DNA of 33,813 nt, taken from the IMG/VR virus record IMGVR_UViG_3300030503_000155. One strand, 5' to 3'. Below are positions 1 through 33,813 of this stretch, one piece after another. Both the position numbers and the translations under genes were made by a program. This DNA comes from a virus. The notes under the pieces are model-generated. The model saw nothing but the letters and a program-made list of their open reading frames with translations. It was not told where the DNA came from and ran no database searches. Position 1 is the stretch's first letter. Every line of letters begins with the position of its first letter.

Positions 1-127
1 CCGCCGGAACCGCCTGGACTGGAACCTAGCCCACCTTTGGCACTTAACGTTGCGTCTGCTGCTGAGTTAGAACTAAACATAATCTACTCATCCTTAAGTA
101 GTGGTAAACGTTTTCCAAACACCGCCT
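1..127. repeat. Terminal direct repeat, copy 1 (identical to 33687..33813)
   Basis: Base-by-base comparison shows 1..127 equals 33687..33813. The repeat holds the 5' end of the 225-aa gene and the 3' end of the 90-aa gene, so both are simply continuous on a circle. Confidence 0.97.
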
Positions 128-366
128 TGAAATATTTGAGGCGCATTTGTAGTTGTATTATATATCATTTGTCCAGCCTGTGGTGATTGTATGCTGTCTC
201 TTTGTGCAGTTGTAATATTTGGGATAAATGTACCGAATGATCCCATATAACCGACTAAATTTTCATAGAATGTTGCAAAGAAACTCACCCAAATATCTGA
301 TATTTTATTCGATCCTGGTTTTGTAATCGCATCATAAACCGGAAATATATCAAAATCAGCAGCCAT
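94..366 (-). CDS. Small virion-associated protein (90 aa) with fibre-like C-terminal motif
   Basis: ATG start. It lies directly downstream of the nozzle gene, and an AAGGA RBS for the next gene follows its stop. The C-terminus TTAQRDSIQSPQAGQMIYNTTTNAPQIFQGGVWKTF resembles a short motif common at the ends of phage fibre and adhesin proteins. Confidence 0.6.
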   Translation of the reverse strand: MAADFDIFPVYDAITKPGSNKISDIWVSFFATFYENLVGYMGSFGTFIPNITTAQRDSIQSPQAGQMIYNTTTNAPQIFQGGVWKTFTTT

Positions 367-371
367 ACGTT

Positions 372-2252
372 CTACTCCGGAAGCGTTTCATAAGCCCATG
401 AAGCGCCCATTAGAATAAATGGTCCCGTATTAAAATACTCAATTTTAGGTACAAACGCTTGACCACGTGGAACCACACCTAATTTGCGCCATACAGTGCG
501 ATATGAACGATTTCCAACGGTACCCATTGGCGCTACAAGTTGAAATCCAAATGTCTGGCCACCGTCTTTAGACCAAGTTAAAAAGACTTCTGGGAATTGC
601 TCTGCAATAACAGATTGTGTTTGGTCTGTTATCAAAATTGCGCCTGTTTCTGTTGCAATTGCAAATCCACTATCTGTGATGATTTCAACTGGAACTTGTG
701 TGAAATCCAATAATGCTACATTGCCTTGGACTACATCAATCTGAAAACGATCGATTCGCGTACGCTGATATGCTGCGGGAACAATAGGCTTTCCAATACG
801 CTTTCTAGGTATTATTTCGCCATTATTGTTATATGTATTAGGATCGAGAACATACAAAAGTGGCGACTTGTAATCACCCACATAATTCAATCCATTAAAA
901 TAAGCTTGTGTTTGTGCATAATGCCTATTCAACGTATAGGTTTCTTCCTCGTGCCATAATTTTTCTTCATCCCCACCAGCAGGATTACTCAGTGTGACGT
1001 TATAGACAAAAGTATGATCGGCAATGGTAAAATTCATTCTATAGAAAATCATGCCGTTTTCTTTAACCATGAATGCGCGACAATCGGCTACTGAACTAAC
1101 GGCGGCATATTGCGCTAATTGAGAATCCAATGCACGAGTACTGGCAGGCATTGGCTGCGTACCATCAATTTCCTGGACCGATCCCAAGCTATCCCGATTT
1201 TGCGAGAGAAACATTAATTTATCAAACCCAACAGAGATACTGCCAATAGCCGGCGTTCCAAACTCAATTAGCAATGCATTATTGCGCCTAAATGGTAAAT
1301 TTGTGCCTTGACCTGAATTTTCCCATACTTCGGTATAAAATTGTGAAAATAGGAATAAACGCCTATGCAATGTTCGACAGGCAACGATCGTCCCAGGGTG
1401 CGATATAATGGAGGCTTGTTGTAATTGTCCTGCACTTACTAAGTTAACAGTAGGCGTAACATTTGCGGTAATTGCAATAGCAGTTCCTGCAATAGCATTG
1501 GCATACGTCGTTGCGAGTTTGATATGCGTTGCATCAACAAATATTGTGAAATAAGTTGTACTAATCGCAAGTCCAGTTCCAGCCAAGCTCCCGCTGACGC
1601 CCAATGTAAGCGTTACAGGAATACCAGTTGCAAAGTTTGCGGTACCAGATACGCCACTTATTGTGCTTGCACCTACTATTAGTTGATTTGGTAATGCCAC
1701 GAAAGATGTGGTAAACACATTACTTGCAGATCCCCAAACCATCCCTTGATTGAAACTTGATAGTTGAAAATTATTAGTTCCTCCAGCCGCTACAACGAAG
1801 AATCCATCTAGATAACATACATCAATCGGTTGGGCTGGAAATGATGTATCCGTAATAATGGAGAATGTGGCGGCAATTGTATCCCATATATACCCATCAT
1901 CACCGTCAACAAATATGACCTGAAAGGTATTAGCATCAATTCCTACATACCCAGTGACAGTGCCAATTAATGTGCCTAGCCTGATAACGGTTCCGGTACT
2001 ATCAACTCGCAATACAGAGTTTCCAACGACCATATAGTGAAATGCTTGAAACACAAACTGTGCTCTAAAGCCACCTGATGATGCTAATAGATTGTAATTG
2101 GTATTGATTAATCCTGATGTGCTATTTAGTGATCTTTGTTTCTTACCACGAGGATCTATGTACTCATATAAATTGATCGAACGCTCACCGTCGATCGAGG
2201 TGATCTGTTGATTGTTGTAACTTCCAACCAGTTCATAGTTTTCTGTTGGCAC
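372..2252 (-). CDS. Tail nozzle / tail tubular protein B (P22 gp10 / T7 gp12-like), with inserted module
   Basis: 626 aa, GTG start 1 nt after the upstream stop. The N-terminal block (SINLYEY..SGLI..GGFRAQFVFQ..VVGNSVLRVD) and C-terminal block (NRSYRTVWRKLGVVPRGQAFVPKIEY) parallel P22 gp10 as I recall it. Gene order is adaptor then nozzle. Confidence 0.7.
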   Translation of the reverse strand: MPTENYELVGSYNNQQITSIDGERSINLYEYIDPRGKKQRSLNSTSGLINTNYNLLASSGGFRAQFVFQAFHYMVVGNSVLRVDSTGTVIRLGTLIGTVTGYVGIDANTFQVIFVDGDDGYIWDTIAATFSIITDTSFPAQPIDVCYLDGFFVVAAGGTNNFQLSSFNQGMVWGSASNVFTTSFVALPNQLIVGASTISGVSGTANFATGIPVTLTLGVSGSLAGTGLAISTTYFTIFVDATHIKLATTYANAIAGTAIAITANVTPTVNLVSAGQLQQASIISHPGTIVACRTLHRRLFLFSQFYTEVWENSGQGTNLPFRRNNALLIEFGTPAIGSISVGFDKLMFLSQNRDSLGSVQEIDGTQPMPASTRALDSQLAQYAAVSSVADCRAFMVKENGMIFYRMNFTIADHTFVYNVTLSNPAGGDEEKLWHEEETYTLNRHYAQTQAYFNGLNYVGDYKSPLLYVLDPNTYNNNGEIIPRKRIGKPIVPAAYQRTRIDRFQIDVVQGNVALLDFTQVPVEIITDSGFAIATETGAILITDQTQSVIAEQFPEVFLTWSKDGGQTFGFQLVAPMGTVGNRSYRTVWRKLGVVPRGQAFVPKIEYFNTGPFILMGASWAYETLPE

Positions 2253-2253
2253 A

Positions 2254-3294
2254 TTAATAACTCAATATGTTTGGCCAGTAGAACGGCTCAGGCGCAGTTA
2301 ATGTGACGGATGGCCTAATGGTGAGATCCGTTTCGTTAGCGTTCTTAAGCGTCTGATAATAGTCTTGATATTCATCTTCCGAGGTTTCATTCCAATTACC
2401 AGATGGGTAATAGGATCTGAATTTCCTCGCTAAAGCATATTTCATAAATCCATAATAATTCGGCGGTAATTCATTCATCGTATCTTGTGATCGAAGAAAA
2501 TTAATCATGCTCTTAACTTGCAATTCAAATGGGTATGGTTGATCCGGTACAGGGTATACCGTAATAAAACTTTCGGTTGCTTGCTTGTTCAAAAAGATAA
2601 ACCCAGGTCTTGCAAGCAGATTGCTTTGACGAACAACATTATAATATGTCGCTTTATTGATAATGCGCATTGGATAAATAAGGTTTGTTCCAACCGCCGT
2701 TAAATTTCCATTATAAGTCGTAATAGTTTGATCACCAACGCCGTCTGTTATCAATACAATCGGTACATTGTTAAATGCATTGCTCAACGATAGCGATAGT
2801 TGTAGGGTGGTAGGACCTAAGAACATTGTGTAATACGTAACCCCTGCAACTAATGGCTGAGGAATCGTACCTGTTGTTTGCAATGTAACAGGGGTACCCG
2901 TTGGAAATGCTGTCGTATCTGCAATTGTTATCGTATTAGATACGGTATCTGCTGTATAAGTAAAAGTAATAGGATTCGCATTCTGGTTAAACCCAGTTCC
3001 TTGTACAACGTAATTTGCAAATGATAAATCAACAACGCGATCTGCTGTAATATTAGTGCCTAATATCATATCCGAAATTGAATAGGTATGTTGCCCAACA
3101 TTAAATACGGATCTAAGTGTCGTTAAGAACGGAATGTAAATGCTATCGGATGAGAATTTATCCAATAGTTCATTGAATAATTCAAGGCCCGTGGATAGCA
3201 TAAAACTATCCGCAGGCTCACCTACTCCGAGTTCACCGAGTAAGTACAATGAATTAACAATGCAATCATTTACAGTCCGTGTAACTTGCGGCAT
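2254..3294 (-). CDS. Tail adaptor / tail tubular protein A (T7 gp11-like), with inserted module
   Basis: 346 aa. The N-terminus VNDCIVNSLYLLGELGVGEPADSF..LELFNELLDKF parallels T7 gp11 (VNDILASIGEPPVSTLE...). The C-terminal LPPNYYGFMKYALARKFRSYY parallels [21 protein letters not shown]. It lies immediately upstream of the nozzle gene. Confidence 0.65.
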   Translation of the reverse strand: MPQVTRTVNDCIVNSLYLLGELGVGEPADSFMLSTGLELFNELLDKFSSDSIYIPFLTTLRSVFNVGQHTYSISDMILGTNITADRVVDLSFANYVVQGTGFNQNANPITFTYTADTVSNTITIADTTAFPTGTPVTLQTTGTIPQPLVAGVTYYTMFLGPTTLQLSLSLSNAFNNVPIVLITDGVGDQTITTYNGNLTAVGTNLIYPMRIINKATYYNVVRQSNLLARPGFIFLNKQATESFITVYPVPDQPYPFELQVKSMINFLRSQDTMNELPPNYYGFMKYALARKFRSYYPSGNWNETSEDEYQDYYQTLKNANETDLTIRPSVTLTAPEPFYWPNILSY

Positions 3295-3312
3295 CCTGCC
3301 ACCTAATAAATA

Positions 3313-3579
3313 TTATTTCAGTGGGAAAGCAACTTTATCCATTCCTTTTGTGAGATCGCGCGCAAGTTCTTGTGCGTGCTCACCGTTGTTACACATGTAG
3401 GCGTCGAATTCCATTGCTTCACCTTTTAAAACAGGTGGCTGGCCAGAGAATCGCGCTAACTCTGCTTGCTGTTTCTTAACAAACATATCTTTTGCTGAAT
3501 GCTCAGATTCCATTCGCTTCTGACGTGTGTTTGCGATTGCTGCTTCTTTTCCTGGGTTGTTGTCGTATCGGTCTTTCAT
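3313..3579 (-). CDS. Hypothetical head-associated protein (88 aa)
   Basis: ATG preceded by GAGGTG, positioned between the capsid and adaptor genes. No family recognised. Confidence 0.6.
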   Translation of the reverse strand: MKDRYDNNPGKEAAIANTRQKRMESEHSAKDMFVKKQQAELARFSGQPPVLKGEAMEFDAYMCNNGEHAQELARDLTKGMDKVAFPLK

Positions 3580-3721
3580 GTGTCACCTCATTAGGTCTAT
3601 AGCTCGTATTCTTCAAAGTAGGATGGTCAAACCATTCACCCAATGCGAATAGCTTTTCTGCGTCTTCTTCTTCCATGACTTGCATGGGCAAAGTTTTGTG
3701 ATACAAACAGCATAAAGACAT
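3503..3721 (-). CDS. Hypothetical protein (72 aa), 77-nt overlap with the next gene
   Basis: A GGAG sits 9 nt upstream of the ATG, directly after the capsid stop. The first ~50 aa look protein-like (MQVMEEEDAEKLFALGEWFDHPTL). The basic tail is an out-of-frame read of the next gene. Confidence 0.4.
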   Translation of the reverse strand: MSLCCLYHKTLPMQVMEEEDAEKLFALGEWFDHPTLKNTSYRPNEVTHERPIRQQPRKRSSNRKHTSEANGI

Positions 3722-3734
3722 CGGGTATCGCTCC

Positions 3735-4961
3735 TTACGATAATAATTTAACGGCGTATTGTGGATGCCATTGGAATCCGCACAAAATATCCAGACGCAT
3801 TAAGTTTTGATAACCCAAAATATCGCCAGTTTGCGTTACAGCAAGTGACAATCCAGTTTCGGGATCGATCGCAACACTTGAGTACGGAACTTGTAGCTTA
3901 TATAAAGGAGGGCAAACGATATCTAAACCACGTGCAGGATATGCAACGTTAACGTTATAACTTGGTACTACAGTCACAGCGGCACCATCTGGAATAGCAT
4001 TAGATACGTTCTGCAATGGGCTTGATGTAGAACTGATAATCGTTGGTGATACCGTAATTGTTACCGCGCCACCGCCTGATGAATTTGCGGCTGCTGTGAT
4101 AACAAACTGCATGTTCTGACCAGTTGATGCGCGTGACAATGGATTCACACTTGAAACACCCGCAATCGAAATCAAATCACCTGGTAAGAAGTAATTTGTA
4201 ACTGTGCCTGTAGCGCCTGCAAGAATAATTGTGTTACCCGATGCTACTGCACCGTTAACTGTTAGAGTATCACCAGCATGCAATGTTGGTCCTGCACCCG
4301 CAACGTGTCTAACAATATTTTGGGATTGGAACACATCAAAATATGACAAATGTCCGATTGCAGATTGTCTAACAATTTCTTCGTTAAATACGGGAGTGAA
4401 ATTGTTTTGCAAGCCTTGTTTCAATGCAGAACCATCGCGTACGGTCATTGCAAGATAGGCATCAGATGATATGTTAACGCCTTGTTCAAGCAGTTTTGCG
4501 CCTGCAAGGTCAACGGTACCAAACGAATTAATTGGGGTTCCTGCGGTACCAGAATAATAATTCAATTGCTGTTCAGCAGCCGAACTAATATCACGTTCCA
4601 TCTGGGTGATAATGTTTTGAATTGCAGGTTGAATAAACATGCGGGAGAAATCTTCGATTCGCAAGGATAAATCCGCAACAGTGTATGCAATCAATGCATG
4701 GTATTGATGAGCGACCGTGATATTTTCAACGACTTCTAAAATATCTTGTGGTACAGCAGTTGAACCATCGCCAATAATGAAGTTATTTTGTCTACGAACC
4801 TGCAAGGTATCGCCGATTTTATAACCTGAACTATTGAAATCATCTTGATAAATTCTAGAACCAGTCATGACATAAGGAGCGTTATTGGCGAACATGGCAA
4901 GAGCCGTATTCGACACGAGTTGAGTTGTAATAAATTGATTAGCCATCCTGGCAATCTCCAT
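3735..4961 (-). CDS. Major capsid protein (HK97 fold, P22 gp5-like coat family)
   Basis: 408 aa, downstream of portal and scaffold. Size, position and general sequence character fit the P22-type coat family. Confidence 0.85.
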   Translation of the reverse strand: MEIARMANQFITTQLVSNTALAMFANNAPYVMTGSRIYQDDFNSSGYKIGDTLQVRRQNNFIIGDGSTAVPQDILEVVENITVAHQYHALIAYTVADLSLRIEDFSRMFIQPAIQNIITQMERDISSAAEQQLNYYSGTAGTPINSFGTVDLAGAKLLEQGVNISSDAYLAMTVRDGSALKQGLQNNFTPVFNEEIVRQSAIGHLSYFDVFQSQNIVRHVAGAGPTLHAGDTLTVNGAVASGNTIILAGATGTVTNYFLPGDLISIAGVSSVNPLSRASTGQNMQFVITAAANSSGGGAVTITVSPTIISSTSSPLQNVSNAIPDGAAVTVVPSYNVNVAYPARGLDIVCPPLYKLQVPYSSVAIDPETGLSLAVTQTGDILGYQNLMRLDILCGFQWHPQYAVKLLS

Positions 4962-5003
4962 CCATTGAAAAAAATGTTTTGAGTTGGATTTAATCTTTGC
5001 AGA

Positions 5004-5792
5004 TTATTTCCAACCCGCTCTCATTCTCTTCCGCAGTTCACCCACGGAAGTCTTTTCCGTAACGCCGGGAGAATTGGAAACTGGATTGCTTTTGATGTTA
5101 CCTAACGGACGTGGGCTTGAGCCTTTTTGATCACCACCGTTAATCAAAGCATGTGACAGTTTAACCATCTCTGACGCTTGATCTATGGGGTGAAGACGTG
5201 CAATACGATTGAGTTCATCAGGATTTTTGCCGAGTTTATAGAGCACTTCACCAGCGCTTCCCGCGCCGTTTTTCGGTAGCATTAAAGCCGCATCGCGCAT
5301 GTGAGGGGTGTATGGTGCATCATCCCCACGAACTACATCTTCAAAGTCATCGTACTTATCGGCTGTTTTGTCTAAATGACGCTGCAACTCTGAGTACTGT
5401 TTATGAAGGTGTTGCTTGCTCTCTGCTTCTTTAGCATTGCGCTCCTGCATATCCTTGTGCTGTAGCGCATAGCTAACTGCCTTGTGAATTTGCTCATCCA
5501 TGCCGGACATTGGTGCTGGTTGTCCAGTATAGGGATTGTAAGCATCATTAGCGGTATGATTCGGTTGGGCGTATCCCGTAGATTGCATATCATTAATCCT
5601 TTGGTGCAAATCACGAATTTCCCTTTCGTGAGCCCTCTTCTGTTGCTTTAAACGCTTTTGCACATAAAGAGGATCTTGGGTATGACCTTCAGACTCTGCC
5701 TCTGATTCTTGAGGCTGTTCACTTTCTGAAGCACCAACGTTATCTAACACTTCTTCTGCTTGCCCATCCTGGGCGACATCCTGAGCTTCCAT
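5004..5792 (-). CDS. Scaffolding protein
   Basis: 262 aa between portal and capsid. It has an acidic N-terminus, a helical charged body and a basic C-terminal tip (GELRKRMRAGWK), like the coat-binding ends of P22-type scaffolds. Confidence 0.7.
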   Translation of the reverse strand: MEAQDVAQDGQAEEVLDNVGASESEQPQESEAESEGHTQDPLYVQKRLKQQKRAHEREIRDLHQRINDMQSTGYAQPNHTANDAYNPYTGQPAPMSGMDEQIHKAVSYALQHKDMQERNAKEAESKQHLHKQYSELQRHLDKTADKYDDFEDVVRGDDAPYTPHMRDAALMLPKNGAGSAGEVLYKLGKNPDELNRIARLHPIDQASEMVKLSHALINGGDQKGSSPRPLGNIKSNPVSNSPGVTEKTSVGELRKRMRAGWK

Positions 5793-6061
5793 TGCTTATC
5801 TCCACACCGGCATTTATGCCCCGATCTATTAGGCTTGATCGTGTAAGCCCCGTAAAAATCCTTTCTACGTTCATTTCATATTATTATTTTAGTAGGCAAT
5901 AAGCATCGGCACCGGTACGGTGTGTCACAACATGATAGGTGTTATTTTGTTATTTCTGATTACATGCGATAAGTGGGCATATCGAATGTATTAAGCATGG
6001 CAACTACCCGGAAATACCAGGCAGTTTAATCATGTTATTACATGTTGCATTAAATTATACG
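5793..6061 (-). promoter_or_regulatory. Long non-coding spacer upstream of the scaffold and capsid genes
   Basis: 269 nt with no ORF longer than 12 codons on the coding strand, in an otherwise tightly packed operon. It contains short hairpins (CACCG-GTA-CGGTG; GGCTT-N8-AAGCC) and two CGGGGC copies. Confidence 0.4.
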
Positions 6062-8302
6062 TTATTCACTCTTAGTTTTAGGTGGATTTGCCTTTTGTAT
6101 TTCCTTGTCATGCGCTCTTTGCTTATCTTTGTCATGTAAAGTTGACATTATCGATGCAATTTTAGCTGTGAAATCCATCTCAGCCTTATCTGCATTTAAT
6201 AGATGATCTTTGTGTTCCATGTGTTGTTTTGATAATGTTTCATGCGCTTTCAATGCCAATTCTTGGCGTTCTAACTCATGTTTTTGCTGCCTTATCTGCA
6301 ATTCTGCTTGTCTATCCTGTATCTGACTCACTTCTAACTGCAATTTTTGCTCATCAATTTTCAACTTCTGCTCTTTATGCTGCATCTCTTGCTGTGCCAT
6401 CTGCATTTGTTGCTGCATCATCATCTGTTGCGGATCTGGTTTCTTAGGTGGCGCAGGTTCTCCACGTTCCTTCGCTAATATTTCAGGTGGCACTAATGTT
6501 TCAAACCGTTCAACGATTTGTGGCATGAATTGTACGTCAAGGTTCTTCGCATAGAGATCAGCAACCAATGGGAATGCTTGCGGGAAGGCTTGTAATGTCT
6601 GCTGTAAGAATTCCAATGCAACATCTTGCTGAACCGAGAATGAAGCACCCGTATCAATCTCAACATCAAATTCTCCCTTATCCAGGGTATTAATCATTCC
6701 GCCATCTTTATCTTGCTGATTGAAAATCATGGCCTTGGTCTTGCCGTCTTTCTTTGATAGCATCATGTGACGCTCATCTTCGCCTATTACATACGGCAGA
6801 AGATCATTAACAACCCTGCCACCCTGCTCTATGGCTTGATTAAGGTTATCAAAGAACACATATGCTGACATCGATCCTTCTAGCTTCCGCTCTCGTCGTG
6901 CTTTCCCTGATATGTCTTTGCCTTGCAGTGCTTCTGATTCGCTGAATCCTAATATCTCATTGATATCCTGCGTTGCACGCTGTGCGTTCGCCATCAGTGC
7001 AGGAGACAAATCCCAGGGTTGTTGCTTCTGAGGCATTGCACCCGTCTTGGGGTCAGGTTTCGCTCGGAGTATGCCCATCTGCAACTCAGGGTTTCGCCAA
7101 TCCTGTTCATAACCAATAATATTGTCAGGAGTCCCCAGCCACTGCTCACGCCGACGATTCTTAATCTCAGCCGCAATTTCCGAATTAAAATAGTTAACAC
7201 ACTTTTGCGCATCACGGGCCTCATGGATAAATGATTTCGTGTATTGACGGCCTTCAATGTAATAACTATCACCATCCACAAAAGGTATGGGAAGGTACTT
7301 GGAGGGCCATTTGGAGAATTCTATAATCTGGTCACGCAGCATACGATAATGCATGATTTCGTAATCTTGGGTTTGTCTCTTGCCTATAATTCTGGGTATC
7401 TCTCGCTTAATGATGTCACCAACCACGGAATCTTTGGTGATTTCCATATTATCTTCGAAGTTCTTCTCACGTTCTAACCACTCATCTTCTGTCACCACAT
7501 CCCCATTGCTTAACTTATAGATCATCAATGGGTACCATTCTTTGGCGTAATGATCGCAGATAACGACTGTATCTCTTGTCTGCCACTGGAAATCCAGCAT
7601 CATATAAGGATCGACGAAAGATATAGGATTGGTTATGTAGGGGAATGTTGCGAAGAATTCATCACGCGTAAATACAAATCGTCTGGAGCAGAAGTTACCA
7701 TCACCCTTGTGTGGCTTTAGAGCCGTTGGATCCCAAGAGCAAGTTGTGGGATCATTGATTAATCCATAACGTATTGCTCGATTAAAGCTTCGTGGTGATT
7801 CATAATCTAATTCAACTTGAAAAGTACCGAAACCCATCATGAGGGCATTTTTAAATGCAGTTTGGTAAACTAAGTCGTTCTGTGATTGATAAGATATTGT
7901 CCGTACTAAATCCGCTCTTAAATCTATCTGTTCTTGTGATGCTTTTCCTGTTAGTGATCGTACTATTAGATCTGGTTTGTTTTTACGCTGTTCACCCACT
8001 ACTTTCTTTATTGCATCGTACAATTTGTTAAATGTCATCGCAGGCTTGAATAGCCTGGTGAACTCAGAGCGTTCTATCGCTGTCCATTGGTCTCGCACAA
8101 CGAAGTTAACATCGTCCTTACCGCGAACAATATTCTCATTAAAATAGGAATTCCAGCAATTCTGAGCTTCTGTAGCATGATGTAGAACGTCTTTCTCATC
8201 AATGCCTGCTTCATTCAAGGCATCAACACGACGTTCTTCCATTTCGAAGAGTTCATCTTGCTCTAAATTTTCGACGTTCACATCCTGTGATTCGCGTTCC
8301 AT
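6062..8302 (-). CDS. Portal protein (P22 gp1-like, long C-terminal helical barrel)
   Basis: 746 aa. It has a portal-family N-terminal and central region, plus a ~130-aa Q/E/K-rich coiled-coil C-terminus (QQMMMQQQMQMAQQEMQHKEQKLKIDEQKLQLE...), as in the P22 portal barrel. Confidence 0.9.
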   Translation of the reverse strand: MERESQDVNVENLEQDELFEMEERRVDALNEAGIDEKDVLHHATEAQNCWNSYFNENIVRGKDDVNFVVRDQWTAIERSEFTRLFKPAMTFNKLYDAIKKVVGEQRKNKPDLIVRSLTGKASQEQIDLRADLVRTISYQSQNDLVYQTAFKNALMMGFGTFQVELDYESPRSFNRAIRYGLINDPTTCSWDPTALKPHKGDGNFCSRRFVFTRDEFFATFPYITNPISFVDPYMMLDFQWQTRDTVVICDHYAKEWYPLMIYKLSNGDVVTEDEWLEREKNFEDNMEITKDSVVGDIIKREIPRIIGKRQTQDYEIMHYRMLRDQIIEFSKWPSKYLPIPFVDGDSYYIEGRQYTKSFIHEARDAQKCVNYFNSEIAAEIKNRRREQWLGTPDNIIGYEQDWRNPELQMGILRAKPDPKTGAMPQKQQPWDLSPALMANAQRATQDINEILGFSESEALQGKDISGKARRERKLEGSMSAYVFFDNLNQAIEQGGRVVNDLLPYVIGEDERHMMLSKKDGKTKAMIFNQQDKDGGMINTLDKGEFDVEIDTGASFSVQQDVALEFLQQTLQAFPQAFPLVADLYAKNLDVQFMPQIVERFETLVPPEILAKERGEPAPPKKPDPQQMMMQQQMQMAQQEMQHKEQKLKIDEQKLQLEVSQIQDRQAELQIRQQKHELERQELALKAHETLSKQHMEHKDHLLNADKAEMDFTAKIASIMSTLHDKDKQRAHDKEIQKANPPKTKSE

Positions 8303-8425
8303 TTCGACATCCTGTCAAAATTATAGATAATTACCTGTAGGTTCGCTGTGCTTGGCACAATCAAGTCATAGAGTTATGGGTTTCGAAGCCCGCAGCGCAT
8401 AGGTTAATATTTATTGTATCATTAA

Positions 8426-8614
8426 TTATGGATTATATCCCTTGCTCGCTGCATCTATAAACTTGCAAAGTTTATCCGTTCTACCGGCCGATATCATCAT
8501 CAAGGGAGCGACATTACCTAGACCTGGAACCTTTGTGCCAAACCATATCAAAGTCTTCTCATAGTCGCCTTCGAAATAGATTAACATAAATTTAAATGCT
8601 TTTTTTAGTGTCAT
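8426..8614 (-). CDS. Stand-alone DUF2384-like (Xre/MbcA/ParS antitoxin C-terminal) domain protein
   Basis: 62 aa. FEGDYEKTLIWFGTKVPGLGNVAPLMMISAGRTDKLCKFIDAASKGY matches the remembered DUF2384 pattern (A..W...pn.aLgG.sPl.ll.t..G...v...l.....G). ATGA overlap with the upstream ORF. Confidence 0.5.
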   Translation of the reverse strand: MTLKKAFKFMLIYFEGDYEKTLIWFGTKVPGLGNVAPLMMISAGRTDKLCKFIDAASKGYNP

Positions 8615-8742
8615 AATTTCTTTTTCGTTTCAAGCAATTCATCCAGTTTAGCCGCAACTTTCTTTGTAATAGATGAGCTGGCTATAAAATAACCCAATAC
8701 AAAACCGATAATAATACCAATCACGAATATCTCAAAAAACAT
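8611..8742 (-). CDS. Small single-pass membrane protein (43 aa)
   Basis: Hand-called: MFFEIFVIGIIIGFVLGYFIASSSITKKVAAKLDELLETKKKL. Strong GAGGA RBS 6 nt upstream, and the stop overlaps the next ATG (ATGA). Confidence 0.5.
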   Translation of the reverse strand: MFFEIFVIGIIIGFVLGYFIASSSITKKVAAKLDELLETKKKL

Positions 8743-8806
8743 AATTAATCCTCAATAACATCAAATATAACTGCAATCTGCATAAGAAGAGCTGATTCAT
8801 CTAATG

Positions 8807-9322
8807 CTATACATTTTTTTTTATAAAATGCACGCATGTTGCAAAGCAAAAAGTGGCAAATGCTAAGAACGCAAACCAGAATAGCAGCCCATGCTCATTG
8901 TGTTCTTCGGGAGTTGCTTGTTGTGCGTATTGTACTGATTGTGCAGGCAAATCCTGGGGTTGTTGCTGTGCTTGCTGAGGTTGGCCATTTACATAAACCA
9001 CTTGAGGTGATGCAGCAGGAGCTTGATTGTGATTAGCCATTGCTCCTCCTACCATGTAACCAGCCATACCAGCTACTAACGGATGAATACCACCACTTCC
9101 ACCACCTGATGATGTGTGAACAGTATTAGTATGGTACTCACGCACAACCGTTCTAGGAGCCGAATAACTTGGTGCTGAATAAGATCTCGATGGTGCGCTA
9201 TAACTTCTGCCTGATGAATAACTAGAGCTTCTAAACCCTCCGCTTGATCCACCTCGTCCAAATCCAGCATAACAATTCGATGCGATTATCAATAATAATA
9301 AAATACTACAAAGTAATTTCAT
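8807..9322 (-). CDS. Secreted/membrane low-complexity protein (signal peptide, glycine zipper, C-terminal TM)
   Basis: 171 aa. N-terminal signal MKLLCSILLLLIIASNCYA, G/S-rich SYSAP repeats, glycine zipper LVAGMAGYMVGGAMA, a Q-rich linker, and a C-terminal hydrophobic helix LLFWFAFLAFATFCFATCVHFI. Confidence 0.7.
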   Translation of the reverse strand: MKLLCSILLLLIIASNCYAGFGRGGSSGGFRSSSYSSGRSYSAPSRSYSAPSYSAPRTVVREYHTNTVHTSSGGGSGGIHPLVAGMAGYMVGGAMANHNQAPAASPQVVYVNGQPQQAQQQPQDLPAQSVQYAQQATPEEHNEHGLLFWFAFLAFATFCFATCVHFIKKNV

Positions 9323-9620
9323 AATGTTCTTCCATGATTTTAATTATCTTATTCAATACATCGCTGCATTTTGCAGCATATGCGATCTTATGAAGATTGC
9401 CTTCATAATAAAATCTCGCTGACCAGATTGATTGAATTCTATAACATTCTATCGATTCTAAAACTGTTAATTCTAACTCGTCTCTTAAATCTGATAACTC
9501 TTCATTTATTGAGAGATTGCCACTTTCAAAATCATTGTGTTCTAAATAAAATATAATCGAATTATCTTCAATAAACTTTGCCAACTTTATATGTAAACCT
9601 AGCATCTCATACCTGCTCAT
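9306..9620 (-). CDS. Hypothetical protein (104 aa)
   Basis: ATG ORF in operon register. No family recognised. Confidence 0.55.
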   Translation of the reverse strand: MSRYEMLGLHIKLAKFIEDNSIIFYLEHNDFESGNLSINEELSDLRDELELTVLESIECYRIQSIWSARFYYEGNLHKIAYAAKCSDVLNKIIKIMEEHYEITL

Positions 9621-9780
9621 AATTATAATATGGATCCTGTGACATATACTTGAATTCAGGATTTAATACCCACTTCTTGAACTTCCTAGACTCCAACCCT
9701 TCGGTATATGCGCAATCCAGATACTTCCAGGTAGTGATATCATCGTGAATGTATTTCCAATATGCATGTAATTTTTTCAT
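9607..9780 (-). CDS. Hypothetical protein (57 aa)
   Basis: Hand-called: MKKLHAYWKYIHDDITTWKYLDCAYTEGLESRKFKKWVLNPEFKYMSQDPYYNYEQV. ATGA overlap with the upstream stop and a 14-nt overlap with the next gene. Confidence 0.45.
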   Translation of the reverse strand: MKKLHAYWKYIHDDITTWKYLDCAYTEGLESRKFKKWVLNPEFKYMSQDPYYNYEQV

Positions 9781-9965
9781 TTTATCCCTGGCGATAATTC
9801 TAATATCTCAACTCTCTGCTCGATCTTATATAGCATCTCTGTCAACAACTGTATTTGCTGAATGATAGGCGATACATCATCAACTCGATCGCATAGTACA
9901 CAGCCGAATTTTGTAATGAAGCCATGTTCGCATATTCCTGATTCTGGTGGGTAGCAGCCGCTCAT
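9777..9965 (-). CDS. Small Cys/His zinc-finger-like protein (62 aa from internal ATG)
   Basis: The track ORF is 9777..10010. I prefer the ATG at 9965 (AAGGA RBS, no overlap with the upstream gene): MSGCYPPESGICEHGFITKFGCVLCDR... Confidence 0.5.
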   Translation of the reverse strand: MSGCYPPESGICEHGFITKFGCVLCDRVDDVSPIIQQIQLLTEMLYKIEQRVEILELSPGIK

Positions 9966-9972
9966 ATAATCC

Positions 9973-10197
9973 TTATACCTCAGCCAAACAACGGTTGACT
10001 TGAATCTCAATTGCCTTGATCAACATCGCGTATGATTCTTCGCTTTCATCAAACTTTATATTAATCTTGCCAACAGTATTTACTATATCTTCTTCATGTA
10101 ATGACGGGTTGATATATGCAATATCTGTTTTGTATAAATCTACTACCAAATAATATGGCGCATATGTATTACGTGACATTGTGATCTTTATTTGCAT
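9973..10197 (-). CDS. Hypothetical protein (74 aa)
   Basis: ATG start sharing TAATG with the upstream stop. No family recognised. Confidence 0.55.
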   Translation of the reverse strand: MQIKITMSRNTYAPYYLVVDLYKTDIAYINPSLHEEDIVNTVGKINIKFDESEESYAMLIKAIEIQVNRCLAEV

Positions 10198-10340
10198 TAC
10201 TTTTGTTGCACCCTATAAAATAACATTTCATTCATTAATTCAGATGCCTTCTTGTCCAATCCGGGAATGGATGCCTTTTCCCGGTTGTTCTGAATGCCTG
10301 GCGTGAGTTCTTTGATCTTTGTGTGCTCGACATTGTCCAT
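10197..10340 (-). CDS. Hypothetical protein (47 aa)
   Basis: Hand-called: MDNVEHTKIKELTPGIQNNREKASIPGLDKKASELMNEMLFYRVQQK. GGTGG RBS 5 nt upstream, TAATG overlap downstream. Confidence 0.45.
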   Translation of the reverse strand: MDNVEHTKIKELTPGIQNNREKASIPGLDKKASELMNEMLFYRVQQK

Positions 10341-10350
10341 ATCATCCACC

Positions 10351-10593
10351 CTATACCAATAGAACTAATGTAATCACACCAGCCGAAATGCTAGGCGTAT
10401 ATATATGATTGCCATCTGATGCTGCTACAAAGATAAAGTCAGTTGTTAGGATTGAAAAGCTTTGGCTTAACACAAATGGATTAAGATATCCTGCGGTTGC
10501 AACTGCGGCATTAGTATCGGTTGTGTGAAGATGACCAAAACGTGGGTTTAATTGTTGTCCTGTAAAATCTATTCTGAACTCTTTGATTGACAT
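10351..10593 (-). CDS. Hypothetical protein (80 aa)
   Basis: First ORF after terL, in operon register. No family recognised. Confidence 0.55.
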   Translation of the reverse strand: MSIKEFRIDFTGQQLNPRFGHLHTTDTNAAVATAGYLNPFVLSQSFSILTTDFIFVAASDGNHIYTPSISAGVITLVLLV

Positions 10594-10616
10594 TGTGGTG
10601 CTCCGTTTAATTTAAA

Positions 10617-12173
10617 TTAATTCTGCCATCTCATGACTAAATTTGTCATATCAACCTCAACTCGTGGCGCCTTATCAGCCAATATCCGATCAGCCGCAAA
10701 TTCCATCAATATATATTGCTCTGCATCTGATATATGCGATGCAAAGTTCTTGTGTGGGACTTCCTTATAACGCTCTTCACCAGACACACTAATACGTTTA
10801 TAAATATAATCCTTTTGCTTGGCCTTACGCAATATCGGACAGCCTTCACGAGATAATATATATGCGGGTTGACCATCCGTCATTTGGTTCAAGAAGTAAC
10901 GCACAGCCCCTATTCGTGGCTCGAGATCATTAGTTCTCCCAGGGTGAGTAGTAATGCCGAGAGAGCAAAGCTCGCCGATGCAAGATAACTCTTCCATAAT
11001 ATCATCCCCAGCAACGCCACTAGGATCACCACGAGAAATCCCAATCTTATTGTACGGAAAGTCAATGGAAAGGGCAGGCAAAACAACATTCTTTGCAAAC
11101 GTTCTAATCCCCATATCTTCACTGGTATATTCCTTTAGTATCCTAATTTGACCACGCGGCGATATCTGCATAACAATACACGCTGGTGTCAATCCAAAGT
11201 CCCATCCTAAATGTATCGGATCGCCTTGTATCGCATGTATCTTGTCTACGCTGTGGATATCATCATTATATTCGGGATAGACTTTTTTACCAAAACCCAC
11301 TGACCCATAGTCTCCAAGACAATACACCTTGGTGAATGCCTCGGTCTGTCCAGTAGCAAGCTTAGTGTAATAATCATGAGCAATGTTATTATAATTGTCA
11401 CAGCGAGGATTTTGATACCATTTACCATTTTCATCTTTCAATAGTCCTGGCGGTTGCTTATATAATCTATACCCTTCAACAGGCTTTTCATCAAATTGCT
11501 TAAAAATCCAATGATCCACATCAGGATAATTGCTATCGGCAATAATGCCGCTCCAATAAGTGCTAGGACAAAAGTTTCGACTAGGATAACGATAATTAAC
11601 ACGACCTTTAAGATGCGAGAGTACACCTTGTGGCACTTCTGATAATTCATTGATGTATGCACCTGTTGCTTCTAATGATTTCAGTTTACGTAGATCATCT
11701 TCACGATCCAATGCAATATAGATTAACTCTAATACGACAATGCCTTCGCCATCATTGAATGTGTGCTCGTATGTCAATAATGGCTTTTGTCGCTTCTTGA
11801 TATCACCCAGCTCACCAAACCACGCTAACCAGGTTTGTAATGTCGTGCTATATAACTCACCTGAAGTATTACGTATTACTAACCATCTGGATCTTCTTTG
11901 CCCGTGAGACCAATTAGGCATACTACATGCTCGTCTAACGATTTCATTAATGCACAATGTTGATTTTCCTGATCCATAAGGCCCCATAACGAGACGCACA
12001 AAATCGCTACCATTATGAAAGTCATTACCAGTAAAAGTGGGAATATATAATTTGTTTTGATCTGATCCATATATGATTGTCTCTTCGCTATTTTTGAAAT
12101 TGATATGTGTAATAGTTTGCTGACGCATCTGTTTCTCAAGTGCTTCTATTCGTAGCTTTGCAGCACTAAGCAT
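10617..12173 (-). CDS. terL: Terminase large subunit
   Basis: 518 aa. Walker A GPYGSGKST, Walker B-like GAYINELSE, and C-terminal RNase-H-like nuclease motifs (HLGWDFGLTPACIV, SRGDPSG). Confidence 0.92.
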   Translation of the reverse strand: MLSAAKLRIEALEKQMRQQTITHINFKNSEETIIYGSDQNKLYIPTFTGNDFHNGSDFVRLVMGPYGSGKSTLCINEIVRRACSMPNWSHGQRRSRWLVIRNTSGELYSTTLQTWLAWFGELGDIKKRQKPLLTYEHTFNDGEGIVVLELIYIALDREDDLRKLKSLEATGAYINELSEVPQGVLSHLKGRVNYRYPSRNFCPSTYWSGIIADSNYPDVDHWIFKQFDEKPVEGYRLYKQPPGLLKDENGKWYQNPRCDNYNNIAHDYYTKLATGQTEAFTKVYCLGDYGSVGFGKKVYPEYNDDIHSVDKIHAIQGDPIHLGWDFGLTPACIVMQISPRGQIRILKEYTSEDMGIRTFAKNVVLPALSIDFPYNKIGISRGDPSGVAGDDIMEELSCIGELCSLGITTHPGRTNDLEPRIGAVRYFLNQMTDGQPAYILSREGCPILRKAKQKDYIYKRISVSGEERYKEVPHKNFASHISDAEQYILMEFAADRILADKAPRVEVDMTNLVMRWQN

Positions 12174-12324
12174 GTTTAGATTCTTTAGGTGGTTTTAGTT
12201 GTTCAAGTGTCGTGAACCGACTGTTGCAATCTTCGCATTCTCTTCGGCGTCTAACTGATCCGTCACGCGTAGGATCAGTATCTAATACCTTGGTGGTAGG
12301 ATAGCTACAGAATATGCATTCCAA
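12166..12324 (-). CDS. NrdR-type zinc-ribbon protein lacking the ATP-cone (52 aa, TTG start)
   Basis: Hand-called: (M)ECIFCSYPTTKVLDTDPTRDGSVRRRRECEDCNSRFTTLEQLKPPKESKHA. It matches the NrdR N-terminus [30 protein letters not shown]. The stop overlaps the terL ATG by 8 nt. Confidence 0.55.
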   Translation of the reverse strand: MECIFCSYPTTKVLDTDPTRDGSVRRRRECEDCNSRFTTLEQLKPPKESKHA

Positions 12325-12325
12325 A

Positions 12326-12517
12326 TTATTTGCTCTCTAATACTGCACTCATAATACGGGAGCCATTGGTGACCTTAGCCGCGCTATTGGTTTGACCGTG
12401 ACGCACTGGGCTAATAGGTGAGTATTCAAATTTCTGTGGGTATGATGGATCTAATAGACCATTCGCCATTTCCATCCCAGGCGTCATGCGCATATCCATA
12501 TCTCTTAAGTTTCTCAT
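12326..12517 (-). CDS. Hypothetical protein (63 aa)
   Basis: ATG ORF with a 4-nt overlap with the upstream gene. No family recognised. Confidence 0.5.
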   Translation of the reverse strand: MRNLRDMDMRMTPGMEMANGLLDPSYPQKFEYSPISPVRHGQTNSAAKVTNGSRIMSAVLESK

Positions 12518-12756
12518 CGTCTTATCCCTCGTAGAGTTCTGCTAGCTGTGACTGTCTTGCCTAGTTTTTTGTCGGCCTTGGCATCTATCTTTGCTTCGCT
12601 ACTTTTAGATAACTTGCCTTTTGCTGCCATCTGCGATGCACGAGATTTGGCATTGGCTGCATGTGCTTTATCTGGCATTGGGTATTTCTTTTCACCAGGC
12701 ATGCCGAAGTCTGATTTAGGGATCTTTTTGCGTTTGGCAGTGGTGATGGTAGCCAT
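12514..12756 (-). CDS. Basic hypothetical protein (80 aa, KYPMPD..H..NA motif)
   Basis: FGMPGEKKYPMPDKAHAANAKSRASQ resembles a small conserved phage and bacterial family with the motif +YPi.d..H..nA..r. Confidence 0.6.
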   Translation of the reverse strand: MATITTAKRKKIPKSDFGMPGEKKYPMPDKAHAANAKSRASQMAAKGKLSKSSEAKIDAKADKKLGKTVTASRTLRGIRR

Positions 12757-12759
12757 ATA

Positions 12760-12891
12760 TCATCCAGTAAATTCTTCAATTAAACCCACAAAAGATCTTT
12801 TATAACTATAAGCATATGCTATATGGCATTGTTCACACATATTAGCTGCGGGGTGTCTTTTGCTGCATTCTTCGCATAGCTTAAAATCCAT
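12760..12891 (-). CDS. Small 4-Cys zinc-finger-like protein (43 aa)
   Basis: Hand-called: MDFKLCEECSKRHPAANMCEQCHIAYAYSYKRSFVGLIEEFTG. TAATG overlap with the upstream ORF. Confidence 0.45.
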   Translation of the reverse strand: MDFKLCEECSKRHPAANMCEQCHIAYAYSYKRSFVGLIEEFTG

Positions 12892-12989
12892 TACTTCTTC
12901 CCTTTCTTTGCTTTGCGCTGTATTGATAAGGCGATTGCAACCGCTTGCTTAGGCTTGCGTCCCGCTTTTTCTTCGGCTTTGATATTCAT
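12891..12989 (-). CDS. Tiny basic protein (32 aa)
   Basis: Hand-called: MNIKAEEKAGRKPKQAVAIALSIQRKAKKGKK. An AAGG lies 8 nt upstream. The KQAVAIALS motif recurs in small phage proteins. Confidence 0.4.
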   Translation of the reverse strand: MNIKAEEKAGRKPKQAVAIALSIQRKAKKGKK

Positions 12990-13002
12990 ACCAACGGCCT
13001 TT

Positions 13003-13431
13003 TTACTCGATGACTTTTTCAATGGCATCACGATGCTCCTTGTCTAAATTCATTTTGTCTAATTTGTCGAGCAACTCACATGCCAATGCATTGTTTCCAA
13101 AGTCACGAGGATATGCACGCTCTAATGTCCATTGTGCGCCACGATGCCCATCTTCTGAATGACGTGCTAATTGTCTGCATTCTTGGACTTCATCTTGATT
13201 AACTTTCGCGAGAGACTCAACGAGATAGGCACATAGGGTTTCACTGCGAGTTTCTAAATCAAATTTACCTTGCTGCAACCAAATATAAAATATTGATTCA
13301 GTAATGCCATTAGCACGTGATGCAAGTCTATTAGTTGATCCAAGCTTGATGTCTTTAACAATCTTATCGATAAGCTTCTTTGATAGCTTATGAAATGGGG
13401 CAGGAATTTTGTAGGGTTTGGCGTCCATCAA
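13003..13431 (-). CDS. terS: Terminase small subunit (HTH)
   Basis: 142 aa, first gene of the late operon. It has an HTH-like segment (GSTNRLASRANGITESIFYIWLQ) and WTLERAYPRDFG, which is typical of small terminases. Confidence 0.65.
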   Translation of the reverse strand: MMDAKPYKIPAPFHKLSKKLIDKIVKDIKLGSTNRLASRANGITESIFYIWLQQGKFDLETRSETLCAYLVESLAKVNQDEVQECRQLARHSEDGHRGAQWTLERAYPRDFGNNALACELLDKLDKMNLDKEHRDAIEKVIE

Positions 13432-13456
13432 TGCAAATCCTTTGCTAATTGCATAT

Positions 13457-13484
13457 ATTATGCACCCAATAAATTATTTTGCAA
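13457..13484 (-). promoter_or_regulatory. Candidate sigma70-type promoter for the terS/late operon
   Basis: Read on the minus strand: TTGCAA, 16 nt, CATAAT. It overlaps the palindrome TGCATAtatTATGCA (13450..13464). Confidence 0.4.
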
Positions 13485-13500
13485 ATAGTTAAATTAATAG

Positions 13501-13528
13501 TTGCATAACACTCAAATACGAGTATAAT
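13501..13528 (+). promoter_or_regulatory. Candidate sigma70-type promoter for early operon 1
   Basis: TTGCAT, 16 nt, TATAAT, about 37 nt upstream of the first plus-strand ATG (13565). Confidence 0.55.
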
Positions 13529-13564
13529 TACTTTTATCAAGTCAACAACAACGAGGAATTAAAA

Positions 13565-13726
13565 ATGATCGAAGTAACATTTCAAAAAGTAACAATCGAA
13601 TATCTAACAAACGCTGGAAACTGCAAATCAGCAACAGGGATATTAATAGGATACTGCAACGATGGGGATGTTTGGATCATGATTAACGGACGAAAGCGCA
13701 AAGGTATGCCAGTACAGTTTCACTAA
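13565..13726 (+). CDS. Hypothetical early protein (53 aa)
   Basis: Hand-called: MIEVTFQKVTIEYLTNAGNCKSATGILIGYCNDGDVWIMINGRKRKGMPVQFH, with a GAGGA RBS. Confidence 0.5.
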   Translation: MIEVTFQKVTIEYLTNAGNCKSATGILIGYCNDGDVWIMINGRKRKGMPVQFH

Positions 13727-13733
13727 ATAATCC

Positions 13734-13747
13734 GCCCCTTCGGGGGC
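13734..13747 (+). promoter_or_regulatory. GC hairpin with TTCG tetraloop between early genes
   Basis: GCCCC-TTCG-GGGGC with no clear U-tract. The CCCC arm could alternatively pair with the GGGG of the downstream RBS (13759..13762). Confidence 0.35.
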
Positions 13748-13767
13748 TTAACTAACGAGGGGACACT

Positions 13768-13941
13768 ATGACTAAAAATAAAGTTTGCTATAAATGCCAA
13801 GAAATTAAAAATATAAAATCTTTTGAATCTATCATTGGTATTAATGATGACTGTGAATCATGCAATTTATTCGATAAAAGATTGATGATTGCTTATAAAC
13901 GAGAGCTTACGAATGATTTAAAAGCTTATCCTTATTTTTAA
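13768..13941 (+). CDS. Small Cys-rich early protein (57 aa)
   Basis: Hand-called: MTKNKVCYKCQEIKNIKSFESIIGINDDCESCNLFDKRLMIAYKRELTNDLKAYPYF. Strong GAGGGGA RBS. Confidence 0.5.
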   Translation: MTKNKVCYKCQEIKNIKSFESIIGINDDCESCNLFDKRLMIAYKRELTNDLKAYPYF

Positions 13942-13959
13942 TAACTAAGAGAGAACACC

Positions 13960-14262
13960 ATGAATACTATTGATATATCAAAAATGAATAAAGCAAAAGT
14001 TTTAAAAGCTTTATATGATAACTCAAAGCAGCAAGGAATGGGATTATTACAACCTAAAAAAGAATTAACAATTGAACACGCTAAAGAATTATTAAAAGAA
14101 TATAATTATTTTGATTATTTGTATGGAACCGTTTTAAAAATCGATTTTTCTGAAAATGAATTATGTCTTAGATTATACGATAGAGATAACGGTGCAGGCG
14201 CTGGTTTAAATGCTATTAATAGTTTGAATAAACAACAACCAGATAGCGAGGGGACACTATGA
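13960..14262 (+). CDS. Conserved-looking hypothetical early protein (100 aa)
   Basis: The track ORF. The motif YFDYLYGTVLKIDFSENEL..LYDRDNGAGAG resembles a recurrent phage/plasmid family of unknown function. Confidence 0.65.
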   Translation: MNTIDISKMNKAKVLKALYDNSKQQGMGLLQPKKELTIEHAKELLKEYNYFDYLYGTVLKIDFSENELCLRLYDRDNGAGAGLNAINSLNKQQPDSEGTL

Positions 14263-14315
14263 TACAAAGATACAGCACAAGATATGCGGCATCAACTTTG
14301 AAACAAAAGAAATAA
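14259..14315 (+). CDS. Micro-ORF (18 aa) behind the duplicated strong RBS
   Basis: MIQRYSTRYAASTLKQKK. It uses the same 16-nt CGAGGGGACACTATGA initiation region as the gene at 13768, and it ends 2 nt before the next ATG. Confidence 0.3.
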   Translation: MIQRYSTRYAASTLKQKK

Positions 14316-14317
14316 CT

Positions 14318-14476
14318 ATGACTCATGAAGAATTAACTAAGATGAATTTAGGCTCTTATTATGAAGGACAGCGTAATGTTTACAAATTAGCTTCAGATTC
14401 AATCGTTACTCTAATTAGAGCTATTCAGGAAGTGACGAACAAATTTTTAGAAGAAGAATTGGAGAAACTAAAATGA
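14318..14476 (+). CDS. Hypothetical early protein (52 aa)
   Basis: Hand-called: MTHEELTKMNLGSYYEGQRNVYKLASDSIVTLIRAIQEVTNKFLEEELEKLK. ATGA overlap with the next ORF. Confidence 0.45.
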   Translation: MTHEELTKMNLGSYYEGQRNVYKLASDSIVTLIRAIQEVTNKFLEEELEKLK

Positions 14477-14649
14477 CATTTACAGTAACAGTAAAACATG
14501 AGTCAGGATTGAAAGACACAAGTACTACACTGACAAGCTCATCTAAAGATTTAGCATTAGCATTTGTTATTTATAGAGAAAAAATAGATAAGTATCCTAA
14601 TAAAAAAATTTTCTTAAGTAATGATATAGAGTACGACCATGATAAATGA
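14473..14649 (+). CDS. Hypothetical early protein (58 aa)
   Basis: Hand-called: MTFTVTVKHESGLKDTSTTLTSSSKDLALAFVIYREKIDKYPNKKIFLSNDIEYDHDK. ATGA overlaps at both ends. Confidence 0.45.
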   Translation: MTFTVTVKHESGLKDTSTTLTSSSKDLALAFVIYREKIDKYPNKKIFLSNDIEYDHDK

Positions 14650-14846
14650 AAGAGAACCAGACGACGAAGAATATGGCGATTATGTACATGAAGATGAGCA
14701 CGAATGATGAATGCCAAGATTGCGGTGGCAAAGGTTGGATTGAATGCTGCCCAGGTGGATCACCCATCATGTGGCCTGAGTTACCATGTTGTAGCGCATG
14801 CGGTGAACACTCTATCTCATATTGTGAGTTATGTAATAAGGAATAA
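14646..14846 (+). CDS. Cys-rich zinc-finger protein, paralog A
   Basis: CQDCGGKGWIECCPGGSPIMWPELPCCSACGEHSISYCELCNKE, with a DnaJ-like CxxCxGxG start. The true start may be an internal Met. Confidence 0.65.
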   Translation: MKENQTTKNMAIMYMKMSTNDECQDCGGKGWIECCPGGSPIMWPELPCCSACGEHSISYCELCNKE

Positions 14847-14847
14847 A

Positions 14848-14973
14848 ATGAAAGTCTACGTAGTAATAAACGAAAACGGCGTACATTCAGTTTTTAAACA
14901 TCAAAAAGATGCGCAAGACATGATTGACGAATGTGCCGAACATGAAATAGAAATATTTGAATTAATAGAATAA
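14848..14973 (+). CDS. Hypothetical early protein (41 aa)
   Basis: Internal ATG of track ORF 14704..14973, preceded by an AAGGA RBS: MKVYVVINENGVHSVFKHQKDAQDMIDECAEHEIEIFELIE. Confidence 0.5.
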   Translation: MKVYVVINENGVHSVFKHQKDAQDMIDECAEHEIEIFELIE

Positions 14974-14996
14974 TTATAACAACTGAGGAAAACGAG

Positions 14997-15266
14997 ATGA
15001 CATCATCAACATTCAATGCAATAACCTACGCTAACAAACTTAAACAAGCAGGCATAGAACCACGTGGAGCTGAAGCAATAGCGGAAGAACAATCTAATTT
15101 TATTAATTCAAACGTAGCTACTAAATCTGATATTGCGCTTCTTAAAAGTGACATAGCAATAATGGAAATAAGACTTCAGGCATTTATCGTGAAGTGTTTG
15201 ATTAGCACTACGGGATTAATCTGCGGACTAATTACTTTGTTACATTTTATTAAATCGAGCGTGTAG
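14997..15266 (+). CDS. DUF1640-like coiled-coil protein with C-terminal TM anchor
   Basis: FNAITYANKLKQAGIEPRGAEAIAEEQ...TKSDIALLKSDIAIMEIRL followed by a hydrophobic tail. This matches the remembered DUF1640 pattern. Confidence 0.65.
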   Translation: MTSSTFNAITYANKLKQAGIEPRGAEAIAEEQSNFINSNVATKSDIALLKSDIAIMEIRLQAFIVKCLISTTGLICGLITLLHFIKSSV

Positions 15267-15268
15267 GC

Positions 15269-15406
15269 ATGAGATACCAAGCAAAAGACATAAACGGCTG
15301 GATATACGTAGAAGATCGAATGACAAAAGAAATAGTTGAAGAAGGATTTGATGATTTAGAACATGCAAAACAATGCGCTGGGCAATTTGAAGAAATATTT
15401 TCTTGA
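15269..15406 (+). CDS. Hypothetical early protein (45 aa)
   Basis: Hand-called: MRYQAKDINGWIYVEDRMTKEIVEEGFDDLEHAKQCAGQFEEIFS. The RBS is weak. Confidence 0.4.
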   Translation: MRYQAKDINGWIYVEDRMTKEIVEEGFDDLEHAKQCAGQFEEIFS

Positions 15407-15420
15407 TGGGAGTAATAGAA

Positions 15421-15573
15421 ATGACAGAAAAAATAAAATACGTAAAACAAGATGATGAACTATATAGGCAAGGTTTTGCAAGCGGATTCGATCACGGATA
15501 TGAGGCAGGATTTCAAGATTGTAAAGAAAAATTTATAAGAATTATTAAAGAAAAGGTACTTGAAAGTGAATGA
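15421..15573 (+). CDS. Hypothetical early protein (50 aa)
   Basis: Hand-called with a GGGAG RBS: MTEKIKYVKQDDELYRQGFASGFDHGYEAGFQDCKEKFIRIIKEKVLESE. Confidence 0.5.
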   Translation: MTEKIKYVKQDDELYRQGFASGFDHGYEAGFQDCKEKFIRIIKEKVLESE

Positions 15574-15715
15574 TAAAGATTGCGAAGAATGTGACGGCCA
15601 AGGCTGGATAGAATGCTGCCCAGGCGGAACACCAAGAATGTGGCCAGAACTACCAAGCTGTAGTTCATGTGGTGAATATTCAATTTCGGAATGTGAAACT
15701 TGTACAAAGGGATAA
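15566..15715 (+). CDS. Cys-rich zinc-finger protein, paralog B (GTG start; TTG at 15560 also possible)
   Basis: Hand-called: (M)NDKDCEECDGQGWIECCPGGTPRMWPELPSCSSCGEYSISECETCTKG. It is identical to paralog A at 31 of 44 positions. Confidence 0.6.
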   Translation: MNDKDCEECDGQGWIECCPGGTPRMWPELPSCSSCGEYSISECETCTKG

Positions 15716-15716
15716 A

Positions 15717-15974
15717 ATGAAATCAACAACCAAACGGATTAATATAAACCTAACCAAAAAATCAGAATCTCAATTAAAATTTTTAATGGATTTTTGGGGT
15801 GAAAACTACACGCAAAGCATATCAACTTGTATCAATGCTATGCACGAATGGGTTACGCAAACCCAACATCCCGTGTTTAACTCAGTTGAACATACCCGTT
15901 CGATAGACGTCTCTTTATCATCACTTGTAAGTGAGTCTGGCGTTCACATTCTGAAACAAAATGATGTTTCTTAA
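15717..15974 (+). CDS. Ribbon-helix-helix (CopG/Arc-like) DNA-binding protein
   Basis: Internal ATG of the track ORF: MKSTTKRININLTKKSESQLKFLMDFWGENYTQSISTCINAMH, which reads as beta-strand, helix, helix. The C-terminal 32 codons overlap the convergent WGR gene. Confidence 0.5.
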   Translation: MKSTTKRININLTKKSESQLKFLMDFWGENYTQSISTCINAMHEWVTQTQHPVFNSVEHTRSIDVSLSSLVSESGVHILKQNDVS

Positions 15975-16134
15975 TGATGTTCTTTTGGTTACCGCCTTTA
16001 TGCAGCACGATGATTGGGGCATCGAACATGTCTTTCTCAAGTGAGATGTAATAGTACCGGCCGTTGGTCGGATTTTCGAATTTTAACATATGCCACCGTA
16101 TAGAGTTCAGGCCGTCCGGTGGCTGGGAGTACAA
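15877..16134 (-). CDS. Stand-alone WGR-domain protein
   Basis: 85 aa, TTG start (ATG alternative at 16089). GRYYYISLEKDMFDAPIIVLHKGGNQKN..HHFVSECERQTHLQVMIKRRLSNGYVQ fits the WGR pattern (RfY.l.l..dLFg...l.r.wGRiG......f.s...A......K.rrGY). Confidence 0.55.
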   Translation of the reverse strand: MYSQPPDGLNSIRWHMLKFENPTNGRYYYISLEKDMFDAPIIVLHKGGNQKNIIKKHHFVSECERQTHLQVMIKRRLSNGYVQLS

Positions 16135-16137
16135 ATA

Positions 16138-16341
16138 ATGCTAGAAAATATCACAAGTGTTTTAATAATTATATTTATATTTTATAAATTTGGAATAATA
16201 AAGGATGCAATTGTAAGTTTATTATGCTGGTCAGGAATTATATTAGCGATATGGATTATTTTCACCAACCCATATTTGTTATTTATTGCAGGGTTATTTA
16301 TTTTTATTTCAAGTATATGCTCTAGTTGTCGATGTGGTTAG
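16138..16341 (+). CDS. Small 3-TM membrane protein (67 aa), holin-like topology
   Basis: Internal ATG of track ORF 16090..16341, with a GGGAG RBS 8 nt upstream. It contains three hydrophobic helices. An 83-codon stop-free frame in ~75% AT DNA is unlikely by chance. Confidence 0.5.
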   Translation: MLENITSVLIIIFIFYKFGIIKDAIVSLLCWSGIILAIWIIFTNPYLLFIAGLFIFISSICSSCRCG

Positions 16342-16648
16342 TAGCATCCCAATGTATCTTTACGTTAATCTCAAAATCAGTAGGCAATCTAATCATATTT
16401 GATATTGATTGCTCTGAAATATTCGGCAAGCTACCGGCAACTTGCGTTAACTTAGCTTCGGCATTCGGATCCGCAATAATTGTCTGTATCAGCGAAGGAA
16501 GATCTTTCTTCTGGCATTCGAACGCACTTGAAACCAAATTAAGCGCAACGGATGCTATTGCGGGTATTGGACAACCAAGGGCTGTCGCAACTATTGGCGC
16601 GAACTTCTCAATTATCGGGAAAGCATCAGCTAGGATTTCTTTAAACAT
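16322..16648 (-). CDS. Lysis-associated protein (possible holin/holin-partner)
   Basis: 108 aa overlapping the endolysin stop. It has a hydrophobic segment FAPIVATALGCPIPAIASVALNLVSSAF, and IADPNAEAKLTQV recalls the N-terminal part of GTA-type 3TM holins. Confidence 0.45.
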   Translation of the reverse strand: MFKEILADAFPIIEKFAPIVATALGCPIPAIASVALNLVSSAFECQKKDLPSLIQTIIADPNAEAKLTQVAGSLPNISEQSISNMIRLPTDFEINVKIHWDATNHIDN

Positions 16649-17153
16649 CGTAGGATCCTGTCAACATAGCGTTAGACAAAGTAGCAGCGCGCCCTTTTAC
16701 TTCACGCGCCCATTCGGAGTCCAACATAGCTTTAGCCGCTCCCGCGTAATCATGGCTAGCCAGGGCTTCAAGCATTGTGTGAAATTCTTGAAGCTTCTTG
16801 TATCCCATAAAGCTCATATCCACCAGTGCAATCTGGCGATCTTCATTAAGCTGCATAAACCAAGGGTAATCCCTTACGAAACAGCTATATAAATAATGCA
16901 CATCATCAGAATACTGTTGATCAATCCAAGTATTACCAATACCGCGTTCGGACAAATTATATCCAATTCCGATCGTGATTCGGCCCGTAGTATCGACATA
17001 ACAGAAGTTCTCACGGCCTTCATGCAGTGTCAATGACCGCTTGAGCTTCACAAAAGTTTGATCTGGCATCGTGCTCGGAATTGTCATGCGTATCATCCAT
17101 GAGTTGTAAAGAAAATCGAGTTCGGCAAGGCTTGCCACATTGTAGGCATACAA
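16641..17153 (-). CDS. Endolysin, GH24 (T4/lambda-type lysozyme)
   Basis: LTLHEGRENFCYVDTTGRITIGIGYNL carries the Glu / Asp / Thr-containing EG...Y.D..G..TIGIG signature. The start is uncertain: TTG at 17153, or ATG at 17096 or 17087. Confidence 0.88.
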   Translation of the reverse strand: MYAYNVASLAELDFLYNSWMIRMTIPSTMPDQTFVKLKRSLTLHEGRENFCYVDTTGRITIGIGYNLSERGIGNTWIDQQYSDDVHYLYSCFVRDYPWFMQLNEDRQIALVDMSFMGYKKLQEFHTMLEALASHDYAGAAKAMLDSEWAREVKGRAATLSNAMLTGSYDV

Positions 17154-17231
17154 ATCGTTCTAGGACAACTTCCACATCTTGTGAGCAACAATTACTAACG
17201 ATCATTACTAAAAATCTTCCATGAATTTTTA

Positions 17232-17264
17232 CATAAAAAAATCCCAACGTTTTAAGTTGGGATT
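17232..17264 (-). terminator. Rho-independent terminator (minus strand) after the VRR-NUC gene
   Basis: Perfect 9-bp stem AATCCCAAC/GTTGGGATT (17240..17264) with a 7-nt loop. On the minus strand it is followed by TTTTTTTATG. Confidence 0.7.
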
Positions 17265-17341
17265 AAAACGACGATATTGCACAAACAAGGAGTAGAACAG
17301 GAAAATGTAAAAATATACAATTTATCAAATCACTTACCAGT

Positions 17342-17734
17342 CTACATGTTGAGATATTCGATGACAACTTGTTTTGCATGCTCAAATCCTAAGCAACATT
17401 CCGCGGCGTAACCTTGATTTCTTAATTTTACCAGCCAATCTCGCTGCGCAGGTGACAATATCCCACCAGATACCCGTTTAAGCTCGATATAAAGCCCGTG
17501 GTGGCATTTTGTAGGAACAGGGAGGCACAAGTCAGGGACACCAGCCTTGACGCCTGTACGCTTTAATTTGCAGCCTTCAGTAAATGAGCGCTTACCACCG
17601 TTCGGAATTGCATAGTGCAATATGCGGTTCTTCTCAAGCCAAGTTACTAGCAAGGTCTGCTCTTGGTCTTCGGTTGGATGTAGGTTTACTATCCTTGGTT
17701 TCTTCTTGAGCAGCGCCATCCTTGGCTTCTCCAT
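17342..17734 (-). CDS. VRR-NUC domain nuclease
   Basis: EDQEQTLLVTWL...AIPNGGKR...GVKAGVPDLCL...GLYIELKRVSGGILSPAQRDWLVKLRNQGYAAECCLGFEHA matches VRR-NUC (PD-(D/E)XK) motifs. Confidence 0.88.
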   Translation of the reverse strand: MEKPRMALLKKKPRIVNLHPTEDQEQTLLVTWLEKNRILHYAIPNGGKRSFTEGCKLKRTGVKAGVPDLCLPVPTKCHHGLYIELKRVSGGILSPAQRDWLVKLRNQGYAAECCLGFEHAKQVVIEYLNM

Positions 17735-17810
17735 ATAGGTTTTTTAGTTCTGCAAAGTACTTTGTCTTGTAGCGTTTGCTTCTTTGGGACCATTCTAACT
17801 TTTCTTGCAT
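17634..17810 (-). CDS. Possible 58-aa ORF overlapping the VRR-NUC 5' end
   Basis: An AGGA lies 9 nt upstream. MQEKLEWSQRSKRYKTKYFAELKNLY looks protein-like, but the remaining 32 aa are an out-of-frame read of VRR-NUC. Confidence 0.3.
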   Translation of the reverse strand: MQEKLEWSQRSKRYKTKYFAELKNLYGEAKDGAAQEETKDSKPTSNRRPRADLASNLA

Positions 17811-17902
17811 ATATCATCATCCTTGAAGGTTCTATGTGAAACATTAACACCGACAAAATAACCTGCGGTAGCCGCATTTTAGGCAGGGTGTGTATTTGTC
17901 CA

Positions 17903-18142
17903 TCATAATTCACATAGCTCTTTAAAACTTATATCATTAAATTTACATATTTTCTGTAACAATTCAATTTCTGCGCAATCTGGAAAAAATATTCTAGCTT
18001 GTGTCTTTAATTTGGTAAATAATTTTGCAATAACCTGCGACATACCATCACCCCATTCGATTTCAGGGTAATACAACTTTTTAAGTCTATTGCAAATTTC
18101 TGCACCCAGATTGATTTCTGGGTATTTTTCATTTTCTGCCAT
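17903..18142 (-). CDS. Hypothetical protein (79 aa)
   Basis: ATG ORF in operon register. No family recognised. Confidence 0.55.
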   Translation of the reverse strand: MAENEKYPEINLGAEICNRLKKLYYPEIEWGDGMSQVIAKLFTKLKTQARIFFPDCAEIELLQKICKFNDISFKELCEL

Positions 18143-18162
18143 ACAACATCCGTGTTGCTTGG

Positions 18163-18951
18163 TTAATTGTAGACGCTATCCCTTTTCCCGTGGTTCATTT
18201 CCCATACTGGGTGCCCGGGCCCATACTCGGGAACAGTACTCTTGACCTCGATCTTACTGCCAGACGCTTTTGATTTTTGGTTGTAATCGAACGCGGACTT
18301 AAGCCAGCGCTGAAACTCGTACTGTGTCTTTTTGCCTTTGTGGCGGTTCTCGAAGCTTTTAAGTTCGGCGGTTAAATCTAGCTTCAGGTCTTTGGCTAGT
18401 GCAGTGCTTTCTTTGTCAGGTTTAAAAATTGAGAGAGGAGCGCGTTTTTTGCGCGAGCCCTCTCTTTCTTTTTCTTTATTGGTTATATCTTTCTTTAGTA
18501 GTGGGTACATATCCGCGGACGCGGAAAGCGCGGGAGTGGACTTATCCACAGATTTACTACTATTTGTAACCATATCCGCGTTTTTTGCGGGAGTGGTTTT
18601 TTCTTTAATAAATGGCTCGTGAGGATTAAATTTTGTACCATTCAAAATACGTATACGGGTTTCTATATATTTACCTGTTTCCTTATCTGATATTTTTTCG
18701 TACTCAACAAGACCGCATCGATTTAAATAAGACCAGACATAATCAGCCTTTCTTTTTCCAACTCCACATATTTTTTGAGTAAATTCTTTGATTACTTTCC
18801 AGTCTCTACTTTTGGAAAAACTAAACGCCCATACTCTAAAAGCGTCATTGTCTTTTATATGCTCAATAACAAAATTACTAATTTGCGCGAAGGGGACATT
18901 TTCTGGAATAACTTGGTATGCATCTGATAATTTTTCGACTGACATAATCAA
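18163..18951 (-). CDS. Winged-helix DNA-binding protein, putative replication initiator/organiser
   Basis: 262 aa. It has an N-terminal wHTH (ICGVGKRKADYVWSYLNRCGLVEYEKISDKETGKY), a low-complexity K/S linker and a C-terminal basic region. This layout resembles phage and plasmid Rep/DnaD-like initiators. Confidence 0.45.
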   Translation of the reverse strand: MIMSVEKLSDAYQVIPENVPFAQISNFVIEHIKDNDAFRVWAFSFSKSRDWKVIKEFTQKICGVGKRKADYVWSYLNRCGLVEYEKISDKETGKYIETRIRILNGTKFNPHEPFIKEKTTPAKNADMVTNSSKSVDKSTPALSASADMYPLLKKDITNKEKEREGSRKKRAPLSIFKPDKESTALAKDLKLDLTAELKSFENRHKGKKTQYEFQRWLKSAFDYNQKSKASGSKIEVKSTVPEYGPGHPVWEMNHGKRDSVYN

Positions 18952-18966
18952 AATCCTTTTAATTAA

Positions 18967-19209
18967 TTAAATTTTTACAACTATTTTATTACCACGAAAT
19001 CTACCATTAGAATTTTTTTCATAAATGTACTCTATTAGTAAGTTTTTATTGAGCCAACTTAATGTTTTGTTAATCTTGTCTTGTCCTACTTTAAAATGTT
19101 CTTGTAAATGTTTTCTTGTAATTGAAATACCAGATGGATAGTTTAATAAATAAACATAAATACCTAAATGAAATGCATCAGGAATGGAACGAATTATTTC
19201 TTCTTTCAT
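18967..19209 (-). CDS. Stand-alone winged-helix DNA-binding protein (repressor or Rep-accessory)
   Basis: 80 aa. HFKVGQDKINKTLSWLNKNLLIEYIYEKNSNGRFRGNKIVV parallels the wHTH of the next gene. It is the first gene leftward of the divergent control region. Confidence 0.55.
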   Translation of the reverse strand: MKEEIIRSIPDAFHLGIYVYLLNYPSGISITRKHLQEHFKVGQDKINKTLSWLNKNLLIEYIYEKNSNGRFRGNKIVVKI

Positions 19210-19232
19210 TGTTAGCCTTTTTCAATTATGAG

Positions 19233-19260
19233 TTGACCTATTCATAATCCAGGCTATAAT
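19233..19260 (+). promoter_or_regulatory. Near-consensus sigma70 promoter (plus strand)
   Basis: TTGACC (19233..19238), 16 nt, TATAAT (19255..19260). It lies ~255 nt upstream of the first plus-strand gene. Confidence 0.55.
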
Positions 19261-19286
19261 TGCATTTGGTTGTTATGCATTATAGC
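19253..19286. repeat. Inverted repeat placing TATAAT boxes on both strands (operator-like)
   Basis: GCTATAATTGCAT-N9-ATGCATTATAGC, with arms complementary apart from one extra T. Confidence 0.7.
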
Positions 19287-19318
19287 TTCGATTGTGACAA
19301 ATCAGGTTAGTTTTTATA

Positions 19319-19343
19319 CTCGCGCCGCTTAACACGGTGCGAG
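19319..19343 (+). promoter_or_regulatory. 9-bp GC-rich hairpin (terminator/attenuator-like)
   Basis: CTCGCGCCG-CTTAACA-CGGTGCGAG with one G-T wobble, followed by ATTCGATTGTATATTTT. TTCGATTGT copies flank it on both sides. Confidence 0.45.
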
Positions 19344-19439
19344 ATTCGATTGTATATTTTAAATCATATCTTAAACATATCCCATCTCAGATTTTATAAA
19401 TTCTTTATATCCGTAGGGCATAAAAATCCTTTAAATCCA

Positions 19440-19467
19440 TTGAAAAACTTTCAATATATGATATGAT
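19440..19467 (+). promoter_or_regulatory. Candidate sigma70 promoter for early operon 2
   Basis: TTGAAA, 16 nt, TATGAT, ~48 nt upstream of the RHH gene ATG. Confidence 0.5.
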
Positions 19468-19515
19468 GCGAAATATAGTTTAACTGAAAACAATTTAAAA
19501 TAAAAGGAGATTGCA

Positions 19516-19686
19516 ATGGAAGATCTAAAGACGTTTAATATACGCGTTCCCATCGAATTATGGTCATTCTTGAAGAAAAGATCTGTTGACGTGGAAATGC
19601 CGATGAATTCTATATTGTGTTCGTTATTGAAGAAATATAAGAAAAGTTTAGAAACTACTTTACAAGCTGATGATGCTAAATTATAA
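19516..19686 (+). CDS. Ribbon-helix-helix (Arc/CopG-like) regulator (56 aa)
   Basis: Hand-called with an AAGGAG RBS: MEDLKTFNIRVPIELWSFLKKRSVDVEMPMNSILCSLLKKYKK..., which reads as an RHH beta-strand plus two helices. Confidence 0.6.
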   Translation: MEDLKTFNIRVPIELWSFLKKRSVDVEMPMNSILCSLLKKYKKSLETTLQADDAKL

Positions 19687-19722
19687 TAGCATTTCAATAT
19701 TAACAATGACGGAAAACAGAAA

Positions 19723-19953
19723 ATGCACATCAATTTAACAAAAGAAATCTTAAAAGAACAAGCTGAATTATTACAAACAATCAGTGTACGAGAAGACGCG
19801 CATACCGATGGTGAAATCAAATTAGCAATGTCATGCTGTTTAGATGTTATTTCTGAAACATATGGTTATGCGTCTTATAGACAATTAAGTGCAGCAATTG
19901 ATCATGATATAGATATTAAAACTAGAGTGAAAGAATATTACGAAAAAGCTTAA
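19723..19953 (+). CDS. Hypothetical early protein (76 aa)
   Basis: The track ORF. No family recognised. Confidence 0.55.
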   Translation: MHINLTKEILKEQAELLQTISVREDAHTDGEIKLAMSCCLDVISETYGYASYRQLSAAIDHDIDIKTRVKEYYEKA

Positions 19954-19972
19954 TTAATTTAAGGAATTTAAA

Positions 19973-20170
19973 ATGATAGTAGAAAAAAAAGATGTGATTG
20001 ATGTTTTAAACCAATTGATTCCTAAGTTGCAACAGTTGATTGAAAAATTAGAAACATCTGACAAAGCAAGAACAAAAGACCATGAATTTCTTGAAGCTCT
20101 TTATAAAAATTTCAAAAAAGATATAGGAATTATCGATATTTCTTTGATTGGAATTGATATTTTTATGTAA
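19973..20170 (+). CDS. Hypothetical coiled-coil protein (65 aa)
   Basis: The track ORF, with an AAGGA RBS. Confidence 0.55.
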   Translation: MIVEKKDVIDVLNQLIPKLQQLIEKLETSDKARTKDHEFLEALYKNFKKDIGIIDISLIGIDIFM

Positions 20171-20178
20171 TTAACAGC

Positions 20179-20209
20179 GGCCCAAAAGATGCATCAACAT
20201 CTCAGGGCC
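20179..20209 (+). other. Two-tier intergenic hairpin
   Basis: An outer GGCCC/GGGCC stem and an inner AGATG/CATCT stem with a 6-nt loop. There is no U-tract. Confidence 0.35.
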
Positions 20210-20237
20210 TATCATAAATTAACGGACGAGGTCAAAT

Positions 20238-20444
20238 ATGACTACGCAAAGAGTACAGCAATTATCATCTACAGAGCAAGCACATAGTTGCGCTGTAGAT
20301 TTAGTGAACAAGATAGCGTCACTAAAATTAGCAAAAAACTGGGATTATGAATCCCTAGATTTAAGTCATGCAGAATTGAAGAGCATGTTTAGGTCAGTTG
20401 AACCATGGATTGAATATAGTTTAATCAAGGACGGTGGATTATGA
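20238..20444 (+). CDS. Hypothetical protein (68 aa)
   Basis: The track ORF, with a GAGG RBS. Confidence 0.55.
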   Translation: MTTQRVQQLSSTEQAHSCAVDLVNKIASLKLAKNWDYESLDLSHAELKSMFRSVEPWIEYSLIKDGGL

Positions 20445-20848
20445 TACCTAAGTACATGTACCGCAAGGAAATTACAGCACTAGTGGATTCACTTATACGC
20501 TGCGGCTATGAATCCTACGCAACCCTCGAAGAAGTTGATAAAGACTTTCTCACCGCTGAATGCCTCAAAGCGCTTGGCACAGACTGCTACAACGCAATCA
20601 TCGAGCACGATAACTTTGAAGCCACGGTTGAACACTTCGTGCGATATCTTTTGAAAGGCTCGCACTCTCAAGCATATGAACTTGCAGAAACAATGCGCAA
20701 GAATGCCGTTGAACATTTCACATATGAGATGGATCAATTGTTTGCGGAGCGCGTTGCTGATAAGCGCGTGGAACAATACATAGAGGCCGGTTTACGGCCT
20801 ACAAGACACCTGGATAACGGGGAAATTCGATGGACGGCCGCACCATGA
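20441..20848 (+). CDS. Hypothetical protein (135 aa)
   Basis: The track ORF, with an ATGA overlap upstream. It is visibly more GC-rich than its neighbours. Confidence 0.6.
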   Translation: MIPKYMYRKEITALVDSLIRCGYESYATLEEVDKDFLTAECLKALGTDCYNAIIEHDNFEATVEHFVRYLLKGSHSQAYELAETMRKNAVEHFTYEMDQLFAERVADKRVEQYIEAGLRPTRHLDNGEIRWTAAP

Positions 20849-21003
20849 GCCGTCTAATTAATCACGACTTTAAGGAGAGAAGCAAGGTGCATAAAAGTGT
20901 ATTGATTTTAGACTCAGCGATTATCGCGGCGCTATTAGTCGTGATTAGCATGACGATCTATGTGTGTTTTATTGAGATTTCGAATATTTGTGTAGGGGTG
21001 TGA
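20845..21003 (+). CDS. Small single-pass membrane protein (52 aa; a GTG start giving 38 aa is possible)
   Basis: Hand-called: MSRLINHDFKERSKVHKSVLILDSAIIAALLVVISMTIYVCFIEISNICVGV. ATGA overlap upstream. Confidence 0.45.
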   Translation: MSRLINHDFKERSKVHKSVLILDSAIIAALLVVISMTIYVCFIEISNICVGV

Positions 21004-21004
21004 T

Positions 21005-21880
21005 ATGTGTGCGTTAAGAGCAAAGAAACCAGAAAAGATAGAGAAACGGTTAAAAGCATTATTTTATGGAATGGCAGGTGTTGGCAAAACCACAGCAAGC
21101 ATCCAGTTTGCAGCACCATACCTAATTGACACAGAGAAAGGCGCAGAGAACGATCAGTACATCAAGATCCTGCAAGACAATGGCGGCGCGATATTCCAGA
21201 CATCATGCTTTGATGAATTACTGAAAGAGGTCAAGTCATTATTGACCGAGAAACACGAATACAAGACTTTAGTGATAGATCCTCTAACCACGCTATATCA
21301 CGACCTGCTAGACAAGTCAGCAAAGGAACGCATAAGCGATAAGGACCCGGATGGAACCGCGTTTGGCGGACATTACGGATCAGCCAATAAAAAAATGAAA
21401 CAGTTATTAAATTTGTTGCTTAGACTAGATATGAATGTAATTATTACAGCCCACGCGAAGAATGAATATGGAAGCAACCTTGTGGTGTTAGGTCAAACCT
21501 TCGATTGTTACAAAAAATTAGATTACCTATTCGATCTCGTGTTTGAAATCCAGAAACGCGGTAAAGATCGTATAGGGCTTATTAAGAAATCACGCATTGA
21601 ATCATTCCCAGATGGGGATCAATTCCCATTTAGCTATGATGAAATCGCAAAGCGTTATGGTCGCGACATTCTAGAGCGTGAAGCAGTAGCAGAAATCCTA
21701 GCAACACCTGATCAAATATCCGAATTATTACGCTTGGTAGACCTGCTTAAAATACCGGAAGAATCTACGCAAAAATGGTTAGACAAAGCCAACTCAAGTC
21801 GATTCGAAGAAATGCCTACTGATATTATCCAAAAATGCATTGATAGTCTTAAATCCAAAATACAAGGGAATGCAGAATGA
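21005..21880 (+). CDS. Sak4-like RecA-fold ATPase (AAA_24 family recombination protein)
   Basis: KALFYGMAGVGKTTASIQFAAPYLIDTEKG (Walker A), TLVIDPLT (Walker B), NVIITAHAK. It is paired with a downstream DUF669 SSB. Confidence 0.85.
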   Translation: MCALRAKKPEKIEKRLKALFYGMAGVGKTTASIQFAAPYLIDTEKGAENDQYIKILQDNGGAIFQTSCFDELLKEVKSLLTEKHEYKTLVIDPLTTLYHDLLDKSAKERISDKDPDGTAFGGHYGSANKKMKQLLNLLLRLDMNVIITAHAKNEYGSNLVVLGQTFDCYKKLDYLFDLVFEIQKRGKDRIGLIKKSRIESFPDGDQFPFSYDEIAKRYGRDILEREAVAEILATPDQISELLRLVDLLKIPEESTQKWLDKANSSRFEEMPTDIIQKCIDSLKSKIQGNAE

Positions 21881-22038
21881 CTCAACGAAAAATATTAACT
21901 GATCATATAAACGCCCCAATCCCAAATAGATCCTGGGATTGGGGCGTTTATTTTGAAGATGATAATGAACACGGAATTCACGAGTTTGGTAAAACCGAAC
22001 AAGAAGCTATTAATAATTTATTGGAGTATGTCGCATGA
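21877..22038 (+). CDS. Possible 53-aa ORF spanning a terminator-like inverted repeat
   Basis: ATGA overlaps at both ends support coding. However, it contains a perfect 16-bp hairpin plus T-tract, so it may be non-coding. Confidence 0.35.
   Translation: MTQRKILTDHINAPIPNRSWDWGVYFEDDNEHGIHEFGKTEQEAINNLLEYVA
21909..21957 (+). terminator. Strong intrinsic-terminator-like hairpin
   Basis: AAACGCCCCAATCCCA (21909..21924), a 9-nt loop, TGGGATTGGGGCGTTT (21934..21949), then ATTTTG. The 16-bp complementarity is perfect. Confidence 0.65.
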
Positions 22039-22496
22039 ACTTTTCACCAAAGACCGCAGATGAAATCAGCACCTTTTCATTATTAGAGAAGGGCGTATAT
22101 AATTTTCGTGTCACCAAAGCCGAAGATCAAATATCGAAATCGGGCAATGAGATGATCAAATTGACGCTGCAAATATGGGATAAGGCTGGTGACTCACATT
22201 TCATATTCGATTATTTGCTTGAAAAAGCCGCCTACAAATTGAGACACTTTGCAGAATGTTGCGGATTGATTGATAAGTATAACCTTGGTGCTTTTTCGGC
22301 TGGTGACTGCGAAGGCCGCGAAGGCAAAGTTGATATCATCGTGCAACCAGGTCAACCAAAGCCAGATGGTGGATTTTATGCGGATAAGAACGCGGTTAAA
22401 GATTATGTAGTGGGTGATAAAGTAGTATCTATACTTGGTAAGCGATTGCCAAGCGTTAAGATTGAAGAAGGGTTTGATGATGATTTTCCATTTTAA
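22035..22496 (+). CDS. Single-stranded DNA-binding protein (DUF669 family) with acidic SSB tail
   Basis: LLEKGVYNFRVTKAEDQISKSGNEMIKLTLQIWD fits DUF669. The C-terminus EEGFDDDFPF mimics the bacterial SSB tip DDDIPF. It is the cognate partner of Sak4-type ATPases. Confidence 0.75.
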   Translation: MNFSPKTADEISTFSLLEKGVYNFRVTKAEDQISKSGNEMIKLTLQIWDKAGDSHFIFDYLLEKAAYKLRHFAECCGLIDKYNLGAFSAGDCEGREGKVDIIVQPGQPKPDGGFYADKNAVKDYVVGDKVVSILGKRLPSVKIEEGFDDDFPF

Positions 22497-22516
22497 CCAA
22501 CAAAGGAAAGCAATAA

Positions 22517-22885
22517 ATGTACACAAAATTAAAAGTATGGTCAGAAGAATCAAAGCAAGAAACCAATGAGTCACAATTTTTTTTGAAATTAGACTTAGAT
22601 CAAAATGAAGATATCGCGTTAAATGTTGTAGACAAATAAGGCAATCGAGTCAATGCAGGAGCCGTTCTGTTATTTGATTTAGATATGCGCATTATGGTTA
22701 TCATGTATGATGTAGCAGACGAATATAATCTTAAAACTGCTATTCAAGATTCTCCTTTGTATTATTCAGAGAAAGAATATAACGAAGAAATTAAAAGAAT
22801 CCAAGGTGAGCGATTGATGAGTCATTTGAAAGAATGTTTTATAAAGAAAACACAAGAAGAATCACCTGAACCCAGCAAGCATTAA
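22517..22885 (+). pseudogene. One reading frame interrupted by a single in-frame TAA (40 aa + 15 untranslated codons + 66 aa)
   Basis: ORF 22517..22639 (AAGGAAAG RBS) and track ORF 22685..22885 are in the same frame. The second ATG has no RBS. Sequence reads smoothly across the stop: DIALNVVDK*GNRVNAGAVLLFDLDMRIMVIMYDV. Confidence 0.5.
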
Positions 22886-22893
22886 GAGCATTG

Positions 22894-22951
22894 GAAACAC
22901 CCATCAAACTGAAGCTGCGTTGCGCGCAATTTCGTCCCGGTGGGTGTTTTC
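22894..22951 (+). other. Structured intergenic element (long-range stem plus GC palindrome)
   Basis: AAACACCCA (22895..22903) pairs with TGGGTGTTT (22941..22949) around a 37-nt loop that contains the palindrome TTGCGCGCAA (22920..22929). The T-run suggests a terminator-like role. Confidence 0.35.
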
Positions 22952-22969
22952 GCCATATAGGATATAAAA

Positions 22970-23083
22970 ATGGATTCTGAAGATTTAGTGGAATTTTTAG
23001 TAGGAATAAGTTCTTTTATTACTGTAGTATTTATTGTTGCTGATATTGTTAAGTTTTCTATTAAATATTTATTTGGAATATGA
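22970..23083 (+). CDS. Small membrane protein (37 aa)
   Basis: Hand-called with an AGGA RBS: MDSEDLVEFLVGISSFITVVFIVADIVKFSIKYLFGI. Confidence 0.45.
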   Translation: MDSEDLVEFLVGISSFITVVFIVADIVKFSIKYLFGI

Positions 23084-23085
23084 AA

Positions 23086-23250
23086 ATGGTTAAAGAATGG
23101 CAGTTAAGTATAGTATATGAAAATAATACTGAAAAAACTTTAACATATCGAGGGAATGAAAATATAATAATTACATCCCCTTTGTTTTTAGATAATCAAA
23201 TAAACTTTCCTTTGCATATACTAGAAAAATTTATAGAGATGATTAAATGA
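23086..23250 (+). CDS. Hypothetical protein (54 aa)
   Basis: Hand-called: MVKEWQLSIVYENNTEKTLTYRGNENIIITSPLFLDNQINFPLHILEKFIEMIK. ATGA overlap downstream. Confidence 0.45.
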   Translation: MVKEWQLSIVYENNTEKTLTYRGNENIIITSPLFLDNQINFPLHILEKFIEMIK

Positions 23251-23528
23251 AAATTAAGTTAGAAAATGCTGTAAAATTAGGTAGACCAGGCATTACATAT
23301 GCTGACGTTAAAAAAGCAATTGAATTTTTAATCAAGAAAAAAGTTGAGCCTACTCTTAAAAATATTAAAGACATCTTAAAATACGGTGGATCAACAACAA
23401 TTTCACAGTATCGAGCTAAATATTATACTGAAAACGGAACATCTAAAAATAAAAGCATCGATTATCTTAATGGTTGGCGAGATGCAATGAAGGCAATGAA
23501 AGTGTTTATTCAGGATAACAATAAATGA
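23247..23528 (+). CDS. KfrA-N-like DNA-binding protein
   Basis: GRPGITYADVKKAIEFLIKKKVEPTLKNIKDILKYGGSTTISQYRAKYY parallels the KfrA N-terminal DNA-binding domain (ItyedV..Aa..L...g..PT...vr..lG.GS..ti..hl..w). Confidence 0.55.
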   Translation: MKIKLENAVKLGRPGITYADVKKAIEFLIKKKVEPTLKNIKDILKYGGSTTISQYRAKYYTENGTSKNKSIDYLNGWRDAMKAMKVFIQDNNK

Positions 23529-23677
23529 ATCAAACATTTTGGGAAGTTCTATTTAAAGAGTTTTTTACAAGCTTACGAAACGAATCTCTTATGGAAATAT
23601 CAAATTTGATTGATAGAGAATTGCAGAGCAGGAAGGAATTAAATGCCAGAAGAACGAATAAAACAATTATGCGATGA
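23525..23677 (+). CDS. Hypothetical protein (50 aa)
   Basis: Hand-called, with an ATGA overlap upstream and a 35-nt overlap with the next ORF. Confidence 0.35.
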   Translation: MNQTFWEVLFKEFFTSLRNESLMEISNLIDRELQSRKELNARRTNKTIMR

Positions 23678-23837
23678 TAATTTTACGTATGTTACATTGC
23701 TGGGTTATGCGAACGCATTAATTATTGATTTAAAAAAATGTTCCGAACATTATCATGAGTTGCCTAAGATTGAATGGTTCTTAAAAGCCATTGAAAATAA
23801 GCTATATCTTAAAATTCCTATTCCGCCGATGCCATAA
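23643..23837 (+). CDS. Hypothetical protein (64 aa)
   Basis: The track ORF, with a GGAAGGA RBS. Confidence 0.55.
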   Translation: MPEERIKQLCDDNFTYVTLLGYANALIIDLKKCSEHYHELPKIEWFLKAIENKLYLKIPIPPMP

Positions 23838-23838
23838 C

Positions 23839-24060
23839 ATGAACCAATATAAATGCGAAGATCACCATTTAGATTTAGTGTGCCGCGGCTGTGTTAAAGC
23901 GTGGATTGCTAGGCATGATGAAATGAAAATATTTATACATAACATTTCTTTGCCTTATTTGAGTTTAAATGAAATAGAATCATTGGTTGAAAGAAGAGAT
24001 GATATTGCTTTAATCGCGATCAATGCCAGAGAATTATTGAAAAAAATTGGTGAACTTTAA
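23839..24060 (+). CDS. Hypothetical Cys/His-containing protein (73 aa)
   Basis: Internal ATG of track ORF 23791..24060, 1 nt after the upstream stop: MNQYKCEDHHLDLVCRGCVKAWIARHDE... Confidence 0.5.
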   Translation: MNQYKCEDHHLDLVCRGCVKAWIARHDEMKIFIHNISLPYLSLNEIESLVERRDDIALIAINARELLKKIGEL

Positions 24061-24230
24061 TGACATACAAAGACAAAACCTTCTGCGCATCACCCAATTG
24101 CAAGAATGCCTGCGGCAGAAAAATGAATATCCAAGAAGAATTCGAAGTTAAGCTAAATAATTATTTAGTTTGGTACGGATATTTCTGCGAAGATGACACA
24201 TCCAAATATGCGCCATCTCAGGATGTTTGA
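24060..24230 (+). CDS. Small Cys-rich protein (56 aa), last gene of early operon 2
   Basis: Hand-called, with a TAATG overlap: MTYKDKTFCASPNCKNACGRKMNIQEEFEVKLNNYLVWYGYFCEDDTSKYAPSQDV. Confidence 0.5.
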   Translation: MTYKDKTFCASPNCKNACGRKMNIQEEFEVKLNNYLVWYGYFCEDDTSKYAPSQDV

Positions 24231-24232
24231 TA

Positions 24233-24424
24233 TTACTTTGATTTCTTTGACTTAGGTTTTTCTTTCTTAACTTCAAGCTTATTGACTTTAGCCAGCTTGC
24301 CAATCAATTTTTCTTCTTTTGCTTCGTGTACCATCGACATGTGTTCTTTAGCCTTTGCATGATGATGCGCTGCAAGTTCCATGTGTTTGACAGCATGTTT
24401 GTGATGATTCTTTTTTCCAGCCAT
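24233..24424 (-). CDS. His-rich helical protein with Lys-rich tail (SmbP-like metal-binding candidate)
   Basis: MAGKKNHHKHAVKHMELAAHHHAKAKEHMSMVHEAKEEKL...KKEKPKSKKSK has 10 His in the first 33 aa. AAGGA RBS and its own candidate promoter. Confidence 0.65.
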   Translation of the reverse strand: MAGKKNHHKHAVKHMELAAHHHAKAKEHMSMVHEAKEEKLIGKLAKVNKLEVKKEKPKSKKSK

Positions 24425-24457
24425 TTTGTTGATCCTTGTGGATTTAATGAATCATGC

Positions 24458-24486
24458 AATATATATTGTAATTGAATTTTAGTAAA
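24458..24486 (-). promoter_or_regulatory. Candidate promoter for the His-rich gene
   Basis: Read on the minus strand: TTTACT, 17 nt, TATATT, directly after the tail-fibre stop. Confidence 0.35.
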
Positions 24487-24489
24487 TAT

Positions 24490-26574
24490 TTATCTAACCC
24501 GCCTTGCATAAATACCGCCGCAAGCATTTGCAGTTGAAGTGCTGAAACCGGCAACAATCGCTAAGTAAACAGTAGCTGGTGATGCCAAAGATACTCTCAA
24601 GAAAGGTGTTGTATCACCGACTTCATTTTCAGCAAATGTCGTAAGACCAGTGGCACCGTATGATTGACCAGCCCACAAAGAAGGGTCAGGAGCGATACCA
24701 AAAGCGCCAACATTAATCCAGCATGAGTAGTATTGTAAAAGTGTGGTTCCACCGCCACTCAAGGAAACATTTCCATACACATCCCAGTCACCGCCTGATA
24801 AATTAATCGAGGTGATTGAGCGTGCGGTATTGTTAGTTAAAGAGACAGCACTGGCCTGAGCTACCACACTACTAATGTATTCTCCTACACTACCAGCCGC
24901 TGCACTATCATTGGTAGTCGTACCAACAATTCCACCTGTGGTTGGTGAAAATGTCAAAGATGTGGCAGTAGCTGCACCTAAAGAAGGAGTTATAAGAGAA
25001 GGAGTATTTGCAAGTACAGGAGCACCTGTCCCTGTAACCGTCACCCAGGCAGGGACCCCGCTTCCATTAGTTAGCAACCCAGAGGAGTTAGCTGTTGCAA
25101 GACCTGTAACCACATTAGAAGATGAAGCAAAGAGTATAGTGCTTACAGCGTAAGTACTTGCGAATGTTGCAGTTGACCATGTGGGCGCTGTTGAAGCGCC
25201 AGATAAAATTATTTGTCCGGCAGTTGAAGTGCCTGAAAGTATTGCGCCTGCGCTAGCTGTTGAATAAAATATACCACCATTGGACGCTGTTAAATTCGCA
25301 TTTGTACCGCCATGCGCTAAAGATATAGGAAAGATAATGTTTCCAAATTGACTATAATTAAAATTTGTCGTGTCAACTGTGACAATGGTTGCTGAGTTGA
25401 ACCAAGCTGTTCCAGATTGTGTGCTGCCATTCTGAACAATAATTAATCCAGTATTATTAATTTCCGAAGGGGCATCATACGTAGTAGCTCGAGTTAAAAC
25501 CCAGTTTGTAGAACCGGAACCAACATTGGTAACTGTATAAATACCTTCATTATTTGCAGCGGCTAAATTTTTAATTAAAACATTTGAATTTACTGGTGGG
25601 TTTACACCATCAAGCGCGAAAGTTGCTTGAGTACTTGCATTCGTTAAAGTAGCGCCAATCCCTGCGCCTGATTGGGTTACTGTCAAATTTGTCGTGCTAG
25701 CAGCATAAACCGAAGTACCAGTTAATGCAGTTGTATCAACGTATCCTTTTGTTGCATAGTCAGTTGACGATGTGGGTGTTGCGCCATTATTAATTTGAAA
25801 TCCACCCATATTCAATGCTTGGGATTGCATTCCAAGTGCAGTGATATTCGTTTGCACAGCGCTTGGCAATGTCGAGCTTATAGAGGGGACTCCGCCGGCC
25901 GATGTAATTAATGCACCGTTATTGGCTGTTGCAAGACCAACGATTGTATTTGCAGAATTCGACCACAGTATTTGATTAATCGTCGTGGTTGATGGATAAG
26001 CCGCTGTTGAGAATGAAGGCGCTAAAGCAGAATTAGATTGCAGTACTTGTCCCGTTGTCCCAGGTCCTGCAAGAATAGAGGGCACGCCCGTATTGCTTGT
26101 GACCAGCAGCCCATCATTTGCTGTAGAAATCGATGAAATCGAGGTCGTACCTGATGCATATAAAATAGTATTAATCGAAAAAGTATCAGGAAAAGTTGAT
26201 GAGGAATAAATATTGTTTGTGCCATCGGATCTTAATAGCTGCCCAGCCGATCCGCTAGCACTTGGGTAGGTTGGCGTTGACCAAGAGGGCGCCATTCCTG
26301 CGTTAGACTGCAATACATTTCCTGATGTCGAGGTATTAGGTAATATCGCAAGTTGTGTTGCATTTGAATAAACAATACCGCCTAAATTCGCAACCAATGC
26401 AGCATTCGTTCCACCCATATTCAGTGGGAGAATTCCTGCTGAAAAACCAAATAATGTTTGCAATTGCGCATTTGTAACTTTATATGTCACGCCACCTTGA
26501 TCGGTAGGTATAACATCCGTTAATTGAGGCGTTGTGATAAGTGGTAAATTTGGAATTATGACTGTTGCGACCAT
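24490..26574 (-). CDS. Long tail fibre with internal repeats
   Basis: 694 aa, rich in Ser/Thr/Gly/Ala/Asn. Repeated blocks include GGTNAxL..NGGI.YS...., Q.L.S....AP.WST and LATAN.G.L.T...GVP. The C-terminal GEYISS...SINLSGGDWDVYGNVS looks like a receptor-binding tip. Confidence 0.8.
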   Translation of the reverse strand: MVATVIIPNLPLITTPQLTDVIPTDQGGVTYKVTNAQLQTLFGFSAGILPLNMGGTNAALVANLGGIVYSNATQLAILPNTSTSGNVLQSNAGMAPSWSTPTYPSASGSAGQLLRSDGTNNIYSSSTFPDTFSINTILYASGTTSISSISTANDGLLVTSNTGVPSILAGPGTTGQVLQSNSALAPSFSTAAYPSTTTINQILWSNSANTIVGLATANNGALITSAGGVPSISSTLPSAVQTNITALGMQSQALNMGGFQINNGATPTSSTDYATKGYVDTTALTGTSVYAASTTNLTVTQSGAGIGATLTNASTQATFALDGVNPPVNSNVLIKNLAAANNEGIYTVTNVGSGSTNWVLTRATTYDAPSEINNTGLIIVQNGSTQSGTAWFNSATIVTVDTTNFNYSQFGNIIFPISLAHGGTNANLTASNGGIFYSTASAGAILSGTSTAGQIILSGASTAPTWSTATFASTYAVSTILFASSSNVVTGLATANSSGLLTNGSGVPAWVTVTGTGAPVLANTPSLITPSLGAATATSLTFSPTTGGIVGTTTNDSAAAGSVGEYISSVVAQASAVSLTNNTARSITSINLSGGDWDVYGNVSLSGGGTTLLQYYSCWINVGAFGIAPDPSLWAGQSYGATGLTTFAENEVGDTTPFLRVSLASPATVYLAIVAGFSTSTANACGGIYARRVR

Positions 26575-26599
26575 AATAGATAAATCCTTTTATCTGATT

Positions 26600-26631
26600 A
26601 AGGGGCATCTCCTGACACCCCTTTTTCTCTT
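26600..26631 (+). terminator. Weak plus-strand (antisense-oriented) terminator-like hairpin between fibre genes
   Basis: AAGGGG, a 12-nt loop, CCCCTT, then TTTCTCTT on the plus strand. On the coding (minus) strand no U-tract follows. Confidence 0.3.
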
Positions 26632-26636
26632 GAAGC

Positions 26637-27635
26637 TTACGCGATTCTTTCCATGATCCCAGAAATGCGCAATGATCCTGCTGTATAATCTGTTGTTCCG
26701 CCAGAATATTTGAAAGTCAAAGCAGCGCCAGCGGCAGTTGATGTGTTATTCGCAGCAGATGCAGCATTTGGTAAAGCCGTTTGACTCCAACGAGCATTGG
26801 TTAATGCTTGCATAGTTGCTGCTGGAACCACGGAATAAACTGTCGTGCCGTCTGTGACTTGTCCCAATCTATCACCACCACCGCCAGAAAAGTTTGTGCC
26901 ACCCGATTCAAGCTCTAGTGACCTAATCTTATATTGCTTAGATCCGCTAGATGCTTGCAGAGTTACAGCGCCTCCGGTTGCTAGAGCTGCTTCCCCAACG
27001 GTCACATCAAATGTGATTAAGTTCGCGCCAACATCTGGTGTCACAATCGCTGAGGTTAATACTTTGTTTGCAGCGACTGGACCATCCGCAACAGTTCCGG
27101 CAGTATCCGCAGATTCTACGATATTACCAGTGGTTGTTGCGCCAGAGACTGAGGCAACGGTGGGCTGTGCATTTGCAGATGCCGCTTTCGTTGCAGCAGT
27201 TCCAAGACCGGATGTGATTGCAGCATTCCATTCAAAATTGCTGATACCAAATTGCGCGGGAAGCGGTTCAACAATAACGTAAGTGGCTCCTGCATTAACT
27301 GTGCCAGCTCCAATAGTTACGAATTGTCCTGTACGGATTTGTTCCATACTTTTCATATCATGCGCTCTCGTCAACACAACAGTTGCGCCAATCGATGAAA
27401 CAACGTAGATACCATTTTGATTTGCTAAAGATTGTCCAACAAGCAAGACACGATTGGAAACCACTAATACAACGCTATCAACAGTCAAGGAGCTTGCAGC
27501 TATTGTTAATGTAGCCCCAACCCCGTTATTAACGGTACCATTAAAATATGTACCGGCAACGTTGCCTGTTGAAACCACGCGGCAAGCTGTTAAACCATCG
27601 TAAACATTATATTGTTGAAAAGTAGATGACGACAT
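26637..27635 (-). CDS. Fibre protein (possible head-spike or side fibre)
   Basis: 332 aa. Its N-terminal ~125 aa are homologous to residues ~288-410 of the 694-aa fibre (GVGATLT...NRVLLVGQ..NQNGIYVV....VLTRAHD). It follows the spike-base-like gene. Confidence 0.6.
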   Translation of the reverse strand: MSSSTFQQYNVYDGLTACRVVSTGNVAGTYFNGTVNNGVGATLTIAASSLTVDSVVLVVSNRVLLVGQSLANQNGIYVVSSIGATVVLTRAHDMKSMEQIRTGQFVTIGAGTVNAGATYVIVEPLPAQFGISNFEWNAAITSGLGTAATKAASANAQPTVASVSGATTTGNIVESADTAGTVADGPVAANKVLTSAIVTPDVGANLITFDVTVGEAALATGGAVTLQASSGSKQYKIRSLELESGGTNFSGGGGDRLGQVTDGTTVYSVVPAATMQALTNARWSQTALPNAASAANNTSTAAGAALTFKYSGGTTDYTAGSLRISGIMERIA

Positions 27636-27684
27636 TGTGTAGCTCCTTTAATAAATAAAATGTAATTCCCTTTTGTTGCTTTGC

Positions 27685-27975
27685 TTAACTACCTACAACG
27701 ATGCTCGTTGCAGTCGTCCCACTTGAATTTATCATCAAACTGGGGATAGGATGCCAAAATCCTCCTAGCAATCCTACTAAAATCTGTGTGGTGCCATCCC
27801 ATTTTACATAACTTACATTACCAGTAACACCGACATATATACCGCGCATTGATTCACCGTATGCTACATCTAATGAAGGAGATAATGTACGTGCGTAACC
27901 TGATGTTGTTCGCGCGCCGGCTGTGAAGTTATTCACATCAAACGGCGAAACTGGACTTATATTTGCTAATGCCAT
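27685..27975 (-). CDS. Small structural protein, RcGTA head-spike-base-like (rcc01079 family?)
   Basis: 96 aa. MRGIYVGVTGNVSYVKWDGTTQILVGLLGGFWHPIPSLMINSSGTTATSIVVGS matches my memory of the family pattern (alYVG.aGdv.v...gg..vtf..v.aG..lP.rv.rV.atGTTAt.IVal). Confidence 0.4.
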   Translation of the reverse strand: MALANISPVSPFDVNNFTAGARTTSGYARTLSPSLDVAYGESMRGIYVGVTGNVSYVKWDGTTQILVGLLGGFWHPIPSLMINSSGTTATSIVVGS

Positions 27976-27989
27976 TTCCTTGGCTCCTA

Positions 27990-29846
27990 TTATAACTTAA
28001 TAAATACATTTAAAAACGTTGTCGGTTGTAGCATGCTTGTTGCAACTTGCGCTGCTGGATAACTTGTAATACCTGCTGTTGCATTTCTAAATACTAAATT
28101 ACCAGATGGTCCCAATGTTCCGCCACCTCCGAAATTGCCTTCCACAAATCCATTGGCTGTATCTGATGCATTGTGCGTATGTTGCGGCAATTGTCCGGTT
28201 GCTAATAATTGCGATAATGCGCCTTGAAATTGACCTAATGAGTAAGGAGTAACGGAAACCGTATTAACACCACTCATTACACCACTTAATGTTATCGCAG
28301 CTCCGCCCACCGTTAATGAAACTGCGATATGAGTTGCATCAACAAAGATAGCGTAATAAACCGTATTGGCAACCAAGGGGATGGGCAATGCGCCTGTTGT
28401 TGTAAAAGTTATTGGAACTCCCGTATTAAACCCTGTTGCGCTAGGTAATAAAAGATTGGGTGTAACGTATGAAGTAATAGTTTGAGATATTTCAACATTT
28501 AGCGTTCCAGCAAATACACGTCCCAAAGATTTGATTAGAGCGATAGGTTTGGCCGCAATATAATCCGCAATAGCATTAGCGCCACGTCCGCCAGTAACAG
28601 GAGCCCAGGCGTTATTAACAGAATTCCAAAGTAAGTTATAAAGCGGAAACGTATCATTTCTCGCACGTGTTGTAGCACCTGATGTCAGATTGCCAATTGT
28701 TCCATCATCCATTGGTACCCAGCCAAATGGTGCGAAATTATTAACCGTCATTCGCGTATCACCCGTGCGAGGTGTATTGATCGATCCATCGATTTGATCG
28801 TAATCAATGAAGTCGCCACCTGGTGCAATGTTTCCTAAATACAAGGATGGCTTGCAAAAATTAAGATTGCATGTAGTTGTCAATGGCATTCCGACTTGTA
28901 AGAAAATCCCATCATTATTGCAACCACCTAATGTCTTGCCTGCAACATTTGGCACAGTGAATGAAAATGAATATTTGACCCAAGCTGCTGTTAAGTTTAT
29001 CGTTTGAATAGGAAACAATACAAATGGCGGCACGGGTGGCGTTGAATCATCACCAAAGAACTGGCCTATCTGCAATAATATTTGTTCAGTTCCAGATACT
29101 CCTTGCGCCCAAATTGAAACTGTCATAATTTGGTTTGTTAAGTTCTGCACTTTAGCTGTGATCGGAAATTGAAAATACTTATAGGTTTCTCCAGTTCCTG
29201 CACCTGTTGTTGCAAAGTTTACATATTCAACAGGCGGCACATCACCTGCTGCTGTAAATGCTGCTACGGGCCCTAATGTAAAAGGCGTGAATATAATAGT
29301 ATCAGTTGCGCCTGTGCCATTTCGAATAAAATAGATATCAGGACCAAAAGGTTGTGAAGAATTGATATTAGCTGATAAACCAGTATTCGCACCCGGCGCT
29401 ATCATCGTTACATTTGTACTTACGGCTATAGGTGAAGGTGATACAGAAAGCGTGCCATCAGCATGACGCCACATGACACTATTCACAACAAGATTTTCTA
29501 AATTGATATTTGTTGTAATAGATCCGCCACCTGATCCACTAGATGGGAAATAATCGTTAACATTCCAGATTAGATTTCCCTGAGCATCATATAGGAATAA
29601 GTCGTACAAACTCGTTGGATTTGTGCTATCTAAAGAGAAATAGAATGGCCCTGGGCCGTTTCCGTTGGCATCGAATAGGATTGGATTGGGATAAGGAAAA
29701 TTAAGCCCAGCATCGCTATATATCGGTTTTGGCACAGTTGGATTCAATGAATCAAATGAATATAGCGCAGCGCCACCCGCTGAAACTCCAAAGATATTGA
29801 AGTTTGACCATATTGGGTCGAAACCTAGGCTTGATGTAATTGTCAT
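27990..29846 (-). CDS. Tail fibre with phage tail-collar domain
   Basis: 618 aa. The N-terminal FDP..N..G....GG.LYSF.......KP.YSD..L..P.PNPI.FD.NG is a typical fibre/tailspike anchor. The C-terminal FAPFGWVPMDDGT...GRVFAG and LPQHTHN are tail-collar motifs. Confidence 0.8.
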   Translation of the reverse strand: MTITSSLGFDPIWSNFNIFGVSAGGAALYSFDSLNPTVPKPIYSDAGLNFPYPNPILFDANGNGPGPFYFSLDSTNPTSLYDLFLYDAQGNLIWNVNDYFPSSGSGGGSITTNINLENLVVNSVMWRHADGTLSVSPSPIAVSTNVTMIAPGANTGLSANINSSQPFGPDIYFIRNGTGATDTIIFTPFTLGPVAAFTAAGDVPPVEYVNFATTGAGTGETYKYFQFPITAKVQNLTNQIMTVSIWAQGVSGTEQILLQIGQFFGDDSTPPVPPFVLFPIQTINLTAAWVKYSFSFTVPNVAGKTLGGCNNDGIFLQVGMPLTTTCNLNFCKPSLYLGNIAPGGDFIDYDQIDGSINTPRTGDTRMTVNNFAPFGWVPMDDGTIGNLTSGATTRARNDTFPLYNLLWNSVNNAWAPVTGGRGANAIADYIAAKPIALIKSLGRVFAGTLNVEISQTITSYVTPNLLLPSATGFNTGVPITFTTTGALPIPLVANTVYYAIFVDATHIAVSLTVGGAAITLSGVMSGVNTVSVTPYSLGQFQGALSQLLATGQLPQHTHNASDTANGFVEGNFGGGGTLGPSGNLVFRNATAGITSYPAAQVATSMLQPTTFLNVFIKL

Positions 29847-29881
29847 TTATCACTTCCTTGTGATACGCATTAAATATTATA

Positions 29882-31774
29882 TTATTCTTTTAAACTATTA
29901 TATACGTTCTTTCCACCCAAAAAGGCGCTATAACCACCAATGGATGCAGCCGCCAAGTGTTTTAAAGTGTTAATACCTTTCTGTTTGCGAGCTTCTTTCA
30001 AATCTATTAAAGCATTTTGTTTTTTAATGGCCTCGTTTTTTTCAGCTAATAAAGCATTCTTTTTTTCTTTATGCATTCCTTTAGATTCTTTAGTTGCAGC
30101 AGTATATTTTTTTTGCGCAATAGAAGATAGCTTTGCTTTATGCTTATTTATCTCATTAGTTTGTCTTTGTATGTCGGCTATTAAATTTTTTTGTTGTTGA
30201 ATTTTTTCTTCATTTGCTTTGTGTTCATTGACTCTTTCATTTAATTGCGAAAAAGATTGTTCATGCTCTGGGTGTAAATAGGATGATAAACCCTTTTTTT
30301 CTAAAGATTTTTTAGCTGATGTCAAATCTTTCGCTGTGAACTCTTCAGGTAACTTATTCAACCCAATATATGAAATACGTCTTGCAGAATCAGGTCCTAT
30401 ATCATTCTTCACTTTCTGAATAGATTTTTCAGGATCCTTGAATATAGATTCAATATTAGTGCGTGATGGATATTGAATATCACCGTTAACAATTTTTCTT
30501 AAGTTATCTTCAGAATGATAAGGTTCAACTTCATTTTTCCAATTCTGGGTAGCTTTTTCATAATCTTCTGGAAATACTTTGTTAACTTTTCCCATAGCAG
30601 TTTTGCTATCATTTCTTATAGCTATGCGAGCTTTTGATGCCAAGGATAAATCTCTTTTTCCTGCATCATCTAAATTACCCATTTTATTTTGATATTTTAA
30701 ATCTCCAACCTTTCTACCTAATTCTGTTTGCAATTGATGCGCTTTTTGTACAGTTGGGTTTGATAATAATTCTTGGTGCAATTCGTTAAGATCAGAATTG
30801 CCGTAAGGTTTTTTACCTTCTCCTACCGTATCAATATATTCACCTTTGCGCTTAATTCCACGTAATGGATCTGGAAAGTTATATAATTTAATGTTGCCAA
30901 CTGTTCCTTGATTCCAAACAGGAACTTTAAATAATTTATTAAATTCGTTTGCGGCGCCTTCTTTTACAGTTTCATAAGAAGATTTCAGATCTTTAGCTAA
31001 TGTTGCAGCGGCTTCATGCGGTCTTTTACCTTGGCTAAAATCTTGCATGATATTTTGCGCGGTCACATCTGGATGTTCCATAGGTTTTTGTTCTAAAAAT
31101 CCAAGATCAGCAGGTGCTTGATCTTTTTCTAATTCTGAAAGATAAGGTGATTTAGGATAAATATTGGGATTAAATTCACCTGTCATTATGGCTTCGGGCA
31201 ACTTAGGTGTTTCTTTAAATAAGTTTTTAACTTTTCCTAATAAGCTTGAACCAAGAGCAGCAGTTCCACCAAGAGGCGTGATATTGCGTGCAACGCCTCT
31301 TGTGAATGCCTCACCTGGGTATTTTGGCTCACCAAAAATATTATGGATTGCTTGTGTTGTATCTTCAGGGGAAATATTAGATACAAAATTTGACACACCT
31401 TGAGGTAATAGATGCAATCTATTTGCACCATATTCAGCAATATTTTTAGGCATTTGAGCGATGCTGTTTATTAACTCATTGGTTCCTGCAAGAGCCTGCT
31501 TCCCAGCGCTTATTGGATGTTGCGGTACAAGATTTCTAAGATTAAATTGTGCAGGCAATTCTTGCAAAGCCTTATGATAATATTTTGGCAAAGCTTGATA
31601 TCCTGCTAAGGCTTTTTTTCCAACATCTTCGGAAATCCTGCCAGGCGCTTCTTTTATAGATGTCCATAAACTTTCATTTTCAGGAAAATCACCCGCTAAA
31701 AAATCACGTGGTGAATCCACCGTCATTGTCTGAGGTGACGCATTATCTTCGCTTAAAAAGTCTCTAGGCTGCAT
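29882..31774 (-). CDS. Internal virion / ejection protein (largest)
   Basis: 630 aa, with a K/E-rich coiled-coil C-terminus and a short hydrophobic end (AAASIGGYSAFLGG). It occupies the T7 gp16-equivalent position. The TAATG junction shares 1 nt with the upstream gene. Confidence 0.55.
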   Translation of the reverse strand: MQPRDFLSEDNASPQTMTVDSPRDFLAGDFPENESLWTSIKEAPGRISEDVGKKALAGYQALPKYYHKALQELPAQFNLRNLVPQHPISAGKQALAGTNELINSIAQMPKNIAEYGANRLHLLPQGVSNFVSNISPEDTTQAIHNIFGEPKYPGEAFTRGVARNITPLGGTAALGSSLLGKVKNLFKETPKLPEAIMTGEFNPNIYPKSPYLSELEKDQAPADLGFLEQKPMEHPDVTAQNIMQDFSQGKRPHEAAATLAKDLKSSYETVKEGAANEFNKLFKVPVWNQGTVGNIKLYNFPDPLRGIKRKGEYIDTVGEGKKPYGNSDLNELHQELLSNPTVQKAHQLQTELGRKVGDLKYQNKMGNLDDAGKRDLSLASKARIAIRNDSKTAMGKVNKVFPEDYEKATQNWKNEVEPYHSEDNLRKIVNGDIQYPSRTNIESIFKDPEKSIQKVKNDIGPDSARRISYIGLNKLPEEFTAKDLTSAKKSLEKKGLSSYLHPEHEQSFSQLNERVNEHKANEEKIQQQKNLIADIQRQTNEINKHKAKLSSIAQKKYTAATKESKGMHKEKKNALLAEKNEAIKKQNALIDLKEARKQKGINTLKHLAAASIGGYSAFLGGKNVYNSLKE

Positions 31775-33075
31775 TATAAATGACCCTTTGCTTTTAATCT
31801 TTTCATGACTTCTTTTCTTGATAAGTTGTGCGCTTTCATCATATATGCTATATCCATATCTCGCGCTCTTGGATGCAATTGCTCATCAATTCGTTGACGA
31901 ATTTCTTTTCCATCCATTTGTTTATCAGCTATTTCTAATGCTTTTTGTCTGTTTACATGTTGTTCAGTCATGATGTTTGATGCAAGACCTGACCTTTGCG
32001 TGGTTAATTCATTAAGTAAATGTGATGCCTGTATTTTTCCAAGCATTGTATGATAAGTATCATTGTCACTTACTTTCATTTCTTTAGCTGTATCAAGCTC
32101 ACCTTTCATTTTGGTTCCATTAAATGAATTTAATGTATCTTGTACAACCCTACCAGCAAGTGCCGTAAAATTACCAATTGCCTCTTGCTGCTCTGTATTT
32201 CCTATTTTGCTTAATGCTTTCATCTGCATATTTTGCCAAAATGGATTTTTTTCTTTAAATTCTTCAAAAACAGGCGATGTAGCCGTTGTAATTAATTCAT
32301 TAAATGTATTTTTTCTATTTAATCCTTCTTCATATTGCTTACCAAAATCTTCAATATCGTTAGCACGAATTTCACCTTGTTTCTCGCCTTCTTTGATGGT
32401 TCCTTTAAACTTTCCTGTATTTTCAGCATAGGTACTAGGCGCGCTATCAACTATTTTGTTTGCCGCATTATTCGCAATCTTTTCAGCTTCCTGCGGACTT
32501 GCAACAACGTTATTGCCATTCCTATCAAATGCCATTCCGGAATTTGCGCCTGAACCCTGTGCAACTGGCGCAGCATTAGGCGTTGTAACTTGTCCAATTG
32601 GATTTGCCATTTGATTTGACGGCATTTGTTGCATTGGATTGGATGCACTTTGTTGATTTGGTTGTGACCCACCAAATAAAGACTTTAATTTATTTAATGT
32701 TTGTTCCGCCATTGAGGTTTGCGGATTGTTTTGAGGCATAGATGCCATAATTTGATTAGTAAAATTATTCGATCCGCCACCAGCGCCAGCTTGAAATAAC
32801 TTATTCAACAATGCATTTCTGGTATCTTCATCTTTAATGTTTGGCAAAACGCCTTCTATTCCTAGCATTTTTGCAGTAAATTGAGGTCCCATTAAATTTG
32901 AATATGTACTTTTAGATGCAATATCAGCCAATGCTGTCGGCACAGCATAAGGCAAGAGCAAACTCTTCTTTCGAGTTTCAAGATTTTCATCAGTTAAAGC
33001 ATTGGCGTTGCGCATCCCTTGAATGATACGATCGCCAAGACTTTTGTGCTCAGGCAATGGAATTGAAGCAAACAT
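31774..33075 (-). CDS. Internal virion / ejection protein
   Basis: 433 aa with a Q/N/M-rich low-complexity centre. It occupies the T7 gp15-equivalent position. Confidence 0.55.
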   Translation of the reverse strand: MFASIPLPEHKSLGDRIIQGMRNANALTDENLETRKKSLLLPYAVPTALADIASKSTYSNLMGPQFTAKMLGIEGVLPNIKDEDTRNALLNKLFQAGAGGGSNNFTNQIMASMPQNNPQTSMAEQTLNKLKSLFGGSQPNQQSASNPMQQMPSNQMANPIGQVTTPNAAPVAQGSGANSGMAFDRNGNNVVASPQEAEKIANNAANKIVDSAPSTYAENTGKFKGTIKEGEKQGEIRANDIEDFGKQYEEGLNRKNTFNELITTATSPVFEEFKEKNPFWQNMQMKALSKIGNTEQQEAIGNFTALAGRVVQDTLNSFNGTKMKGELDTAKEMKVSDNDTYHTMLGKIQASHLLNELTTQRSGLASNIMTEQHVNRQKALEIADKQMDGKEIRQRIDEQLHPRARDMDIAYMMKAHNLSRKEVMKRLKAKGHL

Positions 33076-33088
33076 ATTTTATCACCTA

Positions 33089-33766
33089 TTAAAATCCAAA
33101 GAATTTTCCACCAGCACCAAATAATCCGCTTAATATACTGCTAAAATCTTGTTGTTTACCTTCATTAGCACCATATGCACCACCGCCCATCATTTGGGCA
33201 AGTTGTTGATATAAATTACCTTGACTACCAGCAGCCGATAATCCGTTGCCCATGAGACCAGATAATCCACTCATGTAATTTTGGTTTATCCCTGACATAT
33301 TATTGTAATAATTCTGCATATCGCCAGATGAAATATTCTGTGCATTTTGCTGTGCTGCTTGCATCATTGGCGTACTGCCAGCCATGCCAGTCGCGCTGCC
33401 CATATTGGTTGCAGCCTGCATACCTTCACGTTGTTGATTTTGCGCAAGGGGGGAAGCACCATATCCCGACATCATTTGCTTGTAGAATGCTGTTGGATCG
33501 GACATTTGACCCAAGCGTTGTTGAAATGGATTTATCGCACCTTGACCAGCTTGATTGTATGGTTGAAGGCCGCCAATACCTTGCTGCATGTATTTTTGGA
33601 ATTCTTTCATGGCATCTTCAAAGGAAGATCCGCCATTTCCGAACAATCCGCCAAATAACTGCGCTAGAGAGCTGCCCATTCCTGAACCGCCGGAACCGCC
33701 TGGACTGGAACCTAGCCCACCTTTGGCACTTAACGTTGCGTCTGCTGCTGAGTTAGAACTAAACAT
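33089..33766 (-). CDS. Gly/Gln/Met/Asn-rich internal virion protein
   Basis: 225 aa, extreme low complexity with FGGLFG-type ends (LFGGLFGNGG ... LSGLFGAGGKFFGF). It is the first gene after the nozzle and 90-aa genes across the circular junction. Its 5' end lies in the terminal repeat. Confidence 0.6.
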   Translation of the reverse strand: MFSSNSAADATLSAKGGLGSSPGGSGGSGMGSSLAQLFGGLFGNGGSSFEDAMKEFQKYMQQGIGGLQPYNQAGQGAINPFQQRLGQMSDPTAFYKQMMSGYGASPLAQNQQREGMQAATNMGSATGMAGSTPMMQAAQQNAQNISSGDMQNYYNNMSGINQNYMSGLSGLMGNGLSAAGSQGNLYQQLAQMMGGGAYGANEGKQQDFSSILSGLFGAGGKFFGF

Positions 33767-33813
33767 AATCTACTCATCCTTAAGTAGTGGTAAACGTTTT
33801 CCAAACACCGCCT
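33687..33813. repeat. Terminal direct repeat, copy 2 (identical to 1..127)
   Basis: See copy 1; the match is exact over 127 nt. Confidence 0.97.

Follow-up and report, generated by a model that had tools for sequence, protein, structure and literature searches.

The window analysed here, a 33,813-nt stretch of viral DNA (IMG/VR record IMGVR_UViG_3300030503_000155), holds a complete genome of ~33.7 kb that is syntenic with phage P22. Three tail genes and the following features within them, all on the reverse strand, are considered:

372..2252, reverse strand: nozzle (tail-hub) gene, a P22 gp10-like "packaged DNA stabilisation protein" of 626 aa
612..722, reverse strand: second small hypervariable insert of the nozzle (aa 511-547), lacking in the MW202557 homologue
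1398..1751, reverse strand: module insert of the nozzle (aa 168-285; profile core aa 198-275, nt 1428..1661)
1521..1544, reverse strand: 24-nt IFVDATHI core of the nozzle copy, matching 28326..28349 at 22/24 nt
2254..3294, reverse strand: putative head-to-tail adaptor gene, 346 aa, at the position of P22 gene 4
2692..2991, reverse strand: module insert of the adaptor (indel aa 102-201; profile core aa 112-195, nt 2710..2961)
27990..29846, reverse strand: tail fibre gene, 618 aa, with a C-terminal MdpB/tail-collar-like domain that has an HxH motif
28224..28505, reverse strand: module insert of the fibre C-terminal domain (about aa 448-541; profile core aa 459-533, nt 28248..28472)
28326..28349, reverse strand: 24-nt core of the fibre copy, encoding IFVDATHI

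The gene order is collinear with P22 genes 5-orf69-4-10, and the portal and coat proteins are of the P22 type. The portal is only ~24% identical to that of the nearest cultured phages, the structural arm gave no megablast match in phage genomes, and no relatives were found when bacterial genomes were scanned with the nozzle. The virus is an uncultured, P22-like phage.

The nozzle protein matched phrog_578 (E 1.5e-58) in two stretches, and BLASTP against the stabilisation protein of MW202557 gave two matches, 2e-37 and 2e-12. Proteins matched by the nozzle in tblastn were named "stabilization protein" or "tail tubular protein B". Phage_stabilise (PF11134) is on record for nozzle orthologues in relatives, and a local Pfam scan of the window nozzle itself did not match this family. 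Judged from sequence comparison, the nozzle belongs to the P22 gp10/Phage_stabilise family and is homologous to it over both halves. Its small insert at 612..722 is only 16-35% identical among relatives and had no match to the module described below.

The initial annotation called the 346-aa protein an adaptor, a label that held in part. In its favour, the gene lies in a coat, small ORF, 346-aa protein, gp10-like synteny with the position of P22 gene 4, and the secondary-structure order in the AF2 model (helices, beta, the module, beta, helices, tail) agrees with that of PhiXacm4-11 gp29, described as helical in its lower part with a beta-sandwich above. The protein falls into phrog_12985. Foldseek with the full-length model gave only sub-threshold matches because the model is poor overall (pLDDT 63); many of these were to podophage adaptors or adaptor-sized tail chains, and they included KHP30, Carin-1, A4, KP32 (5mu4), Pa223, Sf6, VP1, LME-1 and P-SCSP1u. 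Against the label, no match was significant: hhalign with P22 gp4 gave E 0.42, the adaptor profile found nothing among PDB sequences, and tblastn of the adaptor against phage genomes found no match. We regard the protein as a putative head-to-tail adaptor.

The term "tail-collar" for the C-terminal domain of the fibre likewise stood only partly. No match to Pfam Collar (PF07484, E<=1) was obtained with the fibre, either intact or after removal of its module, or with eight homologues. On the other hand, module-free homologues are called "microcystin-dependent protein" by JGI, and one homologue (P0291) has a tail-collar-fibre N-terminal domain (PF12571). Weak Gp10_C matches (E 0.07-0.13) were also seen. 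Residues 175-335 of the fibre match the tail-fibre families phrog_4492 and phrog_25042, and a weak match to CBM_4_9 (E 0.038) at aa 221-301 is located outside the module.

It had been claimed from the sequence that one module of ~70-90 aa occurs in these three tail proteins. This proved correct, with ~85 aa in each, and the peptides quoted for adaptor, nozzle and fibre are all found in the translations of 2254..3294, 372..2252 and 27990..29846 (reverse strand). BLASTP between module pairs gave E-values of 1e-4 to 1e-9, and Smith-Waterman scores of the pairs were above all 2000 composition-preserving shuffles (z = 5.6, 9.3 and 12.8). We built an HMM from 65 repeat units of other proteins, with the window copies and their close orthologues removed. 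In the six-frame translation of the window it matched exactly three segments, those in the adaptor (E 1.5e-22), nozzle (8.7e-19) and fibre (4.4e-17); the next best had E 0.34, and no fourth copy was found in the window. Between the pairs, protein identity is 28-33% and nucleotide identity 45-47%.

The composition of the module is biased (Ser+Thr 24-28%, charged residues 2-4%), and a chance likeness of Thr/Ser/Gly-rich, low-complexity beta segments might be suspected. This explanation has virtually no probability, being refuted by the shuffles, which never attained the observed scores, and by profile E-values of 1e-17 to 1e-22. It is also at odds with the common fold, which is predicted with confidence, and with domain limits that coincide with indel boundaries.

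For the isolated adaptor module, AF2 predicted seven strands and one short helix with pLDDT 95.8 and pTM 0.85, and within the full-length adaptor model the module keeps the same strand pattern with the highest confidence of that model. The proposal that the module is an autonomous fold is supported by these predictions. In BFVD, 33 viral proteins share the module fold (E<=1e-3, TM 0.7-0.9), and those with names are structural, tail-fibre, baseplate or tail-spike proteins. Foldseek of the module against PDB gave nothing at E<=1e-3; the nearest solved folds were the beta-barrels of Uba1 and F1-ATPase (TM 0.5-0.6, non-significant). The models indicate that the module folds alone as a closed small beta-barrel, which is shared with other viral carriers.

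An exhaustive HMMER search was needed because a word-indexed protein search with the three-module profile found nothing. With 50% clustering, it recovered 3,888 cluster representatives at E<=1e-3, of which 410 reach E<=1e-10. A single protein has as many as 27 units in tandem, repeating every ~90 aa, and the long arrays occur in fibre-like proteins. By PHROG family, carriers are baseplate wedge, tail fibre, tail sheath, major tail and virion structural proteins. Units of ~80-90 aa have the signature TGxPV ... G(T/A)LPxPL ... TxYYxI ... (I/L)xLAxS ... G.G, which is present in all three window copies, with LAGTGL replacing LPxPL in the nozzle copy. The near-invariant columns are G25, L36, P37, L40, Y46, A65 and G77; conserved residues of this kind (G, P, L, Y, A, G) suggest a structural role more than a ligand site. 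Pfam did not match the module in the three window proteins or in eight multi-copy carriers, and NCBIfam and PDB sequence searches with the module and its carriers found no family. The only signal for Pfam FeoA, an SH3-like small barrel, was a summed score (E 6e-17) on P0121, a protein of 27 repeats in which no individual stretch was significant; the window proteins gave nothing. The module family is very large and so far unnamed, and its members are accessory ("decoration") domains in the tail proteins of phages.

Homologues free of the module were found for all three carriers, in agreement with the view that the scaffolds are unrelated and that the block is an autonomous homologous insert. 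In the MW202557 homologue of the nozzle, 16 aa stand where the window protein has the 118-aa insert. A clean indel of ~100 aa separates the adaptor from those of loci L018, L007, L014, L015 and L016 and of MW202557; that of L018 lacks the module despite a scaffold identity of 83%. In the fibre, the module lies between GRVFAG (aa 442) and QHTHN (aa 555), as had been stated initially. The GRV-to-HxH spacing is 114 aa there versus 36 aa in module-free homologues among the matches listed, the module is absent from 103 of 120 fibre C-terminal homologues, and a clean indel is seen in the fibre orthologues of L002, L003, L012, L014 and L015.

Presence, absence and duplication of the module were scored across 17 related loci. 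Clean indels of ~80-100 aa set adaptors and fibres of close relatives apart, and the combinations included a module in the adaptor but not the fibre, in the fibre but not the adaptor, in neither, and a doubled nozzle copy. The nozzle copy was present in 17/17 family loci examined and missing only in the distant MW202557; in the nozzles of L018 and L017 a second copy is nested inside the first. Identity among relatives is 27-35% in the nozzle module region versus 63-69% in its scaffold, and 51-67% in the adaptor module versus 72-83% in its scaffold. Scaffold and module identities of the nozzle were uncorrelated (Spearman 0.10, p 0.30, 105 pairs); the history of the module is uncoupled from that of the scaffold in this protein. 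The description of the module as mobile was supported by this uncoupling and by the polymorphism among close relatives. Junction DNA and GC content of the indels carried no signature of an insertion mechanism. The module is a dispensable, exchangeable cassette, of which relatives gain, lose, duplicate and swap copies, and it is highly probable that the three blocks in the window are copies of one autonomous small beta-barrel domain of ~85 residues that behaves as such a cassette.

The faster evolution of the module than of the scaffold fits exposure and has an adaptive flavour, but could reflect relaxed constraint.

The near identity of the cores at 1521..1544 and 28326..28349 (22 of 24 nt, both encoding IFVDATHI) was noted correctly in the initial annotation, which took it as a sign of intragenomic exchange. 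Identical codons at 6/8 core positions versus 3.6 expected, and same-codon use between nozzle and fibre copies mildly above expectation (16 observed versus 10.5 +/- 2.5), would fit a recent duplication or gene conversion within the genome. However, nucleotide identity over the whole module is at the 45-47% given above, and pairs from the same genome but different carriers are 31.8% identical versus 34.3% for pairs from different genomes. The motif also has a wider distribution: (V/I)DATHI is ancestral in the nozzle-module lineage of L006-L010 and L018, IFIDATHI and IYIDATHI are found in fibre modules of other phages (P0207, P0226), and unrelated carriers have it as well. Of 172 units, VDATHI is present in 4 and D[AS]TH[ILF] in 12. 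Moreover, L007 carries it in the nozzle but not in the fibre. (V/I)DATHI is a recurrent variant of the most conserved strand of the family. With no excess similarity within the genome and a core motif that recurs across the family, recent duplication or gene conversion between the copies is disfavoured and extremely improbable.

The domain is spliced into one loop of each of the three scaffolds: in the outer, beta-rich portion of the adaptor, a putative dodecamer, in the hexameric gp10-like nozzle, and in the C-terminal HxH domain of the fibre, which is of receptor-binding type. Close relatives assemble without the adaptor copy, without the fibre copy or with a second copy nested in that of the nozzle, and the nozzle copy has been replaced repeatedly via recombination with other module lineages. 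If the copies face outward from the tail, as the topology suggests, they might serve as accessory adhesins that bind host-surface polymers with low affinity, in the manner of Ig-like domains in other phages. Assuming six trimeric fibres, a ring of about 12 + 6 + 18 copies would be formed, which could prolong surface contact and tune host range. By analogy with Ig-like phage decorations, the adhesion role, which the initial annotation had proposed as glycan binding in a multivalent adhesion collar, is plausible but just short of probable. No match of the module to known glycan-binding families (CBM, BACON, lectin folds) was obtained in Pfam, NCBIfam or PDB fold searches at E<=1e-3. For the explanation as a whole, a mobile barrel cassette together with an accessory adhesin role, we consider it somewhat probable.

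It is also possible that the modules are knobs for protein-protein interaction, by which fibres are docked to the ring of adaptor and nozzle, the tail is steadied on the capsid or the modules touch one another, without reaching the host. Fibres and spikes of T7- and P22-type tails dock at the adaptor-nozzle junction, gp36 of PhiXacm4-11 contacts both adaptor and nozzle, and the Ig-like domain of lambda gpV adds intra-ring contacts (PMC8718954). In addition, conservation among relatives is highest for the adaptor copy, with a mean identity of 56%, whereas the nozzle copy has 41% and the fibre copy 27.5%. However, the three copies vary independently among the 17 loci, and therefore there is no obligatory partnership between modules. 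The absence of the adaptor copy in L018, despite the closeness of its scaffold, points the same way, as do the location of the fibre copy in the distal C-terminal domain rather than at the N-terminal attachment end, and the long tandem arrays of the domain in fibre-like proteins. A role in assembly is unlikely.

That gain, loss and nesting all leave the scaffold intact might instead suggest a functionless passenger, an insertion-tolerant and robustly folding domain that recombination carries into loops able to accept it, with almost no effect on the phage. The module shows no obvious conserved polar site and its base composition is that of its host gene, both of which would suit a passenger. 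Yet all 17 loci keep the nozzle copy, the adaptor copy is kept at 50-80% identity over hundreds of ~346-aa homologues, and thousands of tail proteins, often with many copies each, maintain the family. It is also unlikely that ~0.8 kb of neutral coding DNA would last in a 33.7-kb genome. We find a passenger very unlikely.

The preferred reading, an exchangeable barrel with an accessory adhesin role, might be extended much further. The barrel could be a general, insertion-competent receptor-binding cassette of tailed phages that hops into the surface loops of any tail component, adaptors, nozzles and itself among them. In this abundant uncultured podophage lineage, host range would then be set by the barrel and not by the fibre tip alone; the main multivalent adhesin would be the short tail body itself, and swaps of the nozzle cassette the main route to new hosts. 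This extension is quite unlikely.

If this account of the module holds, it has several consequences. Adaptor and nozzle, the conserved core of the podophage tail, are usually taken as invariant plumbing, and here they share an exchangeable module with the fibre. Natural variants with zero, one or two copies provide a ready series for testing the decoration function, and the clean loop-insertion sites and self-nesting mark graft-tolerant positions and a graft-tolerant scaffold that should be useful for phage tail engineering. For the family, we found no Pfam or NCBIfam model and no significant match among solved structures, so many "hypothetical" tail proteins could now be annotated.

Among known systems, the tail hub resembles those of P22 and T7 (gp11/gp12), with an order collinear with P22 and a gp10-like nozzle. 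P22 gp4 (166 aa) and gp10 (472 aa) are without such an insert, and the 346-aa protein has no significant similarity to gp4. In the PhiXacm4-11 nozzle, a conserved platform/propeller/tip core likewise bears four additional beta-rich domains (ED1-ED4), which protrude radially (10.64898/2026.02.16.706137). These are seven-stranded beta-sandwiches, some of them formed from two subunits, and the module is likened to them by description; they are not reported to turn up again in that phage's adaptor and fibre.

The module is also similar to the Ig-like decorations of phage structural proteins (Big_2, Big_1, FN3, I-set): small all-beta accessory domains found in many types of virion protein and often dispensable for assembly. 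Those that protrude from tail tubes were proposed to be weak binders of surface carbohydrates (Fraser et al. 2006, cited in PMC8718954), and protrusion from the particle with a proposed weak adhesin role would be a further likeness. Both are added promiscuously, in tube, fibre and baseplate proteins and, for the module, also in adaptor and nozzle. The module is predicted to be a closed small barrel and not an Ig fold; it matched no Ig-type Pfam family, and none of its best 50 PDB fold matches listed, all non-significant, was described as Ig. Unlike terminally appended Ig-like domains, it sits internally in loops, even inside itself.

Tandem carbohydrate-binding BACON repeats are described for crAssphage tail proteins (PMC6949934), a comparable case of a variable-copy repeat domain in tail proteins, although the family differs. 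The Klebsiella phage KP32 tail tubular protein A, an adaptor, has a reported saccharide activity (PMC5440376); there the activity is ascribed to the adaptor body itself, without an inserted module. KP32 offers a podophage adaptor with a reported part in host-polysaccharide interaction, and its structure (5mu4) is among the sub-threshold fold matches of the adaptor. Finally, the shuffling of fragments in phage host-interaction proteins (PMC10684548) resembles what we observed here, a sub-gene mosaicism that is concentrated in host-interaction proteins.

The two ends of the window carry an exact 127-bp direct repeat (1..127 and 33687..33813), so the window represents a whole phage genome of ~33.7 kb, assembled as a circle, in which a 90-aa ORF (94..366) and a 225-aa ORF (33089..33766) adjoin. 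Its gene order is collinear with P22 genes 1-8-5-orf69-4-10-26-(14)-7-20-16.

Structural and tail genes of the window, in order
Large terminase: first in the structural arm, minus strand
P22-type portal: after the terminase, minus strand (PF16510, E 1.6e-102)
Scaffold protein: after the portal, minus strand
P22-type coat protein: after the scaffold protein, minus strand (PF11651)
88-aa ORF: between coat and 346-aa protein, minus strand
346-aa protein: 2254..3294, after the 88-aa ORF, minus strand
626-aa gp10-like protein: 372..2252, after the 346-aa protein, minus strand
90-aa protein: 94..366, after the 626-aa protein, minus strand
225-aa "DNA ejection" protein: 33089..33766, beyond the circular junction from the 90-aa ORF
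433- and 630-aa proteins: after the 225-aa protein, before the fibre
618-aa fibre (27990..29846, minus strand), then a 96-aa fibre-associated protein: after the 433- and 630-aa proteins
332- and 694-aa proteins: 26637..27635 and 24490..26574, after the 96-aa protein, minus strand

No nucleotide match to cultured phages was found, and the closest cultured phage portals are ~24% identical. Although no cultured phage is close, this lineage is common in metagenomes, where 1,081 adaptor homologues were detected, many of them on 33-36-kb contigs. The 90-aa protein sits at the position of P22 needle gene 26, although it has only 90 aa where the P22 product has 233 aa; its orthologues in related loci L002-L005 show weak to clear matches to PF26696 (PTL_trimer).

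The nozzle label is sound for the 626-aa protein, which matches phrog_578 (E 1.5e-58), has tblastn matches to stabilisation protein and to tail tubular protein B, and has orthologues that carry PF11134. The 346-aa protein is probably the adaptor. It occupies the gene-4 position of the P22 order, and many podophage adaptors were among the sub-threshold fold matches of its model; profile searches gave no significant adaptor match. The predicted order of its elements (helices, beta strands, the module discussed below, beta strands, helices and a C-terminal tail) fits the layout of the PhiXacm4-11 adaptor, whose lower part is helical and whose upper part is a beta-sandwich (bioRxiv 10.64898/2026.02.16.706137). 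By this analogy, the module would lie within a beta-rich upper, peripheral domain. PF24175 occurs in the precomputed annotation of 4 of the 120 listed adaptor homologues (P0020, P0095, P0102 and P0120), and a Pfam scan of three of these gave no match at E<=1. The initial annotation placed a tail collar domain in the fibre. PF07484 was not detected there, even with the module spliced out, and the label has only partial support: insert-free homologues of the C-terminal region bear the JGI name "microcystin-dependent protein", and homologues of this region include weak T4 Gp10_C matches and one protein with a tail-collar-fibre N-terminal domain.

Each of the three proteins contains one copy of a module of ~85 residues (1398..1751 in the nozzle, 2692..2991 in the putative adaptor and 28224..28505 in the fibre). 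All three peptides quoted in the initial annotation were found in the window translations, and the reported match of the IFVDATHI cores at 22 of 24 nt is correct. Pairwise BLASTP among the modules gave E values of 1e-4 to 1e-9, and local alignment scores exceeded those of all 2,000 composition-preserving shuffles (z = 5.6, 9.3 and 12.8). An independent profile, built from 65 units of other proteins after removal of the window copies and close orthologues, matched exactly three window segments (E 1.5e-22, 8.7e-19 and 4.4e-17; next best E 0.34), and a profile of the three copies detected no fourth one in the six-frame translation. Charged residues (D/E/K/R) account for only 2-4% of the window modules, vs 16.5% of the nozzle and adaptor scaffolds, 9.1% of the remaining fibre and 9.3% of the module family-wide; Ser and Thr together make up 24-28% of the three copies.

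Alignments show the module to be inserted into each of the three scaffolds. In the distant phage MW202557, residues 6-167 and 286-623 of the window nozzle align with the nozzle homologue (474 aa), which has 16 residues in place of the intervening 118, and the adaptor homologue (234 aa, encoded just upstream) aligns to residues 8-102 and 188-336. Comparison within the family, with relatives from IMG/VR and metagenomes, gives stronger evidence. Adaptors of L007, L014, L015, L016 and L018 exactly lack the module; in L018, where scaffold identity to the window adaptor is 83%, a clean gap of ~100 residues falls between ...VVQGTG and TNLIYPMRIINK... Fibre orthologues are module-free in L002, L003, L004, L012, L014, L015 and L016, and in those aligned (L002, L003, L012, L014 and L015) GRxxAG joins the LGxxxG...HxH segment directly, whereas the insert is present in the window, L005, L007, L011 and L018. 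The fibre C-terminal region lacks the module in 103 of 120 homologues, and the GRV-to-HxH spacing is 36 residues in the listed module-free homologues vs ~110-126 in module-bearing ones (114 in the window). At least in the adaptor and the fibre, the module is not needed for assembly.

Two other features of the nozzle were observed. Residues 511-547 (window 612..722) form a second, shorter insert that is missing from the MW202557 homologue, is 16-35% identical among relatives and has no match to the module. In L004, the nozzle was called as two ORFs (11044-11556 and 11607-12974; 170 and 455 aa) with the break just upstream of the module region, which may reflect a frameshift, a fault in the assembly or a genuine split; the arrangement resembles the two-gene nozzle of PhiXacm4-11.

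Structure prediction supports an autonomous domain. Modeled in isolation on an alignment of 71 diverse units, the adaptor copy was predicted as seven strands and one short helix (pLDDT 95.8, pTM 0.85). The full-length adaptor model is otherwise poor (pLDDT 63), but its residues 108-194 show this strand pattern again (pLDDT 75-86), flanked by low-confidence linkers. No solved structure in PDB matched the fold at E<=1e-3, the nearest being small barrels in Uba1 and the F1-ATPase N-terminal domain (TM 0.5-0.6). In a viral predicted-structure library, 33 proteins matched at E<=1e-3 (TM 0.7-0.9), those with names including cyanophage "structural protein", "baseplate wedge initiator", "tail fiber" and "tail spike" and, lower, "tail collar domain containing protein".

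Sequence searches place the module in a very large, unnamed family. An exhaustive HMMER search detected 3,888 cluster representatives at E<=1e-3, of which 410 reach E<=1e-10. Many of the representatives have multiple stretches; the best 150 proteins contain 558 units with a period of ~90 residues, including 27 units in one 2,987-aa protein. The family consensus is ...TGxxVxxxTxGTLPxPLxxxTxYYxIxVDxTxIKLATSxANAxAGTxIxxTxxGxGTxT. No Pfam family covers the module on the window proteins or twelve carriers, and neither an NCBIfam model nor a PDB sequence match was found. In the 27-unit protein (P0121), Pfam FeoA, an SH3-like small barrel, and DnaJ_C reached summed E values of 6e-17 and 3.5e-8, although no stretch was significant by itself, a hint of either remote small-barrel similarity or a repeat-summation artefact. 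PHROG scans assigned carriers to baseplate wedge (phrog_2885, phrog_32294), tail fibre (phrog_38233 and others), tail sheath, major tail protein, virion structural protein, nozzle and adaptor families. The major tail protein and sheath carriers indicate that the module decorates long-tailed phages too. In one such carrier, P0162 (316 aa), two modules come after an N-terminus that matches phrog_158, a major tail protein family (E 1.5e-5); sheath families were matched by 1 of 59 carriers. In carriers elsewhere, lectin-like, chitobiase-C-terminal and Big domains accompany the module. The 332- and 694-aa proteins of the window both match the C-terminal part of phrog_30390 (positions ~510-732), beside positions ~433-553, which are module repeats in other phages. 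Thus, a second shared domain accompanies the module in those phages, and here it occupies two further tail-region proteins.

Across 17 related loci, the three module sites vary independently.

Module states in the window and related loci
Adaptor present, one in nozzle, fibre present: window, L005, L011
Adaptor present, one in nozzle, fibre absent: L002, L003, L004, L012
Adaptor absent, one in nozzle, fibre present: L007
Adaptor absent, one in nozzle, fibre absent: L014, L015, L016
Adaptor absent, two in nozzle, fibre present: L018
Adaptor present, two in nozzle, fibre not on contig: L017

These states are interleaved on the nozzle-scaffold tree, where the nearest neighbour of the window is L018, which has no adaptor copy. 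In the nozzles of L018 (9986-12097) and L017 (2615-4240), a second module is nested in the first (profile positions 2-29, a complete unit, positions 30-83); here the module has entered a loop of another module. Judged by identity among relatives, it diverges faster than its scaffold in the nozzle (27-35% vs 63-69%) and adaptor (51-67% vs 72-83%). Nozzle module and scaffold identities are uncorrelated (Spearman 0.10, p 0.30, 105 pairs); for example, the L010 and L003 nozzles are 79% identical in scaffold and only 36% in module. There are two nozzle-module types, one with a four-residue deletion also seen in the window's fibre copy, and they do not track the scaffold tree. These observations indicate that recombination, both among phages and among carriers, has replaced the cassette in the course of evolution.

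Exchange within the genome, which had been proposed from the shared core, was not supported as the mechanism of mobility. At the DNA level, identity over the whole modules is only 45-47%; identical codons at identical amino acids numbered 11, 16 and 11 in the three pairs vs 9.0, 10.5 and 10.6 expected (sd ~2.5); and copies in different carriers were on average 31.8% identical in the same genome (n=19) vs 34.3% in different genomes (n=306). The motif (V/I)DATHI(K/R)(L/V)A occurs in nozzle modules of L006-L010 and L018, IFIDATHI and IYIDATHI in fibre modules of other phages, and D[AS]TH[ILF] in 12 of 172 units from other proteins; L007 has the motif in the nozzle and not in the fibre. Given this spread, the best reading of the shared core is that it is a variant which recurs in the strand most conserved across the family. 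Conversion over a very short tract might possibly lie behind it, although nothing requires this.

The proposal of one shared, autonomous, mobile module was thus upheld and extended on the basis of homology, clean indels, the fold model and cassette polymorphism: a self-folding barrel in loops of three tail proteins, variable in copy number, replaceable and faster-evolving than its scaffolds. Its function we infer by analogy. P22/T7-type tails have 12 adaptors and 6 nozzle subunits; with this stoichiometry, the tail would be surrounded by ~36 copies (12 + 6 + 18 fibre chains, if there are six trimeric fibres). The three copies are present or absent independently of one another, and that in the fibre lies distally, which weakens the main rival to the adhesion role initially suggested for them, namely that they serve fibre docking or bracing. 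The low charge and Ser/Thr richness, as well as the lectin-like, chitobiase and Big partners of other carriers, are compatible with an adhesin and do not prove it. Ig-like domains protrude from tail tubes and have been proposed to bind surface carbohydrates weakly (PMC8718954), and the PhiXacm4-11 nozzle has extra domains protruding radially (bioRxiv 10.64898/2026.02.16.706137). Because of the analogy with these domains, the copies are most likely low-affinity accessory adhesins, which would keep the short tail in contact with the cell and influence host range. The module represents a new domain family, most likely with a known kind of job.
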